Shown: positions 1-64,000 of the stretch, in pieces | Layout: each line of letters begins with the position of its first letter | Numbering within the stretch: the stretch's first letter is position 1 | Made by a program: the position numbers and the translations under genes | Notes under the pieces: generated by a model | The model's database searches: none | What the model was told of the DNA's origin: nothing | Seen by the model: only the letters and a program-made list of their open reading frames with translations | Assembly (NCBI GenBank): GCA_964535515.1 | Contig: CAZHTA010000002.1 | Coordinates: 684-64,683, forward strand | DNA: 64,000 bases | Direction of reading: 5' to 3' | Source: an uncultured Gammaproteobacteria bacterium | Lineage (GTDB): Bacteria; Patescibacteriota; Patescibacteriia; Magasanikbacterales; GWA2-37-8

Positions 1-105
1 TAAATTAATTATTTGTGGCTAATAACTCCCAAATATGATTATTTACTAAACAGAGCTAAGATTAGCCAAAAATATCACTTATCCACTTAAAATACTACCA
101 CTATA

Positions 106-134
106 TTGACAAAAAGGCAAGTTTATGATAATAT
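106..134 (+). promoter_or_regulatory. sigma70-like promoter TTGACA(106-111)-17nt-TAATAT(129-134) upstream of GC-rich non-coding transcript
   Basis: Canonical -35/-10 hexamers with 17-nt spacer read directly; sits about 35 nt upstream of the abrupt switch to GC-rich sequence. Confidence 0.4.
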
Positions 135-140
135 ATTTAG

Positions 141-806
141 TCATTTAGATAATCGTCCGATATCTGCATAGATTTCTATCTATATAGATACCGCTCGGTT
201 ACCGCGCACCGAGGGGGGCCCTCCATCTGGGCTTTGGTATCAAGCGCGTCCTTTCTTTGGATCATCCCATACCTTGGCAGCGTTCGCTGTATGGGAGGTC
301 GGCCAGCTACGTGTGTAAGCTGGGCCACGCAAGTGGTTACTCGAACGCTCTCCTGCCTATTGCCACGCTCTCCAGGCAATCGGTGTACGACGACTTCGGT
401 CGTTGAGTAGGGAGAAACCAACGGAATCGTTGGGAGCAAAAATGGATCAGCACACTGATCCGACTCGTGGTTGGGCAAGCTTCGTCCGACCAACGAGAAC
501 ACTGGGTTCCTGCAAGCAGGGAGCAATTCTGCTTCAGGACGGGCCAGACGATTCTGGCAGTTTCCACCCTGACCTCGGGGGCATGCTCGCGACTACCGCG
601 TCGTGTAGACCATCGGTCGGAATGGCCAACCCCTCCTCTCTCGAGGAGGACACGCCGTCGACACGGTCTAGGGAACTCTAAAGCTCGAGGTAGGGACAAC
701 TACGGGTCCCGGGCCGACGTGTGAGTCGGTCTCTGCGTACGACTGGGATCGGAGGGGGCGCCGACAGCGCCCCCTCCATCCCCAAATTCTCATTGTTTTT
801 TTCTTG
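141..806 (+). ncRNA. candidate large structured ncRNA (unclassified), GC-rich, no credible ORF
   Basis: GC-rich block in an AT-rich genome with many local hairpins, including ACGAC-UUCG-GUCGU, CCUCCUC-ucuc-GAGGAGG and an 11-bp GGAGGGGGCGC/GCGCCCCCUCC stem. All six-frame ORFs overlap each other and are low-complexity. Promoter upstream and T-run/terminators downstream. Confidence 0.4.
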
Positions 807-829
807 AAAGAGAATAGTGAAAAATAAAA

Positions 830-858
830 AATTCCGTTAATAGCGGAATTTTTTGTTT
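830..858 (+). terminator. intrinsic terminator (AATTCCG-loop-CGGAATT then TTTTGTTT)
   Basis: Perfect 7-bp stem directly followed by a T-run; lies downstream of the GC-rich transcript and of an earlier GC hairpin (745-783) plus T7 run (796-802). Confidence 0.5.
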
Positions 859-906
859 CAAATTAATAACCTACTTTTTTACCAGCTAAAAAATTAAAAA
901 CAGATA

Positions 907-935
907 TTGACTCTCAAATATTTTTTTGTTACTAT
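907..935 (+). promoter_or_regulatory. sigma70-like promoter TTGACT-17nt-TACTAT for GC-rich small ORF
   Basis: Hexamers read directly; AGGGGA Shine-Dalgarno about 8 nt upstream of ATG at 968. Confidence 0.4.
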
Positions 936-967
936 CATACCCGGAAGAAAAATCTAGGGGACTCCAC

Positions 968-1297
968 ATGGCATTCGCTGACGCCAAATCCTTGATAAAG
1001 CCACTCACACTGCAAGATGCAGAGCTGTACGTCGGCAACCACAGACCGACAAAGGGTCGGATCGTGAGCCACTCAGAAAACACCAGAGGGCCGCTGTCTG
1101 GCATCATCGCCATTCAGTTGAAACTCCCAAACGGTGACTCCTACCACTGCGCCCCACTGACCGATCCGCTTGGCCTGAGGAAAGTCAACGAAGAGTTCTC
1201 GGTGACCCTGGAACTACGGGGCCGAACCATCCACCTAGAAATCAGCTCAGAACGGTACAACCGGCATGGCGCCAACAAGTCCAGCCACACCTTCTGA
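968..1297 (+). CDS. hypothetical protein (109 aa), GC-rich, foreign-looking composition
   Basis: ORF track frame (track start TTG 926; ATG at 968 has an SD). GC-rich codons. No recognisable domain. Followed by a terminator. Confidence 0.45.
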   Translation: MAFADAKSLIKPLTLQDAELYVGNHRPTKGRIVSHSENTRGPLSGIIAIQLKLPNGDSYHCAPLTDPLGLRKVNEEFSVTLELRGRTIHLEISSERYNRHGANKSSHTF

Positions 1298-1322
1298 TCT
1301 TCTTCCACTTCGGAGGACACAC

Positions 1323-1360
1323 CCCACGCTAGCGAATTCGCCCGTGGGGTTCGCTATTTT
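1323..1360 (+). terminator. intrinsic terminator (CCCCACG...CGTGGGG stem with inner GCG-AATT-CGC, then T-rich tail)
   Basis: Inverted repeat read directly, followed by ttcgctatttt. Confidence 0.5.
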
Positions 1361-1367
1361 CACTCAA

Positions 1368-2465
1368 CTAATATCTTTTTTCAATTACACTCTGTACCAT
1401 ACCAACCATTAAAAGATTAACAATTAAAGACGAACCACCATAACTAACAAAAGGCAATGTCACACCCGTAACTGGTAATACTCCCAAGTTAGCACCGACG
1501 TTAATAACCAACTGACTAAAAAATACAATCGTCACACCACTAACAACTACAGCAGCAAAATCATTATCGGAATGTTTGATAATTCGAATTAATCGCCAAA
1601 ACAAAAAACCAAACAGACCTAAAACTGCAGCTGCACCCGCGAAACCCAATTCTTCACCAATTACTGAAAAGACAAAGTCCGTTTGTGCTTCTGGTAAAAA
1701 TCGTAATTGACTCTGCGAGCCAAAGCCCAGTCCCCGACCAAAAAACTTACCTGAACCAATAGCAATTGCTGCTTGATTAGTATTGTAACCAGCACCTAGT
1801 GGATCTGACTCAGGATAAATAAAAGTTAACACCCGATCTTTTTGATAATCTTGTAAAAGAAAAAACCAACCAAAAACTGCCGCGGCTGTTACTGCAACCA
1901 TCAAACCAACAAGATACAAACGACGCGCCCCAACCAAACACATAATACCAAACCAAACTAGACCCAGTATTACTGCCGATCCAAGGTCGGGTTGCAACAT
2001 CACCAAACCAATTGCTGATAAAGTAACGGCCCCAGTACCAAAGAAAAAAAGCGGACGCTCAAAACGTCGACCAAAACGATACACAATGTAAGCTAAAACA
2101 AGAATCAAACCCCACTTTGCCAATTCCACCGGTTGAAAAGAAAAACCCGCAATAGCAAACCAACCGCGCGTGCCACGAATAGTCGCACCAAAAAACAAAA
2201 CTGCTAATAGTAAAATTAAACAAAGAAGAAAAAACCATTTTGCATAGGAACGAAAAAAACCGCTTTGTCGACTCGAAGCCCAAAACATTAAAACCGTACC
2301 AATTAACAATGCGATTGATTGCTTGCGAAAATATACCAATTCCTGACCGCGTGAGAGATCTACACTGTAGATAGCCGCCAAACCGATCAAAATCAAAAAA
2401 AACACGGCCCCAGTTAATCCCCAATCAAAATTGCGCCATGAAAACTTAGAAAAAAATCCCGACAT
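1368..2465 (-). CDS. SEDS-family peptidoglycan glycosyltransferase (RodA/FtsW)
   Basis: About 10 TM segments. Motifs GTRGW, FQPVELAK, PEAQTDFVFSVIGEELG and PFVSYGGSS are typical of FtsW/RodA. Confidence 0.85.
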   Translation of the reverse strand: MSGFFSKFSWRNFDWGLTGAVFFLILIGLAAIYSVDLSRGQELVYFRKQSIALLIGTVLMFWASSRQSGFFRSYAKWFFLLCLILLLAVLFFGATIRGTRGWFAIAGFSFQPVELAKWGLILVLAYIVYRFGRRFERPLFFFGTGAVTLSAIGLVMLQPDLGSAVILGLVWFGIMCLVGARRLYLVGLMVAVTAAAVFGWFFLLQDYQKDRVLTFIYPESDPLGAGYNTNQAAIAIGSGKFFGRGLGFGSQSQLRFLPEAQTDFVFSVIGEELGFAGAAAVLGLFGFLFWRLIRIIKHSDNDFAAVVVSGVTIVFFSQLVINVGANLGVLPVTGVTLPFVSYGGSSLIVNLLMVGMVQSVIEKRY

Positions 2466-2470
2466 AGTTT

Positions 2471-3433
2471 TTAGCTTTCCGGGGGAAGATATACCGAATT
2501 GTTATAAATGTCAATTAGAGGAAGCACTTTTACATCAGTCACATTTAAACCAACCACAAAACTTCGTAAATCAACCGCCCGTGTCTCGCCTGATTTAAAA
2601 CGTGGTAAATTCAAAGACAGAATACCGACTAACGAGTCACCCTGATACAAACCAACCTGAAAATTAGTATCTGCAAAAGAATATGAACTAGCATTACTTA
2701 GATTGAATTTTATAATATTCGCCGCCGCCCCTTCTGGCCCACCCGAACGTAAAAAAGAAAAATCACTAACTTTAAAATTCAAACGCTCTGCCTGCCACGT
2801 TGCCACATCAACAATATCGTGATTGGAAATACGGCGCCATTGCCAATTACTGATCACCAGCTCTCCCCCACTCGGATAATCTGATTGATCAAAACCTAAA
2901 TATGTAACCATCCTGGTTTCTCCTGGCAAAAGAAAAGAGTGCTTGGCTGGAGTCGGTGTACCATCAATTACAAAATAGTAATCAAAAGAAATATAAAAAC
3001 GACTATTAGGATTAGTTACCTCTCCTATCAAATCATATTTTTTTACCCCTCCAGGCAAAATCTGTGTACCCGCAATTAAAAGTGGTGCCGGAGAATATGC
3101 GGGATGAAAAACAGTGTAATCATAAAAATATGATAAATCACGATCTAACTTACTTCCACTTTCCAAACTATACAAAGCTAGGCTAGCACCCTTAACCAGA
3201 ACAAACAACCAAAAAATAACAGACAACCCAATTAAAACCCCAACAGCTACGCGATACAAAAGAACTCTGTTGCGTGCGAACCAAAAACCCCACTTAAATT
3301 CACTTGTCGTAAACTCAGACGTCGGATCAGTATAACGAGTAAAACTAGGCTTAGGTAACTTAGAAGTATTATCCGAAGTTGGTGTACCAGCACTGGAACG
3401 ATCACCGTTTTGTTGACTATAAATATTGAGCAT
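2471..3433 (-). CDS. hypothetical membrane-anchored protein (single N-terminal TM, extracytoplasmic domain)
   Basis: ORF track. One hydrophobic helix near the N-terminus. Appears co-transcribed with the SEDS gene. No recognisable domain. Confidence 0.5.
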   Translation of the reverse strand: MLNIYSQQNGDRSSAGTPTSDNTSKLPKPSFTRYTDPTSEFTTSEFKWGFWFARNRVLLYRVAVGVLIGLSVIFWLFVLVKGASLALYSLESGSKLDRDLSYFYDYTVFHPAYSPAPLLIAGTQILPGGVKKYDLIGEVTNPNSRFYISFDYYFVIDGTPTPAKHSFLLPGETRMVTYLGFDQSDYPSGGELVISNWQWRRISNHDIVDVATWQAERLNFKVSDFSFLRSGGPEGAAANIIKFNLSNASSYSFADTNFQVGLYQGDSLVGILSLNLPRFKSGETRAVDLRSFVVGLNVTDVKVLPLIDIYNNSVYLPPES

Positions 3434-3558
3434 AAAATTAGTTAAATTGTTCCCTGTTATTATACCCTAAAAAACGTTTTTCTTAAATACTCCCGGCCTT
3501 GCCCACCTAAGATATTTATGGTAAAATTAACTCGTTATTAAAACCAAAATTTCCATTT

Positions 3559-6500
3559 ATGCCTATTCGAAGAATAATAAGGGGGAAGATAAAAGCAGAA
3601 AAACCAACTAAACCGGTAGAAGAAAAAGAGGAAAAAATTGAGATTGAACCAGAAATAATAAAAGCTACAATAACCCATAAAGGAACTAAGGAAAGTAAAA
3701 CTTCCTCAGAATACAGCGCTAAGAATATTACGGTTTTGGAAGGATTAGAAGCGGTACGTCGCCGACCTGGCATGTATATTGGTTCTACTGGTCCAGCTGG
3801 TTTACACCATCTTATCTGGGAAGTTGTCGACAACTCAGTCGACGAAGCTATGGCTGGCCACTGCGATCGTATTGAAGTAACTCTGCTCCCCGACCACATG
3901 GTAGAAGTACGTGATAATGGTCGTGGTATCCCAGTTGATATCCACCCTCAACAAGGCGTAAGTGCCTTGGAAGTTATTTTAACCAAACTACATGCTGGTG
4001 GTAAATTTGGTAATGGTGGCTATAAAATTTCTGGCGGTTTGCACGGTGTAGGTGTTACAGTTGTAAACGCTCTCTCTTCTTACTTAAAAGCTGAGGTTCA
4101 CCTTGGTGGAAAAATTTGGGAACAAGAATACACAGCTGGTAATCCACAAAAAAAAGTTAGGGCCGTTGGTACTTGTAAAGATACAGGTACCACTATTACC
4201 TTCCGAGCCGATGACACTATTTTTGAAACAACTAATTATGAATGGAAGGCGATCGTTGACCACCTACGTCAATATGCTTACCTTTCTAAAGGATTACATT
4301 TCATAATCTCCGATAAACGTAGTCCAGAAGAAAAAGCCGTTGATAAAACAGCAATCAGTTTCCCTAATCCAACTTACCAGTTTTACTTTGAAGGTGGTGT
4401 GGCTTCTTATGTTCGTTATATCAATCACAACAAAGAAGCTAAAGGAGAAAACATCTTTTACGCTGACAAAGAAGCGGACGACGTTAATGTCGAAATTGCT
4501 TTACAGTACAGCGAGGATTACACTGAATCACTTTTTGCTTTTACCAACAATATTCATAATCCTGATGGCGGTACCCACGTTCAAGGTTTCCGCACTGCTC
4601 TAACACGCGTCTTAAACAGTTATGCTCGTAACAAAAATATTTTAAAAGAGAAAGACGCCAACCTAACCGGCGAAGACGTACGCGAGGGTTTGAATGCTGT
4701 CATTTCCATTAAAATACGCGAACCACAATTTGAAGGACAAACAAAATCCAAATTAGGCAATACTGAAGCTAAAACAGCAGTTGAAACAATCATGGGTGAA
4801 GAATTTACCATCTTCTTGGAAGAACATCCTAAGGATGCCGAGGCCATTATTGGTAAATGTTTACTCGCCAGCCGTGCTCGCAATGCTGCCAAAATCGCGC
4901 GTGATGCCATTTTGCGCAAAGGTGCTCTAGAAGGATTTACTCTACCAGGCAAACTAGCGGACTGCTCTTCGCGTGATGCTGAAATTTCTGAATTGTACAT
5001 TGTTGAGGGCGACAGTGCGGGCGGATGTTTTGATGGAAATACCAAAGTTGCGTTGACTGATGGACGTAGCTTGTCATTTATAAAATTAGCAGAAGAATGG
5101 GAACAAGGTAAAACAAACTACTGTTACACAATAAAAAACAATGGCGAAATTGGTATTGAAAAAATATTACACCCACGCATTACCAAGAAAAACGCCACCG
5201 TAATTAAAATCACACTAGATAATGATGAAGAATTGATTTGTACCCCAGATCACAAATTTATGTTACGTGACGGTAGTTACGTCCAAGCTAAAGATCTAAA
5301 ATCCGACATTAGCTTGATGCCTCTCTACCGAAAAACTTCTGTTATAGGAGGTCGTATTACAATAGATGGATACGAGATGGTTCTAAACACAAATAGTAGA
5401 TGGAAATTTACTCATCTTCTTGCTGACGAATATAATTTAACACAAAATGTATATCCTCAAATTGAGAACGGACATAAACATCACAAAGATTTTAATAAAC
5501 TGAACAACAACCCAGATAACATAATCCGTTTGTCTAAAGAAGACCATTTACAAATTCACCGCGAACAGGCGCACAAAACTCTCCATCGTCCAGATTCTAT
5601 TGCTAAATGTAACGAAATTAAACGTTCGGCAATTTATAGAAAAAAAATCTCCGACACGATGAAAAATCTTGGTCCGATGTTAAGTGCCCGAGCCAAAAAA
5701 CAATGGCAAAACGAGGAATATAAAAAATTCATGACGCATAAATTTTTGGAATTTTATAATAACAACGCTGAATACCGAGAAAAAAATAACGAGCTGTTAA
5801 ATAAAATACAAAAAGAGTATTGGGGCAACCTAAACAACCGGACAACACAAGCTGAGCGTGTTAAGGAATCTTTTAAGAACCACCCCGACAGAAAAAAATG
5901 GTTAAGTGAATTAGCAAAAAACCAGTGGAGCAGTGCCGAACTCTTAAATTGGCGCGCACAACAAACCACCAAACAATGGACACCTGAATTTCGCACTAAA
6001 CGTCAACAAGCTTACGCCAAAACATATCTTCAACACAGCTTGTCCTTCGCTAAAACACTAGCCGAACGTGGATTAAATTTCATTTCCACTTACAACCAAG
6101 AAAGAAGCGCTTTGCCAAAACGTAATAATAACATTGTAAAATTTGAAACATTATTAAATCGTTTTTTTGCTGGCGACCAAAATCGATTAGTCGAAGCAGT
6201 GAACAACTTCAACCATAAAATTGTCAGAATAGAAAAAGTCACCAAAAAAGTTGACGTATACGATATTGAGGTGCCACACACCCACAACTTCGCTCTAGCA
6301 AGTGGCATTTTCGTACACAACAGCGCCAAACAAGGCCGCAACCGCGAATTTCAAGCCATTCTCCCACTACGCGGTAAAGTATTAAACGTAGAACGCGCAC
6401 GTCTGGACAAGATCTTAGCTAACAACGAATTGAAATCTCTAATTATTGCAATCGGCACTAATATTGGTGAACAATTCGATATTACTAAGTTACGTTATCA

Positions 6501-7053
6501 TCGTATCATTATCATGACCGATGCGGACGTTGATGGTGCCCACATCCGTACTTTACTTTTAACTTTCTTTTACCGCCATTTCCCTGAACTAGTAAACAAT
6601 GGTCATATATATATTGCCCAACCACCACTTTACAGTGTTAAAACTGGTAAAGAAATAAAATATGCTTACAATGATGAAGAAAAAGAATTGCTCCTAGCCG
6701 AATTAAGTAAAAACAAATCTGCTAAGGCTGAAGCAAAACAGAAAAAAGAAGAAGCTGAGGAAGAAGTACCAGCTGAAGAAAACGGTGAAGAAGGCGGAGA
6801 TGCCCAAGCTGAGTCAATTTTAGTGGGTGGAGTAAAAGTTAACATCCAACGTTACAAAGGTTTGGGAGAAATGAACCCGGAACAACTCTGGGAAACTACG
6901 ATGAATCCAGAAAAACGTTTGATGAAACAAGTAACAGTAGAAGACGCCGGACTAGCTAATGAAACCTTTGAAATTTTAATGGGCGAAGATGTCGAGCAAA
7001 GAAAAAAATTCATCCAGACCAACGCCAAATCCGTAAGTAATTTGGATGTATAA
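3559..7053 (+). CDS. gyrB: DNA gyrase subunit B, interrupted in-frame by an intein (extein plus intein = 1164 aa); about 45-aa N-terminal extension
   Basis: GHKL ATPase motifs (LEGLEAVRRRPGMYIGS, GLHHLIWEVVDNSVDE), the TOPRIM motif EGDSAGG split from SAKQGRNREFQAILPLRGKVLNVE, and the C-terminal tail. Confidence 0.9.
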   Translation: MPIRRIIRGKIKAEKPTKPVEEKEEKIEIEPEIIKATITHKGTKESKTSSEYSAKNITVLEGLEAVRRRPGMYIGSTGPAGLHHLIWEVVDNSVDEAMAGHCDRIEVTLLPDHMVEVRDNGRGIPVDIHPQQGVSALEVILTKLHAGGKFGNGGYKISGGLHGVGVTVVNALSSYLKAEVHLGGKIWEQEYTAGNPQKKVRAVGTCKDTGTTITFRADDTIFETTNYEWKAIVDHLRQYAYLSKGLHFIISDKRSPEEKAVDKTAISFPNPTYQFYFEGGVASYVRYINHNKEAKGENIFYADKEADDVNVEIALQYSEDYTESLFAFTNNIHNPDGGTHVQGFRTALTRVLNSYARNKNILKEKDANLTGEDVREGLNAVISIKIREPQFEGQTKSKLGNTEAKTAVETIMGEEFTIFLEEHPKDAEAIIGKCLLASRARNAAKIARDAILRKGALEGFTLPGKLADCSSRDAEISELYIVEGDSAGGCFDGNTKVALTDGRSLSFIKLAEEWEQGKTNYCYTIKNNGEIGIEKILHPRITKKNATVIKITLDNDEELICTPDHKFMLRDGSYVQAKDLKSDISLMPLYRKTSVIGGRITIDGYEMVLNTNSRWKFTHLLADEYNLTQNVYPQIENGHKHHKDFNKLNNNPDNIIRLSKEDHLQIHREQAHKTLHRPDSIAKCNEIKRSAIYRKKISDTMKNLGPMLSARAKKQWQNEEYKKFMTHKFLEFYNNNAEYREKNNELLNKIQKEYWGNLNNRTTQAERVKESFKNHPDRKKWLSELAKNQWSSAELLNWRAQQTTKQWTPEFRTKRQQAYAKTYLQHSLSFAKTLAERGLNFISTYNQERSALPKRNNNIVKFETLLNRFFAGDQNRLVEAVNNFNHKIVRIEKVTKKVDVYDIEVPHTHNFALASGIFVHNSAKQGRNREFQAILPLRGKVLNVERARLDKILANNELKSLIIAIGTNIGEQFDITKLRYHRIIIMTDADVDGAHIRTLLLTFFYRHFPELVNNGHIYIAQPPLYSVKTGKEIKYAYNDEEKELLLAELSKNKSAKAEAKQKKEEAEEEVPAEENGEEGGDAQAESILVGGVKVNIQRYKGLGEMNPEQLWETTMNPEKRLMKQVTVEDAGLANETFEILMGEDVEQRKKFIQTNAKSVSNLDV
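5026..6321 (+). other. intein (432 aa) inside gyrB with HNH-type homing endonuclease domain
   Basis: Starts with Cys directly after GDSAGG. Block B TPDH. Ends VHN followed by extein Ser (SAKQGR). Internal NGHKHHKDFNKLNNNPDNIIRLSKEDHLQIH resembles an HNH motif. Frame verified (5026-3559 and 6322-3559 both divisible by 3). Confidence 0.8.
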
Positions 7054-7090
7054 GAAACAATTAAACATAATAAAAAACCACCTCGCAAAA

Positions 7091-7122
7091 GATGGTTTTT
7101 TATTTCCTTCTATTTTGAACTA
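7091..7122 (+). terminator. intrinsic terminator after gyrB (AACCACC...GATGGTT then T6)
   Basis: Hairpin with one G-U pair followed by a T-run. Confidence 0.5.
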
Positions 7123-7180
7123 ATTCAAAACAAAAGGGACTTGGCGGTCCAGCTGTGCCCGTAAAGGGAGCTGGACCGCC
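7122..7180 (-). terminator. intrinsic terminator for minus-strand GC-rich operon (12-bp GGCGGTCCAGCT/AGCTGGACCGCC stem then T-run on minus strand)
   Basis: Perfect 12-bp inverted repeat at 7143-7180; the minus strand continues as aagtcccttttgtttt. Confidence 0.55.
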
Positions 7181-7264
7181 GAGATAGGAATGACGAGACG
7201 AACGACTCACCCCGATCATCCGACAGCCGCGAAGGCCGAGCAGACGAATCGAGGGGTGTGACGT

Positions 7265-7750
7265 TTAGTTTAGATCGGGGAGATCGAAAAGGCCGAGGAG
7301 CACACCGAATCCGTAAGCGACCCCATTGGTGACAATGGCGGCGCATAACCCCCACCAGATGGCCTCGAGGAAGTATCCGCACGAGAACCATGCGGAGTAG
7401 TCCTTCCCGTCTCCAGCCGCGAGCGCCCAGCGCCACCCATAGTTAGCGGCGAGGAGATGGAGCAACACCGCAACCACAGTGACCACCACCGCCAACGGCC
7501 GGCGGGCGTCGCTGTCCAAGTTGCTGCGGAGGACCAGTGCCCAAACAACCAGGGACACCACTGGCCCGATTGCGAAGGCCATGACCACGCCGAACCAATC
7601 GACTCCATCCAGCTTCGCGCTGCACCAGACGGAATCATCGTACCCGCCACCACCGGCCAACGCAAGGCCGGGGAGAAGGAACATTACCGTGAAGGCCACG
7701 GCGACCATCGACACCAGCAAGCAGGTTTTCCAGGACCTGTTCAAGTTCAC
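7265..7750 (-). CDS. small integral membrane protein (about 4 TM), GC-rich, holin-like by size and topology
   Basis: ORF track. Hydrophobic segments. ATGA start/stop overlap with the upstream CHAP gene (translational coupling). High-GC codon usage. Confidence 0.55.
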   Translation of the reverse strand: MNLNRSWKTCLLVSMVAVAFTVMFLLPGLALAGGGGYDDSVWCSAKLDGVDWFGVVMAFAIGPVVSLVVWALVLRSNLDSDARRPLAVVVTVVAVLLHLLAANYGWRWALAAGDGKDYSAWFSCGYFLEAIWWGLCAAIVTNGVAYGFGVLLGLFDLPDLN

Positions 7751-9159
7751 CTCCTAGACCAGCCCACGCAGGGCAAGTCTTCGATTGTTCCGCGAACCCA
7801 CCAGAACCCTCCGACGAATTCCTGGAGGGTGGCGCACTCGTACCAGCGTGAGGTATTTTGCTGAACGACACACACGGCATCGTCCTTCACCTCAACGACA
7901 ATCGCGACATGCCCAGGGGCACGATGGCTGTTAGCCGCCACACTCTCCCGACCGTCACGATCAAAGATCAGGATATCATTCACCGCCGGCTTCACCGGCG
8001 AACCGTTCAGGAGCACCGACAAGCCCTTAGCGTTTCCGCTATAGAAATAGCTGTCAGCGTGACCGGTGCGCTCCATGTTCCTATGACCCAGGACGGTGGC
8101 GTAGAACCGATTGACCAGCTCCACACACTGCCACCGTTGGCCATAGCCAGACCGCTCCGATTCACCTTCACCGCGGGGGTGCTGATGAATCTCCGCCCCA
8201 CGATAAAGGCCAACGACCGCTCCCTGCTCCGCTTTGATACCAGGCGGAACAAGGACCACCACACCATTCTTGTCTCCGATACGTGGGAACTGCTCCCCAC
8301 GACCAAAGATAAACGACATGACGGTATCGGTGTAATACCCGAACCGACCGTTGCCGGCCAATCCGAGCCACCCACTTGCCTCCCCGAAGGTCGGCCGATA
8401 GTGAGTGAACACCGACGCGGCACTCGACTTTTCCTCATTGTCCATCTGGATGCCCGAGAGCTCCCAGATGTAAACGAGATCGAAGCCAAGCAACGATATA
8501 TCGGACAATTTTTCCACCCGGAACGGATCCGTGCCGAAGCGCTTACCGTTCAAGTGAAAAAAGTGATAACCCCACCACTCGCCCTGATACTCGAAAGCCA
8601 GAACGAGGTGTGTGTTGATTCCAGCCTTTGCCGCAAGAACTTGCGGGTCCATGCGACTCTGCTGAAAGTGATAGCCGGCCACGTAAAGCCGACTCGAGGA
8701 CAACACCTTGGAGAGATCACTGTCGAACGGGACCAATTCCTTAATCTTGTCCTCAGTTGAGGTTGAGAAATCCTTGGTCCGATCAAAAACTTTGCGGAGG
8801 TCGTCCGCATTGTCCTGACCGAACCGCCAAGCCACCGTCACCTCGAGCTTTTGTCTGCCCAAAATGAAGTTAGCAGCCTGGATCACGGCCGAAGCGCAAC
8901 GCTCGTTGTCCCACATCGACTGCGGGATAAACGCCGGCACCGGGCCGTTACCCGGACGGTCCACAAGACTATCCAGGAGTGATCGCACTTCTACCGGTGC
9001 GCGCGGGCTAAGGGGGAACTTACTCCCCCATTCTTCTTCCACATGGTGACGAGCCACGCAGAAGATCGTTACGAGAACCATCACGACCGAAGTCGCAAAA
9101 ATCCCCGTCACAAAAATCGCGTTGCGCACTCGTCTGCGCTCGGTCCGGCTCAGTCTCAC
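7747..9159 (-). CDS. membrane-anchored protein with C-terminal CHAP-domain peptidoglycan amidase/peptidase, GC-rich (GTG start)
   Basis: N-terminal TM (IFVTGIFATSVVMVLVTIFCV). C-terminal QCVELVNRFY...GHVAIVVEV matches the CHAP catalytic Cys/His pattern. GAGGTGA SD before GTG. About 60% GC by eye. Confidence 0.6.
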   Translation of the reverse strand: MRLSRTERRRVRNAIFVTGIFATSVVMVLVTIFCVARHHVEEEWGSKFPLSPRAPVEVRSLLDSLVDRPGNGPVPAFIPQSMWDNERCASAVIQAANFILGRQKLEVTVAWRFGQDNADDLRKVFDRTKDFSTSTEDKIKELVPFDSDLSKVLSSSRLYVAGYHFQQSRMDPQVLAAKAGINTHLVLAFEYQGEWWGYHFFHLNGKRFGTDPFRVEKLSDISLLGFDLVYIWELSGIQMDNEEKSSAASVFTHYRPTFGEASGWLGLAGNGRFGYYTDTVMSFIFGRGEQFPRIGDKNGVVVLVPPGIKAEQGAVVGLYRGAEIHQHPRGEGESERSGYGQRWQCVELVNRFYATVLGHRNMERTGHADSYFYSGNAKGLSVLLNGSPVKPAVNDILIFDRDGRESVAANSHRAPGHVAIVVEVKDDAVCVVQQNTSRWYECATLQEFVGGFWWVRGTIEDLPCVGWSRR

Positions 9160-9370
9160 CTGTCACCTCGTGATTGTGTGGGTTGTTGACGTTTAGCAAA
9201 TATCTCCACAGCGATTGGCATCGCTGTCATTCCTATCAATTGTCAAAGATCTGTTTCCAAACAGCTAAAAGCCTCAGCTTCCGGCTATTCAAAGAAACAG
9301 ATAATAATAGCATAAATTAGCGAAAAAGTCAATATCCTGTCGTCTGTTATTACTATCCCCATTGAATATG

Positions 9371-9399
9371 TTGACAACCTAGCGGAAATATGGTAATAT
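9371..9399 (+). promoter_or_regulatory. sigma70-like promoter TTGACA-17nt-TAATAT for secE-nusG-rplK
   Basis: Hexamers read directly; a small hairpin CGGCC-ctg-GGCCG plus T5 (9416-9433) lies in the 5'UTR. Confidence 0.4.
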
Positions 9400-9449
9400 T
9401 AAATTGTTAATAAATCGGCCCTGGGCCGTTTTTAAATACTTAAAAAAAT

Positions 9450-9644
9450 ATGAGTATATTTACTGCAGTTAAGAATTACTTCGTTGATTCTTACGCGGAG
9501 ATGAAAAAAGTCTCTTGGCCAACCAAAAAACAAACTACTAATTACAGTTTGTTGGTTATTGGCCTATCAATCGGAATGGCAGTTTTCTTTGCTGTTCTAG
9601 ATTACGTTTTCAACCTTGGTATCGCACAAATGATTGCTCGCTAA
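9450..9644 (+). CDS. secE: preprotein translocase subunit SecE
   Basis: 64 aa, single C-terminal TM, directly upstream of nusG in the conserved secE-nusG-rplK order. Confidence 0.8.
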   Translation: MSIFTAVKNYFVDSYAEMKKVSWPTKKQTTNYSLLVIGLSIGMAVFFAVLDYVFNLGIAQMIAR

Positions 9645-9667
9645 ACCCAATATAAAAATTAAACAAT

Positions 9668-10213
9668 ATGGCAAAACAAACACTTGACCTCGGACGACGC
9701 TGGTATGTATTACACACATACTCTGGCTACGAGGAAAATGTAAAACACAATCTAGAACAACGCGTTGAATCATTTGACATGCGCGATAAGATATTTGGTG
9801 TAATCGTTCCTAAAGAAAAAAGAATTAAAATTAAAAACGGTAAACGTACTACGGTGGAAGAAAAGATTTTCCCTGGTTATGTCTTAGTAGAAATGATTGT
9901 AACTGATGATTCTTGGTACGTAGTCCGCAACACTCCTAACGTTACTGGTTTCGTTGGTTCTGGTACTACTCCAACTCCAATTGACCAAAAAGAAGTTGAC
10001 CAGCTTTTAAAACGTGTTAACGCTACTGAACCACAGCACAAGATTGATATTAACACTGGTGATATCGTACGTATCTCTGACGGTCCATTTAAAAACTTTG
10101 AAGGTAAGGTTTCAGCAGTTGATCCAGAACGTGGAAAAATCAAAGTTATGGTTACTATGTTCGGTCGTGAGACCCCAGTAGAATTAGACGCTTTACAAGT
10201 TAAGAAAATTTAG
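9668..10213 (+). CDS. nusG: transcription termination/antitermination factor NusG
   Basis: NGN domain (WYVLHTYSGYEENV) and KOW motif (GDIVRISDGPFKNFEGKV). Confidence 0.9.
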   Translation: MAKQTLDLGRRWYVLHTYSGYEENVKHNLEQRVESFDMRDKIFGVIVPKEKRIKIKNGKRTTVEEKIFPGYVLVEMIVTDDSWYVVRNTPNVTGFVGSGTTPTPIDQKEVDQLLKRVNATEPQHKIDINTGDIVRISDGPFKNFEGKVSAVDPERGKIKVMVTMFGRETPVELDALQVKKI

Positions 10214-10274
10214 TTAATATGTTAAACGCGACTGGTCCCTTTAGGGACGCTTCTCAGTTGCACTAAAAAAATAT

Positions 10275-10697
10275 ATGGCAAAAAAATTATTGACCCAAAT
10301 CAAATTACAAATCGTCGGTGGTGCTGCTAACCCAGCTCCTCCAGTCGGTCCAGCCCTTGGTCAACACGGTTTGAACATCCAAGGTTTCTGTAAAGAGTTC
10401 AACGACAAGACCCAAGATAAAAAAGGCGAAGTCGTACCAGTAATTATCAACGTTTACGCCGATCGCAGTTTTGACTTCATCATGAAGACTGCTCCAACTG
10501 CTGAGCTTATCAAAAAAGCCGCTAACATCAAAAAAGGTTCTGCTAAACCTCTACAAGAAAAGGTTGGCAAAATCACTAAAGCACAAGTCAAAGAAATCGC
10601 TGAAAAGAAAATGAGCGACTTGAACGCCAAAGATTTAGCCGGTGCAATGAGCATGGTTGAGGGTACTGCTAAACAAATGGGTGTGACGATTGAATAA
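10275..10697 (+). CDS. rplK: 50S ribosomal protein L11
   Basis: [26 protein letters not shown] is the hallmark L11 N-terminus. Confidence 0.9.
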
Positions 10698-10710
10698 AAG
10701 ACAATATTAA

Positions 10711-10750
10711 AAAAACACTCCGAACATAAAACGGAGTGTTTTTGTTTTAT
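10711..10750. terminator. bidirectional intrinsic terminator between rplK(+) and queA(-)
   Basis: AACACTCCG-loop-CGGAGTGTT hairpin flanked by A-run upstream and TTTTGTTTT downstream. Confidence 0.55.
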
Positions 10751-10759
10751 TTACTTTTT

Positions 10760-11860
10760 TTAAACAATTAACATCGCATCCCCAAAACTATAGAACCGAT
10801 ACTTGGCTTCAACTGCTTTTTGATAACATTCTAAAGTAAATTCCCTATCACCAACAAAAGCCGACACCAACATTATCAAGGTTGATTCAGGTAAATGAAA
10901 ATTGGTAATTAAAGCATCCACCACCTTAAATTCAAACCCTGGCTTAATAAAAATATTAATATCTCCACTAAACGCTTCCAACCGTCCGCGCGTAACAAAA
11001 ACCCCTTCCAACGACCGGACAGCGGTTGTACCAACCACCACCACTCGTCTACCCTCTTCCTTGGCGATGTTTATCAACTGTGCATTTTTATCACTCAACT
11101 CCACCCATTCCGGATGCATTTTATGTTCTTCAACATTCTCGGTTTTAACTGGTAAAAATGTTCCTAAACCAACATGCAAAGTAACCTCTGCAAATTCTAC
11201 CCCCTGTTTTTTTAATTGTTCAATTAACTCAGGAGTGAAATGAAAACCCGCTGTTGGTGCCGCTACTGATCCTTCAACTTTAGCATAAACGGTTTGATAA
11301 CGCTCATCCAAATTCAACCCTGATACCTTACCAGCCATTTCTTTAATATATGGTGGCGTTGGCACCTCGCCATACTTATTAGCCTTTGCTCTCACTGTTA
11401 TATCATCATCTTTAAATTGTACTAGCACTGTACCATCCTCTTCTTTGGCAATCACTTCTGCAGAAAAATCTTCGGCAAAAACCACCTTCATTCCTAAGCG
11501 CAATTTCTTTCCTGGTTTAGCCAACACTTTCCACACCCCAAAATTTTCCATTGGCCGAACTAAAAATATTTCAATACTTGGTGCATTAAAAATTCGATCG
11601 GTTAAATCCTTCTTTTTAAAATCAAAAACATCTTCATCTAAAACTAACACTCCTTTTAGGCGTGCCTTAAATACTTTGGAGTTGTTCCAAACCAACAAAT
11701 CACCCGGACGTAAATATTCGCCAATATTAAAAAACTGACGATGGCTAATTTCTTTTGTTGAACGATTAATTACCAACAAACGTGATTGATCGCGTCTTTC
11801 TGCTGGTGTTTGGGCGATTAATTCTTTCGGTAAATTGTAATTAAAATCCGATGTTAACAT
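10760..11860 (-). CDS. queA: S-adenosylmethionine:tRNA ribosyltransferase-isomerase
   Basis: N-terminal FNYNLPKELIAQTPAERRDQSRLLV and overall length typical of QueA. Confidence 0.85.
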   Translation of the reverse strand: MLTSDFNYNLPKELIAQTPAERRDQSRLLVINRSTKEISHRQFFNIGEYLRPGDLLVWNNSKVFKARLKGVLVLDEDVFDFKKKDLTDRIFNAPSIEIFLVRPMENFGVWKVLAKPGKKLRLGMKVVFAEDFSAEVIAKEEDGTVLVQFKDDDITVRAKANKYGEVPTPPYIKEMAGKVSGLNLDERYQTVYAKVEGSVAAPTAGFHFTPELIEQLKKQGVEFAEVTLHVGLGTFLPVKTENVEEHKMHPEWVELSDKNAQLINIAKEEGRRVVVVGTTAVRSLEGVFVTRGRLEAFSGDINIFIKPGFEFKVVDALITNFHLPESTLIMLVSAFVGDREFTLECYQKAVEAKYRFYSFGDAMLIV

Positions 11861-11863
11861 ATA

Positions 11864-12721
11864 TTAACGCAAATACTTAGCCACATTACGGTTGTGCTCA
11901 TCTAATGTTTTAGCATAGTGCATACCACCCTCTGTGTCGCTCATAAAATACCAATAATCATTTTTCGTTGGGTAAATAGTGGCCTCAATTGCTTTTAAAC
12001 TTGGATTACCAATTGGCCCAAGTGGTAGACCAGGATATTTATAGGTGTTATAAAAAGAATCCAACTGACGATCTGCAGCGTTAATCGCTGGATCATTTTT
12101 ACCGGTAACATAATTTACTGTAGCACAAGATTGCAGTGCCCACCTCATTTTATTACGTCGCCAAAAAATATCTGCTACCAACCTCATATCCTCTGTCGTT
12201 GGCGCTTCCTTTTCTACCACTGATGCCATAGTGAGTACTTCAAAAAAATTCTTGTTTTGTTTTTTTATATCCGCTCGCATTTCTAGAGTAATTCGATCAT
12301 CTAAAACAGCAAATATTTTTTTAATAACTTCTTCTGGTTTGGCATCAGCATAAACACGATAAGTTTCCGGTAAAAAATATCCTTCATATGAAACATTACT
12401 AGTTTTACTATCAAACAACTCTGCCAAAGTACCAGTTGCTGCCCAACTTAATTCTGGCGCTACCACCCCTGATGCACGATAGTTTTTAGCTGGTTCACCT
12501 ACTAAAGAATACAACTCGTTATCATTTTTTATCAATCCTTTTTTAACCCAATCCGCTGCAATCTGACGCAAATTCCACCCCGGAATTATTGTGATGTTGA
12601 TTTCCTCTCGTGGTGGTGGTGGAATATACTTAGGACGGCTAAAGTAGCGATAACCAAAAAAACTCAATACTATTAATATGATTATTGCAAACAAAAAAGA
12701 ATTAATTCTTTTGATATTCAT
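11864..12721 (-). CDS. mltG: endolytic murein transglycosylase MltG (YceG family)
   Basis: N-terminal TM. YNTYKYPGLPLGPIGNPS motif is characteristic of MltG. Confidence 0.8.
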   Translation of the reverse strand: MNIKRINSFLFAIIILIVLSFFGYRYFSRPKYIPPPPREEINITIIPGWNLRQIAADWVKKGLIKNDNELYSLVGEPAKNYRASGVVAPELSWAATGTLAELFDSKTSNVSYEGYFLPETYRVYADAKPEEVIKKIFAVLDDRITLEMRADIKKQNKNFFEVLTMASVVEKEAPTTEDMRLVADIFWRRNKMRWALQSCATVNYVTGKNDPAINAADRQLDSFYNTYKYPGLPLGPIGNPSLKAIEATIYPTKNDYWYFMSDTEGGMHYAKTLDEHNRNVAKYLR

Positions 12722-13419
12722 TATACTAATGGGTTAAACCCTTCTTCTGCCCGATAATATTTTTCTAGCGTATCAGTCGGAAACCATTGTCCGCTATGAC
12801 AATGAGAATACACCACGCCTTGTGGCGACATTTTTTCAAAACAATCTCGCTCAATCATACAAAAACCCGGTGGTAAAATATCTAACACCTCTTTTTCCAT
12901 TACATAGCCACCCGCATTGTTTAAATTAGAAGGCGCTTCTTCTAACTTTGGTTTTTCAATAAACCGCTTAATCTTCTCCCCTTCCAGTTCAGCAATACCA
13001 TATTGTGTTACATCCTCAACCGGGAAAAGAGCCAAAGTAATTTTGGCTTGATTACGAACGTGCGTAGCAATTAATTCTTGCCAATTAAAATCTGCCAAGT
13101 TATCACCATTAATTACTAAAAATGTTTCCGTCATATGTTCAGCCGCCTTACGAATTGCCCCACCCGTACCAAGTGGTTCGTCCTCAACACAATACTCAAT
13201 ATTTACTCCCCATTTACTACCATCACCAAAATATTCTTTGATTAAATCGGCCCGATAACCAATAGACAAAACAACATCGGTAATACCGTGTTTTTTAAAA
13301 TTCAGCAGCGCGTGCTCAATAATCGGAATACCTTTAATCGGTAAAAGCGGCTTCGGGGTATTTTCCGTTAATGGACGCAAACGTGTACCCAAACCACCTG
13401 CTAAAATGATTGCCTTCAT
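12721..13419 (-). CDS. sugar-phosphate nucleotidyltransferase (NDP-sugar pyrophosphorylase family)
   Basis: MKAIILAGGLGTRLRPLTENTPKPLLPI signature; start moved to the conserved Met rather than the track start (13437). Confidence 0.75.
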   Translation of the reverse strand: MKAIILAGGLGTRLRPLTENTPKPLLPIKGIPIIEHALLNFKKHGITDVVLSIGYRADLIKEYFGDGSKWGVNIEYCVEDEPLGTGGAIRKAAEHMTETFLVINGDNLADFNWQELIATHVRNQAKITLALFPVEDVTQYGIAELEGEKIKRFIEKPKLEEAPSNLNNAGGYVMEKEVLDILPPGFCMIERDCFEKMSPQGVVYSHCHSGQWFPTDTLEKYYRAEEGFNPLV

Positions 13420-13420
13420 A

Positions 13421-13951
13421 TTACAAATCAATAACAATACGTAACCAATACATTATTACCGTAACCAAACCAGCCAAAGAAAGTCCGCCAACAAGATCAA
13501 AGGGATAATGTACGCCCGCATACACTCGCCCCCAACAGACCCACAGAGCCATCGGTAACAACGCCCAAGCAGCTGGCAAACCAAGTAATAACCCTAAGAA
13601 AAAAAGTAAGAAAGCAGAAAAAGCATGATCTGATGGGAATGACTTCCAATTACTTAAAGGATAAAATAAAAGATGGCTCTCTGGATGTTTTACATGCGGA
13701 CGAGATTCTTTCACAATCATACCAATCAACAAGCTCAGCATTATGCCCAGTGCCCAAGCACTGCCTAAAATCATTACTCCGATAAACATCGCTTTTCTCT
13801 CTGGCATACGCACCATCCACAAACCAACTAAAAACCAAGCCGCCATACCAAAAATCACCCACTCCGCACCCGCACGGCCAAAGGCATCAAACCAACGATT
13901 TTTGCCAACTAAGCTGTTAATTTTAAGAAAAAGACGTGTATTCCAATCCAT
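13421..13951 (-). CDS. PAP2-family membrane phosphatase (e.g. undecaprenyl-diphosphatase-like)
   Basis: PAP2 motifs KESRPH, PSDHA and GVHYPFD within a polytopic membrane protein. Confidence 0.7.
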   Translation of the reverse strand: MDWNTRLFLKINSLVGKNRWFDAFGRAGAEWVIFGMAAWFLVGLWMVRMPERKAMFIGVMILGSAWALGIMLSLLIGMIVKESRPHVKHPESHLLFYPLSNWKSFPSDHAFSAFLLFFLGLLLGLPAAWALLPMALWVCWGRVYAGVHYPFDLVGGLSLAGLVTVIMYWLRIVIDL

Positions 13952-14047
13952 ATGAGATATATATTAACAAAAAGAACAGCTAAAAGCAACCATGCCTCAA
14001 GCCTTGAATTTTTTTGATTTAGTGATATAATTCACCCCATCAAACCT

Positions 14048-14120
14048 GCGCCTGTAGCTCAGGGGTTAGAGCACTGCCCTTATAAGGCAGGGGTCGATGG
14101 TTCGAAGCCATCCAGGCGCA
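14048..14120 (+). tRNA. tRNA-Ile with anticodon UAU (reads AUA)
   Basis: Cloverleaf folded by hand: acceptor GCGCCUG/CAGGCGC, D-arm GCUC..GAGC, anticodon stem CUGCC/GGCAG with loop cuUAUaa, T-arm GAUGG-UUCGAAG-CCAUC. No encoded CCA. Confidence 0.7.
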
Positions 14121-14128
14121 CTAAACAT

Positions 14129-15109
14129 ATGAAAAAACCAATCCCAAACATTAAAGACTTCCCAAAAACTCCGATCCAACGGCTTGATATTTTTTTAACC
14201 GAAACACTAAAAATTACCCGCTCTCAAGCCCAAAAGATGCTTGAACGCGGAGAAGTTTTGGTAAACGGCGAACCATATTTTAAAACCGGACAAAAAATCG
14301 GCGACAAAGATAAAGTTACCTTCGTAAAACCGACACCTAAGAAGAGTGACAAGCAGGAAACAAAGGTGGTTGTAGAAAAAACAAAAAAATTTACTTTCAA
14401 AGATTTAAAAATTGTTAAAAAAACCGCTGACTTTTTTATCGTCGATAAACCAACTGGCATGCTCTCGCATTCGACTTTAAAAAAAGAACCGGATTCTTTA
14501 GCAGAACTAATGGTAAAAAAATTCCCAGAAATAAAAAAAGTGGGAGATGATCCAGTCCGTCCCGGTATTGTTCATCGCCTAGACAAAGAAGCCTCCGGAC
14601 TTCTAGTTGTCGCTCGGACACCAGAAATGTTTGAACATCTAAAAAAGCAATTTAAAAAACGTACTATCCAAAAAGAATACCTAGTTTTAGTGCACGACAA
14701 AGTCGCCAAAGATTGGGCAGAAATAAACTTTCGCATTGATCGTTCGGAAACATCGGATCGCATGGCGGCTCGTCCCACTTCCGAAAAAGGTGAACCATCC
14801 GAAATCGGCAAAGAGGCGCTAACGGAATTTTGGGTAGAGAAAAGATTTGTAAATTTTACTCTTCTTCGGGTAAAAATTCACACCGGCCGAATGCATCAAA
14901 TCCGTGCACACATGCTAGCCTATGACCATCCGGTAGTTGGTGACCCATTGTATTTCCAGAAAAAACAAAAACGCACTTGGGACGACCGTCTCGGCCGACT
15001 ATTTTTGCATTGCAATAAAATTGCTTTCAAAAATTTAGATGGAAAAATGGTTGAGGCAGAATCACCCTTGCCAGAACAACTAGAAAACTTTCTTAAAACC
15101 TTGTCGTAA
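14129..15109 (+). CDS. RluA-family 23S rRNA pseudouridine synthase (RluD/RluC-like) with N-terminal S4 domain
   Basis: HRLDKEASGLLVVAR and GRMHQIRAHM catalytic motifs. Confidence 0.8.
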   Translation: MKKPIPNIKDFPKTPIQRLDIFLTETLKITRSQAQKMLERGEVLVNGEPYFKTGQKIGDKDKVTFVKPTPKKSDKQETKVVVEKTKKFTFKDLKIVKKTADFFIVDKPTGMLSHSTLKKEPDSLAELMVKKFPEIKKVGDDPVRPGIVHRLDKEASGLLVVARTPEMFEHLKKQFKKRTIQKEYLVLVHDKVAKDWAEINFRIDRSETSDRMAARPTSEKGEPSEIGKEALTEFWVEKRFVNFTLLRVKIHTGRMHQIRAHMLAYDHPVVGDPLYFQKKQKRTWDDRLGRLFLHCNKIAFKNLDGKMVEAESPLPEQLENFLKTLS

Positions 15110-15110
15110 T

Positions 15111-15734
15111 ATGGACACTGATAAACAAAACCCAATTATCATTATCAGTGGACCCGCTGGTGTAGGAAAAACCACGGTTGCTAAAGCATTACAACGTGAT
15201 TATCCAAATCTAGAAACTAGCGTTACATATACTACTCGCCAACCACGCGCCGAAGCACCAGAAGACAAAAAAATATATTACATTACCATCCCTGAATTTG
15301 AAGACATGATTACTCAGGGTGAATTTTTAGAATGGGCAAAGGTACATGGACAATACTACGGTACTCATAAAAACAAAACTCTAGAAAAATTAAAAACTCA
15401 TCCGGTAATTTTCAACATTGATATCCAAGGGGCAAAACAAGTAATGGAGAATACCGCTGGTCACCCGTTAATTAGCATCTTTCTTGTACCAGAATCAATC
15501 GATCAAATAAAAGAAAGAATTATCAAACGTGGGCATTCTGATCCTAGCGACCTAGCCCTACGCCTTGAATCAGCTGAAAAAGAACTAAAAGAACAGGGTA
15601 TTTACCAGTACCAAATTATAAACAGCGAAGGACGACTAAAAGAAACCATCGCTCAGGTAGAAAAAATCCTTGCTCCGTATTTAATCAAAAAAACCTCAAT
15701 ACTTAGCCAAATTAGCTCTTTTTTCAATTTTTAA
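15111..15734 (+). CDS. gmk: guanylate kinase
   Basis: P-loop SGPAGVGKTT and guanylate-kinase signature TTRQPR. Confidence 0.85.
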   Translation: MDTDKQNPIIIISGPAGVGKTTVAKALQRDYPNLETSVTYTTRQPRAEAPEDKKIYYITIPEFEDMITQGEFLEWAKVHGQYYGTHKNKTLEKLKTHPVIFNIDIQGAKQVMENTAGHPLISIFLVPESIDQIKERIIKRGHSDPSDLALRLESAEKELKEQGIYQYQIINSEGRLKETIAQVEKILAPYLIKKTSILSQISSFFNF

Positions 15735-15799
15735 ATTTGAGCCTTGACAAAAAACCAAAAATTGGCTAAAATATGGCAACATCTATCTTAATTTGAAAT

Positions 15800-16156
15800 A
15801 TGACTGAAACAAAAACCAACGAAATTTACAAGCCAGGTATGGTGGTAAAAGTCCACCAAAAAATTAAGGAAACTAATACTAAAGGTGAAGAAAAAGAACG
15901 TATCCAGATTTTTGAAGGAACGATTCTCGCTGCCAAACACGGACAAGAAATTGGCGCCACTATCACCGTACGTAAAGTTTCTGAAGGCATTGGTGTAGAA
16001 AAAATCTACCCAATCCATTCGCCGGTAATCGCTAAGATTGAAATCGTAAAACAATTCCGCGTCCGCCGTGCTAAATTACATCACTTACGTGATCCAAAGT
16101 TCAAACGAAGATTAAAGGAAGTTAAGAAGGCAAAGACAACGACAACAAAAAAGTAA
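15800..16156 (+). CDS. rplS: 50S ribosomal protein L19
   Basis: Length and [11 protein letters not shown] motif; own TTGACA-17-TAAAAT promoter at about 15745-15773. Confidence 0.8.
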
Positions 16157-16162
16157 CTAACT

Positions 16163-16196
16163 AAAAAATCCCGACTCAATCGGGATTTTTTGTTTG
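16163..16196. terminator. bidirectional intrinsic terminator (AAAAAATCCCGA-loop-TCGGGATTTTTT) between rplS(+) and uvrA(-)
   Basis: Hairpin with A-run and T-run on either side. Confidence 0.55.
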
Positions 16197-16222
16197 TCCT
16201 AAATAACTAAATTATTCACTTC

Positions 16223-19006
16223 CTACAAATACTTTCCTGTTTGGCTCTTTTTGTTTTTCTTTATATCACTCGGAGTTCCTTCGGCAATTAATGATCCACC
16301 GCCCTTGCCACCTTCTGGCCCAAGTTCGATCACCCAATCAGAACAATTAATCACATCCACATTGTGCTCAATTACCATAACAGTATTCCCCTTCTCTACC
16401 AAACGTTCGAGAACACCCAAAAGATTTTGAATATCAGCAAAATGTAAACCAGTAGTAGGCTCATCTAAGATATACAACGTCTTACCCGTAGCCGAACGAA
16501 CTAATTCAGTAGCCAATTTAATTCTCTGTGCTTCACCACCAGATAGAGTGGTAGCAGGTTGACCAAGGCGCACATAACTCAAACCAACTGCTCGCAATAA
16601 ATCTAACTTATCCGATAAAGCCGGAACATCATGAAAAAACTTATACGCTTCTTCTACCGTCATCTGCAAAACATCAGCAATGTTTTTGTTATGATAATGC
16701 ACCTCTAGCGCTTCTTGATTGTAGCGCGAACCATTACATTCGTTACACACCACAAATACATCAGCTAAAAATTGCATTGGAATGCGAACATACCCTTCGC
16801 CGGCACAGGCCTCACAACGGCCACCGCCTTTAACGTTAAAACTAAACTTACCGGCGTCGTAACCGCGTAATCGTGCTTCTGGCAAATTGGAAAACAAATC
16901 ACGAATAAGAGTGAAGATACCTGTATAGGTAGCAGGATTAGAACGTGGTGTTCTACCAATCGGTGCTTGATCCACCGAAATTACCTTATCAATATGATCA
17001 ACCCCTTTTATCTGCTTGTGTTCTCCTGGTTCATCTTTAGCACGATAAAATTTCTTGAGCAATGCCTTAGCTAAAACTTCTACTACCAAAGTAGACTTAC
17101 CTGAACCAGAAACACCTGTCACACAAACTAATCTTCCTAACGGAATATTAACAGTAATATTTTTCAAATTAAATGCCTTTGCACCAACCACTGTTAGACT
17201 ATTCTTGTTTGTCTTTTTTACCACCTTCTCTAACTTAACCTTTTCTTTACCAGACAAATACAAACCTGTTAAAGATTCTTTCACTTTTTTAACTTCTGCT
17301 ACTGTACCTTGAGCGACAATCTCACCACCATACACACCTGCTCCTGGACCAACATCAATTAAATAATCAGCTGCTTCCATCATAGCGGAATCATGTTCAA
17401 CCACGATTACTGAGTTGCCCAAATCACGTAAAAATTTCAAAGTACCAATCAGCTGCTGATTATCACGTGGATGTAAACCCATGGACGGTTCATCAAGTAT
17501 ATATATTACCCCAGTTAATCCAGAAGACAGCTGAGAAGACAACCGAACACGCGTAACTTCACCGCCAGACAAAGTGTTTAACGATCGATCTAAACTTAAG
17601 TATCCCAAACCTACTTTCTCTAAGTTAGACAAACGCGGTAATAATTCTTTAATAATTGGCGCAGTAATGACTGGCTTAATTTTAGCCGCCCCAATCTTTT
17701 TTAATGCTGCCTGATTCTCTTCTACACTCATACAAGACAAATCAGCAATGGTATAACCTCCCAACTTAACCGCTAACGACTCCGGGCGCAAACGTTTTCC
17801 TTGACACTTCGGACAAACCATTTCACGCATGTATTGCTCGATTTCTTTACGTACATACTCAGAAGTAGTTTGAAGATGGCGCTCACACAAATCATTAACC
17901 ACACCAACAAAAGTAGTAGTCTTGTTTTCTACTGTGTATGTCTCATTACCTGTGCCGTACAAAATGACCTCGCGAACATTTTCGGCTAAATTCTCCCAAG
18001 AAATATTTAAAGAAAAATGATGTTCTTCCGCTACTACCGCCAACATCTTTTGATACCAGCTCTGATTACCAGTAATTCTGGTCCAAGGCTGGATAGCACC
18101 TTCCGCTAAAGTCAAACGTGGATTAGGAATAATCAAATTTACATCTACTTCCATTGTCAACCCTAAACCCGTACAACGCTGACAAGCCCCATATGGACTG
18201 TTAAAACTAAAACTACGGACATCTAATACTGGTAAAGTACGATCACATTTAGGACACAAACCGACGATAGAAAAAAGTTCTTCGCTTAAATTACTTTTAG
18301 CAATTAGTAAACCATTGCTAAAATCCAATGCTAAATCAACCAAACGCATTGGATCGTCTTTTTTAATATCTTCGATCTTACCAACCATCACCGCAACATC
18401 ATGAATCATTCCGGGCTTGAATGAATACTTCGCAAACTCTGGCAATTTCATTACTTCCCCATTAACCATTACCCATTCATACCCCGACTTTTCAATCTTG
18501 TCTAAAATCGCTCGATGCTCAATCTGACTATGACGTACGATTGGAGAAAATATTGAAACCGCGCTACCACGACGCGCCATTTTACGTACATTCTCGGAAA
18601 TTTCACCGGGAGTATTCGCTAGTACACGAACACCGCATTCTGGACAATACTGTTCACCAGCACGCGCAAACAAGAGACGTAAATAATCATATATCTCCGT
18701 AACCGTACCCACAGTAGAACGTGGATTCTGGGCAAATACCTTTTGATCAATCGCGATTGTTGGTGACAAACCATCAATACCATCAATATCTGGTTTGTCA
18801 CGTACTTCCATAAACTGACGCGCATAAGCAGACAAAGATTCCGCATAGCGTCTTTGCCCTTCAGCATAAATTGTATCAAATGCTAACGAAGATTTGCCTG
18901 AACCAGACAAACCAGTGATTACCACGAGTTTGTTTTTCGGAATTTCGATATTAACATTTTTAAGATTGTGTACTCTTGCCCCCCTAATAATTATCTTGTC
19001 TGGCAT
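16223..19006 (-). CDS. uvrA: excinuclease ABC subunit A
   Basis: Two ABC ATPase modules ([23 protein letters not shown]) and zinc-finger Cys clusters. Start placed at [11 protein letters not shown] (the track start at 19039 would overlap the upstream gene). Confidence 0.9.
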
Positions 19007-19019
19007 AATTTTTAAAATA

Positions 19020-20474
19020 TTATAGGCTATTTTGATCATCCCAACAGTCAGTGTTATCGTCGCCTGAACAATTTTGTATGGGATTCCACTTCGAATCGTT
19101 ATTTAAACCAGGAAAATTTGAGCGCATAATGGTAATATTACAAACAAAACCTTTCTGTAACTCCTCTAAACTAATAAGAGACTTAACAAACTCTGAATTA
19201 CTCGCTAAAATTTTTATATTAGGTTCATCAGATATCGCAGCACAAGAACATCTCTTACCATAGTCTGCTTCACAATCTGGTGCAACAGAATTTAATATTT
19301 TATAACCCAATGTCCCTAAATTAACCACACACTCACCGCCTGTATTTTTACCAATCGCGTGCCAATCATCACAACCAGACGAGGCTGGATTAGCTGGACA
19401 ACTACTCCCATAAAAACCACCACCTTCATCATTCGTTTCACCCCCAAGATAAAACCCTGCCAAATTATCTTTTCCACCACACACACCAGACAAGTTGTTC
19501 GGCTCAAACATATAATTACGTGCTTTATCCGGCAAATCCAAATCATCAACTCTTTCAAGATCTCCATCTTTGCACATTGCAATCAACATTAAATTATTAT
19601 CAAAAATATTATCATCCAAATCGGAACAAAAAAAACCAGGATCACCTTTTATTGTACCAGCCAACATCCCTACTACACATTTAGGAAATTCTTCTTTTAG
19701 ATCCTTGTTTTGATAACAGACATTCCCTGGATCACAAACATCTCCCTTACAAATAGCTCCACCACTTTTTTTAACATAATATTGTTTACCACAAATAAAA
19801 TCTTTTGGGTTGTAAGACAAACTAAAATCAGCTGCCTCAGATTTAGTTTTATCAACTTTTACCCCTGGTTCTCCAGCAAATGCAAAAACACTAGACGACG
19901 CTGCCTGTGAACAGAACTCCGGCGTCAACGAATTTGTTTTAATCATAAACGTCTGTGGCAGACGTAAATTTACCAAAGCTGGATTAATCGTATTTAAAAT
20001 TACATAGGAAAGGTATGCAATCAGTAAGCCTATTAACGCCCCACCAATTCTCTTCTTGGCGCTACTAATTGCTTCGCTATTACCACCCGATGTTACATAT
20101 TGCGCTCCGGCAATAATTATCATTACCGCCGCTAAGATGCCAGCAATGCTAAGAGCATAGTTATAGTTTACTAAAATAAACTGTCCAACATCTTTAAATT
20201 GAGTTTGTCCACCAAATTTAACTTCTGTTTCAATAACCCCAGCCGGCAAACATTTTCCCCAACCTTCTTTATCGCAAGGGGCTTCGTTCTTTAAAAAACC
20301 CTTTGGTGCATCCGCGCTAGAAGCACCAAAATCTTTTCTTACTTTTAGACACTCTGCCTCTTCCCAACATATTGGATTAAATTCGGGAATCAAACTAGAG
20401 TCTGCTGAACGTGCCGGCAATACTGGTAATAAAAACATCCCTACCAATAAAACTAAAAATATTTTTCTCTTCAT
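19020..20474 (-). CDS. secreted Cys-rich protein with signal peptide and central two-TM VirB2/TrbC-like module (TINPALV motif)
   Basis: Signal peptide. [61 protein letters not shown] is paralogous to modules in the ORFs at 51560 and 53131. C-terminal domain very Cys-rich. Confidence 0.6.
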
Positions 20475-20477
20475 ATA

Positions 20478-21248
20478 CTATTTATTTAATTTAGAAAAGA
20501 AAGATTCCCAAACCTCCCATGGTACTACGCCTTGAATTTTTTCACCGTTTACAAAAAAAGTAGGAGTACCATTGATACCTAATTTAAAACCATCGGCATA
20601 ATCACGATTTACTTCCGTTGCCATGGTATGATTATTAAAACACTCACTTAATTTTTTAAAATCTAATCCAGTTAAATCTGCCATCTCTTTCAAATCTTTC
20701 GCTGTAACACTCACCGGCAAACTATCCTGGTTCTCATATAACCAATCATGCACTGGCCAGAACAACCCCTGTTGATAAGCACACCCCGCTAATTCAGCAA
20801 TCTTACTCGTACCTGGGTACAGAGACTCTAATGGGAAATCACGAACAATCAATTTAACCTTTTGTCCGTATTTGCTCAAAACCTTCTTTAAAATCGGCAT
20901 AGCGGCCTTAGAATTAGGACACTTAAAATCAACAAACTCAACAATTACAATCTCCGCATTCGCATTACCCAAAAACGGGTCATCCGTAGTTTCTATCTCA
21001 GTTCTCTGCACAAAGTCTGGTCCAGAATTACTGCCCGAAGCGCTAAACTCACCATAAATCTTCTGGGTTAGCGCTTCCCCTCGACCAGCTCTAATCTCGC
21101 TCCAATAGTAGATCGTTAGCCCGCCAAAACCCAAAATACTTGCCACAATCAACGCTAAAAGGCCAACCAAGGCCACTTTCCAACCACTATGATACCAATG
21201 TTTAAGAGGAATTGATTGATTTTCCATAGATATTTTATAGTTAGACAA
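20478..21248 (-). CDS. DsbA-like thioredoxin-fold protein (active site CPNS, CxxS variant), membrane-anchored
   Basis: N-terminal TM, VEFVDFKCPNSKAAMP at the expected active-site position, DsbA-like C-terminal half (GINGTPTFFVNG). Confidence 0.6.
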   Translation of the reverse strand: MSNYKISMENQSIPLKHWYHSGWKVALVGLLALIVASILGFGGLTIYYWSEIRAGRGEALTQKIYGEFSASGSNSGPDFVQRTEIETTDDPFLGNANAEIVIVEFVDFKCPNSKAAMPILKKVLSKYGQKVKLIVRDFPLESLYPGTSKIAELAGCAYQQGLFWPVHDWLYENQDSLPVSVTAKDLKEMADLTGLDFKKLSECFNNHTMATEVNRDYADGFKLGINGTPTFFVNGEKIQGVVPWEVWESFFSKLNK

Positions 21249-21349
21249 GCATAGTATACCATAAAAAGGTTTTTTGCAATACCCCAGCCCTTAACACACA
21301 ATTGACAAAAATGAGTTAAACTGGTATCATATTAAGTACTTAAAACTCT

Positions 21350-21568
21350 ATGACTCAAACTATTTTTAACATCGTTCAAATAATCTTAGCAGTTGTCCTG
21401 ATTCTAATCGTGCTATTACAACAAAAAGGCACTGGCTTAAGCGGCGTTTTTGGAGGTTCTTCTAATATATACAGCACCAAACGTGGGGTTGATAAAATTC
21501 TTCATTACTCTACGATTGTCGTTTCAATCGTCTTCTTTGCTCTTTCTTTGCTTCGTTTAGTTTTCTAA
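21350..21568 (+). CDS. secG: preprotein translocase subunit SecG
   Basis: 72 aa, two TM segments, LLQQKGTGLSGVFGG motif; TTGACA-17-TATCAT promoter at about 21303-21331. Confidence 0.75.
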   Translation: MTQTIFNIVQIILAVVLILIVLLQQKGTGLSGVFGGSSNIYSTKRGVDKILHYSTIVVSIVFFALSLLRLVF

Positions 21569-21605
21569 AACTAACCCTAACTCTTAGGTTAAGCAACCTA
21601 CTCCC

Positions 21606-23564
21606 ATGAATTGGAAAGTACTTTTTTCACGCTTTAAAAAACCGGACCACACTGTCACCCGGAAAAATTTGGATAGTAAATTAATCAAAAGAATTAATTT
21701 ACGCCAATTACCTAAATTATCACAATTAAAATACGTGGGAAGTTTTTTAAGTACCGTAGAAAAAAAGGTAGTAATTGGCGGTTTAATTGTTTCCCTAGTC
21801 GGTTTACTCGGTTGGACAACAGTCTTTTTGTCACGCCACTATGAACGTGCGCCTAAAGTTGGCGGCGAATATATCGAGGGTCTTATTGGACAACCAAAAT
21901 ATATTAACCCAATCTTTTCTACTACTAATGATGTTGACGCTGACATTGTCGGATTAGTCTACGCTGGATTATTTAAATACAGTAAAGAAGGTACAATCGA
22001 ATCAGAACTAGCCGAAAGCTATGAACTGAGCAAAGATAAAAAAACCTATACCGTAAAATTAAAACCAAATTTAAAATGGCCTGATGGCCAACCAATTACC
22101 GGCCAAGATGTATCATATACTTTTGAAACTATCCAAAACCCAGAAGTAGGCAGCCCGCTATTTGCTGCCATGCAAGGAGTAAAAATTGAAACACCGGATG
22201 AACTAACAATTAGTTTTACTCTTAAAGAATCCTTTTCTCCTTTCTTGGGTGTATTAACTACCGGAATATTACCAAGTCATCTTTGGTCAGAAATTCCACC
22301 CGCTAGTATAAAACTAGCTAAACTAAATTCCCAACCCGTTGGCGCTGGTGTTTGGAAATTTTCTAAATTAATAAAAGACGAAGGAGGAAATATCCAAACT
22401 TTAACACTTGCTCCCAACGATCTGTATTACGGGCAACACCCATACCTAAAAATTATTACTTTCAAATTTTATAATAACTACACCGAAGCAATTAACGGCT
22501 TACGCGGACAAAACATTAATGGCATTGCCTTTGTTCCACAAAAATTAAAAGATAAAGTAGGAGGAAAAAATATTAACCTCTATGAATTTACTTTACCTCA
22601 ATACAGCGCAATGTTTTTTAACCAAAATCAATCTACTGAACTAAAAGATAAAGACTTACGTTTGGCTCTAAATTTAGCAATTGATAAAGAAAGAATCATC
22701 CGTGAAGCACTAGATGGTGCCGGGGTAACGATCGACTCTCCGATTTTACCAGGCATGCTTGGATATGACGCAACCATTAAAGATGCTGAATTTAATCCTG
22801 AGTTAGCAAACAAAACATTAGATAAAAAATGGACACGTATTCAACCGGAAGAATACTTTAGTATCAAACAAACAGTCGAATTAAAAAACTACCAAACTGA
22901 AATTGAAGAAGTAAAAAAGAACGCTAGTTCTACTCCTGAAATGGTTTCTTCTACCTTAGAAAAAATTACTAACGATGCAAAACGTACGGTACGCCAGACC
23001 ATGGATGCCGGACAATCATTCTACCGCAAAGATAGTAAAGGTAACATTCTGGCTCTAACCATTACCACTGCTGATACTCCAGAATATTTAAAAACCGCTC
23101 AAACAATTGCGACTTTCTGGCGAGCGTTAGGTATCCAAACCAATATTCAATCTCTTAGTGGATACCAACTAAACAAAGACATTGTCCGTGATCGCAATTA
23201 CCAAATCTTTTTGTATGGTGAAATTGTTGGTGCGGATCCTGACCCATATTCTTTCTGGCATTCTTCACAAGGAGATTACCCTGGCATGAATTTAGCAATG
23301 TTTTCTGATCGCAATGCTGATAAAGTTTTAGAAGAAGCCCGTACTACTTTCTCTAGCGCTGACCGAGTAAAATTGTATAAAAAATTCCAAGAAATAGTAA
23401 CGGCTGAGATCCCAGCAATATTTCTTTATACCCCCAAACATTTAATGGCTATTAGCCAAGATATCAAGGGAGCCAGAATAGAAAACCCTACAACCCCCGC
23501 TAATCGCTTCCAATATCTAAGCGAGTGGTACACTAAAACCACTTGGCGTTGGAAGAGCAACTAA
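21606..23564 (+). CDS. ABC transporter substrate-binding protein, family 5 (oligopeptide/nickel type), membrane-anchored
   Basis: N-terminal TM anchor then SBP_bac_5-like body (KYINPIFSTTNDVDADIVGLVYAGLFKY, PDGQPITGQDVSYTFE). Confidence 0.7.
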   Translation: MNWKVLFSRFKKPDHTVTRKNLDSKLIKRINLRQLPKLSQLKYVGSFLSTVEKKVVIGGLIVSLVGLLGWTTVFLSRHYERAPKVGGEYIEGLIGQPKYINPIFSTTNDVDADIVGLVYAGLFKYSKEGTIESELAESYELSKDKKTYTVKLKPNLKWPDGQPITGQDVSYTFETIQNPEVGSPLFAAMQGVKIETPDELTISFTLKESFSPFLGVLTTGILPSHLWSEIPPASIKLAKLNSQPVGAGVWKFSKLIKDEGGNIQTLTLAPNDLYYGQHPYLKIITFKFYNNYTEAINGLRGQNINGIAFVPQKLKDKVGGKNINLYEFTLPQYSAMFFNQNQSTELKDKDLRLALNLAIDKERIIREALDGAGVTIDSPILPGMLGYDATIKDAEFNPELANKTLDKKWTRIQPEEYFSIKQTVELKNYQTEIEEVKKNASSTPEMVSSTLEKITNDAKRTVRQTMDAGQSFYRKDSKGNILALTITTADTPEYLKTAQTIATFWRALGIQTNIQSLSGYQLNKDIVRDRNYQIFLYGEIVGADPDPYSFWHSSQGDYPGMNLAMFSDRNADKVLEEARTTFSSADRVKLYKKFQEIVTAEIPAIFLYTPKHLMAISQDIKGARIENPTTPANRFQYLSEWYTKTTWRWKSN

Positions 23565-23589
23565 AGCAATTTAAGTTTTAAAAAATCTC

Positions 23590-23674
23590 GGGCAAGTGGC
23601 GGAATTGGTATACGCGTACGTCTCAGAAGCGTATGGGGAAACCCACAGGAGTTCGACTCTCCTCTTGCCCACCA
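23590..23674 (+). tRNA. tRNA-Leu (anticodon CAG), class II with long variable arm, CCA encoded
   Basis: Hand fold: acceptor GGGCAAG/CUUGCCC, anticodon loop cuCAGaa, long variable arm, T-arm GGAG-UUCGACU-CUCC, 3' ACCA present. Confidence 0.7.
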
Positions 23675-23746
23675 AATTTATCTCTCGACCAGTCGAGATG
23701 AGAGAAAAATCTTCTTTTATTTATTTTATTTAATTCATAAAAAATT

Positions 23747-25528
23747 ATGATTACAACTAACACGCAACGTGAACCGAAAAAAACTTTCGGAACACGTCAA
23801 AATACTCGCGCCCCGCAAAGGCGCACTAACTATCAACCCTCTTTTTCTCGTTTCCGAAACGATGACACCAAATTAAAAGTTATGGTCGTCGGCGGATTAG
23901 AAGAAGTTGGGCGTAACTGTACCTTCTTGGAATACAATAATGACATTATCATTATTGACATGGGATTACAATTCCCAGAAGAAGACATGCCTGGTATTGA
24001 TTACATCATCCCTAACATGGGATACCTAAAAGGCAAAGAAAAAAATATCCGTGGCGTAATTATCACCCATGCTCATTACGACCACATCGGTGGTATCCCC
24101 CATCTTATCCCAATGCTTGGCTATCCTCCGATCTATGGCTTACCATTAACTAACGCCATCATCAAAAAAAGACAAGAGGACTACAAAGGATTAAAGCCGC
24201 TTAACATTCACAATCTAAAAATTGAAGACAAACTAAGGCTCGGTAGTTTTGAAGTAGAATTTTTCCACTTAAACCACAACATTCCCGATACTATGGGTGT
24301 GGTAATTAATACTCCAGAAGGAACAGTGGTCCATACGGGTGACTGGAAATTCGACTATCAACCTGTCGCTGGTGATCAACCCGCTGACTTACAAAGAATC
24401 GCCCAAATCGGTGCTAAAGGAGTAATGGCCCTTTTGACTGACTCAACTAATGCTTCCCAGCCTGGCCATCAAATGTCTGAATCAGAAATCGGAACAAACT
24501 TAGATGACATTATCGCCAAAGCTCCTGGCCGATTGATTATTGGCACCTTTGCTTCTCTGCTCTCGCGTATTAAACAAATTGTTGATATTGCAGAAAAAAC
24601 TGGCAAAGTTGTGGCGCTCGACGGTTACTCAATGAAAAACAACGTTGAAATTGCTAAAGAATTGGGATACATGAAATTTCATCCCAAAACTTTTGTTGAC
24701 TTAACCAAAGTGAAAGATTATCCCGACGACAAAGTCATCATCATCTGTACAGGTGCCCAAGGAGAAAAAACTGCTTCTTTGATGCGTATCGCTAATGGCG
24801 AACATCGCATAATTAACTTAAGCAAAGGTGACACAGTCGTATTCTCTTCTTCTGTTATCCCAGGTAACGAACGCACAGTACAACGTTTAAAAGACACGCT
24901 GTTTAGAAAAGGTGCCAATGTTATCCATTATCAAATGATGGACGTTCATGCTGGTGGCCACGCCAAAGCAGATGACGTTAAATTAATGATCCGTCTTTTG
25001 AATCCAAAATATTTTGTACCAATCGAAGGCAACCACTTCTTGCTACATTACAACGCACGTGTTGCTGAATCAATTGGCTTTGATAAAGAAAAGATTTTTA
25101 TCGCTGACAATGGACAGGTAATGGAATTCAAAGCCGGTGTTGGAAAACTAACCAAAGAAAAAATTCCCGCTGACTATGTATTCGTTGACGGCTTAGGCGT
25201 GTCCGATGAAACCAACGTGGTTTTGCGCGATCGCCAAGTTTTAGCCGAAGATGGAATGGTTGTGGTAATTGTTACGGTTGATTCTAAAACTGGAAAATTA
25301 ATCCAAAACCCTGACATCATTTCCCGTGGTTTTGTCTTCCTAAAAGAGCACAAAGAACTAATCGAAGACTTACGTCACCGTGTCAAAAAAACCGTTGTCG
25401 ATTCTGACCCACTATCTTGGGCAGACACCAACAATATCCGCAACAAAATCCGTGACTATGTTGGCCAATTCCTGTTTACCAAGACAGAAAAAAGACCAAT
25501 GATTTTACCAGTGGTGATTGAAGTGTAA
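23747..25528 (+). CDS. rnj: ribonuclease J (metallo-beta-lactamase/beta-CASP RNase)
   Basis: HAHYDHIGG and DGTVVHTGDWKFD motifs; Arg-rich about 40-aa N-terminal extension. Confidence 0.85.
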   Translation: MITTNTQREPKKTFGTRQNTRAPQRRTNYQPSFSRFRNDDTKLKVMVVGGLEEVGRNCTFLEYNNDIIIIDMGLQFPEEDMPGIDYIIPNMGYLKGKEKNIRGVIITHAHYDHIGGIPHLIPMLGYPPIYGLPLTNAIIKKRQEDYKGLKPLNIHNLKIEDKLRLGSFEVEFFHLNHNIPDTMGVVINTPEGTVVHTGDWKFDYQPVAGDQPADLQRIAQIGAKGVMALLTDSTNASQPGHQMSESEIGTNLDDIIAKAPGRLIIGTFASLLSRIKQIVDIAEKTGKVVALDGYSMKNNVEIAKELGYMKFHPKTFVDLTKVKDYPDDKVIIICTGAQGEKTASLMRIANGEHRIINLSKGDTVVFSSSVIPGNERTVQRLKDTLFRKGANVIHYQMMDVHAGGHAKADDVKLMIRLLNPKYFVPIEGNHFLLHYNARVAESIGFDKEKIFIADNGQVMEFKAGVGKLTKEKIPADYVFVDGLGVSDETNVVLRDRQVLAEDGMVVVIVTVDSKTGKLIQNPDIISRGFVFLKEHKELIEDLRHRVKKTVVDSDPLSWADTNNIRNKIRDYVGQFLFTKTEKRPMILPVVIEV

Positions 25529-25573
25529 AAAACAAAATTTGACAAAAAACTACCCTTACGGTAAATTAAAGAT

Positions 25574-25633
25574 ATGAACAAAATCCACTTACAATTAAAC
25601 GCTTGGTGGACTGCTCCTAACTGCGGGCAGTGA
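25574..25633 (+). CDS. trp leader peptide (19 aa, MNKIHLQLNAWWTAPNCGQ) with tandem Trp codons
   Basis: Small ORF read directly; the UGG-UGG pair sits immediately before overlapping antiterminator/terminator alternatives upstream of trpB. Confidence 0.5.
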   Translation: MNKIHLQLNAWWTAPNCGQ

Positions 25634-25661
25634 TTTTGATTTTTTAATTTACTTTCACTAA

Positions 25662-25687
25662 CTGCCCGCTGTGGGCAGTTTTTGTTT
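25662..25687 (+). terminator. attenuator terminator (CUGCCC-gcugu-GGGCAG then T5GT3) in trpB leader
   Basis: Perfect 6-bp GC stem plus T-run. Upstream segment GCGGGCAGTGA (25623-25633) can alternatively pair with TCACT-AA-CTGCCCGC (25656-25670) as an antiterminator. Confidence 0.55.
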
Positions 25688-25794
25688 ATCTAAAAATTCT
25701 ATGAAATCACTCTATCACAATTACTCACGATTTAGCTGGCAAAAGATTAATACCGGGTGACTTTTATATTATTCAATATTCTAATTTTAAACAT

Positions 25795-27003
25795 ATGAAC
25801 TCACAAACAATTAACTACAAAACACTACCTAACACCGAAGGATACTTCGGTGAATATGGCGGACAATTAGTTCCGCCCCAACTCAAACCCGCTTTAGATG
25901 AAGTGGCGAAAGCCTACGAAGAAGCAAAAAATGATCCAACCTTCCAAAAAGAATATGAAGATCTCTTAAAGAATTATGTTGGCCGGCCGTCACCTCTCTA
26001 CTTCGCCAAAAACCTAACAGCCAAACTTGGTGGAGCCAAAATATATCTAAAACGTGAAGACCTAAATCACACGGGCGCACACAAAATAAACCACACATTA
26101 GGTGAGGCACTTCTCGCTAAACGTATGGGTAAGAAAAAACTCTTAGCGGAAACTGGTGCTGGACAACATGGTGTAGCACTAGCAACTGCCGCAGCAATAG
26201 TTGGACTAGAATGTGAAATACACATGGGCGCAATCGACGTAGCTAAACAACATCCTAATGTTATAAGGATGAAGCTGCTCGGAGCAACAGTAGTAGAAGT
26301 AACTACTGGCGGACGTTGTTTAAAAGATGCTGTAGACAGTGCCTTTGGCGTATACATGCAAGACTACAAAAACGTCTTCTTCGCAATTGGCTCGGTGGTT
26401 GGTCCTCATCCCTACCCTCAAATGGTACGCGATTTCCAATCAATCGTTGGCAAAGAAGCCAAGGAACAAATATTGGAACTAGAAAAACGTTTACCTGATT
26501 ATCTCATCGCTTGCGTTGGTGGCGGTTCTAACGCTATCGGACTATTTAATGAATTCCTAAACGACGAACAGGTAAAAATGATTGGTGTTGAACCAGCAGG
26601 AAAAAGTTTCAAACCTGGTGAACACGCCGCCACACTCACTTTAGGCACACCTGGCGCTATCCACGGAATGATGACTTATCTTTTACAAGACGACAAAGGC
26701 GAACCACTACCCGTACACTCAATTGCTTCCGGCCTTGACTACCCTGGTGTTGGCCCAGAACATTCTTATCTCAAAGATACGGGCAGAGTTGAATATACCA
26801 ATGCGAACGATGAAGACGCACTAAAAGCATTTTTGGAACTTTCAAAAGTTGAAGGTATTATCCCAGCACTAGAAAGTTCACATGCTATCGCCCAAGCGAT
26901 AAAATTTGCACCCACACTAGATAAAGACAAAATAATTATTGTTAACCTATCTGGTCGAGGCGACAAAGATGTCGATTACGTGGCGGAAAAATTAGGTATG
27001 TAA
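25795..27003 (+). CDS. trpB: tryptophan synthase beta chain (TrpB1 type), apparently solitary
   Basis: PLP-lysine motif [27 protein letters not shown]-terminal motif. No trpA or other trp genes adjacent. Confidence 0.9.
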
Positions 27004-27014
27004 TATAAACAAAA

Positions 27015-27048
27015 ATACCTCCGAAAAAAACTCGGAGGTATTTTATTT
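27015..27048 (+). terminator. intrinsic terminator after trpB (ACCTCCG-aaaaaaa-CGGAGGT then T-run)
   Basis: Read directly. Confidence 0.55.
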
Positions 27049-27162
27049 CTTGTTCCAAGACCTCCACAACAGTAAAAATTTTACTGCTCTGGAGGTTCGG
27101 TCTTGAAACAGGTGTAGTGCCTGAGAAAGGCGGCGTGCGAATGCACAACCGAACCGACGGGA

Positions 27163-27504
27163 CTAGCCCTCAGAGAAGACCACATCATACTCATCCACGT
27201 CACGATCAGGGATGTCGAAGAAGGCGATGGTCTCCGAGAACAGCCGCTTCAAGGTGAAACGGTCGCTGGACAAGACCGGCTCCCAGTTCAACAGCGAAAA
27301 AGTGGTCGTCCTCCTGAACCGATAATCGCTGTCATGATGCCAACGCAGAGTCAGGCCCGCCGGATCAAACCCTGACCCACCCTCCACTCGACCGCTGCTT
27401 ATCGTCCCATCGGAGCGATACCCAACGATCCTGGCACGAAGCGCGAGATCATCTTCGTGCTCTTCGCAAAACCTGCGCACTTCCCCCCAAGTGGACATCT
27501 CCAT
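27163..27504 (-). CDS. hypothetical protein (113 aa), GC-rich island C
   Basis: ORF track. GC-rich codons unlike neighbours. No TM and no recognisable domain. Confidence 0.45.
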   Translation of the reverse strand: MEMSTWGEVRRFCEEHEDDLALRARIVGYRSDGTISSGRVEGGSGFDPAGLTLRWHHDSDYRFRRTTTFSLLNWEPVLSSDRFTLKRLFSETIAFFDIPDRDVDEYDVVFSEG

Positions 27505-27641
27505 GCCCCCTTCTACGGTTGCATTAACAATTCCACCCTAACAAAAAAATGGGGGGGGGGTGTCAACTACCCATACCACCCTCTTTGCTCTTATTCCTTT
27601 TCTTCTGTATAATATTGATAGTTAAGTTAATTTAAAAAAAT

Positions 27642-28676
27642 ATGCCCAAAACAAAAAAATTACACGTCGTCTTCTATGGCATCTGGCCAGAGATGAAAGA
27701 ATATATCCGTTCTCATATGAGCGGCTTTGGTTGCTCAATTTTAGAAGAAAAAGATATTACGGAAAAAAATATTAAAAAAGACACTGACGTATTAGTGGTA
27801 TTTGTTGAATCCCCAGTCACCAAAAAAACCATTGCCCAAATGCCTAACTTAAAAATGATCGCCACCATGAGTACTGGTTATGACCACATCGACACCAAAG
27901 CTGCCAAAGCAAAAAAAATCCCAGTATGCACTGTCCCTTTCTATGGCGAAAATACCGTCGCCGAACATGCTCTCGCTTTAATACTAGGATTAACACGTAA
28001 ACTCTTTCAGTCAGTTAAAAGAGTAAAAGAAGGTGTATATGATTATCATGGTCTACGCGGAGTTGATTTAAAAGGAAAAACTTTAGGTGTAATCGGTACC
28101 GGCCGCATTGGCATTCATTTGATTCGCATGGCTAAAGGGTTAGAAATGAATGTGATCGGTTACGATCCATACCCAAACAAAGATGTGGCCGAAGAGATGG
28201 GCTTTACTTATACTACCTTAGATAAACTTCTCGCCACCTCTGATGTAATTAGTTTACATGTTCCTCTTTTCCCTGAGACATATCACATGATAAACAAAAA
28301 AAATATTAAGAAAGTCAAAAAAGGCGCTTACATTATCAACACTGCACGCGGTGGTTTAATTGACCCAGAAGCATTAGTCTGGGCTTTACAAAAAGAACAA
28401 ATTTCCGGTGCTGGCCTAGATGTTTTAGAAGACGAAGGATTTGTCCAAGAGGAAGACAAGTTCCTCTCTGGTGGGTGCACTGAGTGTCAGATCAAAACTA
28501 ATTTGATGAACAACATAATCATTGATCATCCTAATACGATCGTAACTCCTCACAACGCATTCAATAGTACTGAGGCTTTACAAAGAATAATCGATACGAC
28601 TATTGAGAACATCCGTTCATTTGCTAAAGGCGAAATAAAAAACGACGCCACCGCACCTAAGCCAAAGAAAAAATAG
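27642..28676 (+). CDS. D-isomer-specific 2-hydroxyacid dehydrogenase family (NAD-binding)
   Basis: Rossmann motif GVIGTGRIGIHLIRMA and the catalytic Arg/Glu/His arrangement typical of D-LDH/PGDH-like enzymes. Confidence 0.75.
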   Translation: MPKTKKLHVVFYGIWPEMKEYIRSHMSGFGCSILEEKDITEKNIKKDTDVLVVFVESPVTKKTIAQMPNLKMIATMSTGYDHIDTKAAKAKKIPVCTVPFYGENTVAEHALALILGLTRKLFQSVKRVKEGVYDYHGLRGVDLKGKTLGVIGTGRIGIHLIRMAKGLEMNVIGYDPYPNKDVAEEMGFTYTTLDKLLATSDVISLHVPLFPETYHMINKKNIKKVKKGAYIINTARGGLIDPEALVWALQKEQISGAGLDVLEDEGFVQEEDKFLSGGCTECQIKTNLMNNIIIDHPNTIVTPHNAFNSTEALQRIIDTTIENIRSFAKGEIKNDATAPKPKKK

Positions 28677-28774
28677 ACAGAAAAACACAAAAAATCCCCA
28701 TAAAATATGGGGATTTTTGATATCCAACCTTGACAAGCACTAAATTTTATGATACTCTAAATTTGTTCATTATT

Positions 28775-29115
28775 GGTAATCGCCCCAACCTAGTTGGGAG
28801 AGGAAAGTCCGAACATCTTCCAATGCAAATTGGAAAAAAGGATAGTGGGTAACACCCACCCCCCGATCCGCAAGGTACCGGGGCGGGAAAGCGGCACAGA
28901 GACTATACTATCCCGGCTTACCCGGGAGAAAGGTGAAAAGCGCATGGGGGTTTTGGTTCTAGATCAAAGCTACTATGCCCCATCCACAGCAATGTGGAAT
29001 GGTGCCAAGCCCTATCTGATGCAAGAGCAGCCTTGTGACTGGAATACCTAGTCGCTTGGAAAAGTTCGCTCGCAATGATTCTGATGGTAACATCAGGACT
29101 AGATAAATGATTACC
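28775..29115 (+). ncRNA. rnpB: RNase P RNA (bacterial type)
   Basis: P4 signature GAGGAAAGUCCGAACA near the 5' end and CCCGGCUUACCCGGG further on. P1 formed by GGUAAUC (28775-28781) with GAUUACC (29109-29115). Promoter-like TTGACA at about 28731. The overlapping 85-aa ORF is spurious. Confidence 0.7.
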
Positions 29116-29230
29116 TCCTGTTAAAAAGACTTAGGCCAAAATATACTGAAAAATCCAATACGCGGAAAGTATCAGTGTAATATGGTTCGGTCTTACAACA
29201 GAAGACAAAATTCGGCTTATAATAATGAAC

Positions 29231-29263
29231 AACAAAAATCCCGATTTATTCGGGATTTTTGTT
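29231..29263. terminator. bidirectional intrinsic terminator (AAAAATCCCGA-ttta-TTCGGGATTTTTG)
   Basis: Near-copy of the rplS/uvrA terminator motif; overlaps the stop codon of the minus-strand ORF 29246-29557. Confidence 0.5.
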
Positions 29264-29557
29264 TAACATACTTTTTATCCTTTCTCCTTCTCTCTCCACC
29301 ACATCACCGTCTTTTTCTCCCGCATGTGCTTTTACCCCGGCATAGACTGGAGCGCGCTGATCTAAATGCAAATCAAACGACCAATTTTCTCCTTTGTCTT
29401 CAATGTATACATGAAACCTAGGATACAACATCGTTCGATCGGGGTGGCGCGTGTAACTCTTACCCCCACCATGGCGATCTACTTTTAAACCATAGCCACA
29501 ACGACGAATATATTGCTCAGAATCAGGTACCTGACTTTTTGGTAATAATATTTTCAT
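29246..29557 (-). CDS. hypothetical protein (103 aa)
   Basis: ORF track. Moderately elevated GC. No recognised domain. Confidence 0.4.
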   Translation of the reverse strand: MKILLPKSQVPDSEQYIRRCGYGLKVDRHGGGKSYTRHPDRTMLYPRFHVYIEDKGENWSFDLHLDQRAPVYAGVKAHAGEKDGDVVEREGERIKSMLNKNPE

Positions 29558-29559
29558 AT

Positions 29560-30588
29560 TTATATTTTTTTAATAATCCCCTTATTCGCATCTACTTCTA
29601 TTAAGTCACCATCTTTAAAAACTTCCGTCGCGATTTTTACATCAATTATACATGGAATCTTCAGCTCCCGTGCAATAATGGACGCATGACACACAATACC
29701 ACCCTCGTCAGTAATGATCGCTGCTGCTAACTTTAGCGCTGACATTAAATCAAAATTCGTCATGGGCGCCACAACAATATCACCCTTCTTTACTTTCTTA
29801 ATATCATTAACTGACTTTACTATCTTAACTCTACCTATTACTTTTCCTTTACTTGACACCCGGCCTTTAAAAACTTTCTGTCCTTTTTTTATGACCACCT
29901 TATCTAAAACAATTTTGTTATCAATTTTCTTCACACAACTTTCTAAACTCCCCAAACAAATATTCCCGTTAGAAGTAACAACAAAACCACGCCACCTTTT
30001 CTTTAACTCGGGCAACGGCGGAATCTTGCCAAACACTTCGTCCTTCCTTACACAAACGACATACTTTTTTAAAGCTGGTTTAAAACGTAGCAACCCATCG
30101 ATAATCTTCTTGTTGTTGTCAACAAAGTAAGTGTCCTTATCTCTTAGCTGCTTAGCTATAATTCGCGCCCAACCAGGAATCGCACGTTGTTCCACGGCCA
30201 AATAATACATTATCGGATAACTAGCCATATAACACTCAACCGCCTCGACGTAGCTCTTAAATTCTGTCCAAGAATTAAACTCCCACGCCTTTAATTTCTT
30301 AGCCCCTACGCGACATTGTTTAAGAATTTCCTTAATTTTATCGGGTTCTTTTTTACACATTACAACTATTTTTTTCTTTATCAATTTAATCATCTCCTCA
30401 TTCTCCCAAATCTCTACAGCACCATCATGTAGATAATCTAAACAAATCAAAGGTGATGAAAAAACAGCGCTAGAAGGCTTGAGAGATATCCGATCTAGTG
30501 TTTTTAACCACGTCTCTTGAATGATAAGAGAACTATCGCGAGTATAGTTTTTTGTTAACAATATATTTTTCTCAAGCTTCTTTTTCAT
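29560..30588 (-). CDS. protein with C-terminal PEP-utilising-enzyme mobile (phosphohistidine swivel) domain, N-terminal domain of unknown function
   Basis: C-terminal GDIVVAPMTNFDLMSALKLAAAIITDEGGIVCHASIIARELKIPCII matches the PEP-utiliser swivel domain with its catalytic His. Confidence 0.6.
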   Translation of the reverse strand: MKKKLEKNILLTKNYTRDSSLIIQETWLKTLDRISLKPSSAVFSSPLICLDYLHDGAVEIWENEEMIKLIKKKIVVMCKKEPDKIKEILKQCRVGAKKLKAWEFNSWTEFKSYVEAVECYMASYPIMYYLAVEQRAIPGWARIIAKQLRDKDTYFVDNNKKIIDGLLRFKPALKKYVVCVRKDEVFGKIPPLPELKKRWRGFVVTSNGNICLGSLESCVKKIDNKIVLDKVVIKKGQKVFKGRVSSKGKVIGRVKIVKSVNDIKKVKKGDIVVAPMTNFDLMSALKLAAAIITDEGGIVCHASIIARELKIPCIIDVKIATEVFKDGDLIEVDANKGIIKKI

Positions 30589-32024
30589 ATCTTTTTTACC
30601 ACTCCGTTTATAGCATCAACTTCAATTAAATCACCATCCTTAATTTTTTTAGTTACACCTACCACTCCAATCACTGCGGGAATTTTTAACTCTCGACTAA
30701 TAACAGAAGCGTGGCTGAGCACACTACCCTCTTCCGCCACAATCGCCTTGATCTTTCTCATATACGGTACCATATCAGGTAAAGTTGAGTCTGTTACCAA
30801 AATATCCGTGCCCTCAATTTTCTTATAGTCACTTTTAGACAAAACCAAAACTGCCCTACCACGAACTAAACCACGAAACGCCGGCCTTCCTTGCAAAGCA
30901 ATATTATCATCCACCTCACTAAACTTTAATTTACTTAACAACTTGTTTACAGCTTGACCTTCTATCTGATACCCTCGACTACCAATTCTAAAAAATGCAA
31001 AACCACGACGTCTCTCTAAAATCAGTCTACGCAAACTAACATCTTTAATTAAACCTTTTAATCCATTTTTTACCTCTTCTGGATAGAGATACAAAACATC
31101 CTGAGCTTTGTTAAGCTTTAAAACTCTCGCTACGGCAGCAAATAAATTTTGAACATAATAGGACGACTGATCCATCGCCTCTGAACGCCAACTACGAAAA
31201 TATATTGCCTCATTTAAAGTACGAACTTCTACCCTTTCATCTGGAGACAATTTCTCCAACAACTTATCAAAATCTTTCTTAGATTTTAGATAAGAAGACA
31301 AAAGTTTTTTGTACTCTTTTGCTGGAGTAAACACCGACCTAAGCTCGTGTAAAAAATACTCTTTACTATGAAAATCAAAAAACATCCCTTTGCTTTTTAA
31401 AAAAGAAAATAACTCAGTGTGTTTCTCTAATTGTCGTTTAAATTGTAGTGAGTCCAGACCTGCGTTTTTAGCAACAATAGCTAAATTTAACAAACTCAAA
31501 CGTTCTTCTGCGGTCGCGGTCTGACGCAACGGCGTCATCACTAAATTTTCATATTTCTCCCAATCTCGAAAATGTTTTTTTAATATTCCCAAAACTGATT
31601 GCGCCAATTGTTTCTCAATCATGAATGGCACAAACGCATAAACACCATATTTAACTACTGCGTCTACATATTTTTGATATTCCTTTAACAACTCCGCTGG
31701 TTGCACTTTGTCATATTTGTTAGATAACAATTTTCGCCAAGTTATCTGATCTTTGGTGTTAACTGCATAGGCCTGCTGCATGTATTTCAACATTACTCGC
31801 GGTTTTTTTCGATATGCAACCCACAAATTATTACTGAAAAGATCCCAATCCTTTTTTGCCCCAATCATATTACCAGCACAGCTAGCGATAGTTTTCATTG
31901 TCGGAGCATATACCGAATTAGGAGAAACCAAACTACCATGAACAAAAAAATATACCAACAGTGGTGTACGTTCACGTTTGTGGTACAAAAGCCATTCAAT
32001 TTTAGTAAGCTCCGAATAGTTCAT
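30585..32024 (-). CDS. paralogous protein with C-terminal PEP-utilising-enzyme mobile domain, larger unknown N-terminal region
   Basis: C-terminal DILVTDSTLPDMVPYMRKIKAIVAEEGSVLSHASVISRELKIPAVIG. 4-nt overlap with the downstream paralogue. Confidence 0.6.
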   Translation of the reverse strand: MNYSELTKIEWLLYHKRERTPLLVYFFVHGSLVSPNSVYAPTMKTIASCAGNMIGAKKDWDLFSNNLWVAYRKKPRVMLKYMQQAYAVNTKDQITWRKLLSNKYDKVQPAELLKEYQKYVDAVVKYGVYAFVPFMIEKQLAQSVLGILKKHFRDWEKYENLVMTPLRQTATAEERLSLLNLAIVAKNAGLDSLQFKRQLEKHTELFSFLKSKGMFFDFHSKEYFLHELRSVFTPAKEYKKLLSSYLKSKKDFDKLLEKLSPDERVEVRTLNEAIYFRSWRSEAMDQSSYYVQNLFAAVARVLKLNKAQDVLYLYPEEVKNGLKGLIKDVSLRRLILERRRGFAFFRIGSRGYQIEGQAVNKLLSKLKFSEVDDNIALQGRPAFRGLVRGRAVLVLSKSDYKKIEGTDILVTDSTLPDMVPYMRKIKAIVAEEGSVLSHASVISRELKIPAVIGVVGVTKKIKDGDLIEVDAINGVVKKI

Positions 32025-32125
32025 ACTTCGAAATAGTAACAGAAAAGACCGAGAATTTCAACCCAAAATCTAATTGACCAAAACCATCCTTTAGCGTAAA
32101 ATGGAAGAAAATACTAATTATCCCT

Positions 32126-33544
32126 ATGAAACGCTTTGAACTAATATTTACCTTTCTCCAATTACCTTTGGATTACCTAGCCATAATCCTCGCTGGTTTT
32201 GCTGCCTATGGATTACGTTTTTCTAATATCGTCACTTCAATCCGACCAGTAATCTTTAACCTTGGTTGGGATAAATATTGGCCATTGGTTCTAGTGGTTG
32301 GTATTGGTTGGCTGGTGATATTTGCTTTAAATGGGCTATACAAAATCGACCCAAACCGTAAATTCGCTGCCGACATCTCCCGTATCTTCATGGCCTGCTC
32401 TACTGGCTTTGCCGCCATTACCATTTATGTATTTTTTACCTTACAAAAATTTGATTCTCGCTTCTTGGTATTAGTTAGTGGAGTTTTAGCGATAATCTTT
32501 GTTATATTAGAACGAATGACCGTCCGTGGTATCAAAGCCATTCTTTACCACCAAGGAATCGGACTACGCAAATTAGTAATTGTTGGCAATGAAAATATCT
32601 CCCAAATTATCGCCGATTCATTTAAACAAAAAAAATATCTAGGATATTCTGTGGTTGGTGTTTTTAACCACTTTAGCGAAGAAGTAAAAAAGCAGATAAA
32701 AGAACTCCGCCCTGACGAAATGCTTTTTACTGATCCAAAAGCATCTGAAGAAGAGGCCTTACAAGCCGTAGATTTTGCTAATGAAAATCACCTAACTTTT
32801 CAATATTCAGCTGATCTTTTTGCAACCATTTCCACTAACATGACGGTCTATGCAGTCGCGGGCATACCGATAATCGAACTCCGTCGTGCTCGAATTGGTG
32901 CTTGGGGAAGAATTGCCAAACGTCTGTTTGATATTGTTGTTAGCCTGATTTTGATTATTATCCTCTCCCCGATCTATTTCCTAATTGCCCTGGGTATTTT
33001 AATTGAAACCGGCCGACCGATAATCTACAAAAACGAACGTGTCGGCCAAAAAGGTAAAAAGTTCACCACTTTAAAATTCCGTTCAATGTACCAAAAATAT
33101 TGCACTGGCACACAGTTTGATTCTCAAAACCAAGCGGCACTAACGGAAGAAGAAAAACTAATCGCTAATCAAAATGTTAAGGATGGTCCAGTGTACAAGA
33201 TAAAAGACGACCCAAGAGTTACAAAGTTTGGTCATATCATCCGCGCTTGGAGTTTGGATGAGCTACCACAATTCTGGAATATCTTAAAAGGTGAAATGAG
33301 TTTGGTTGGCCCTCGCCCACACCAACCACGTGAAGTAGAGAAATATGAAAAATGGCACAAGATCGTCATGGTGGTAAAACCCGGTTTAACTGGTATGGCC
33401 CAAGTATCTGGTAGAAGCAACCTCACCTTTGACGAAGAAGTTAAGCTCGACACTTTCTATATTGAAAACTGGTCCTGGTTGTTAGATTTAATAATCTTAA
33501 TCAAAACTCCCTTTGTCGTAATTAAACGCAAAGGTGCTTGGTAA
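32126..33544 (+). CDS. polyprenyl-phosphate glycosyl-1-phosphate transferase (bacterial sugar transferase, WbaP/CpsE-like)
   Basis: N-terminal TM bundle and C-terminal sugar-transferase domain ([22 protein letters not shown]). Confidence 0.8.
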
Positions 33545-33548
33545 AAAT

Positions 33549-34670
33549 ATGCGGATCGCCCTAGTACACGACTACCTCGCGCAAGATGGAGGGGCGGAGC
33601 GCGTCTTAAAAGCTCTCCAAGAAATTTGGCCTAGTGCGCCAATTTTTGTATTATTCCATGATCCTAAGAAAATCAATTACATCCCAACAGAAAAAATCAT
33701 TGAATCATTTCTCGCAAAAATGCCATTTATCCGCTCGTCATTCCCTTGGTATTTACCGCTAATGCCCGTGGCTACTGAACGTCACGACTTAAGCAAATTT
33801 GACATTGTCATTTCTTCCTCCAGTGTCTTCGCTAAAGGCGTTATTACCCCGCCCCATGCTCTCCACGTGTCATATTGCCATACACCCGCACGGTTCCTCT
33901 GGGCAGACAGTCATGATTACCTATCTGATCTAAAAAGAAGCCGACTGATAAAAATAATACTACCACCTTTGATGCATCGCTTACGCCTTTGGGACCAAAT
34001 GAGCACTGAGCGAGTAGACCAGTTTATCGCTAACTCACGCACAGTTCGTCAACGTATTTTAAAATATTACCGTCGTGAAAGTGTCGTTATCCACCCGCCA
34101 GTAACAATCCAGCCAACGACTAACAACAGAGTTGGGCAATATTTTGTTGCCGGCGGAAGACTGGTACCTTACAAACGATTAGATATCGCCATCAAAGTAT
34201 TTAATCGTTTAGGTTGGAATTTAAAAATATTTGGTACTGGTCCAGAGTTAAATTATCTTAAAAAAATCGCTAAACCAAATATTGAATTCTTAGGAAAAAT
34301 CTCTGAAGAAGAAAAAGCCAATATCCTTTCTGGTGCCCGCGCTTTTATCCACCCCCAATTAGAAGATTTTGGCATCACCCCGATTGAAAGCATGGCTGCT
34401 GGTCGCCCGGTTATTGCCTATGGCCAAGGCGGTGCTACAGAAACTATTCGCCACAACATCACCGGCATATTTTTTCCTGAACAAACCTGGGAATCACTAT
34501 ACGAAGCATTAATAAAATTCAAACCTTTTGAATGGGATACCCAGAAGATAAAAGAACACGCGGCTGAATTCAGCGCCGAAAAATTCAAAACTGAAATCAA
34601 AAAGCAAGTTGAGGACTACTATGAAGAATTTAAAAAAGGTTGGAACCAATGTCAATTAAAAGTAAACTAA
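33549..34670 (+). CDS. glycosyltransferase family 4
   Basis: EDFGITPIESMAAGRPVIAYGQGGATETI (the GT4 E-x7-E region). Start placed at MRIALV. Confidence 0.75.
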   Translation: MRIALVHDYLAQDGGAERVLKALQEIWPSAPIFVLFHDPKKINYIPTEKIIESFLAKMPFIRSSFPWYLPLMPVATERHDLSKFDIVISSSSVFAKGVITPPHALHVSYCHTPARFLWADSHDYLSDLKRSRLIKIILPPLMHRLRLWDQMSTERVDQFIANSRTVRQRILKYYRRESVVIHPPVTIQPTTNNRVGQYFVAGGRLVPYKRLDIAIKVFNRLGWNLKIFGTGPELNYLKKIAKPNIEFLGKISEEEKANILSGARAFIHPQLEDFGITPIESMAAGRPVIAYGQGGATETIRHNITGIFFPEQTWESLYEALIKFKPFEWDTQKIKEHAAEFSAEKFKTEIKKQVEDYYEEFKKGWNQCQLKVN

Positions 34671-34713
34671 AACCCCGGTTGTTACCGGGGTTTTAAAATA
34701 TCTCAAAAACAAT

Positions 34714-35961
34714 TTAATTAAAACCGATAAAAGAAGAAACAACCAAAGCAACTGTCGCAGCAATAATACCAGCAATTGTTAACCAAGCAATCGCATTTCC
34801 AATTGGCTTGTTGGTGTACTCACCCATGATACGTTTGTTGTTTATTATCTTCATCACAAAAATCAAGATAAACGGCAAAAGAATACCGTTGATATCTTGT
34901 GACCAGATCATTATTTTAATCAAAGAAATACCTGGAATCAAAACCATCAAAGCCGGAACAAAAATAGTAAGGAGAATAATGCTGTAAAACACTCTACCAT
35001 TCTCCCAAGTAGTATCAAACCCTGATTCCCAACCAAACGCTTCACAAATCGCATAGGCAGTGGCAGTTGGTAAAATAAAAGCGCCAAGCATTGAAGCAAT
35101 GAACAAACCAAAAGCAAACAAAAATTGTGCAAGTTCTCCGGCTAACGGACGCAGTGATTGAGCAGCATCAGCGGCGCTCTCAATGCGAATACCATGTTTG
35201 TACAAAGTAGCGGCCGTACCAATAATGATAAAAAAACTAACAATGTCAGTGATAAAAGCACCAATATATACTTCTACTTTTTCCGCCTTGTAGTGCTTAA
35301 TCTCTAGCCCCTTATCAACCACATAGGACTGAATAAAAAATTGCCCCCAAGGCGTGATGGTCGTACCAATCAAAGCAATCATGGTTAAAAGAAACGGCGC
35401 ATTCCACTCTAAAGTAGGTTTAAACATGTCCTTTACGGCCGCACCGAAATCTGGTCCGATAACAAAGCCGTTGATGATATAAACAATGTAGAAAAAAGAA
35501 AACAACAAAAATATTTTTTGCGTGGTTCTAAACGATCCTTTGTAAAGGATAAACCAAACCACTAAAGCTGAAATTGGTACTGACAAATATTTACTAATTC
35601 CAATTAAAGAAAAAGAGGAAGCGACACCAGCAAACTCAGCGGTTACTGTGCCAACATTAGCAACTAACATAAGCAACATCGCTAGTGCTGTCAGTTTTAC
35701 ACCAAAAGTCTCACGAATAATACCGGCTAAACCCTGACGGGTGACTAAACCAATACGCACCCCCATCTCCTGGGTAATCGCCAAAGAAAAAGTAATTAAA
35801 AGTAGTACCCACAACATTTTAGTTCCAAAGTGGGCACCAGCAATTGAATAAGTAGTAATACCACCCGCATCATTGTCAGCATTAGCCGCAATAATACCAG
35901 GACCAATTACTCCCAAGAAAAAAACAATTTTAATCCACCAATGTCGCAATCTACCTTGCAT
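34714..35961 (-). CDS. Nramp-family divalent metal transporter (MntH-like)
   Basis: About 11 TM segments. N-terminal GPGIIAANADNDAGGITTYS resembles the Nramp DPGN region. Confidence 0.65.
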   Translation of the reverse strand: MQGRLRHWWIKIVFFLGVIGPGIIAANADNDAGGITTYSIAGAHFGTKMLWVLLLITFSLAITQEMGVRIGLVTRQGLAGIIRETFGVKLTALAMLLMLVANVGTVTAEFAGVASSFSLIGISKYLSVPISALVVWFILYKGSFRTTQKIFLLFSFFYIVYIINGFVIGPDFGAAVKDMFKPTLEWNAPFLLTMIALIGTTITPWGQFFIQSYVVDKGLEIKHYKAEKVEVYIGAFITDIVSFFIIIGTAATLYKHGIRIESAADAAQSLRPLAGELAQFLFAFGLFIASMLGAFILPTATAYAICEAFGWESGFDTTWENGRVFYSIILLTIFVPALMVLIPGISLIKIMIWSQDINGILLPFILIFVMKIINNKRIMGEYTNKPIGNAIAWLTIAGIIAATVALVVSSFIGFN

Positions 35962-35966
35962 ACATT

Positions 35967-37205
35967 TTAAGCTTGCGGCACCAAATGGCGCATCACATCG
36001 TCGATTGTTACTACCCCTAACATTCTCTGCTCTTTGTCCAACACCACAGCTGTATACAGATCATATTTGGTCATAACCTTAATTACGTCTTCCACATCTT
36101 GATCAACTTGTAAAACCGAACTAATTGGAAAAGTTTTAACTAACTCTTTAATATTTTTATCAGGATCAGAAATTAATAACCAACGCAAAGAAACTGACCC
36201 TAAAAACTTATCATCTTCGCCTAAAACGTAAACATAAACAATGGAACGCAAAGTAGCAGATACTTTTTTAATTTCCGCAATCACCTCTCTCACTGTCCAA
36301 TCTGGTTTAACACGAATATACTCAGACGTCATCAAACCACCAGCGGTATCATCTTCATATTTAATCAATTTCTCAATTTTTCTTGCCTTTTGATTTTGAA
36401 TATATGACAAGAAAATACGTGCCTCTTCTTTGGGCATAGTTTTAAGCAAGTCCACGATTTCGTCAGTAGACATCTGTCCTAAAATACTAGACATTTTTTC
36501 TGGACCCAAATATTTAACCAACACTTTCTGCAAATGTGGATCTACTTCTTCCAAAACCTTTGCTGCTGATTTAGCGTCCAAACTAACCACCAATTGACTA
36601 CCGGCTTTAACATTCAAATCTTCAATAACATTAGCCAAATCAGCTGGGTGAAGCCGATTCAAATTTTTAGCGGCTGTATCTAATTTTAAAATGCCTCTCA
36701 CTGGCTGGGTGTGACGCCAATCAATCAAATTAACCTTTAGCCAATCACGAAAATCTAGCCACTCCAAACCCATTCGACGTAACAACCCTTTGGTGCTTAC
36801 ATCAATCCCCACCACGCTCATCTTGTCTTTAAAAATATTAAGACGTAAATCATTAACCCGCACTAACCGTGCACCCTCCACATCCACAATCTGTTCGTCC
36901 ATCACATCACGCTTTAAATATACCCAACCAGCGTTCTCAACCTCAGGTGTAGTAGATATTTTTTTAATTGGTGTTTTAAGAAAAATAAAACGCCGGCTAA
37001 AATTGCCGACGAAAGAATATGGTACTAAAATATTTTCCCCACTCTCTTTGCTTTCTATTACCAAAAATTCTAAAGGTTGATATTCTGACGCTTTGGAACT
37101 AATTAAAATATCTTTTAACCTCCCCACAACCTCATCAGCACTGTCTTTAACCTTATGATTTAGTAATTCACTTAAGTATGGCATATGGTAATAGTTAGAC
37201 GCCAA
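35967..37205 (-). CDS. MgtE-N domain plus tandem CBS domain protein lacking the MgtE channel TM domain
   Basis: MgtE intracellular N-domain-like region and CBS pair. No C-terminal hydrophobic segments. Sits immediately upstream of the Nramp gene on the same strand. Confidence 0.6.
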   Translation of the reverse strand: MASNYYHMPYLSELLNHKVKDSADEVVGRLKDILISSKASEYQPLEFLVIESKESGENILVPYSFVGNFSRRFIFLKTPIKKISTTPEVENAGWVYLKRDVMDEQIVDVEGARLVRVNDLRLNIFKDKMSVVGIDVSTKGLLRRMGLEWLDFRDWLKVNLIDWRHTQPVRGILKLDTAAKNLNRLHPADLANVIEDLNVKAGSQLVVSLDAKSAAKVLEEVDPHLQKVLVKYLGPEKMSSILGQMSTDEIVDLLKTMPKEEARIFLSYIQNQKARKIEKLIKYEDDTAGGLMTSEYIRVKPDWTVREVIAEIKKVSATLRSIVYVYVLGEDDKFLGSVSLRWLLISDPDKNIKELVKTFPISSVLQVDQDVEDVIKVMTKYDLYTAVVLDKEQRMLGVVTIDDVMRHLVPQA

Positions 37206-37230
37206 TATTATATCCTAAAAAAGAGAAAAA

Positions 37231-37315
37231 AACAACCATAAACAAAAACACCATCCGCAAAAACCTCCTCGCTATATCTACAAATATTTGTAAACATAGC
37301 GGGAAGCGGATGGTG
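37231..37315 (-). terminator. intrinsic terminator for GC-rich island D gene (CACCAUCCGC...GCGGAUGGUG 10-bp stem, then T-run on minus strand)
   Basis: Inverted repeat 37249-37258 with 37306-37315; the minus strand continues tttttgtttatgg. Confidence 0.5.
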
Positions 37316-37342
37316 TCTTGTTGTCTCCTCTCCCCGGGCGCT

Positions 37343-37921
37343 TCATGAAATTAGCGCCTCCTCGATGGCGGCCAAGAAACGGGAGTGCTCGGTCCACAAA
37401 GGGCCGTTGTCGTAGGTTTGTCCTTCTTTTGATACACGACCGAGTGTGTGGTAGTAGCCGCGTTCTTCGAACAGAGAAGCCACGAATTCGATCTCGTCAT
37501 CAGACCAAGCTGAGCCGAGTTCGATGACATCGACTCCACGTTGGACTTCGGGATAGTCAGCCCCGAACGCGAGCAGCTCGCGGAAGGTCGCGGGACGAAG
37601 GTGTCTCCGCCTGAAGCGCGCGAGAATTTCTTCGGTGCGCGCTTTTCTCTTCATGTCAACGAGCACCAAGTCTGTGGTGCTCGCGACACCCCTTTCTTCA
37701 GCACTGTCGAAGCGGGCCATATTCACTCTGATATCGCAGCTGCTGTAGTCCCCAGCGCGTACCAACTCCGCGGTAGGCTTGCGGGGATCGTTGTCGATCC
37801 GGTAGATCCCCTTTTCTTCGACGAGGCGTCGCCTTAGAAATCGGCGAACCTCATCCGGGCACTTCGTTAGTAGTGCCTGGTCTTTCTCCGAGAACAGCTG
37901 AAAGTACGCTTCGGGTTCCAT
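37343..37921 (-). CDS. hypothetical protein (192 aa), GC-rich island D
   Basis: ORF track. High-GC codons. No TM and no recognisable domain. Confidence 0.45.
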   Translation of the reverse strand: MEPEAYFQLFSEKDQALLTKCPDEVRRFLRRRLVEEKGIYRIDNDPRKPTAELVRAGDYSSCDIRVNMARFDSAEERGVASTTDLVLVDMKRKARTEEILARFRRRHLRPATFRELLAFGADYPEVQRGVDVIELGSAWSDDEIEFVASLFEERGYYHTLGRVSKEGQTYDNGPLWTEHSRFLAAIEEALIS

Positions 37922-38131
37922 TTGGCCGTTCCTTTCGTTCTAGGGGTTAACTTGGCCATCTTGGCCGAAGGGAAGTTGGGATTTTCGGTCCCAGCCTTCT
38001 TTTGTGAATATTTAATTAAAATTAAACATACCAAAAGAAAGCAGGGACACATTTTTAAAGAACAACGTAAAATATCACGTTTCATTGATTTTGTCAAGAA
38101 TACCTGTTAAAGTATGGTGGTATTTATACCT

Positions 38132-39235
38132 ATGAAAATCGGCATTGACGCGCGCATGTACGGCCCTAACCAAGGTGGCATTGGACGATACATTGAGCAA
38201 TTAATAAAACAACTACAAAAGATTGATCTAAATAATCAGTATGTTTTGTTTTTACGTTCTGATAACTTTACTGACTGTGAAATCACTAACCCAAACTTTA
38301 AAAAAATATTAGCTGACATTAAGTGGTATAGCCTAAAAGAACAAACTAGTTTTAGCGGAATCATTAAAAAAGAGTCTGTTGACCTAATGCACTTCCCCCA
38401 CTGGAACATACCTTTGTTTTACCGCGGTAAGTTTATCATCACTATCCATGATTTAATCATGTATCACTTTCCTCGCACTGAGGCCTCTACTCACGGACCT
38501 TTGATATATTGGGTAAAAGACAAGCTGCATCGCTTGATCTTATCATCTGCTGCCAAACGCGCTATTGCCATTATTGCCACCAGCGAATTTACCAAAAACG
38601 ATATCGTAAAAGAGTTGGGGGTTAGTCCCGAAAAAATCACCGTTACCTACCAAGCTCCTTTTTCTAAAAATACTTCAACTGAACCACTGCCTAGTGAAAT
38701 AAAAAAACCATACGCTTTGTATGTTGGAACTAGCTACCCCCATAAAAATCTTTCACGACTGCTACGTGCCTGGAAGAAAATCGAAGAAAGAAGCCCCGAG
38801 CTTAACCTGGTACTAGCGGGAAGAAAAAACTTTTTTTATGACCAATTGATTGGCTCACCAGAATTTAAAAACTGTGAAAGAATAATATATATACCTAACC
38901 CAACTGACGGGCTATTAGAGACACTCTACCAAAATGCTTACCTTTTTGTCTTTCCTTCACTTTATGAAGGTTTTGGTCTACCCCCACTAGAAGCAATGTT
39001 GCGTGATATTCCCGTTGCCTCATCTAACGGATCCTGCTTACCAGAAGTCTTAGGTAACGCCGCCTGGTATTTTGACCCCAACGACACCGAAGACATGGCT
39101 CGTAAAATTTTAATGACTTCTGACAACCCTGATCTTCGTATTACTCTACAAAAATCCGGTGCTGAACTACTAAAAAAATACTCTTGGGAAGAGCTGACCC
39201 ACAAGACACTTCGGCTCTACCAAAAAAGTGGATAA
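38132..39235 (+). CDS. glycosyltransferase family 4/1
   Basis: EGFGLPPLEAM motif. Start at MKIGIDARMY. Confidence 0.75.
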   Translation: MKIGIDARMYGPNQGGIGRYIEQLIKQLQKIDLNNQYVLFLRSDNFTDCEITNPNFKKILADIKWYSLKEQTSFSGIIKKESVDLMHFPHWNIPLFYRGKFIITIHDLIMYHFPRTEASTHGPLIYWVKDKLHRLILSSAAKRAIAIIATSEFTKNDIVKELGVSPEKITVTYQAPFSKNTSTEPLPSEIKKPYALYVGTSYPHKNLSRLLRAWKKIEERSPELNLVLAGRKNFFYDQLIGSPEFKNCERIIYIPNPTDGLLETLYQNAYLFVFPSLYEGFGLPPLEAMLRDIPVASSNGSCLPEVLGNAAWYFDPNDTEDMARKILMTSDNPDLRITLQKSGAELLKKYSWEELTHKTLRLYQKSG

Positions 39236-39304
39236 CTTCCTAAAAAAACAATGCCAAAAGTTGTAAATTGATGTATAATATAGAAGAGAAAAATCAATTT
39301 AAAC

Positions 39305-41833
39305 TTGGTTCAAATGGCAAAGGCAAAAAAACGCCTACAAGTAAGGCGTTGTGCGGTTTGTAACAAGGCAGGACACAACAAAACTACCTGCTCGCAATAC
39401 CTCGCAACCTTAAAACCGGCAGATCATCCCCGCACGGTGAATTTTTTTGTTCACCATGTTGCACACAGCCCAACTCAATCACCTCATGTGATTGATCTTA
39501 AGAACAATAATGCAAACCACTGGAGTAAGGTGGAAAGCGTCTCCCCTACTGAATCAACTAACCCACTTTATCATTTCTACCACGAGGCAAAATCAAATGT
39601 TGCCACCCCGAACCAAAGTCTTTTCGCGGCGCCGTTAGCAAACGCTCAACGACCAGGAACATTTAATCAAGAGGTAGAAAAAGATTTTGAACCAACACCA
39701 CAAAAAAGTAAACGTACTTCTGTAAATCCATTTAAAACAATTGGGGAAAAAATTAACAACACAAAAGAAAAAATTTCTAGCACGATAACAAACAGTATTG
39801 CCAATACTGCTAGATCAATAGCCAACACAAAAAACAATATTAAAACATCGCTTCGCCCTAACCTAAAGAAAATGATTTGGGCAGGAGCGCTTATGATCTT
39901 CGTAACAATCGTGCCCGGACCAACTTGGGGATATTATCAAAACCTTAAAAGCACTACTGCCAATATCGCCTCTAACGGAACCGCTGGCTTTTTAGCTTTG
40001 CAAGATGCTACCACTGCTTTAATGCAGGCCAACATGCCAGCAGCCCAAGAATCAATGACCACAGCATTAAATCGTTTCGATAATGCGGTCACTACCATGG
40101 AGACTAAACACAAATTCTTACAAAATCTAGCTTCCGCCTTACCGGTAATTGGCGACGAAGTAACTAGCCGACAAAAATTAGTCTTGGCTGGACAACAACT
40201 AACTCTAGGTAACACCTACCTTCTTAAAGGATTAACCGAAAGCCAGAACGCCCCGTCATCCACTCTGACCGCTCGTGCTAATACTATCATCACCCACCTA
40301 CGCGCTGCTTTACCTAATTATGAAAAAGCTTTAGGAAATTTGCAGGCCGTAAAAACCGATGTCCTGCCTTTGCAATATCAAGGTGCGTTTAAAGATTACC
40401 GCACTCTTTTTGCTTCTATCTTTTCTGATTTAAAAAACTTGGACAATCTCGGTGACTCTATTCAAGAAGCATTTGGTGGTAAAGGATTACGACGTTACTT
40501 ACTCGTCTTTCAAAACACACACGAGATCCGCCCTACTGGTGGTTTTATGGGAAGCTTCGCTATTCTCACCGTTAAAGATGGTGAAATTGTAAATTTGGAA
40601 GTACCGCCTAATGGTACCTATGATTTAGAAAAAAAACTTGACACATATCTTGAACCACCCCGCCCAATGCTCTTAGCCAACAACCGTTGGGAATTCCAAG
40701 ATGCCAATTGGTTCCCAGATTTTCCAGCTAGTGCAGAAAAAGCACTCTGGTTCTATCAGCACAGCCGCAACGAAACGGCTGATGGTGTAATCGCTATTAA
40801 CTCTACTGTCTTAGAAAGAATCTTAGGAATAATCGGTCCGGTAAAAGATGAAAAACGTGGGCTGGTTTTAACCCAAGAAAATGCCCTTGGTACCATTCAA
40901 CAAAAAGTTGAAACCTGGGACGAAGAAAAGAAGGATTACCGACCAAAACAAATCATCACTGACCTCTCTCAAACCTTCTTAGAATATTTTAAGAACATCG
41001 AACCAGCAAATCTTTTGCCACTCTTGGTTAACCTGGAAGAGTCACTACAACAAAAAGAAATTCAAGCCTACTTTACTGATTATAAAACTGAGGCAGCGGC
41101 CAAAGAATTTGGTTGGGCCGGACAAATCCTTAACACTAATTCTGACCAAGATTATCTCTTGGTGGTAAACACAAACATTCGTAGTCAAAAATCTGACGCA
41201 AACATCAAACAAACAGTTAGCCACCAAGCAGTAATTAATTCTGACGGCTCAATCACTGACACTGCTACTATCACCCGTACCCATACTGGAACTAATGACG
41301 GCAGCTTGTACGGCGCAATCAATATCGACTACATTCGCCTGTATGTTCCAGAAGGCAGCGAACTAATCTCTGCCAACGGCTTTACTTGGCCAGAAGAAAA
41401 GTCTTTCAAAGTACCGGATAGCTGGGCTAAAAAAGACACATTTTTAGCTGGACTAGAAAAAGAAATTAAAATTGATGCGCAAAGTGGTACCCGTATCACT
41501 AATGAATTTAACAAAACTGCTTTTGCTAATTGGATTATAACCGAACCAGGACAAACCTCACAGGTTGAATTTGTCTATCGATTGCCCAACAACGTCTTCA
41601 CTGGAGAAAAACCATCTGTTATGTCAAAAGAAAAAACCGCTCACTATCAACTAGTCGCCCAAAGACAATCTGGCTCAGAGACTAGTTTTGAAAGTCAAAT
41701 AATTTTACCAAATAATTTAACACCGGTTTGGAAAGATGGAAACGAAATCGAAGTTGCTGCTAATGGCATGGTAATTACACCCCAACAATTAAAGACTGAC
41801 CGTATTTGGAGTTTGGTAGCTAAGGAGAAATAA
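39305..41833 (+). CDS. large membrane-anchored extracytoplasmic protein (842 aa), N-terminal CCHC zinc-knuckle-like motif
   Basis: CAVCNKAGHNKTTC near the N-terminus, one TM (MIWAGALMIFVTIVPGP), long extracellular region with a DUF4012-like segment (LLVFQNTHEIRPTGGFMGSF). Confidence 0.5.
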   Translation: MVQMAKAKKRLQVRRCAVCNKAGHNKTTCSQYLATLKPADHPRTVNFFVHHVAHSPTQSPHVIDLKNNNANHWSKVESVSPTESTNPLYHFYHEAKSNVATPNQSLFAAPLANAQRPGTFNQEVEKDFEPTPQKSKRTSVNPFKTIGEKINNTKEKISSTITNSIANTARSIANTKNNIKTSLRPNLKKMIWAGALMIFVTIVPGPTWGYYQNLKSTTANIASNGTAGFLALQDATTALMQANMPAAQESMTTALNRFDNAVTTMETKHKFLQNLASALPVIGDEVTSRQKLVLAGQQLTLGNTYLLKGLTESQNAPSSTLTARANTIITHLRAALPNYEKALGNLQAVKTDVLPLQYQGAFKDYRTLFASIFSDLKNLDNLGDSIQEAFGGKGLRRYLLVFQNTHEIRPTGGFMGSFAILTVKDGEIVNLEVPPNGTYDLEKKLDTYLEPPRPMLLANNRWEFQDANWFPDFPASAEKALWFYQHSRNETADGVIAINSTVLERILGIIGPVKDEKRGLVLTQENALGTIQQKVETWDEEKKDYRPKQIITDLSQTFLEYFKNIEPANLLPLLVNLEESLQQKEIQAYFTDYKTEAAAKEFGWAGQILNTNSDQDYLLVVNTNIRSQKSDANIKQTVSHQAVINSDGSITDTATITRTHTGTNDGSLYGAINIDYIRLYVPEGSELISANGFTWPEEKSFKVPDSWAKKDTFLAGLEKEIKIDAQSGTRITNEFNKTAFANWIITEPGQTSQVEFVYRLPNNVFTGEKPSVMSKEKTAHYQLVAQRQSGSETSFESQIILPNNLTPVWKDGNEIEVAANGMVITPQQLKTDRIWSLVAKEK

Positions 41834-41867
41834 TACAAATTTAAAATTAAAATATATTAATTAAAAT

Positions 41868-43802
41868 ATGGCTAAAGAAACCCCTTCTTTTTTTACTCAA
41901 CCTTTACCCGAAGAACCCGCTAAACCAAAACGACGGGTAGTACGTAAAAAACCCACCACTCCAACTACAACACGCCCACGCCGTTCTTTTGTAACAAAAG
42001 AACAGGCTATTAACACCCAAAAAATTAACCAACAATTAAACAGTATTTATCGTGATGAAAGTGGTAAAATTCCTGATATGAGCAGAATCAAAATCAAAAA
42101 AGAAGGGTCAGCATTTAAAAAGTTTTTCATATTCCTAATCGTAGTCGGACTCTTGGCAGCGGCAGCTTGGACTGGTTTTTTCATGATGCCAAAAAAGAAT
42201 TTATCCGGAGAACAAGTCACTGTCACTGTTGAAGGACCAGAAAATGTTGTCTTTGGCGCCACTACTACCTATGATCTCGTAATTTCTAACCAACAAAAAG
42301 TGGGAATAAAAAACATTAACCTGACCATCCGCTATCCGGAAAGTTTTGTTTTTGCTACTAGTTCAATTACCCCTACTAACCAAGGTAATAGTGAATGGAA
42401 CTTGGGTGATCTGGCAGGAAGTAAAAACAAAAAACTACAAATTAGTGGCATTTACTATGGTGCTCTAAACCAAGATCAATCCTGGAGGGTGTCAGCTCGT
42501 TACAAACCAGAAAATTTTAATTCCGAAATGCAGCGCAGCACGGTTAAAACCACCCGCATCACCCGCTCCCCTTTTACTTTAACTGTCACTGGCCCAGATA
42601 AGATAGCGATTGGAAACGAGGTAGAATATACTGTCACTTTAGAAGATCGCGAGGGTAAAGCCGGACAAAAGTTTGTTGTTCAAAACGAATGGCCAAATAA
42701 TTTCTATCCAACTTCTTCTACTCCTGCTTTAGAAAAAAACAACAGCTGGGGTTTTGCCTATGCTCCACCTACTTCTACCACAACTTTAGTATTACCAATT
42801 AAACAAGAATTTAAGGTTATCGGCAAATTTAGTGACAGCGAGCAAAAAGACGCTTCCCTAAAATCTTCCCTGCTCTTTGTATACAACAAAACAAATTACA
42901 AAATCGGTGAAACCTCAATCACAACTGAATTAATTAAAAACTCCGTTTCCCTTCAAATGGCAATCAACGGATCATTAGAAAAAATTTCCACTCGTCCAGG
43001 TGAAGGACTAAACGTAACTGTTTCAGCAAAAAATGAAAGTAAAGAAAAATTAACCAAAGCAACAGTCAGTGTATATTTTGATGCCCCCGCTTACCAAAAA
43101 GCAAGCGTGCTTGATTGGGCAAAAATTACTGACAAACTAGACGGCGACGTGGTTGGTAAACAAATATCTGATACTATCCGCCAAGGAAAAATCACTTGGA
43201 ACAGTTCTAAATTAAGCACTCTAGGTAGTTGGAAAACTGACCAAGAAGTACAATTTGAATTCCAGGTACCACTTAAAGATATTAAGACTGTTGATTGGAG
43301 CGCAGTTAAAGAAAACAAAATCATTGCTACACCAGAAATTGTATTTACCGACTCTGCTGGCGCTGTTCAGATCATTACCGGTAAGCCGTTAGAGATAACA
43401 ATCAACTCTGACCTTGGTTTGGAAGTTAGAGACGAAATTGAAAACTCTGCTGGAAAAGAAATACATAATATTACCTGGGTAATCAACAATACTGTCCACC
43501 CCCTTAAAAATATCACCCTAAGTGCTGACCTATATGGTGACATCACTGTTACCGAGCCAATAGTTGCTCCGGCTGGCAAAGTTACTTATGACCAAAAAGA
43601 AAAAAGATTGACCTGGGAAATACCCCAGATGGGAAGTGAGACCGACGTCTTAGCGCTCCCCTTCACAATTACACTTAACAAGAAAAACCCTACTCAAAAT
43701 CTCTTAGTTAGCAAAGTCCGAGTTCAAGCTGAAGACGCAACCACTAACGAAACACTAGATTTAATGGGTGAAGAAGTACCATTGATAACAGAACAGCTAT
43801 AA
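41868..43802 (+). CDS. hypothetical membrane-anchored surface protein (644 aa)
   Basis: Basic N-terminus, one TM, long beta-rich extracellular region; terminator at 43807-43836. Confidence 0.5.
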   Translation: MAKETPSFFTQPLPEEPAKPKRRVVRKKPTTPTTTRPRRSFVTKEQAINTQKINQQLNSIYRDESGKIPDMSRIKIKKEGSAFKKFFIFLIVVGLLAAAAWTGFFMMPKKNLSGEQVTVTVEGPENVVFGATTTYDLVISNQQKVGIKNINLTIRYPESFVFATSSITPTNQGNSEWNLGDLAGSKNKKLQISGIYYGALNQDQSWRVSARYKPENFNSEMQRSTVKTTRITRSPFTLTVTGPDKIAIGNEVEYTVTLEDREGKAGQKFVVQNEWPNNFYPTSSTPALEKNNSWGFAYAPPTSTTTLVLPIKQEFKVIGKFSDSEQKDASLKSSLLFVYNKTNYKIGETSITTELIKNSVSLQMAINGSLEKISTRPGEGLNVTVSAKNESKEKLTKATVSVYFDAPAYQKASVLDWAKITDKLDGDVVGKQISDTIRQGKITWNSSKLSTLGSWKTDQEVQFEFQVPLKDIKTVDWSAVKENKIIATPEIVFTDSAGAVQIITGKPLEITINSDLGLEVRDEIENSAGKEIHNITWVINNTVHPLKNITLSADLYGDITVTEPIVAPAGKVTYDQKEKRLTWEIPQMGSETDVLALPFTITLNKKNPTQNLLVSKVRVQAEDATTNETLDLMGEEVPLITEQL

Positions 43803-43973
43803 AGCAAAATCCTCCGAAAAACGGAGGATTTTTTTATATTTAAAAATCGCTTAGAAACAACTTACCACCAGCTGAAAGCCGGTGGTAAGAGTTGGCGTTA
43901 AAGGTTTAACCCTCTAGCATCACAATTACTAGTATATCACAAAATATCAATTTTGTCAAGTTTTTTGGCCAAA

Positions 43974-45338
43974 TTATGCTAAAATTACTTGTTCTACTTC
44001 TTTTGTTTTTTCAACTAACAACTCCTTAAACCGAGTTTCTAAATTAAGCCGCAATAACGGCTCGGTATTGCTCCCTCGCACATTAAACCACCAATCTTGG
44101 TAAGTAAAAGTTAAACCATCCAAATCATTAACTACTGCATCACCATATTTTTCTTTTAAACGAGCAAAGGCAGACGCCTTGTCTTCGACGGTATAGTTAA
44201 TCTCACCCGAATGAAAATATTTTCGTAACGGCTTAACATATTCTGCCGCTACTAAACCTGATTCCGACAACTCTTGCAAAAAGTCTGCCACTACAACAAG
44301 TGGCGCCTCAAAAGTACCATAAGGAAATTGTACAAAAAAATGACCAGAAGATTCTCCACCAAAAACTGCGCCAGTTTTTAACATTTGTTCTTTTATTAAA
44401 GAATGCCCAACACGTGTAACCGATGGCTTACCACCACCCTCTAAAATCAAATCTTCAGTTATCTTCCCGGGACGAATGTCATAACAAATCACTGCCCCAG
44501 GATTAGTACGCAAAAATATTCTGGCCATAATCCCCCGAACCATTGCTGGCTCAACCAACTCGCCTTCATTATCAATAAAAAATATCCGATCACCATCACC
44601 ATCAGTCGCAATACCAAGATCAGCTTTTTCTACTCTTACTCTTTCCTTTAAATCTTTAATATTCTCTTCTTGAAATGGATCAGGCTGATGACTAGGGAAG
44701 CTACCATCCAACTCATTGTTCATTTTTATCACCTCAATTTGGGGCAACAAAGAAAAAAATGGTTCAAGATACGTAATTCCCATAGAATTGGCAGTATCCA
44801 AGACAACCTTAAACGGTTTAATTTTAGAAAAATCCGCCCACTTTTTAATAGTTTCCACCTCTTCTTTACCAATATCATTATGTTCCGTCACTTTTCCTTT
44901 TATTGTTACTTCTACCAAGGTATTTGCTCGTACTAATTCCTTTAACTCTTCCATTCCCATTCCCTTACCAACTGGCTTTGACCCATCTCGTACCAATTTT
45001 AACCCATTGTATTCCTTCGGATTATGTGAAGCTGTCACCAATATGCCACCGTCATATTTAAAATATGCCACAGCAAAGTAAAAAGTTGGGGTAGAAGACA
45101 AACCAATATCAACTACATCTCCCCCTTGATCAACTATCCCATTTTTTAAGGCTAAAAAAAGTGGCGGCGAGGAAAGACGCATATCGTGCCCTACCACCAA
45201 CTTAACATCCTGTCTCCCTATCTCTTTTTGACGCATCGAAACAAACGCGCGACCGACTCGATAGGCCAAATCCTCGTCTAATTCACTGGGGTATAACCCA
45301 CGAATATCATAGGCCTTAAAAATGTTCTCAGGAAACAT
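43974..45338 (-). CDS. phosphoglucomutase/phosphomannomutase (alpha-D-phosphohexomutase)
   Basis: Active-site TASHNPKEYNGLK and metal-binding DGDGDR motifs. Confidence 0.85.
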   Translation of the reverse strand: MFPENIFKAYDIRGLYPSELDEDLAYRVGRAFVSMRQKEIGRQDVKLVVGHDMRLSSPPLFLALKNGIVDQGGDVVDIGLSSTPTFYFAVAYFKYDGGILVTASHNPKEYNGLKLVRDGSKPVGKGMGMEELKELVRANTLVEVTIKGKVTEHNDIGKEEVETIKKWADFSKIKPFKVVLDTANSMGITYLEPFFSLLPQIEVIKMNNELDGSFPSHQPDPFQEENIKDLKERVRVEKADLGIATDGDGDRIFFIDNEGELVEPAMVRGIMARIFLRTNPGAVICYDIRPGKITEDLILEGGGKPSVTRVGHSLIKEQMLKTGAVFGGESSGHFFVQFPYGTFEAPLVVVADFLQELSESGLVAAEYVKPLRKYFHSGEINYTVEDKASAFARLKEKYGDAVVNDLDGLTFTYQDWWFNVRGSNTEPLLRLNLETRFKELLVEKTKEVEQVILA

Positions 45339-45430
45339 AAAAATATTGAATTTTAAGATAAAATTAGCTTTGACGGACAGCTAAAAACATTATATAATAC
45401 AATCGCCTTGTAGGCAAACTTTTTTCGTAT

Positions 45431-47926
45431 ATGAATATTTTAGATCGCTTCTCCACTCACTTAAAAAACACCATAACTAAGGCCATAAAAGTGGCCACGG
45501 ATTTAAAAAACCCAAGTGTTGAACCAATCCACTTACTGTATGTTTTGTTTGGTGAAAAAGGGTCGGTCGGAACAGAAGTTTTAACCCGTTTAAAAATTGG
45601 CCAACGCGAAACCGAGAATATCATCCTCACCCTACCAATCGAACCCGACGCAAAGGTGCAAGAGCCACCAACTATTGTAATTCCCCCACTTTCAACTTTA
45701 ACTAGAAGTGCCTTAGAAAAAGCCATGCTCGTAGCAGAAGAAAATCGCCACAATTACGTCGGCACCGAGCACCTTCTCTATGCCCTAGTTAACCTAGGTG
45801 ATCAAAATATTTTAACCCTCCTAAAAAACTGTCACATTAAATTAGAAGAGGTTAACAAACAACTTGAAACCGTAATTAACAACGCCACCCAATTCCCTGA
45901 AATTACCGAAGCCATGGACGTCTTAGATAAATTTGCTGGAAATTTAGATAGCCAAGAAAACACAAGCCCTGCTCCCCAGAAAAACAAAAAGAACAATCGA
46001 AACAAAGAAACTGCTCTAGATTTTTTTGCTACCAATCTAACTACCAAAGAAAATCAAAAAAATATCGACCCGGTAATCGGTCGAGAAAAAGAAATCGAAC
46101 GGGTAATTCAAATAATCTGCCGCCGCACTAAAAACAACCCAGTATTACTTGGTGATCCTGGTGTTGGTAAAACTGCCATTATCGAAGGATTAGCCCGCCG
46201 TATCACCCTAGGCGAAGTTCCAGACTTACTACTCAACAAAAAAATATATTCCCTTGATATGGGCCTGCTTATCGCCGGTACAATCTATCGCGGTGAATTT
46301 GAAGGCCGGCTTAAGCAAGTAATCGATGAAGTAATACAAGATCCAAACATTATTCTTTTTATCGATGAGATACACAATATTGTTGGTGCTGGTTCTAATC
46401 AAGGTACGATGGACGCGGCCAATATCCTAAAACCCGTATTAGCCCGTGGCCAAATTCGTTGTATTGGCGCGACCACTCCCGGTGAATTTAAAAAACATAT
46501 TGAGAATGATGCTGCTCTAGAACGTCGTTTCCAAGCAGTCATGGTAAAAGAACCATCACCGGAAGAAACAATACAAATCATTGAAGGAATAAAGAAAAAT
46601 TACGAACTCTATCACCTTATCAAAATCGAACCCGATGCAATCGAAGCGGCCGTACGTTTGTCTATCCGACACATTGCCAACAAATTCTTGCCTGATAAGG
46701 CGATCGACTTAATCGACGAAACATCAGCTGCTAAAAGGATAAAATTAAAACCACTGGCCTGGCAGAATAAACTAATGCACCTACGTCAAAAACTAGAAAA
46801 AACAATACGGGACAAAGAAAACGCTGCGCGAACAGACAAATTTGACGACGCAGTAAAATACAAAAAAGAAGAAGAGGAAATCAAAAAAGAAATTAAACTA
46901 TTAGAAAAGAAAGCGGAAGAAAAACAGCCGAAAATGATTGGCTCAATTAACGCCCAAGATATTGCTGAGCAGCTATCTAAAATTACTGGTGCTAAATTAA
47001 ACGACCTTAACAAAGAAGAAAAAATCTCAATCGCCGACAAATTAAAAATGCAAATTATCGGCCAAGACGAAACCATTAGTAGTGTGGCCAAGCAAATTCG
47101 CCGAGCAGAACTAGAGCTATCACACCCCGACCGACCACTCGCCTCTTTCCTCTTCGTTGGTCAAAGCGGTGTGGGAAAAACTGAACTGGCTAAAGCCCTG
47201 GCTGAGACCCTCTATCCCGGTCGTGATGCCCTCATTAAATTAGACATGAGCGAATTTAATGAGGCCTTTGGGGTATCTAAATTACTTGGTTCACCAGCTG
47301 GATATATTGGCTATCGTGAATCAAACCAATTTACTGACAAACTCAAATTAAATCCTTACTCAGTAATATTATTTGACGAAATTGATAAAGCCCACAAAGA
47401 TGTAACTAAACTACTACTACAAATTTTAGAAAATGGCGAAATTACCGATTCTACCGGCAAGAAAATTTCTTTAAGACATGGTATAATAATACTAACAACT
47501 ACTGTCGGAGCCGAAGAGCTAAGTCGGGGAAATTTTGGTTTTAATGAAATTAACAACCTGACAAAAGAAAAATTAAATAAGGTTACCGAAGCACTCAAAC
47601 AACATTTTAGTCCGGAGGTGATAAACCGCCTTGATCAAATTTGTTTATTTAACTCCTTAACACCAAAAGATTTAGTAAAAATTGCTGAATTAGAAATCAA
47701 CCGCCTTAATACTCGCCTCTTGCATTACCAAACTAATGTGGTTGCTAAAGAAGAAATACTAAAGAAACTACTAGAACAACTACCAAAAGAAAAAAACAGT
47801 GCTCGAGACTTACGACGTGAAGTTCGTGGGCAGATTGAAGAATTGATTGCTGAAGAAATAATGAAAGAAAAAGTAAAAAGTAAATATCAGTTAACTTTTA
47901 AAGATAACCAGTTAGCTTTAAAATAA
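45431..47926 (+). CDS. clpC: ATP-dependent Clp protease ATP-binding subunit (ClpC-like, two AAA+ modules)
   Basis: Clp-N repeats, [10 protein letters not shown] and [10 protein letters not shown] Walker A motifs, short M-domain. Confidence 0.85.
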
Positions 47927-47927
47927 T

Positions 47928-49595
47928 ATGCCGGACGAATCGGCACCGGTGCCAACACAACCAACACCCGTGCCAGCCGACAACAACCAAAAACCAGAAA
48001 CAATAAACTTACCAATCGAAGGTAATGTTGTTAGTGCTATAGGAACCGGCGGAGCAACGGCTAAATTAGAAAATGGCAAGGTAAATATTAAATTTGATCT
48101 TCCAAAAGAAGTTAAGCCAACTACCACACAACCAACAAACAAAACAACAGATGAGCCCGAGGCACCCGCCTCAGAAGAAATAGCCACTGGCGGTGATGAC
48201 GAAACAGAAACCCCGCCTAATGCTCCAACAACTAATACAGAACCTACCCCACCACCCCCTCCTTTGCCAGCTCCAGAAAAAACAGGACAACCAACGGATG
48301 AACAAAATACACCGGCTAAGCCATTAGCACCACTACCTTCATCACCTGCTCCAGAACCAGGTACCCCAACTACTGAAAAAGCACCTCAAGGAACACCTAA
48401 CCAAAACGATCAAACTCCACCACCAACCAGTGATGCTTCTTTGCCACCACCAGGCGGACAAACACCAAACAGCGAAGAAGGTGCTCCTCCTACTAACCCA
48501 AATGAACCAACGCAACCAGTTCCTGGACAAGGACAGCCACCAACACCAGGTGCACAACCACCAGGCACGCCAACCACTCCAAATCCAACCAAACCAGGAA
48601 ACCCGGTTACTGGGGGTTTAAAAAATGCTCAAGCCTTAGCCAGAGGCGCCAAGAAAGGTCTTGGCGGTGCAAAGAAGCTTGCTGGCGGCGCAAAAAATTT
48701 AGTAACCAAACCAAAAGAAACAATGAAAAAAGCTGGCCAAAAATTGGCTAATGCTGGAAAAGATGGTTTAAATAAAATGGGCGCAGCAGCAAAACAAGGA
48801 GTTAAAAACAAAGCTTCTGATCTTGCTAATAGTTTGCGTACAACAAAATCAAAAAAAAGAAGACTACTTAAAGATATAGACAAGATTTCAAAAGAAATCA
48901 CTGCGCTTCAGGGCGGTCTTGATAACCTAAAATCATCTCATGCTCTAATGCTGCTTAAATTCTTCTTCCCAGGACTGTATAGCAAGATAGCTGGAATAAC
49001 AGAAATAAAAGGAAACGTTTCACAAAAAGCAAAAGTAAAAGCTCTCGGCGCACAACTAACCGCTCTTAAAACAGCTAGAGGGGCACTACAATCAGCGCGA
49101 TCGGCCGCAGCGGTATTAGATGCTTTAGTACTTTTGGTAGAAATGATAACATCAACACTAGGAACTGTAATATTCCCAATTTTAATAATATTGTTATCAC
49201 CATTAATCGTCCTAGCGCTAACGATAGTATTTTTTGCAGTTGGTGGAACATTTTCCCGAGCTTTTAAACAACTAGTAAGCCAGATTAGCAAACTAATCGA
49301 ACCGCTAGAAAAAACATTGGATAAGGAAAAGAATATATTGGGGAAGATGGAAACGAAAAAAGGTAAACGAGCAGAATTAGAAAACCTAGATAAAGAAGAG
49401 GCTCAACAACAAAAACCACAACAACAACCACCTCCTGGACAACAACCCACTCCAGCACAACCACAACCAGATACTGTTCCTCCACAACCCTCTCCTAGTG
49501 CTCAACCCACACCACCGCAGCCCGCTTCTGAACAATCACCCGGACCACAAGCACAACCAACGCCGCCAGCAGAAAACAATCCTTCAACTACATAA
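47928..49595 (+). CDS. Pro/Thr/Gln-rich low-complexity membrane protein (555 aa)
   Basis: Pro-rich N- and C-terminal tails (PTPPPPPLPAPE..., QQPPPGQQPTPAQPQP) flanking a hydrophobic helix (IFPILIILLSPLIVLALTIVFFAV); start 2 nt after the clpC stop. Confidence 0.5.
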   Translation: MPDESAPVPTQPTPVPADNNQKPETINLPIEGNVVSAIGTGGATAKLENGKVNIKFDLPKEVKPTTTQPTNKTTDEPEAPASEEIATGGDDETETPPNAPTTNTEPTPPPPPLPAPEKTGQPTDEQNTPAKPLAPLPSSPAPEPGTPTTEKAPQGTPNQNDQTPPPTSDASLPPPGGQTPNSEEGAPPTNPNEPTQPVPGQGQPPTPGAQPPGTPTTPNPTKPGNPVTGGLKNAQALARGAKKGLGGAKKLAGGAKNLVTKPKETMKKAGQKLANAGKDGLNKMGAAAKQGVKNKASDLANSLRTTKSKKRRLLKDIDKISKEITALQGGLDNLKSSHALMLLKFFFPGLYSKIAGITEIKGNVSQKAKVKALGAQLTALKTARGALQSARSAAAVLDALVLLVEMITSTLGTVIFPILIILLSPLIVLALTIVFFAVGGTFSRAFKQLVSQISKLIEPLEKTLDKEKNILGKMETKKGKRAELENLDKEEAQQQKPQQQPPPGQQPTPAQPQPDTVPPQPSPSAQPTPPQPASEQSPGPQAQPTPPAENNPSTT

Positions 49596-49621
49596 ACTAT
49601 ACTAAAAAATAACAAAAACAT

Positions 49622-50857
49622 ATGTCCCCAAACCTAAAACGTATTCTCTTAATCATCGGCTTGCTCGTTGTGACCGCGCTCATTGGCTTCGGCCTCTATA
49701 CCATGTTTAAGCGCAGCGCACCCGGAAGAGTAACACCTGGACAAATTGCTACAACTACACCAGGTAGATTACCAGCTGCTGGCGAAAGATTACCTGACGC
49801 CACCACCACCCCTGGCGTTTTAGTTCCTGGCGGACAAGTGTTACCAACTGCCGGATATATCCCCCAAACAACTCCGGGGTATTACAAACCAACACCAGTA
49901 ACCAAAGTAACTTCTGACTATGCCACCTTCCCTTCTTTAAGCAAAGGTGGAATATTACGCTATCACAATGCTGCTGATGGCAAATTCTATCGTGTTTCAT
50001 CAGACGGGACAATCAGAGAATTAACTGACCAAATATTTTACAACGTACAAAAAGTTACCTGGGCAAATACTAAAGACGAAGCTGTCCTAGAATACCCCGA
50101 TGGTGCAAAAACTATCTACAATTTTGAAACAAAAACACAAGTGTCAATTCCCAAACACTGGGAAGAGTTTTCCTTTTCTCCTGATAGCAACGAATTGGCA
50201 GCTAAAAGTGTTGGTCTCTCACCAGAGAATCGCTGGCTAATTACTTTTAATGATGATGGCACAGGCACAAAATTAATTGAACCAATGGGTAACAACGCTG
50301 ACAAAGTACAAGTAAGCTGGTCGCCAAGTCGCCAAGTTGTCGCCTTCTCTCAAACCGGTGAACCTTTAGGAGCAGATCGTAAAGAAATTTTGTTTGTTGG
50401 TTTAAATGGTGAAAACTTTAAATCCACAGTAGTAGAAGGAAATGATTTCCGCCCTCAATGGTCACCTACTGGCAACCGTCTTCTTTATAGTGTCTACAGT
50501 GCTAGAAGTAACTACCAACCAGAACTCTGGGTGGTTGACGCCTATGGCGAAGATATCGGATCGAATCGTCAGATGTTAAAAATTAACACCTGGGCAGACA
50601 AGTGTGCTTTCCAAAATAACACTACCATATATTGTGCAGTACCACGCGACCTACCAGAAGGATCAGGCATGCTGCCAGAGTTAGCCGCTGGAACATATGA
50701 TGATTTTTACAAGATCGACTTAAAAACTGGATTAAAAACTGGTATACCATTAGGTGGAGATTATGAGATTGCGAATGTTTCTTTTGACACTGCGGGTGAA
50801 AAAGTATTTTTTACTGCCAAAAGTCAAACTGGTATTTTTGAAGTAAAATTAAAGTAA
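49622..50857 (+). CDS. membrane-anchored TolB-like beta-propeller protein
   Basis: N-terminal TM, TTTPG repeats, PD40/WD40-like repeats (WSPSRQVVAFS, PQWSPTGNRLLYS). Confidence 0.5.
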   Translation: MSPNLKRILLIIGLLVVTALIGFGLYTMFKRSAPGRVTPGQIATTTPGRLPAAGERLPDATTTPGVLVPGGQVLPTAGYIPQTTPGYYKPTPVTKVTSDYATFPSLSKGGILRYHNAADGKFYRVSSDGTIRELTDQIFYNVQKVTWANTKDEAVLEYPDGAKTIYNFETKTQVSIPKHWEEFSFSPDSNELAAKSVGLSPENRWLITFNDDGTGTKLIEPMGNNADKVQVSWSPSRQVVAFSQTGEPLGADRKEILFVGLNGENFKSTVVEGNDFRPQWSPTGNRLLYSVYSARSNYQPELWVVDAYGEDIGSNRQMLKINTWADKCAFQNNTTIYCAVPRDLPEGSGMLPELAAGTYDDFYKIDLKTGLKTGIPLGGDYEIANVSFDTAGEKVFFTAKSQTGIFEVKLK

Positions 50858-50865
50858 AAAAATAT

Positions 50866-51519
50866 ATGGAACATTCAAAAAAATTCTATCTCATATTCGG
50901 ACTAGCGGTATTATTGTTCGCTAGTATTTTTGCTTGGCAAGTAAGAAAAACAATGAATATTGATGTTACTCAAAATACCGAACCACTAATTAGTGAACAG
51001 ATATATAACATATCAATAACCGATGAGGAGACCCCCCTAGGTAATCCTGGGGCAGCAATTACAATTACAGAATATTTAGATTTAAATTGTTCTGATTGTG
51101 TAAACAAATACAACGAAATCAACAAAATTGTTAATGACAACCCAACTAAGTTAAGATTGTTTTTAAAACTAGCTGATACTAGTGGGTTGTTTTCGCACGA
51201 CTCTACCTACGCCAACACTGCCGCCTATTGTGCTAACCAACAAAAACGTTACTGGCCATTTTTAGATTCTCTGATGAGTAAAGAAAAACGCTGGAGCGAG
51301 GATTCACTTAATGCCGCAGCGGGTGAAGCAAAGATAAACCTAACAGCTTGGAATCGTTGTCGCGAAAACGATAATACCGTAGCTGCTGTAAACCTGTCTT
51401 TACAACTAGCCAAAGATTTAGGTGTTACTATTTCACCAACAATATTTGTTAACAACAAACGAATTGATCCAAAAGCAGAAATCAGCTTGACGGAGATAAT
51501 CAACAAATTTATTGAGTAA
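50866..51519 (+). CDS. DsbA-like thiol:disulfide oxidoreductase (CSDC active site), membrane-anchored
   Basis: N-terminal TM, EYLDLNCSDC CxxC motif, DsbA-like C-terminal half (TISPTIFVNN). Confidence 0.65.
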   Translation: MEHSKKFYLIFGLAVLLFASIFAWQVRKTMNIDVTQNTEPLISEQIYNISITDEETPLGNPGAAITITEYLDLNCSDCVNKYNEINKIVNDNPTKLRLFLKLADTSGLFSHDSTYANTAAYCANQQKRYWPFLDSLMSKEKRWSEDSLNAAAGEAKINLTAWNRCRENDNTVAAVNLSLQLAKDLGVTISPTIFVNNKRIDPKAEISLTEIINKFIE

Positions 51520-51559
51520 ACAATTATTTTAAACTAACACACATCGACTACTAAAAAAT

Positions 51560-53125
51560 ATGGTAAAAAAAATAAGACTAAAAATTCTCCTAATTGGATT
51601 AACTGCCGTCTTATTGTTTTTGCCACAAACCACTCTTTTCGCCGCTACTAAAAGTCACATTGGCGATCCTTGTATAAACGATATCACTAATGCTGATTGC
51701 GAAGTTGATGGTGCGGATTTAGATTGTGAAAAAAGTAATAAAAAAGACGCTACAAAATATTGCACTGCAAACAGTGACTCCGACTGCATTGCTGAATACG
51801 GTACCCCCGCCAAAGGAAGTTGGGTGCGCAGTAGTGGAACAGATTATACTTATAATCTTGCCTATTGTTATAACTCCGCCACTAAAGAAGTAAAAACCGC
51901 CGCTGGAATAAACACCGACGTCAGCCCAATAGGCAACTTAGTGGGCGCTGTATTTGATTCCCCCGCTACTCAGGCTGCATTATTAGAAGAAGTAAAATCT
52001 TTTAAACCAGGATTAGAAATTCGTTTGCCCGGTTTAACATTTAGTGACCTATCTAACACTATCGACGAGGAAGGATACCTTCATATCCCTTGGATTGGCG
52101 AGTTTATCAAAGCCCTATACAATTTTGGCTTAGTAATTGTTAGTATCGTGGCAGTGGTGATGATCATAATGCAAGGAGCAAAGATTGTTGTTTCGGGTGG
52201 AGAATCAAAGGTAGAGGGATACAAAAAGATTGGACAAATAGCAATTGGTTTGGTTATTGCTTGGGGATCGTATGCCATACTCTATACTATCAATCCAGCG
52301 TTGGTTGAATTTGAGAGCTTGAAAGTTCGCTATATCCAACCAGACAAATTAGAACAATATAATGAATATGTTAACCCATCCGATGCTAGCCCGATTATAA
52401 CTGGCGGAGCATCCACTTTTGGCGCTAATGGTATTCCTGATTTTAAACAATGCGACTCACGTTGGAAAGATTTACCTTACGATGGTGTATACAAAGGGAA
52501 AAAACTAGGATGTTTTAGACAAGTAAAAAACAAAAAAAACCAATATGAAGGCTCGATCTGTACCAGTGGTTGTGGCGTCACTTCTTTAGCTGATGTATTG
52601 GTATATTATGGCTACAGTAATATTACCCCAGTAGACACAGCCCGATATGCCGTAGAAATTGGCGCACGGTCTGGTTGTAATGGCTCAATCGGATCATTGC
52701 TTTGCAATAAAATCGCTACTAAGTGGCCTGACCTCAAATGCAACAACATCAATCCCCAAAAAGAAATAAGCAAAATAGTTTCGCTGCTGCGAGAAAAAAA
52801 ACCCGTAGTATTTTCCTGCCACGATTGTCACGGCTTCACCAAAACCGAACAAGACATCACCTTTGAGGCACACTACCTGGTATTAACCGGAGTAGACGAT
52901 AGTGGTAACTGGTTTTCAGTAAATGATCCAGGAAGGCAAAGTGGAATGGTAAGAATATCCGCTAAGGAATTCGCTGAAGGAAGAGTGGCAACTACTTTCG
53001 CAGTAGAAAAAAAAGACGGCAGCACTGCAAATACTACTAATGGTGAATGTGTTACAATAAGTGCAACATTTAGCGCCACCCAAGCTGACTGCTTAGCACA
53101 AGACGGCACTTGGCAACCACAATAA
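51560..53125 (+). CDS. secreted Cys-rich protein: signal peptide, Cys-rich N-domain, two-TM VirB2/TrbC-like module, C-terminal C39-like cysteine peptidase domain
   Basis: QCDSRWKD...GCGVTSLADVLVYYG...HYLVLTGVDD resembles the C39/papain-like peptidase Cys and His. Central module near-identical to the downstream paralogue. Confidence 0.6.
   Translation: MVKKIRLKILLIGLTAVLLFLPQTTLFAATKSHIGDPCINDITNADCEVDGADLDCEKSNKKDATKYCTANSDSDCIAEYGTPAKGSWVRSSGTDYTYNLAYCYNSATKEVKTAAGINTDVSPIGNLVGAVFDSPATQAALLEEVKSFKPGLEIRLPGLTFSDLSNTIDEEGYLHIPWIGEFIKALYNFGLVIVSIVAVVMIIMQGAKIVVSGGESKVEGYKKIGQIAIGLVIAWGSYAILYTINPALVEFESLKVRYIQPDKLEQYNEYVNPSDASPIITGGASTFGANGIPDFKQCDSRWKDLPYDGVYKGKKLGCFRQVKNKKNQYEGSICTSGCGVTSLADVLVYYGYSNITPVDTARYAVEIGARSGCNGSIGSLLCNKIATKWPDLKCNNINPQKEISKIVSLLREKKPVVFSCHDCHGFTKTEQDITFEAHYLVLTGVDDSGNWFSVNDPGRQSGMVRISAKEFAEGRVATTFAVEKKDGSTANTTNGECVTISATFSATQADCLAQDGTWQPQ
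51985..52327 (+). repeat. about 340-bp near-identical (about 90% by eye) direct repeat, copy 1 of 2, encoding the two-TM module
   Basis: Direct alignment with 53707-54047 shows long identical runs (for example ttacaattttggcttagtaattgttag, caaaggtagagggatacaaaaagattggacaaat). Confidence 0.8.
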
Positions 53126-53130
53126 TTATT

Positions 53131-54747
53131 ATGAAAAAAATATTAATAACGACCTTCATAATATTAACAACCATAATCCCACAGGCTACACTAGCCAGTG
53201 TTAGTTGTGGTGCAGTCTACTGCCAATCTGACCAGATTTGCAACAACGATCCAGCTAGCCCTGCTTGCTTATCTAAAACAAACCAGGATTGCACTCAGAG
53301 CAGCGACTGTGGATCAGGTGTTTGTACTATTCCAGCTGGTGAATCAAAAAACAAATGTTTTGTCCAATTATCAACCGGCCTACCCATCGGTTCTGTTTGC
53401 AATGTTAATTCTGAGTGTCTATCAAATGATTGCGAAGGTAGTCAGAAAAAAAATGGGGCAGGAAATGCAACTAGCTATTGCGATTGCAATGACGCTGGCG
53501 ACTGTCAACAAAAATGGGGGGCACCCGCTAGTGGAGAATGGGAATGTGTTGATGGCGCGTCAGTCACTTTTGATTTAGACTATTGTGTAAACGAAGCAAA
53601 CAAAAGGATAGAGCCCACCCTACCAGAATACAAAAATGATGCCAGCATGTTTGGTAAACTGTCTGATGCTCTTTTTGACACAAAGGCTTTACAAGCCAAC
53701 CTGCTCCAAGAAGTTAAATCATTTAAACCTGGATTAGAAATCCGCTTACCCGGTTTAACATTTAGTGATTTAGCCAAAACCGTTGATTCTGAAGGATATA
53801 TCCAAATTCCTTGGATTGGAGAATTCATCAGAGCATTATACAATTTTGGCTTAGTAATTGTTAGCATCGTGGCCGTGGTAATGATCATCATGCAGGGAGC
53901 GAAGATTGTTGTATCGGGCGGAGAATCAAAGGTAGAGGGATACAAAAAGATTGGACAAATTGCAGTTGGTTTGGTTATTGCTTGGGGATCATATGCTATA
54001 CTCTACACTATTAACCCAGCATTAGTTGAATTTAAAAGTTTAAAAATAAAATACATTGAAACTATCCCCTTGGATGTTTTTGATAAAGGAGAAGCCCCGA
54101 CCCCATCTCACCCTAAAGCACTAAATGCTACCAACTTTGATGCTTTGTTCCAATCATACGGCAACTGCATCTCCGTTGATTGGCATGTTATCAAAGCCAT
54201 GGCATATATAGAATCATCACTAGATTCTAGTGTAGTTAATAGTTTAGGATTCGCTGGGCTTTTCCAAACAAAAACAAACTTCTGCCAAAGCTCTTTAAAA
54301 AGATACGGCTTAGATAACAAATGTACAGAACTAACAAATCCCGAGCTCAGCACTGCTGTCGGAACAAGCATGATACGCGACTCTATCAACCAAATTAAAA
54401 AGAAATGCCCTAATATTGATGGTGACTCATTAGCATATTTTATCTACATCGGACACCAAAGCGGACAAGGAACACTTTCCAATGTTATTGCCCAAACTTG
54501 TACATACACCAACGCATATACTTATATCCATAGTTCTTGGGAAAAACAAAGTGGCGGTAAATATGCTGACTCTACCGGCAAAAAAAGAACAGCTGTACAT
54601 ATTGCTACCGAAGCAGATAAAGGTGCAAAAAAAATGATTGGCTTGGTACAAGGAATGGGTGTAACAAATGCTTTAACTACTGTCGATAAAAACAAATGTC
54701 CACTCGACACCGCTAGCCTTAGATTTATCCTTACTGTAACACCGTAA
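53131..54747 (+). CDS. secreted Cys-rich protein: signal peptide, Cys-rich N-domain, two-TM VirB2/TrbC-like module, C-terminal lytic transglycosylase (SLT) domain
   Basis: AMAYIESSLDSSVVNSLGFAGLFQ matches the SLT catalytic-Glu and GLxQ motifs. Start placed at MKKILITT. Confidence 0.6.
   Translation: MKKILITTFIILTTIIPQATLASVSCGAVYCQSDQICNNDPASPACLSKTNQDCTQSSDCGSGVCTIPAGESKNKCFVQLSTGLPIGSVCNVNSECLSNDCEGSQKKNGAGNATSYCDCNDAGDCQQKWGAPASGEWECVDGASVTFDLDYCVNEANKRIEPTLPEYKNDASMFGKLSDALFDTKALQANLLQEVKSFKPGLEIRLPGLTFSDLAKTVDSEGYIQIPWIGEFIRALYNFGLVIVSIVAVVMIIMQGAKIVVSGGESKVEGYKKIGQIAVGLVIAWGSYAILYTINPALVEFKSLKIKYIETIPLDVFDKGEAPTPSHPKALNATNFDALFQSYGNCISVDWHVIKAMAYIESSLDSSVVNSLGFAGLFQTKTNFCQSSLKRYGLDNKCTELTNPELSTAVGTSMIRDSINQIKKKCPNIDGDSLAYFIYIGHQSGQGTLSNVIAQTCTYTNAYTYIHSSWEKQSGGKYADSTGKKRTAVHIATEADKGAKKMIGLVQGMGVTNALTTVDKNKCPLDTASLRFILTVTP
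53707..54047 (+). repeat. copy 2 of 2 of the two-TM-module repeat
   Basis: As for copy 1; divergence is far lower than in the flanking N- and C-domains. Confidence 0.8.
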
Positions 54748-54767
54748 AATTTGTTAAATGACTAACT

Positions 54768-56108
54768 ATGAATAAAAATACCATCATCTTCTCTTGTTCT
54801 CATTGCGGCGCCCAATTCCAAAAATGGATTGGACGATGTTTGGAGTGTGGCCAGTGGGGAACAATTGAAAAAGCACAACTAACTGGCGATAAGTCTGATA
54901 AAAAAGAAGACGTTGAATACGCACCAGTTAAAACAGTAAGTTTAAAAAATGTTGAAGGGAAAAACACTTTAAGGATAAAAACCAACACCGAAGAATTGGA
55001 CCGAGTTTTAGGCGGCGGAATTGTCCCGGGCAGTTTAATTCTTCTAGGCGGCGAACCAGGCATTGGCAAATCTACTTTAGCTCTTCAAATCGCCACCCTC
55101 TTGTCCCCTACCTTGTACTTTTCCGGTGAAGAATCAATTGAACAAATAAAATTACGCGCTGACCGATTAAAAATTACCGGCGCTGGCTTGGAAGTTGGCA
55201 ACACCACATCAGTAGAAAATATTATCGCCACCATAAAAACAAAAAAGCCAAAACTTGCGATTATTGATTCAATCCAAACTGCTCGTTCCAATGAAGCTGA
55301 CGGCGAAAGCGGCAGCATTACCCAGGTTCGTGCCGCTACAGTTAAGTTTATGGAAACCGCCAAAGCAACTGGCACAACAATTGTCCTAATCGGACAAGTA
55401 ACTAAAGAAGGTGCGGTAGCTGGACCAAAAACACTAGAACACCTAGTCGATGTAGTGATGTATCTTGAAGGTGACAAATACCACCAATATCGAATCTTGC
55501 GAGCAGCTAAAAATCGCTTTGGTTCTACTGACGAAATCGGCGTATTCTCAATGACTGAAAAAGGGTTAGAAGAAGTTAAAAATCCTTCAGCAGCATTCCT
55601 AGCTGGCCGTGGTGAACCAGTACCAGGTACCGCCATCACTTGTCTTATGGAAGGCAGCCGACCAATTCTGGTAGAAATTCAAGCGCTAGTAACAAAAACA
55701 AATTTTGGCTTCCCCCAACGCCGTGCCTCAGGATTTGATTTAAACCGTTTGCAAGTTTTAATTGGTGTCTTATCCAAACGCGCTAAATTACCACTTGAAT
55801 CATATGATGTCTTTTTAAATGTTGTCGGCGGTGTAAATGCTGAGGAACCAGCCGCTGATCTCGCTGTCATCCTCGCTCTCGCCTCAGCTTTAAAAGAAAA
55901 AACATTACCCGCTGATTTAGCAGCATTCGGTGAAGTCGGACTAGGCGGCGAAGTACGACCAGTATCACAACAAAAAAGACGACTAGAAGAAATTAAAAAA
56001 ATGGGGTTAAAATTTGCCGTAACGCCAGTAACAAACGAAAAAATTAGTGACATGAAAATTGCACCAATAAAAAACGTCCAAGAAGTAGTAGAGAAAATAG
56101 TGAAGTAA
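54768..56108 (+). CDS. radA: DNA repair protein RadA (Sms)
   Basis: N-terminal C4 zinc finger (CSHCGAQFQKWIGRCLECGQWG), RecA-like P-loop GEPGIGKST, KNRFG motif, Lon-like C-terminal domain. Confidence 0.9.
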   Translation: MNKNTIIFSCSHCGAQFQKWIGRCLECGQWGTIEKAQLTGDKSDKKEDVEYAPVKTVSLKNVEGKNTLRIKTNTEELDRVLGGGIVPGSLILLGGEPGIGKSTLALQIATLLSPTLYFSGEESIEQIKLRADRLKITGAGLEVGNTTSVENIIATIKTKKPKLAIIDSIQTARSNEADGESGSITQVRAATVKFMETAKATGTTIVLIGQVTKEGAVAGPKTLEHLVDVVMYLEGDKYHQYRILRAAKNRFGSTDEIGVFSMTEKGLEEVKNPSAAFLAGRGEPVPGTAITCLMEGSRPILVEIQALVTKTNFGFPQRRASGFDLNRLQVLIGVLSKRAKLPLESYDVFLNVVGGVNAEEPAADLAVILALASALKEKTLPADLAAFGEVGLGGEVRPVSQQKRRLEEIKKMGLKFAVTPVTNEKISDMKIAPIKNVQEVVEKIVK

Positions 56109-56126
56109 AAAAGAAAAACAAAAAGT

Positions 56127-56163
56127 AAAAAAATCCACCTGCCAAATTAGGCAGGTGGTTTAA
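56127..56163. terminator. bidirectional intrinsic terminator (CCACCTGCC-aaatta-GGCAGGTGG) shared by radA(+) and the island E genes(-)
   Basis: A-run upstream gives a T7 run on the minus strand; TTTAATT on the plus strand. Confidence 0.55.
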
Positions 56164-56282
56164 TTCCAGGGAGGCCGACGACGGACACATCCAGTTCGTC
56201 GCGTACATGTACGCATTGAACCTTCAGCATCCGTCGCCGGCTATGAGGAGGGAGAACCGTAGAACCTAAGGCCAAAGACGCC

Positions 56283-56540
56283 TCAGGCAGTCTCGTCGGT
56301 CGGAGCGACGACAGCCTGAGCAGCGGCCTGCTGCTCAATCTCGTACTCGTACACCGCTCTGTGTACGACGCTGACCGGAATCAGCGCCAAGGGCGGTGTC
56401 TCATCATGACCCCGCTTCACGAGCGCGCACACGAAGTGTTGCTCACGAAACGTTCCTCCTATTTTGGGAGGCGGGCCCGGGCGCGTCACATCGACAGCCC
56501 ACTTGTCACCTTTCTTGGTCGTGAAGAACTTATCGCCCAT
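56283..56540 (-). CDS. small hypothetical protein (85 aa), GC-rich island E, downstream member of an overlapping pair
   Basis: ORF track. ATG with GAGG 6 nt upstream. Overlaps the upstream gene by 11 nt. N-terminus KKGDKWAVDV is faintly DUF2188-like. Confidence 0.45.
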   Translation of the reverse strand: MGDKFFTTKKGDKWAVDVTRPGPPPKIGGTFREQHFVCALVKRGHDETPPLALIPVSVVHRAVYEYEIEQQAAAQAVVAPTDETA

Positions 56541-56763
56541 CTCGAGCCTCTTTCGCGGCAGGTGGCACCGGAACCACCAAGTTCATGGCGTTCATGCGTC
56601 CGAAACGCGCCCCGTTTTTGGGGTTGAACACCAAGACCTCGACCGCCTGCTGACCCTCGACGAAGTCGACGTGTGCTGCTGCGACGAGGAGCTTCTGCTC
56701 CCGGTCGCTGCGCTTATACACAACGACCTTCCCGTCGAGTCGCGGATCTCTATTCTTCGCCAC
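56530..56763 (-). CDS. small hypothetical protein (about 77 aa, GTG start), GC-rich island E, upstream member of an overlapping pair
   Basis: Start moved to GTG at 56763, which has a strong GAGGAGG SD 5 nt upstream (the track Met at 56883 lies in AT-rich sequence). Candidate TTGACT-17-TACGAT promoter on the minus strand at about 56850-56880. Confidence 0.4.
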   Translation of the reverse strand: MAKNRDPRLDGKVVVYKRSDREQKLLVAAAHVDFVEGQQAVEVLVFNPKNGARFGRMNAMNLVVPVPPAAKEARDGR

Positions 56764-56932
56764 TTCTTCCTCCTCGGAAATCCAACCCAGCCAAAATGGC
56801 GGGAAAAGCGAGGCGTCGTGCCTCTCAGTTCCACATGGGTTAAAAACAGAAATAATCGTATCAAAAAACCAGCAAAAAGTCAATGCTTTGCCGGTTTTAA
56901 TGGAAAAAATATATTTTAAAATTTTTGTCTCA

Positions 56933-59011
56933 TTATTCCCAATGTACCCTGTCCATCTTCTTGAAGCCTTTTAAAATCTGTGGGTAATTTTTGGGATTTT
57001 CCACTATCTTTAATGCCCAAACTCTTGCGTCTTTTATTATCTCCCGATCTCCTAAAGTCGCCAACTTTAAATCCATCTGTCCACTTTGCTCAATACCATA
57101 TACTACACCCGGACCACGTTTAGATAGATCGTATTCTGCTAATTTAAAACCATCTAAGTTCTTTTCAAAAAAATTCAATCTTTCTAATACACTACTACTA
57201 CCATTTTCAGAAAAAACTAAACAATATGATTGATGAATACTTCTCCCAACACGACCACGAAATTGATGCAGCTGTGCTAAACCAAATCGCTCCGCGCTTT
57301 CAATCATCATCACGCTAGCATTTGGAATATCTACCCCCACTTCCACCACCGCAGTTGAAACCAAAATATCAATCGTGCCATTTTTAAACTTACTCATTAC
57401 CTCTTCTTTTTCTTTACCTAACATCTTGCCGTGTAAATATCCAACCCTTAAATCTGGAAAGATTTGTTTTGATAATTTTTCATATTCTGTCAATACACTC
57501 TTCTTTTCGCTCCCTAAATTTGTATCCTCAATTAATGGACAAACCACAAATGCCTGACGGCCGCTTTTAACTTGCGCCCGGATAAAATCATACGCCTTAA
57601 CACGATTAGAAGATTCAACAACACGAGTGATAATCGATTTTCTACCGACTGGTAATTCATTAATTACTGACAAATCTAAATCACCATAGACAGTTAAAGC
57701 CAAAGAACGCGGAATTGGTGTCGCCGTCATACTTAAAAAATGTGGTTTTGTTTTAACCGCCGTTTTTTCCTTTAACGCTTTTCTTTGTTCTACTCCGAAA
57801 CGATGCTGCTCATCTACTACAACTAATCCTAAATTTCTAAAGCTAATATTCTCACTCAACAGAGCATGCGTGCCAACTACCAAAGTAACCCTGCCGTTAT
57901 TAATATTTTCAAACACTTGCTTTTTTTGTTTAGCAAAACTAATGTCCTCGTCGCCCACCTCACCACTAATCTTTGCCTGACTCCTGGTTAACAAACCAAT
58001 TTTAACAGGTGTGCCAGAAAACAGCTGATTTAAAGAATTAAAATGTTGGCTGGCCAGAATCTCGGTTGGAACCATAAAAACTGTCTGCAGACCATTTAAA
58101 GCGGTATTGTACCCTGCCAGAGCCGCGACCACGGTTTTGCCCGAACCAACATCACCTGACAACAAACGATTCATTGGATGACCTTTCCCTAAATCACCTA
58201 AAATCTCCCAAGCAGAAATTTTCTGTGATTTAGTTAAAGTGAACGGCAAGCGATCAACAAATTCTTTAATCTCCTTTTCTTGAAATTTGATCACTGGCGC
58301 TTTTTCCTTTTCTCGACGTGATCGTTCAATAGCAGAATGTATCTGCAAAGAAAGAAGTTCGTCAAATTTGAGACGACGCAAACACTCAGCCAAATCTTTT
58401 TCGTCAGTAGGAAAATGCAGCCCTTTAATCGCATTACCAATTGGTATCAAATCTTCACCTTCTAAAATATCGTTTGGCAACCACTCTGGGATCTTACTGA
58501 CTAAAGGCAACACCTGACTAATTAGGAAACGTAATTGCTTTTCCGTTAAACCTGCAGTCAATGGATACACTGGTACTAATCGAGCAGTGTGAGTTGTTTC
58601 TTTTTTCCCAATCTTTTCATACACTGGGCTAACAAATTGTGCTCCCAACATATCAAGTGATACTTTGCCAGACAAAGAAATACCATCGCCAATTTTTAAC
58701 ACGCGTGTTATGTATGGTTGGTTAAACCAAACCACTCGAACCGCACCGGTCTCATCTTCGATCAAAGCTTCAGTAATAATCTTCCGAGTTTTAAAACTAC
58801 GTCGGCTAGCAATCAAATTTACTCGGCCGCTAACAGTAACGGTTTCATCTGATTTCAAATCTTTAATCATTACCACCTTACGAAAATCGTCATAACGAAA
58901 AGGAAAGTAATACAAAAGATCCTGGGCAGTTTTAATACCCAGATTGTTCAATTTTTTTACCAGCACTTTACCTACACGATTGAGTTGTGAAACCGAAGTA
59001 GAAAGATCCAT
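56933..59011 (-). CDS. recG: ATP-dependent DNA helicase RecG
   Basis: Wedge domain plus helicase motifs (GDVGSGKT, DEQHRFG, C-terminal helicase domain). Confidence 0.9.
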   Translation of the reverse strand: MDLSTSVSQLNRVGKVLVKKLNNLGIKTAQDLLYYFPFRYDDFRKVVMIKDLKSDETVTVSGRVNLIASRRSFKTRKIITEALIEDETGAVRVVWFNQPYITRVLKIGDGISLSGKVSLDMLGAQFVSPVYEKIGKKETTHTARLVPVYPLTAGLTEKQLRFLISQVLPLVSKIPEWLPNDILEGEDLIPIGNAIKGLHFPTDEKDLAECLRRLKFDELLSLQIHSAIERSRREKEKAPVIKFQEKEIKEFVDRLPFTLTKSQKISAWEILGDLGKGHPMNRLLSGDVGSGKTVVAALAGYNTALNGLQTVFMVPTEILASQHFNSLNQLFSGTPVKIGLLTRSQAKISGEVGDEDISFAKQKKQVFENINNGRVTLVVGTHALLSENISFRNLGLVVVDEQHRFGVEQRKALKEKTAVKTKPHFLSMTATPIPRSLALTVYGDLDLSVINELPVGRKSIITRVVESSNRVKAYDFIRAQVKSGRQAFVVCPLIEDTNLGSEKKSVLTEYEKLSKQIFPDLRVGYLHGKMLGKEKEEVMSKFKNGTIDILVSTAVVEVGVDIPNASVMMIESAERFGLAQLHQFRGRVGRSIHQSYCLVFSENGSSSVLERLNFFEKNLDGFKLAEYDLSKRGPGVVYGIEQSGQMDLKLATLGDREIIKDARVWALKIVENPKNYPQILKGFKKMDRVHWE

Positions 59012-59334
59012 ACGTTTGTTAGTCCATTATATCAAATACCGAACAAATTGGGGAGACAAAAATATCCTGGCTTATGGCCAGGATATTTAAGTTCCACACA
59101 ACAGAGAAACGGCTTCCTCCCACCCCTTTCTCTCTCTAAAAGAGGCGAGAGGAAGGGGGACATATTCCCCACTTCCAAGTTCTTTAACTAAATACCTGCG
59201 AACAGATAGTCAATCAAAGACCCGTCACTTTATCATTTTACTTGCAGATTGTCAATCTGAAATGGATAACTCTACGCACAGTTTTCAATTTCTTTTTTAA
59301 GATGAACCTAAATTTGGCTAAAATATACCTATTT

Positions 59335-59378
59335 ACTGTCAAAATATATTTGACAGTTGTTCAGTTTTGTGATATATT
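59335..59378 (+). promoter_or_regulatory. promoter TTGACA(59350-59355)-17nt-TATATT(59373-59378) overlapped by a perfect palindrome ACTGTCAAA-atatat-TTGACAGT (59335-59357): candidate autoregulatory operator
   Basis: 9-bp arms read directly; the -35 element is embedded in the right arm. A second palindrome CAGATTG-t-CAATCTG lies at 59245-59259. Confidence 0.45.
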
Positions 59379-59400
59379 GCCATTAATAACAAACAATAAC

Positions 59401-60168
59401 ATGTATAAAAAACTACTATCCAGCCTAGGGTTAAATGATAATGAGTCTACCTTATACGAAATTTTACTATCCCAAGGCCCTCAAACCGCCAAACAGCTCT
59501 TAGGTAAAATTGCTCTAACTAGGAGCAACATCTACAACGTGATGGGCAATTTAACTAAATTGGGCTTAATCACTGAAGCTAAAGATCGGTCAGGAAGAAC
59601 AATCTTCCGTGCCGAACCGCCAGCAAAACTAGAAAGCATCCTCACTGAAAAAGAACAAGAACTAACTCTTGCCAAACGAGAATTAAACACTTGCCTACCG
59701 TCATTAGAGCAAATGTTTGTTTACACCCAAGATCGACCGGTTGTAAAATATTATGAAGGATACGAAAAAGTAAAAAAGATTTATGAAGAAACTTTGCTTG
59801 ATAAACCCGAAGAAATTTGGGCGATTGTCTCAATGTATAGCTTTAAATTAATGGATGGATATTTATCAGAGTATTCAAAAAAAAGAAAAAATTTAAATAT
59901 TAAAACAAAAATAATCTCCAGTCGCGAAATCACACCAGAAATGTTGGAACAAGATGTAAAACTAAACAAAGAACGTCGTTTTTATCAAACATCATTTCCG
60001 ACGGAAATAAATATCTTTAAAAACAAAGTAGCGCTAATTTCTTATCGAGAAAAAGTGTTAGGCATGATAATTGAAGATAAGGACTACGCTGACACTATGC
60101 GTATTTTGTTTATGGGCCTTTGGTCAACAGCAGAAAATCCTTACTTGGGTAAAACAAAAAATAACTAA
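59401..60168 (+). CDS. TrmB-family-like HTH transcriptional regulator
   Basis: N-terminal winged-helix region (STLYEILLSQGPQTAKQLLGKIALTRSNIYNVMGNLTKLGLI). Start at MYKKLL (the track start at 59242 reads through the promoter). Confidence 0.55.
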   Translation: MYKKLLSSLGLNDNESTLYEILLSQGPQTAKQLLGKIALTRSNIYNVMGNLTKLGLITEAKDRSGRTIFRAEPPAKLESILTEKEQELTLAKRELNTCLPSLEQMFVYTQDRPVVKYYEGYEKVKKIYEETLLDKPEEIWAIVSMYSFKLMDGYLSEYSKKRKNLNIKTKIISSREITPEMLEQDVKLNKERRFYQTSFPTEINIFKNKVALISYREKVLGMIIEDKDYADTMRILFMGLWSTAENPYLGKTKNN

Positions 60169-60178
60169 AATCTAAAAT

Positions 60179-61042
60179 ATGCTAGACCAAACAAGAGAAC
60201 TGCCAACAGACGCAACCAAAGAATTTAAAAAACCCAACTACACTTTGGAAATAAACCAGGAATTCTTAAATTTTCGTGAAATGAAAACCACCAAAGAAGA
60301 AGATCGGCCATGGAAAAAAATACCCATAGAATTAAGTGTTACCAAAGCAGACGGCACGATAGTTGAAAAACTAAACGCCAATACACCCTTCTTTACTTTT
60401 CATGATGCCAACGGTAATTTTATTACCGTCCCTGCTGACGTTGCTGGACATATCAACGAACTACATATTCAAGGCAAAGATGATGGTAGTAAATTTAACG
60501 AACCTTCCCTCGTTGATTTGTTCAATGATGCAGCCGCTAAAATGCCCGAGGGAATTGCTGATCGACCAGGAATTTTTTCTTTGGACGTTGAAATGGGTAA
60601 ATCAATGGGCAAAGAAGGGGTGGCATCCACACAAGAATTACTATCCGACGGTATTTTAAACGAATCCGATATTACCACCGCTAATAAAATGAAGGATGAG
60701 GTTAAACAACTTAACCAATATGGCGACGAAGAAGCCAAACGAATTTTTATAGAAATATTTAAAAAAGAAAATCCTAATTGCAAAATTCAATTTCAACTCA
60801 TACGTAATTTAGTTCTAGTTCCAACCGTCTCTACGCCCAAACGAAGCACAACTAAATTATTTATGATGTTTGGACCAAATGCACATGAACAAAACAAATC
60901 TCTTTATACTGCCGCACCCGGACGCAACATGCCAAGGCACCCAAACCCAGGAGAACATACAACTCACGAAGGTGTGTTTAACCAAGAAACTTTTGACGAA
61001 TCAGCCGACGCTTGGTTTGATACAGTACTATTAATTGGATAA
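60179..61042 (+). CDS. hypothetical protein (287 aa)
   Basis: ORF track. No recognised domain. Confidence 0.45.
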   Translation: MLDQTRELPTDATKEFKKPNYTLEINQEFLNFREMKTTKEEDRPWKKIPIELSVTKADGTIVEKLNANTPFFTFHDANGNFITVPADVAGHINELHIQGKDDGSKFNEPSLVDLFNDAAAKMPEGIADRPGIFSLDVEMGKSMGKEGVASTQELLSDGILNESDITTANKMKDEVKQLNQYGDEEAKRIFIEIFKKENPNCKIQFQLIRNLVLVPTVSTPKRSTTKLFMMFGPNAHEQNKSLYTAAPGRNMPRHPNPGEHTTHEGVFNQETFDESADAWFDTVLLIG

Positions 61043-61075
61043 CAAAAAACCACCTTAATGGTGGTCTTAAAAAAA

Positions 61076-61531
61076 CTAATCCATTGGTCTCATCACATCT
61101 GGCGGTATTTTTTTGGCTGCATCATTAATCAGATCTTGAATATCGCTCATGTCTATTCTTTCGCTCGAATTACCTTGTGCCCGATTAATTTCTGCTTGCG
61201 TCAACTTCTGCCCAATTGAAGCATCGATCACATTCCACTCTGTCTGATTGCCTTTGAATACCCCCTCTTCACCATCAGCAGCAAACTCCCGAATCTTCTT
61301 TTGCATCCCATTCCAAAAACCACCAAGATACGCCCGTTTTTGTTCGCTATCTTCGGGCACGCCCGGAATACCAAGAAATTCACCTCCCGGTTGTACAATT
61401 TTTATCATTTCTTGTCCCCCAACAAACTTGCCCTGTTCTCTAACGGAATATAAATCCTCCGGAGAACTAATAGCTTCGGTTGATGGTGGAGGTGGTTGAT
61501 ACCCTCTATTATCTACATGACCAAAAGCCAT
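61076..61531 (-). CDS. hypothetical protein (151 aa)
   Basis: ORF track. No recognised domain. Confidence 0.45.
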   Translation of the reverse strand: MAFGHVDNRGYQPPPPSTEAISSPEDLYSVREQGKFVGGQEMIKIVQPGGEFLGIPGVPEDSEQKRAYLGGFWNGMQKKIREFAADGEEGVFKGNQTEWNVIDASIGQKLTQAEINRAQGNSSERIDMSDIQDLINDAAKKIPPDVMRPMD

Positions 61532-61547
61532 ATATAAATATTATGTG

Positions 61548-61619
61548 TGCGCCCATTAGGAGTCGAACCTAAATTTTCGGCTTCGCAGGCCAATGTCCTA
61601 TCCATTGAACGAAGAGCGC
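61548..61619 (-). tRNA. tRNA-Arg (anticodon GCG)
   Basis: Hand fold of the reverse complement: acceptor GCGCUCU/UGGGCGC (one mismatch at 7:66), D-arm GUUC-AAUGGAUA-GGAC, anticodon stem UUGGC/GCCGA with loop cuGCGaa, T-arm UUAGG-UUCGACU-CCUAA. Confidence 0.6.
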
Positions 61620-61690
61620 TTGAAAAAATTAACCCCGCTCCACCAACCAGCTAAACTAGTTTAAGTAGAGCGGAGTTAATTTTATTGGTT

Positions 61691-62194
61691 TTATAATTTA
61701 AATAAACGACTAATACGATCACTTAATGGTTCCTCTTCTTGTTCTAGATCTTCTTCGATAAACTGATTTAGGTGGTCACGAATTGGGCGAGGGTCATTTT
61801 CTAACAATGGTACCTGTACCCGATGACGCACCACTCCATTTAAACCAAAATACAAATTTTTTATTGCTGGTGGATCATAGATCATCCAAAAACTAGTAAA
61901 CTCACTAAACCGATAAAACTTCTTACCAATAACAACGCCTGTTTCTGTAATCACTACTGGAACCTCCATCGGTTCCACCATATCATGCATGAACAAAATT
62001 ATTCCAAACAACACTAGCACCAAAGCAAACAAGTAGTTGCCGCTGATAAGAGCATAGCCTACCAAAGACACACCAATGATACCCATTAAAGTATACCAAC
62101 GACGGTCACGCTCATGCTGCTCATACTCTTTCACAGTCCATTCAAAGACAACGTCGCCGATGTCTATTTCATTTTTAATTATGTCTTGAGGCAT
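61691..62194 (-). CDS. two-TM membrane protein with bacterial PH-like C-terminal domain (YdbS/YdbT-like), start uncertain
   Basis: Two hydrophobic helices (LMGIIGVSLVGYALISG, FALVLVLFGIILF) followed by a soluble domain. The track start at 62245 abuts the tRNA, so the ATG at 62194 (MPQDIIK) is preferred. Confidence 0.4.
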   Translation of the reverse strand: MPQDIIKNEIDIGDVVFEWTVKEYEQHERDRRWYTLMGIIGVSLVGYALISGNYLFALVLVLFGIILFMHDMVEPMEVPVVITETGVVIGKKFYRFSEFTSFWMIYDPPAIKNLYFGLNGVVRHRVQVPLLENDPRPIRDHLNQFIEEDLEQEEEPLSDRISRLFKL

Positions 62195-62254
62195 ATTATT
62201 ATTAAAGATGAGAAAAATTGAGGCCCCAGACGAAAATCCCTCCACTCATCTTTG

Positions 62255-62328
62255 TGGACAATACAGGACTCGAACCTGTGACCTCTTGAATGTGAATCAA
62301 GCGCTCTAACCAGCTGAGCTAATTATCC
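62255..62328 (-). tRNA. tRNA-Val (anticodon CAC)
   Basis: Hand fold of the reverse complement: acceptor GGAUAAU/AUUGUCC (one G-U pair), D-arm GCUC..GAGC, anticodon loop uuCACau, T-arm ACAGG-UUCGAGU-CCUGU. Confidence 0.65.
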
Positions 62329-62406
62329 CTATTTTATCAAAACAGTGGCGGGTATAGCAAGAACATTGTAACATAATATATTTAAAAAATCAAGATATCC
62401 GCCAAT

Positions 62407-63915
62407 TTGAACCATTTTACAATCTATGATACAATGATCAGTGTTATGGATACTGAAAATCGCATCAATTTCTTGCAACCACAACCACTAACCCCAACCC
62501 CTGAACCGCGCCGTCCCAAAAAGGCCGGGTTATTTTTTATTTTCCTCATAATCGCCTTCTTTTTGGTAGGTTATGGCTATCGCCAATACTCCTTAAACGA
62601 ATGGCCAAAAGAGGCGAACGGCTATGATCCAGTCACCTTAAAACCTAAAAAGACTAGCGTTTTCCAAGTAGTAAAAAACTTTGTTTTCCACTCTGACAAC
62701 CTTTTGGTAGGACAAGACAAAGACAGAGTCAATATTCTACTTTTAGGCATGGGCGGCGCTGGGCATGACGGACCGTATTTGACTGATACCAATATCATCT
62801 TAAGCGTCCAACCTAGCACTAAACAACTTGCCATGGTTTCTGTACCACGTGATTTGGGGGTTAATATTAGTGATGGAATTAGAAAAATTAACTACGCTAA
62901 CGCTTTTGGCGAAGCCAACAATCCTGGAACCGGCGGTGAATACGCTCGCCAAATATTTCAAAAAACCTTTAATCTGGACATCCCCTACTATGTCCGGGTG
63001 GATTTTAAAGCCTTTGAAGAATTAATCAACGAAGTAGGTGGGGTAACTGTTGATGTCACTCGCGCCTTTACTGATTCACAATTCCCTGGCCCTAACCATT
63101 CTTATCAAACAATCATCTTCGAAGCCGGTAACCAATCAATGAACGGCGAACGTGCGTTACAATACGCTCGCAGTCGACACGGTAATAACGGTGAGGGATC
63201 AGATTTTGCTCGCGCTCGTCGTCAACAACAAATCTTAACTGCCCTTAAAGAAAAACTTTTATCTTTTGGCACTTACACCAACCCAATCCGAGTACAAAAT
63301 ATTTTACAAACACTTTCAGAACACATCACCACTAATTTAGATTTTGGCCAATTAATGTATTTAGCAAATTTAGGGCGTGAAGCCAATGAAGGAATCAAGA
63401 TGTTAGTGTTAGACAATGGCAACACAGGTTTCCTAAACTCTTCAATCGCCCCCTCCGGCGCTTTTATTCTTTCTCCTCGCACTGGTAATTACGACAACAT
63501 TAAATTAGCAAAAAAAAACATTTTTAGTGATGAAATTGCCCAGACTGCTCCACCAACTCCAATCGAAAATCAATCAATTTTCCCAACCGCTAAAATTGAA
63601 ATTCAAAATGGCACCTGGATCCCTGGGTTGGCCGCTTTAGTACAAAAGAAACTACAAGACACTGGCTTCACTGTTTTAGCACCCGGCAATAGTGCACAGC
63701 GTCCTTGGGATAAGACTTACATTTACGTCATAAAAAAGAACATCGCGCCAGAAATCACCAACGCGATTGCTAATGAATTAAGCGCCGAGGTAAAAACCGG
63801 CCTGCCAAGTTGGTTGCCGTTGGTTAACACTAGCACCATATCCGCAACGGAAAATATCGGGTATAATAAAGAAGCAGACATTCTAATTATTTTAGGAACT
63901 GATACTAAACAATAA
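62407..63915 (+). CDS. LytR-CpsA-Psr (LCP) family cell-wall polymer transferase, membrane-anchored
   Basis: TM anchor, LCP core (VNILLLGMGGAGHDGPYLTDTNIILSV, PRDLGVNI, NYANAFGE, RALQYARSRHG), C-terminal LytR_C-like domain. Confidence 0.8.
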   Translation: MNHFTIYDTMISVMDTENRINFLQPQPLTPTPEPRRPKKAGLFFIFLIIAFFLVGYGYRQYSLNEWPKEANGYDPVTLKPKKTSVFQVVKNFVFHSDNLLVGQDKDRVNILLLGMGGAGHDGPYLTDTNIILSVQPSTKQLAMVSVPRDLGVNISDGIRKINYANAFGEANNPGTGGEYARQIFQKTFNLDIPYYVRVDFKAFEELINEVGGVTVDVTRAFTDSQFPGPNHSYQTIIFEAGNQSMNGERALQYARSRHGNNGEGSDFARARRQQQILTALKEKLLSFGTYTNPIRVQNILQTLSEHITTNLDFGQLMYLANLGREANEGIKMLVLDNGNTGFLNSSIAPSGAFILSPRTGNYDNIKLAKKNIFSDEIAQTAPPTPIENQSIFPTAKIEIQNGTWIPGLAALVQKKLQDTGFTVLAPGNSAQRPWDKTYIYVIKKNIAPEITNAIANELSAEVKTGLPSWLPLVNTSTISATENIGYNKEADILIILGTDTKQ

Positions 63916-63916
63916 T

Positions 63917-64000
63917 ATGCCTACACCAGCTAAAATTATCGAGACTACCCTCCCGACAGTAGCAATTGTCGGCCGAGTCAATGTGGGAAAATCCACTCTG
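63917..64000 (+). CDS. der: ribosome-biogenesis GTPase Der (EngA), 5' partial; runs off the window
   Basis: MPTPAKIIETTLPTVAIVGRVNVGKST matches the Der N-terminal G1 P-loop. Confidence 0.7.
   Translation, partial: MPTPAKIIETTLPTVAIVGRVNVGKSTL

Follow-up and report, generated by a model that had tools for sequence, protein, structure and literature searches.

Type I toxins are small hydrophobic membrane proteins, usually of less than 60 amino acids, and a cis-encoded antisense RNA overlaps the 5' region of the toxin gene. Type II toxin-antitoxin (TA) systems belong to superfamilies such as RelE/ParE, MazF/CcdB, PIN, HicA, Doc, HipA and GNAT, and RHH, HTH, AbrB and Phd; the antitoxin autoregulates its operon through operator palindromes at the promoter, and the distribution of these systems is patchy and mobile. 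The attC sites of integron cassettes are defined by RYYYAAC/GTTRRRY boxes at the base of a hairpin, and an integron integrase gene with attI is expected close by. Genomes of the CPR (Patescibacteria) are small and rich in genes without assigned function, and to our knowledge almost nothing is known about post-transcriptional control and conflict systems in this group.

The locus analysed here, island E, lies between recG and radA in a stretch of 64,000 nt (the window), whose RadA relatives belong to Candidatus Magasanikbacteria (CPR). An earlier note on this DNA had described it as a TA-like pair of two small genes. The reading that we favour, by a modest degree, is that island E is an orphan, exchangeable two-gene operon set in a conserved RNA frame with a predicted 5'-3' lock; the conserved frame, the replacement of the cargo and the predicted lock of the Shine-Dalgarno (SD) sequence are all missed by the TA reading.

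On the minus strand, ORF A (56530..56763) has a GTG start at 56763 and a stop codon at 56532-56530 and codes for a basic protein of 77 aa (pI 10.1), for which a high content of beta-strands is predicted, while ORF B (56283..56540) starts with the ATG at 56540 and codes for a near-neutral protein of 85 aa (pI 6.3). The SD of ORF A, GAGGAGG, was read from the sequence at 56775-56769 with a 5-nt spacer to the GTG, and forms one arm of the inverted repeat I4. ORF B, which is preceded by an SD of its own (AAAGAGG), shares an 11-nt overlap with ORF A. The maximal 19-residue hydropathy of both proteins is below 1.0 and no transmembrane segment was found in either. The starts, SDs and overlap agree with the earlier note, as does the contrast between the GC-rich genes and their AT-rich flanks (about 60% versus about 39% GC). 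GC at codon positions 1, 2 and 3 of ORF A is 0.72, 0.37 and 0.72, and GC3 of the pair is about 0.7 compared with 0.32 in the host. Besides the minus-strand pair, four more ORFs overlap the island, indicating that ORFs are cheap in DNA of 60% GC; the plus-strand ORFs 56361-56627 and 56464-56919, which had been noted before, both exist. Comparative data pick out both minus-strand frames as the putative coding frames, and ORF B is predicted to be translationally coupled to ORF A.

Analysis of the upstream region revealed a sigma-70-type promoter, TTGACT-17-TACGAT with a TG extension, at 56855..56883 on the minus strand; it was identified by promoter scan and corresponds to the candidate proposed earlier. 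Its -35 box sits in the loop and 3' arm of a recG terminator-like hairpin (56865..56898, minus strand; 13-bp stem followed by a U-run, fold z-score -4.0). This combined terminator/promoter hairpin is present, with compensatory changes, in the related loci L001, L002, L003 and L012, while the -35 box and a TAnnnT -10 box occupy the same place in at least eight Magasanikbacteria loci. The inferred transcription start gives a 5'UTR of about 85 nt (56764..56848, minus strand), with a hairpin at 56810-56824 and a closing stem AACCC...GGGUU. The 5'UTR is 94% identical to that of L001 and can be aligned to those of L002 and L003; its hairpin stem is maintained through compensatory changes. The SD and the start codon have kept their register, and in four genomes the first ORF begins at one and the same alignment column.

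Downstream of ORF B, the minus-strand 3'UTR carries an imperfect 67-nt hairpin (56174..56241; fold z of the trailer -6.9). The 12-nt palindrome CGTACATGTACG at 56208-56219, pointed out in the earlier note, is present but turned out to be merely the tip of this conserved hairpin. The hairpin comprises 24 pairs, among which four G-U/A-U switches and two compensatory pairs were found across the four genomes in which the frame can be aligned, the window and L001 being near-identical in it; its 3' arm is invariant over 22 nt, and a covariance model located diverged copies in L003 and L008. An intrinsic terminator follows at 56127..56158 (minus strand, terminator scan), with a 9-bp stem in the hairpin 56135-56158 and a T7 run at 56133-56127; it abuts the radA stop codon (56106-56108), and four pairs of its stem are compensatory across the four genomes. 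It had been proposed that the island shares a bidirectional terminator with radA. The hairpin and the minus-strand T7 run were confirmed; the plus-strand side of the hairpin has only TTTAATT, and so the terminator is mainly the island's own.

The covariation of the 67-nt hairpin and of the terminator fits a minus-strand RNA only, and the G-U to A-U changes in the former argue for transcription of this strand. Island E is very probably a real, independently transcribed minus-strand operon of two genes, and the proposal that the two small co-oriented, translationally coupled genes have their own promoter and terminator is upheld.

Comparison with the corresponding regions of related genomes revealed a GC-rich patch downstream of radA in many Magasanikbacteria. 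In at least ten loci the order is recG stop codon, promoter, SD, GC-rich ORFs and hairpin/terminator. The complete slot runs from recG and its terminator, which carries the promoter, through a structured 5'UTR whose SD is strong to the GC-rich cargo; behind the cargo come a CU-rich anti-SD box, the 67-nt hairpin, the terminator and the convergent radA gene. The window and L001 share 94% identity in the leader and 92-97% in the trailer; the position of ORF A is filled in L001 by an unrelated ORF, A', to which BLASTP gave no alignment, so that the ORF B homologue of L001 is paired with a partner unrelated to ORF A. RadA of L002 is 92% identical to that of the window, yet its slot holds a single unrelated ORF of 73 aa, and RadA of L082 is 95.5% identical, yet its ORF B is only 40% identical. 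A single ORF was also found in the slots of several other genomes, and between the window, L001 and L002 the interior shows no sequence conservation whatever. The slots of L018, L026, L028, L030 and L044 hold proteins of 133-165 aa of an 'LNGK..FGR..DR' family. Neither the trailer nor the leader gave a match when genome, metagenome and viral collections were scanned for them as DNA patterns, and a search for a record identical to the RadA of the window found none.

These comparisons show that the cargo differs between close relatives, and it is likely that the slot is conserved in position and variable in content, with exchange of its cargo. Homologous recombination within the conserved frame would be the simplest route for such a swap; neither a recombinase nor any other direct sign of exchange was seen, and a cargo diverging very fast in place, inside a strongly constrained frame, could give the same picture. 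The arrangement resembles integron cassettes and accessory or defence hotspots, in which conserved flanks enclose unrelated genes in close relatives, and the imperfect hairpin at the 3' end of the cargo recalls attC. The slot differs from integron cassettes in being a single unit rather than an array, exchanged presumably by homologous recombination. An attC-like site was rejected, as reading of the sequence showed no core sites at the base of the hairpin and the G-U/A-U switches point to RNA.

Another possibility is that ORF A and ORF B are two parts of one gene that a frameshift or a sequencing error has interrupted. Their combined length of 162 aa is near that of the 133-165-aa proteins of L018, L028 and L030, and weak motif resemblances exist. 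Profile comparisons of ORF A and ORF B with the 165-aa family did not reach significance (hhalign, probability below 1%; HMM search of 385 sequences, E = 1.9), and they were rejected as its distant members. In L001, L082 and L003 the slot likewise holds two ORFs, the second of which has an SD and an ATG to itself, and in all three the coupling of the ORFs is retained as an overlap or as a stop codon adjoining the start. We consider a split gene extremely improbable.

In word-indexed protein searches ORF B had a single homologue, while ORF A had none. An exhaustive ORF B profile search added only P0003 and a second protein, P0002, which was rejected as a spurious repeat protein. The family thus comprises ORF B, P0001 (69% identity) and P0003 (40% identity), both homologues being located at the same locus of related genomes and being the only two among about 15 billion proteins. 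A three-sequence ORF B profile recovered nothing beyond these, and the ORF B profile search of metagenomes for related loci was equally empty. The single viral contig that matched the ORF B profile was a false match, antisense to a 616-aa phage ORF which, by its sequence, we take to be a ribonucleotide reductase. For ORF A, no homologue or family was found in protein, profile, phage or viral-contig searches, the last of these also yielding no related locus; a tblastn search of phage genomes was empty as well. Both proteins are thus classed as orphans.

Comparison of ORF B with its L001 homologue gave a dN/dS of 0.29 at a dS of 0.71, with no stops, and the changes in codons 1-45 were mostly synonymous; 24 residues are invariant across the three family members, including P0003. 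This pattern indicates purifying selection on the predicted ORF B protein. The C-terminus of ORF A, ..AMNL[VI]VP.., is kept in L082 at the protein level, the nucleotide changes there being synonymous.

These data also bear on the possibility that island E is chiefly a structured RNA of about 730 nt, either non-coding or with a dual function, in which the pairing of the 5' and 3' ends would be a closing helix and the ORFs secondary. In an AT-rich genome, an intergenic patch of high GC content is a classic sign of non-coding RNA. Besides the strong folding of the trailer, the cargo of the window, L001 and L003 has fold z-scores of -4 to -5 relative to shuffled sequences while host genes are at about 0, and conserved ends around a variable interior are typical of some large RNAs. 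The constraint on ORF B as a protein, the SD and start codon held in register, the conserved coupled second start and the unconserved interior of the window, L001 and L002 argue against it, and the cargo of the L018/L026/L028/L030/L044 family has z-scores near 0. Searches of Rfam 15 found nothing in the island at the gathering threshold and nothing credible at E <= 5, and nothing in the equivalent patches of 14 relatives. A primarily RNA role is accordingly regarded as very unlikely.

The composition of the island suggests a further explanation, namely recently acquired foreign DNA: the pair would be passenger genes of a mobile element, or of a donor with high GC content, that had landed between recG and radA and had no special regulation or role. 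The GC and GC3 values given above are in line with such an origin, several similar GC-rich islands are found within the window, and an IS30-type transposase gene adjoins the locus in L001. The slot cargo is GC-rich also in Magasanikbacteria whose RadA identity falls to 60-70%, and ORF B has stayed at the locus through divergence down to 40% identity, which indicates that the GC-richness is long-lived and not the result of fresh transfer. Neither a GC-rich organism nor a phage or viral contig yielded a homologue, the promoter, 5'UTR and 3'UTR are conserved sequences of the host lineage, and no terminal repeats or target duplications were found around island E, nor repeats common to the GC-rich islands of the window. 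We therefore judge recent acquisition to be improbable. L001 was also examined as a mobile module in a new context; this was rejected, as the homology begins exactly at the recG terminator/promoter hairpin, and insertion of the IS30-type element upstream in L001 is the simpler reading.

The architecture of island E invites comparison with toxin-first type II operons such as higBA, hicAB and mqsRA, with which it shares two short, overlapping, coupled genes that are predicted to be co-transcribed and a partner gene that is exchangeable between relatives. As a classical type II TA or an addiction/defence pair, the operon would code for a toxin and a neutralising repressor of the promoter, and the RNA frame would be incidental. 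The basic first and near-neutral second protein, the fast turnover of the locus and the association of ORF B with an unrelated partner in L001, reminiscent of TA partner shuffling, are consistent with this. Family searches came out empty: no match for ORF A, ORF B, A', P0001 or P0003 was found in Pfam, NCBIfam, PADLOC, PHROGs or the PDB sequences, none for the cargo of the other loci in Pfam, PHROGs, PADLOC or NCBIfam, and a PDB profile search gave nothing. The AlphaFold2 models were of low confidence (pLDDT 56 for ORF B from a two-sequence alignment and 51 for ORF A from a single sequence), and Foldseek searches of the PDB with them gave no match at E <= 0.001. A weak likeness of ORF B to DUF2188 had also been suggested; it amounts to a short 'GD.WAV' near the N-terminus, and since neither ORF B nor its homologues matched Pfam at E <= 1, and NCBIfam had no match either, the assignment is not supported.

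Island E further differs from type II TA operons in that its proteins have no homology to any toxin or antitoxin superfamily and that no operator-like palindrome was found at the promoter besides the overlapping recG terminator stem. Its chromosomal position is fixed and its distribution extremely narrow: the three members of the ORF B family are confined to one locus of one lineage, next to radA, with none in the phage or viral collections, unlike mobile TA modules, and the slots of L002 and several other genomes contain one ORF only. Thus, of the TA-like pair described before, the gene architecture stands while a link to a known TA, addiction or defence family was not found; with the empty family and fold searches, the missing operator and the one-locus range, architecture is what the TA reading is left with, and we consider a classical type II pair unlikely. 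A conflict or TA-like function in the wider sense (addiction, defence, immunity) is possible but doubtful, being suggested only by the rapid turnover and the exchange of the partner of ORF B.

The reading of an exchangeable operon in a conserved RNA frame includes a feature that is best compared with type I systems. In type I toxin mRNAs the SD is occluded by an anti-SD located far downstream (PMC6733600). Island E resembles hok/Sok of plasmid R1 and aapA/IsoA of Helicobacter pylori in that the SD of its first ORF is predicted to be occluded by a 3'UTR anti-SD hundreds of nucleotides downstream, and its transcript is likewise compact, self-contained and highly structured. The local 5'UTR structure predicted around the start codon, which would compete with the long-range pairing, resembles the metastable hairpins of aapA3 (PMC6733600). 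The differences are as clear: type I toxins are single small hydrophobic peptides while the island codes for two soluble proteins of 77 and 85 aa, and no sequence or Rfam similarity to type I systems exists. A consensus scan opposite the translation start region, which an unusual promoter could escape, detected no plus-strand promoter-like site for a cis antisense RNA of the type I kind, and the 5'-3' interaction of the island is a prediction.

Two CU-rich boxes were identified in the minus-strand 3'UTR, the anti-SD box UUCUCCCUCCUC at 56245..56256 and a second box, CCUCCCUGG, at 56167-56175. The former is 92% complementary over 12 nt to 56764-56775, so that a 12-nt inverted repeat links the SD with the 3'UTR, and equivalent anti-SD boxes are found in L001, L002 and L003. 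In the window, L001 and L002, folding predicted pairing between SD and box with a probability of about 0.9 to 1.0. With a few post-terminator bases added, the SD of the window pairs with the U-rich tail instead. The best partner of the SD region was the 3'UTR in 10 of 12 loci. Complementarity between SD and 3'UTR exceeded that of random 60-nt windows (Fisher P = 8e-6), with no enrichment in three of 11 loci (L018, L028 and L044), and it was absent from nine ordinary host genes. SD sequences are generally purine-rich and 3'UTRs pyrimidine-rich; a permutation of cognate against non-cognate pairs gave P = 0.02, and as non-cognate SD/3'UTR pairs also pair well, the specificity is modest.

In the proposed mechanism, the full-length mRNA would fold back on itself, its 3'UTR box covering the SD in front of the first ORF, and the lock might be released by 3' trimming or by another trigger. 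From these models we hold the chances of a functional 5'-3' translational lock to be evenly balanced.

More speculatively, the recG-radA slot, and possibly the other GC-rich islands of this genome, might belong to a class of exchangeable expression cassettes specific to the CPR. Here the conserved RNA frame would serve both as homology arms for the swapping of GC-rich orphan cargo and as an SD/anti-SD gate on translation, with the invariant 22-nt arm as a recognition site, bringing type-I-style control to protein pairs in a new conflict, addiction or defence module; we regard this extension as a long shot.

With its conserved frame supported by RNA covariation, its differing cargo and its predicted lock, this locus of about 770 nt offers a compact test case. 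If the lock is false, island E would still be a lineage-restricted orphan operon for which annotation as TA or DUF2188 is to be avoided. If it is true, a regulatory principle of proteobacterial type I toxins would reach to protein pairs and to an unrelated, uncultivated phylum, and the conserved frame would in addition offer a useful marker with which rapidly evolving accessory genes could be catalogued from metagenomes.

Comparison of RadA sequences placed the host in Candidatus Magasanikbacteria (Patescibacteria/CPR), the best match being 92% identical, and a GC-rich patch was found just downstream of radA in many Magasanikbacteria genomes. In the dozen loci read, the recG-radA interval (the slot) has one conserved layout: behind the stop codon of recG come a TTGACT-17-TAnnnT promoter, a 65-90 nt 5'UTR and a GAGGAGG-type Shine-Dalgarno sequence (SD); one or more GC-rich ORFs follow, then a run rich in pyrimidines, then one or more hairpins with a terminator, and last the convergent radA. 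For island E, which occupies the slot in the window, the earlier note had named a promoter, a palindrome and a terminator hairpin, and all three were recovered: TTGACT-17-TACGAT at 56883-56855, with a TG extension also present, the palindrome at 56208-56219, and the hairpin at 56135-56158, which on the minus strand is followed by a T7 run. In the recG terminator-like hairpin (56865-56898), the -35 box of this promoter falls within the loop, and the U-run of the hairpin forms the promoter spacer; the hairpin is kept with compensatory changes in five genomes (the window and the related loci L001, L002, L003 and L012). Since the promoter lies in this conserved hairpin, the island would be its own transcription unit with a terminator on either side. 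On the cargo strand, the loop of the terminator facing radA reads TAATTT in the window (56135-56158) and AAATTA in L001 (1758-1787), each the reverse complement of the other, a difference that either a pair of substitutions or a small inversion of the loop could explain. Upstream of radA, the window also carries a 300-nt direct repeat (51987-52286 and 53708-54007; 86% identical, 1.7 kb apart), the second copy of which falls inside a Cys-rich 545-aa ORF (53110-54747).

The two minus-strand ORFs claimed for the island were present: ORF A starts with GTG at 56763 behind GAGGAGG and ends at 56530 (77 aa), and ORF B runs from ATG 56540 to 56283 (85 aa), overlapping ORF A by 11 nt. The island is GC-rich as had been stated, at ~60% GC versus ~39% for the genome. 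At least four other ORFs on both strands overlap it, so that ORFs by themselves prove little in such GC-rich DNA. GC by codon position was high-low-high in both ORFs, with GC3 of ~0.7 versus 0.32 in radA and recG. Comparison of ORF B with its single close homologue (P0001, from L001; 69% identity) gave a dN/dS of 0.29 with dS 0.71 over 69 collinear codons, and among the frames compared that of ORF B was the stop-free one with the best synonymous/non-synonymous ratio. When 1.8 billion cluster representatives were searched exhaustively with a profile, one further homologue came up (P0003, from L082; 40% identity, 24 invariant positions); directly upstream, its contig encodes the C-terminal sequence ..TAMNLIVPRPKRQEA*, which is homologous to the C-terminus of ORF A and shows synonymous differences. 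ORF A is thus coding as well, and the A-B pair recurs. One gene split by a frameshift was considered as a rival reading, and recurrence of the two-ORF layout speaks against it.

Searches for known families showed ORF A and ORF B to be orphans. Neither they nor their homologues matched Pfam, PHROGs, PADLOC, NCBIfam or PDB sequences, and the DUF2188 likeness suggested for ORF B did not hold, the Pfam and other family searches being empty. AlphaFold models of ORF A and ORF B were of low confidence (pLDDT 51 and 56) and gave no Foldseek match at E <= 0.001; phage and viral-contig collections held no relatives. The ORF B family has only three members in the collections searched, from which the window's own genome is absent. 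The literature search found no link between Magasanikbacteria or Patescibacteria and loci of this kind.

Computational comparison of four genomes with an alignable frame (leader and trailer), together with about a dozen of the same layout, revealed that the cargo between leader and trailer differs. In L001 (Logan, SRR17737360) the leader is 94% and the trailer 92-97% identical to the window; the place of ORF A is taken by an 82-aa ORF that is unrelated and gives no alignment in BLASTP, and ORF B shows ~75-80% nucleotide identity (dS 0.71). In L002 the leader and trailer are homologous (about 71-79% identical; RadA 92%, RecG 87%) and the cargo is one unrelated Arg-rich 73-aa ORF, while in L082 the trailer is homologous and RadA 95.5% identical, yet ORF B just 40%. 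In four genomes the first ORF starts, with GTG, TTG or ATG, at one and the same column of the alignment. The slot of L018, L026, L028, L030 and L044 is filled by a family of 101-152 aa, with no detectable kinship to ORF A or ORF B, and other orphans are found elsewhere. Because the flanks are far more conserved than the enclosed synonymous sites, these data are most simply read as cargo replacement through recombination within a conserved frame; alternatively, the cargo may evolve fast while very strong constraint acts on the frame. L001 also carries an IS30-type (HTH_38) transposase gene (1-936) directly upstream of the terminator/promoter hairpin, in the place that recG takes in the window; homology with the window begins exactly at this hairpin, so that an IS insertion would be the simpler reading. 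In L003 a GIY-YIG nuclease ORF (5498-5794) lies between the slot terminator and radA, flanked by repeated GGGATGGAGATCC...GGGATGACAG motifs (5350-5900), and resembles a small mobile element.

Folding of the trailer gave z = -6.9, and the trailer contains a 67-nt hairpin (56174-56241) in which 24 pairs are kept across four genomes, with a G-U/A-U switch at 4 positions and 2 fully compensatory pairs; the terminator stem has 4 compensatory pairs in the same comparison. Such switches are neutral only in minus-strand RNA, and the minus-strand transcription proposed earlier is thus settled to the extent that sequence allows, the 3'UTR being a conserved RNA structure of that strand. With a covariance model, diverged copies of the hairpin were located in the corresponding place of both L003 and L008. 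The 3' arm AACTGGATGTGTCCGTCGTCGG (56174-56195, 22 nt) is invariant in four genomes, while radA differs there by 15-18% of nucleotides; this exceeds the need of base pairing, and the arm may serve for recognition.

The box UUCUCCCUCCUC (56256-56245), which immediately precedes the hairpin, and the SD region GAGGAGGAAGAA (56775-56764) show 92% complementarity. Partition-function folds of predicted full transcripts (731 nt for the window, 751 nt for L001 and 475 nt for L002, with different cargo in each and transcription start inferred) gave SD-box pairing probabilities of ~0.9 to 1.0, and in L002 the SD differs (GGGGGGAAGAAUGGGG) and the box matches it (CCCGCAUUUUUCCGCCC). In 10 of 12 loci the SD/start region was predicted to pair most probably with the 3'UTR, cognate pairs exceeded permuted pairs (P = 0.02), and, when all 60-nt windows were ranked, the cognate 3'UTRs of 8 of 11 loci came within the top 0.5-7% (Fisher P = 8e-6, the loci being not fully independent). 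No such complementarity was found in nine ordinary genes of the window. With a few extra 3' bases the predicted SD partner in the window moves to the U-rich tail, and a competing local 5'UTR structure around the start codon is also predicted. The closest precedent for this fold-back is provided by the hok and aapA type I toxin mRNAs, in which a 5'-3' long-distance interaction occludes the SD, local metastable hairpins work during transcription and 3' trimming switches translation on (PMC6733600).

The cargo of the window, L001 and L003 folds far better than shuffled sequence (z -4 to -5), while z is near 0 in host genes and in the family of L018, L026, L028, L030 and L044. A structured or dual-function RNA was considered as a rival reading, against which the dN/dS of ORF B speaks. 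Passenger genes brought by horizontal transfer were likewise considered; however, the GC-richness of the slot lasts across deep divergence and gives no sign of fresh transfer. Candidate causes are RNA-stability selection, biased gene conversion and a still unseen pool of donors. At least four further GC-rich islands (55-62%), each with minus-strand orphan ORFs, occur in the window, at 250-800, 1100-1400, 7100-9250, 27060-27600 and 37230-37960. ORF 7747-9159 carries a CHAP domain, and ORFs 7265-7750, 27163-27504 and 37343-37921 had no Pfam match. Unusually good folding was seen in segment 8650-9159 (z -6.6) and island 37343-37921 (z -3.4), and start-region/3'UTR complementarity in island 27163-27504 (top 2.8% of windows); ordinary genes showed neither. 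Elsewhere in the window, gyrB (3559-7053) is interrupted by an intein, whose Intein_splicing domain (residues 512-921) separates the gyrase B domain from the Toprim domain. The bacterial class A RNase P RNA (28764-29235) is 472 nt long, compared with 367 positions in the model, and has several large insertions; at 14048-14121 a tRNA-Ile is predicted, its anticodon being UAU (tat).

The toxin-antitoxin-like architecture seen in the earlier note is real, while membership of a known family did not stand: unlike type II systems, island E lacks family homology, an operator and a mobile distribution, which weighs against its reading as a plain type II pair. Unlike type I systems, it has no hydrophobic peptide (neither ORF has a transmembrane segment; pI 10.1 for ORF A and 6.3 for ORF B), and the predicted fold-back is the only common feature. 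A consensus scan, which an unusual promoter might escape, showed no antisense promoter facing the translation start region. Island E may be described as a module of two orphan genes, exchangeable between genomes and seated in a slot that Magasanikbacteria conserve; the RNA frame around it is conserved too, and a lock on translation is predicted. Its rapid turnover and partner swapping would, as a rather doubtful guess, fit a conflict-type role in addiction, defence or immunity.
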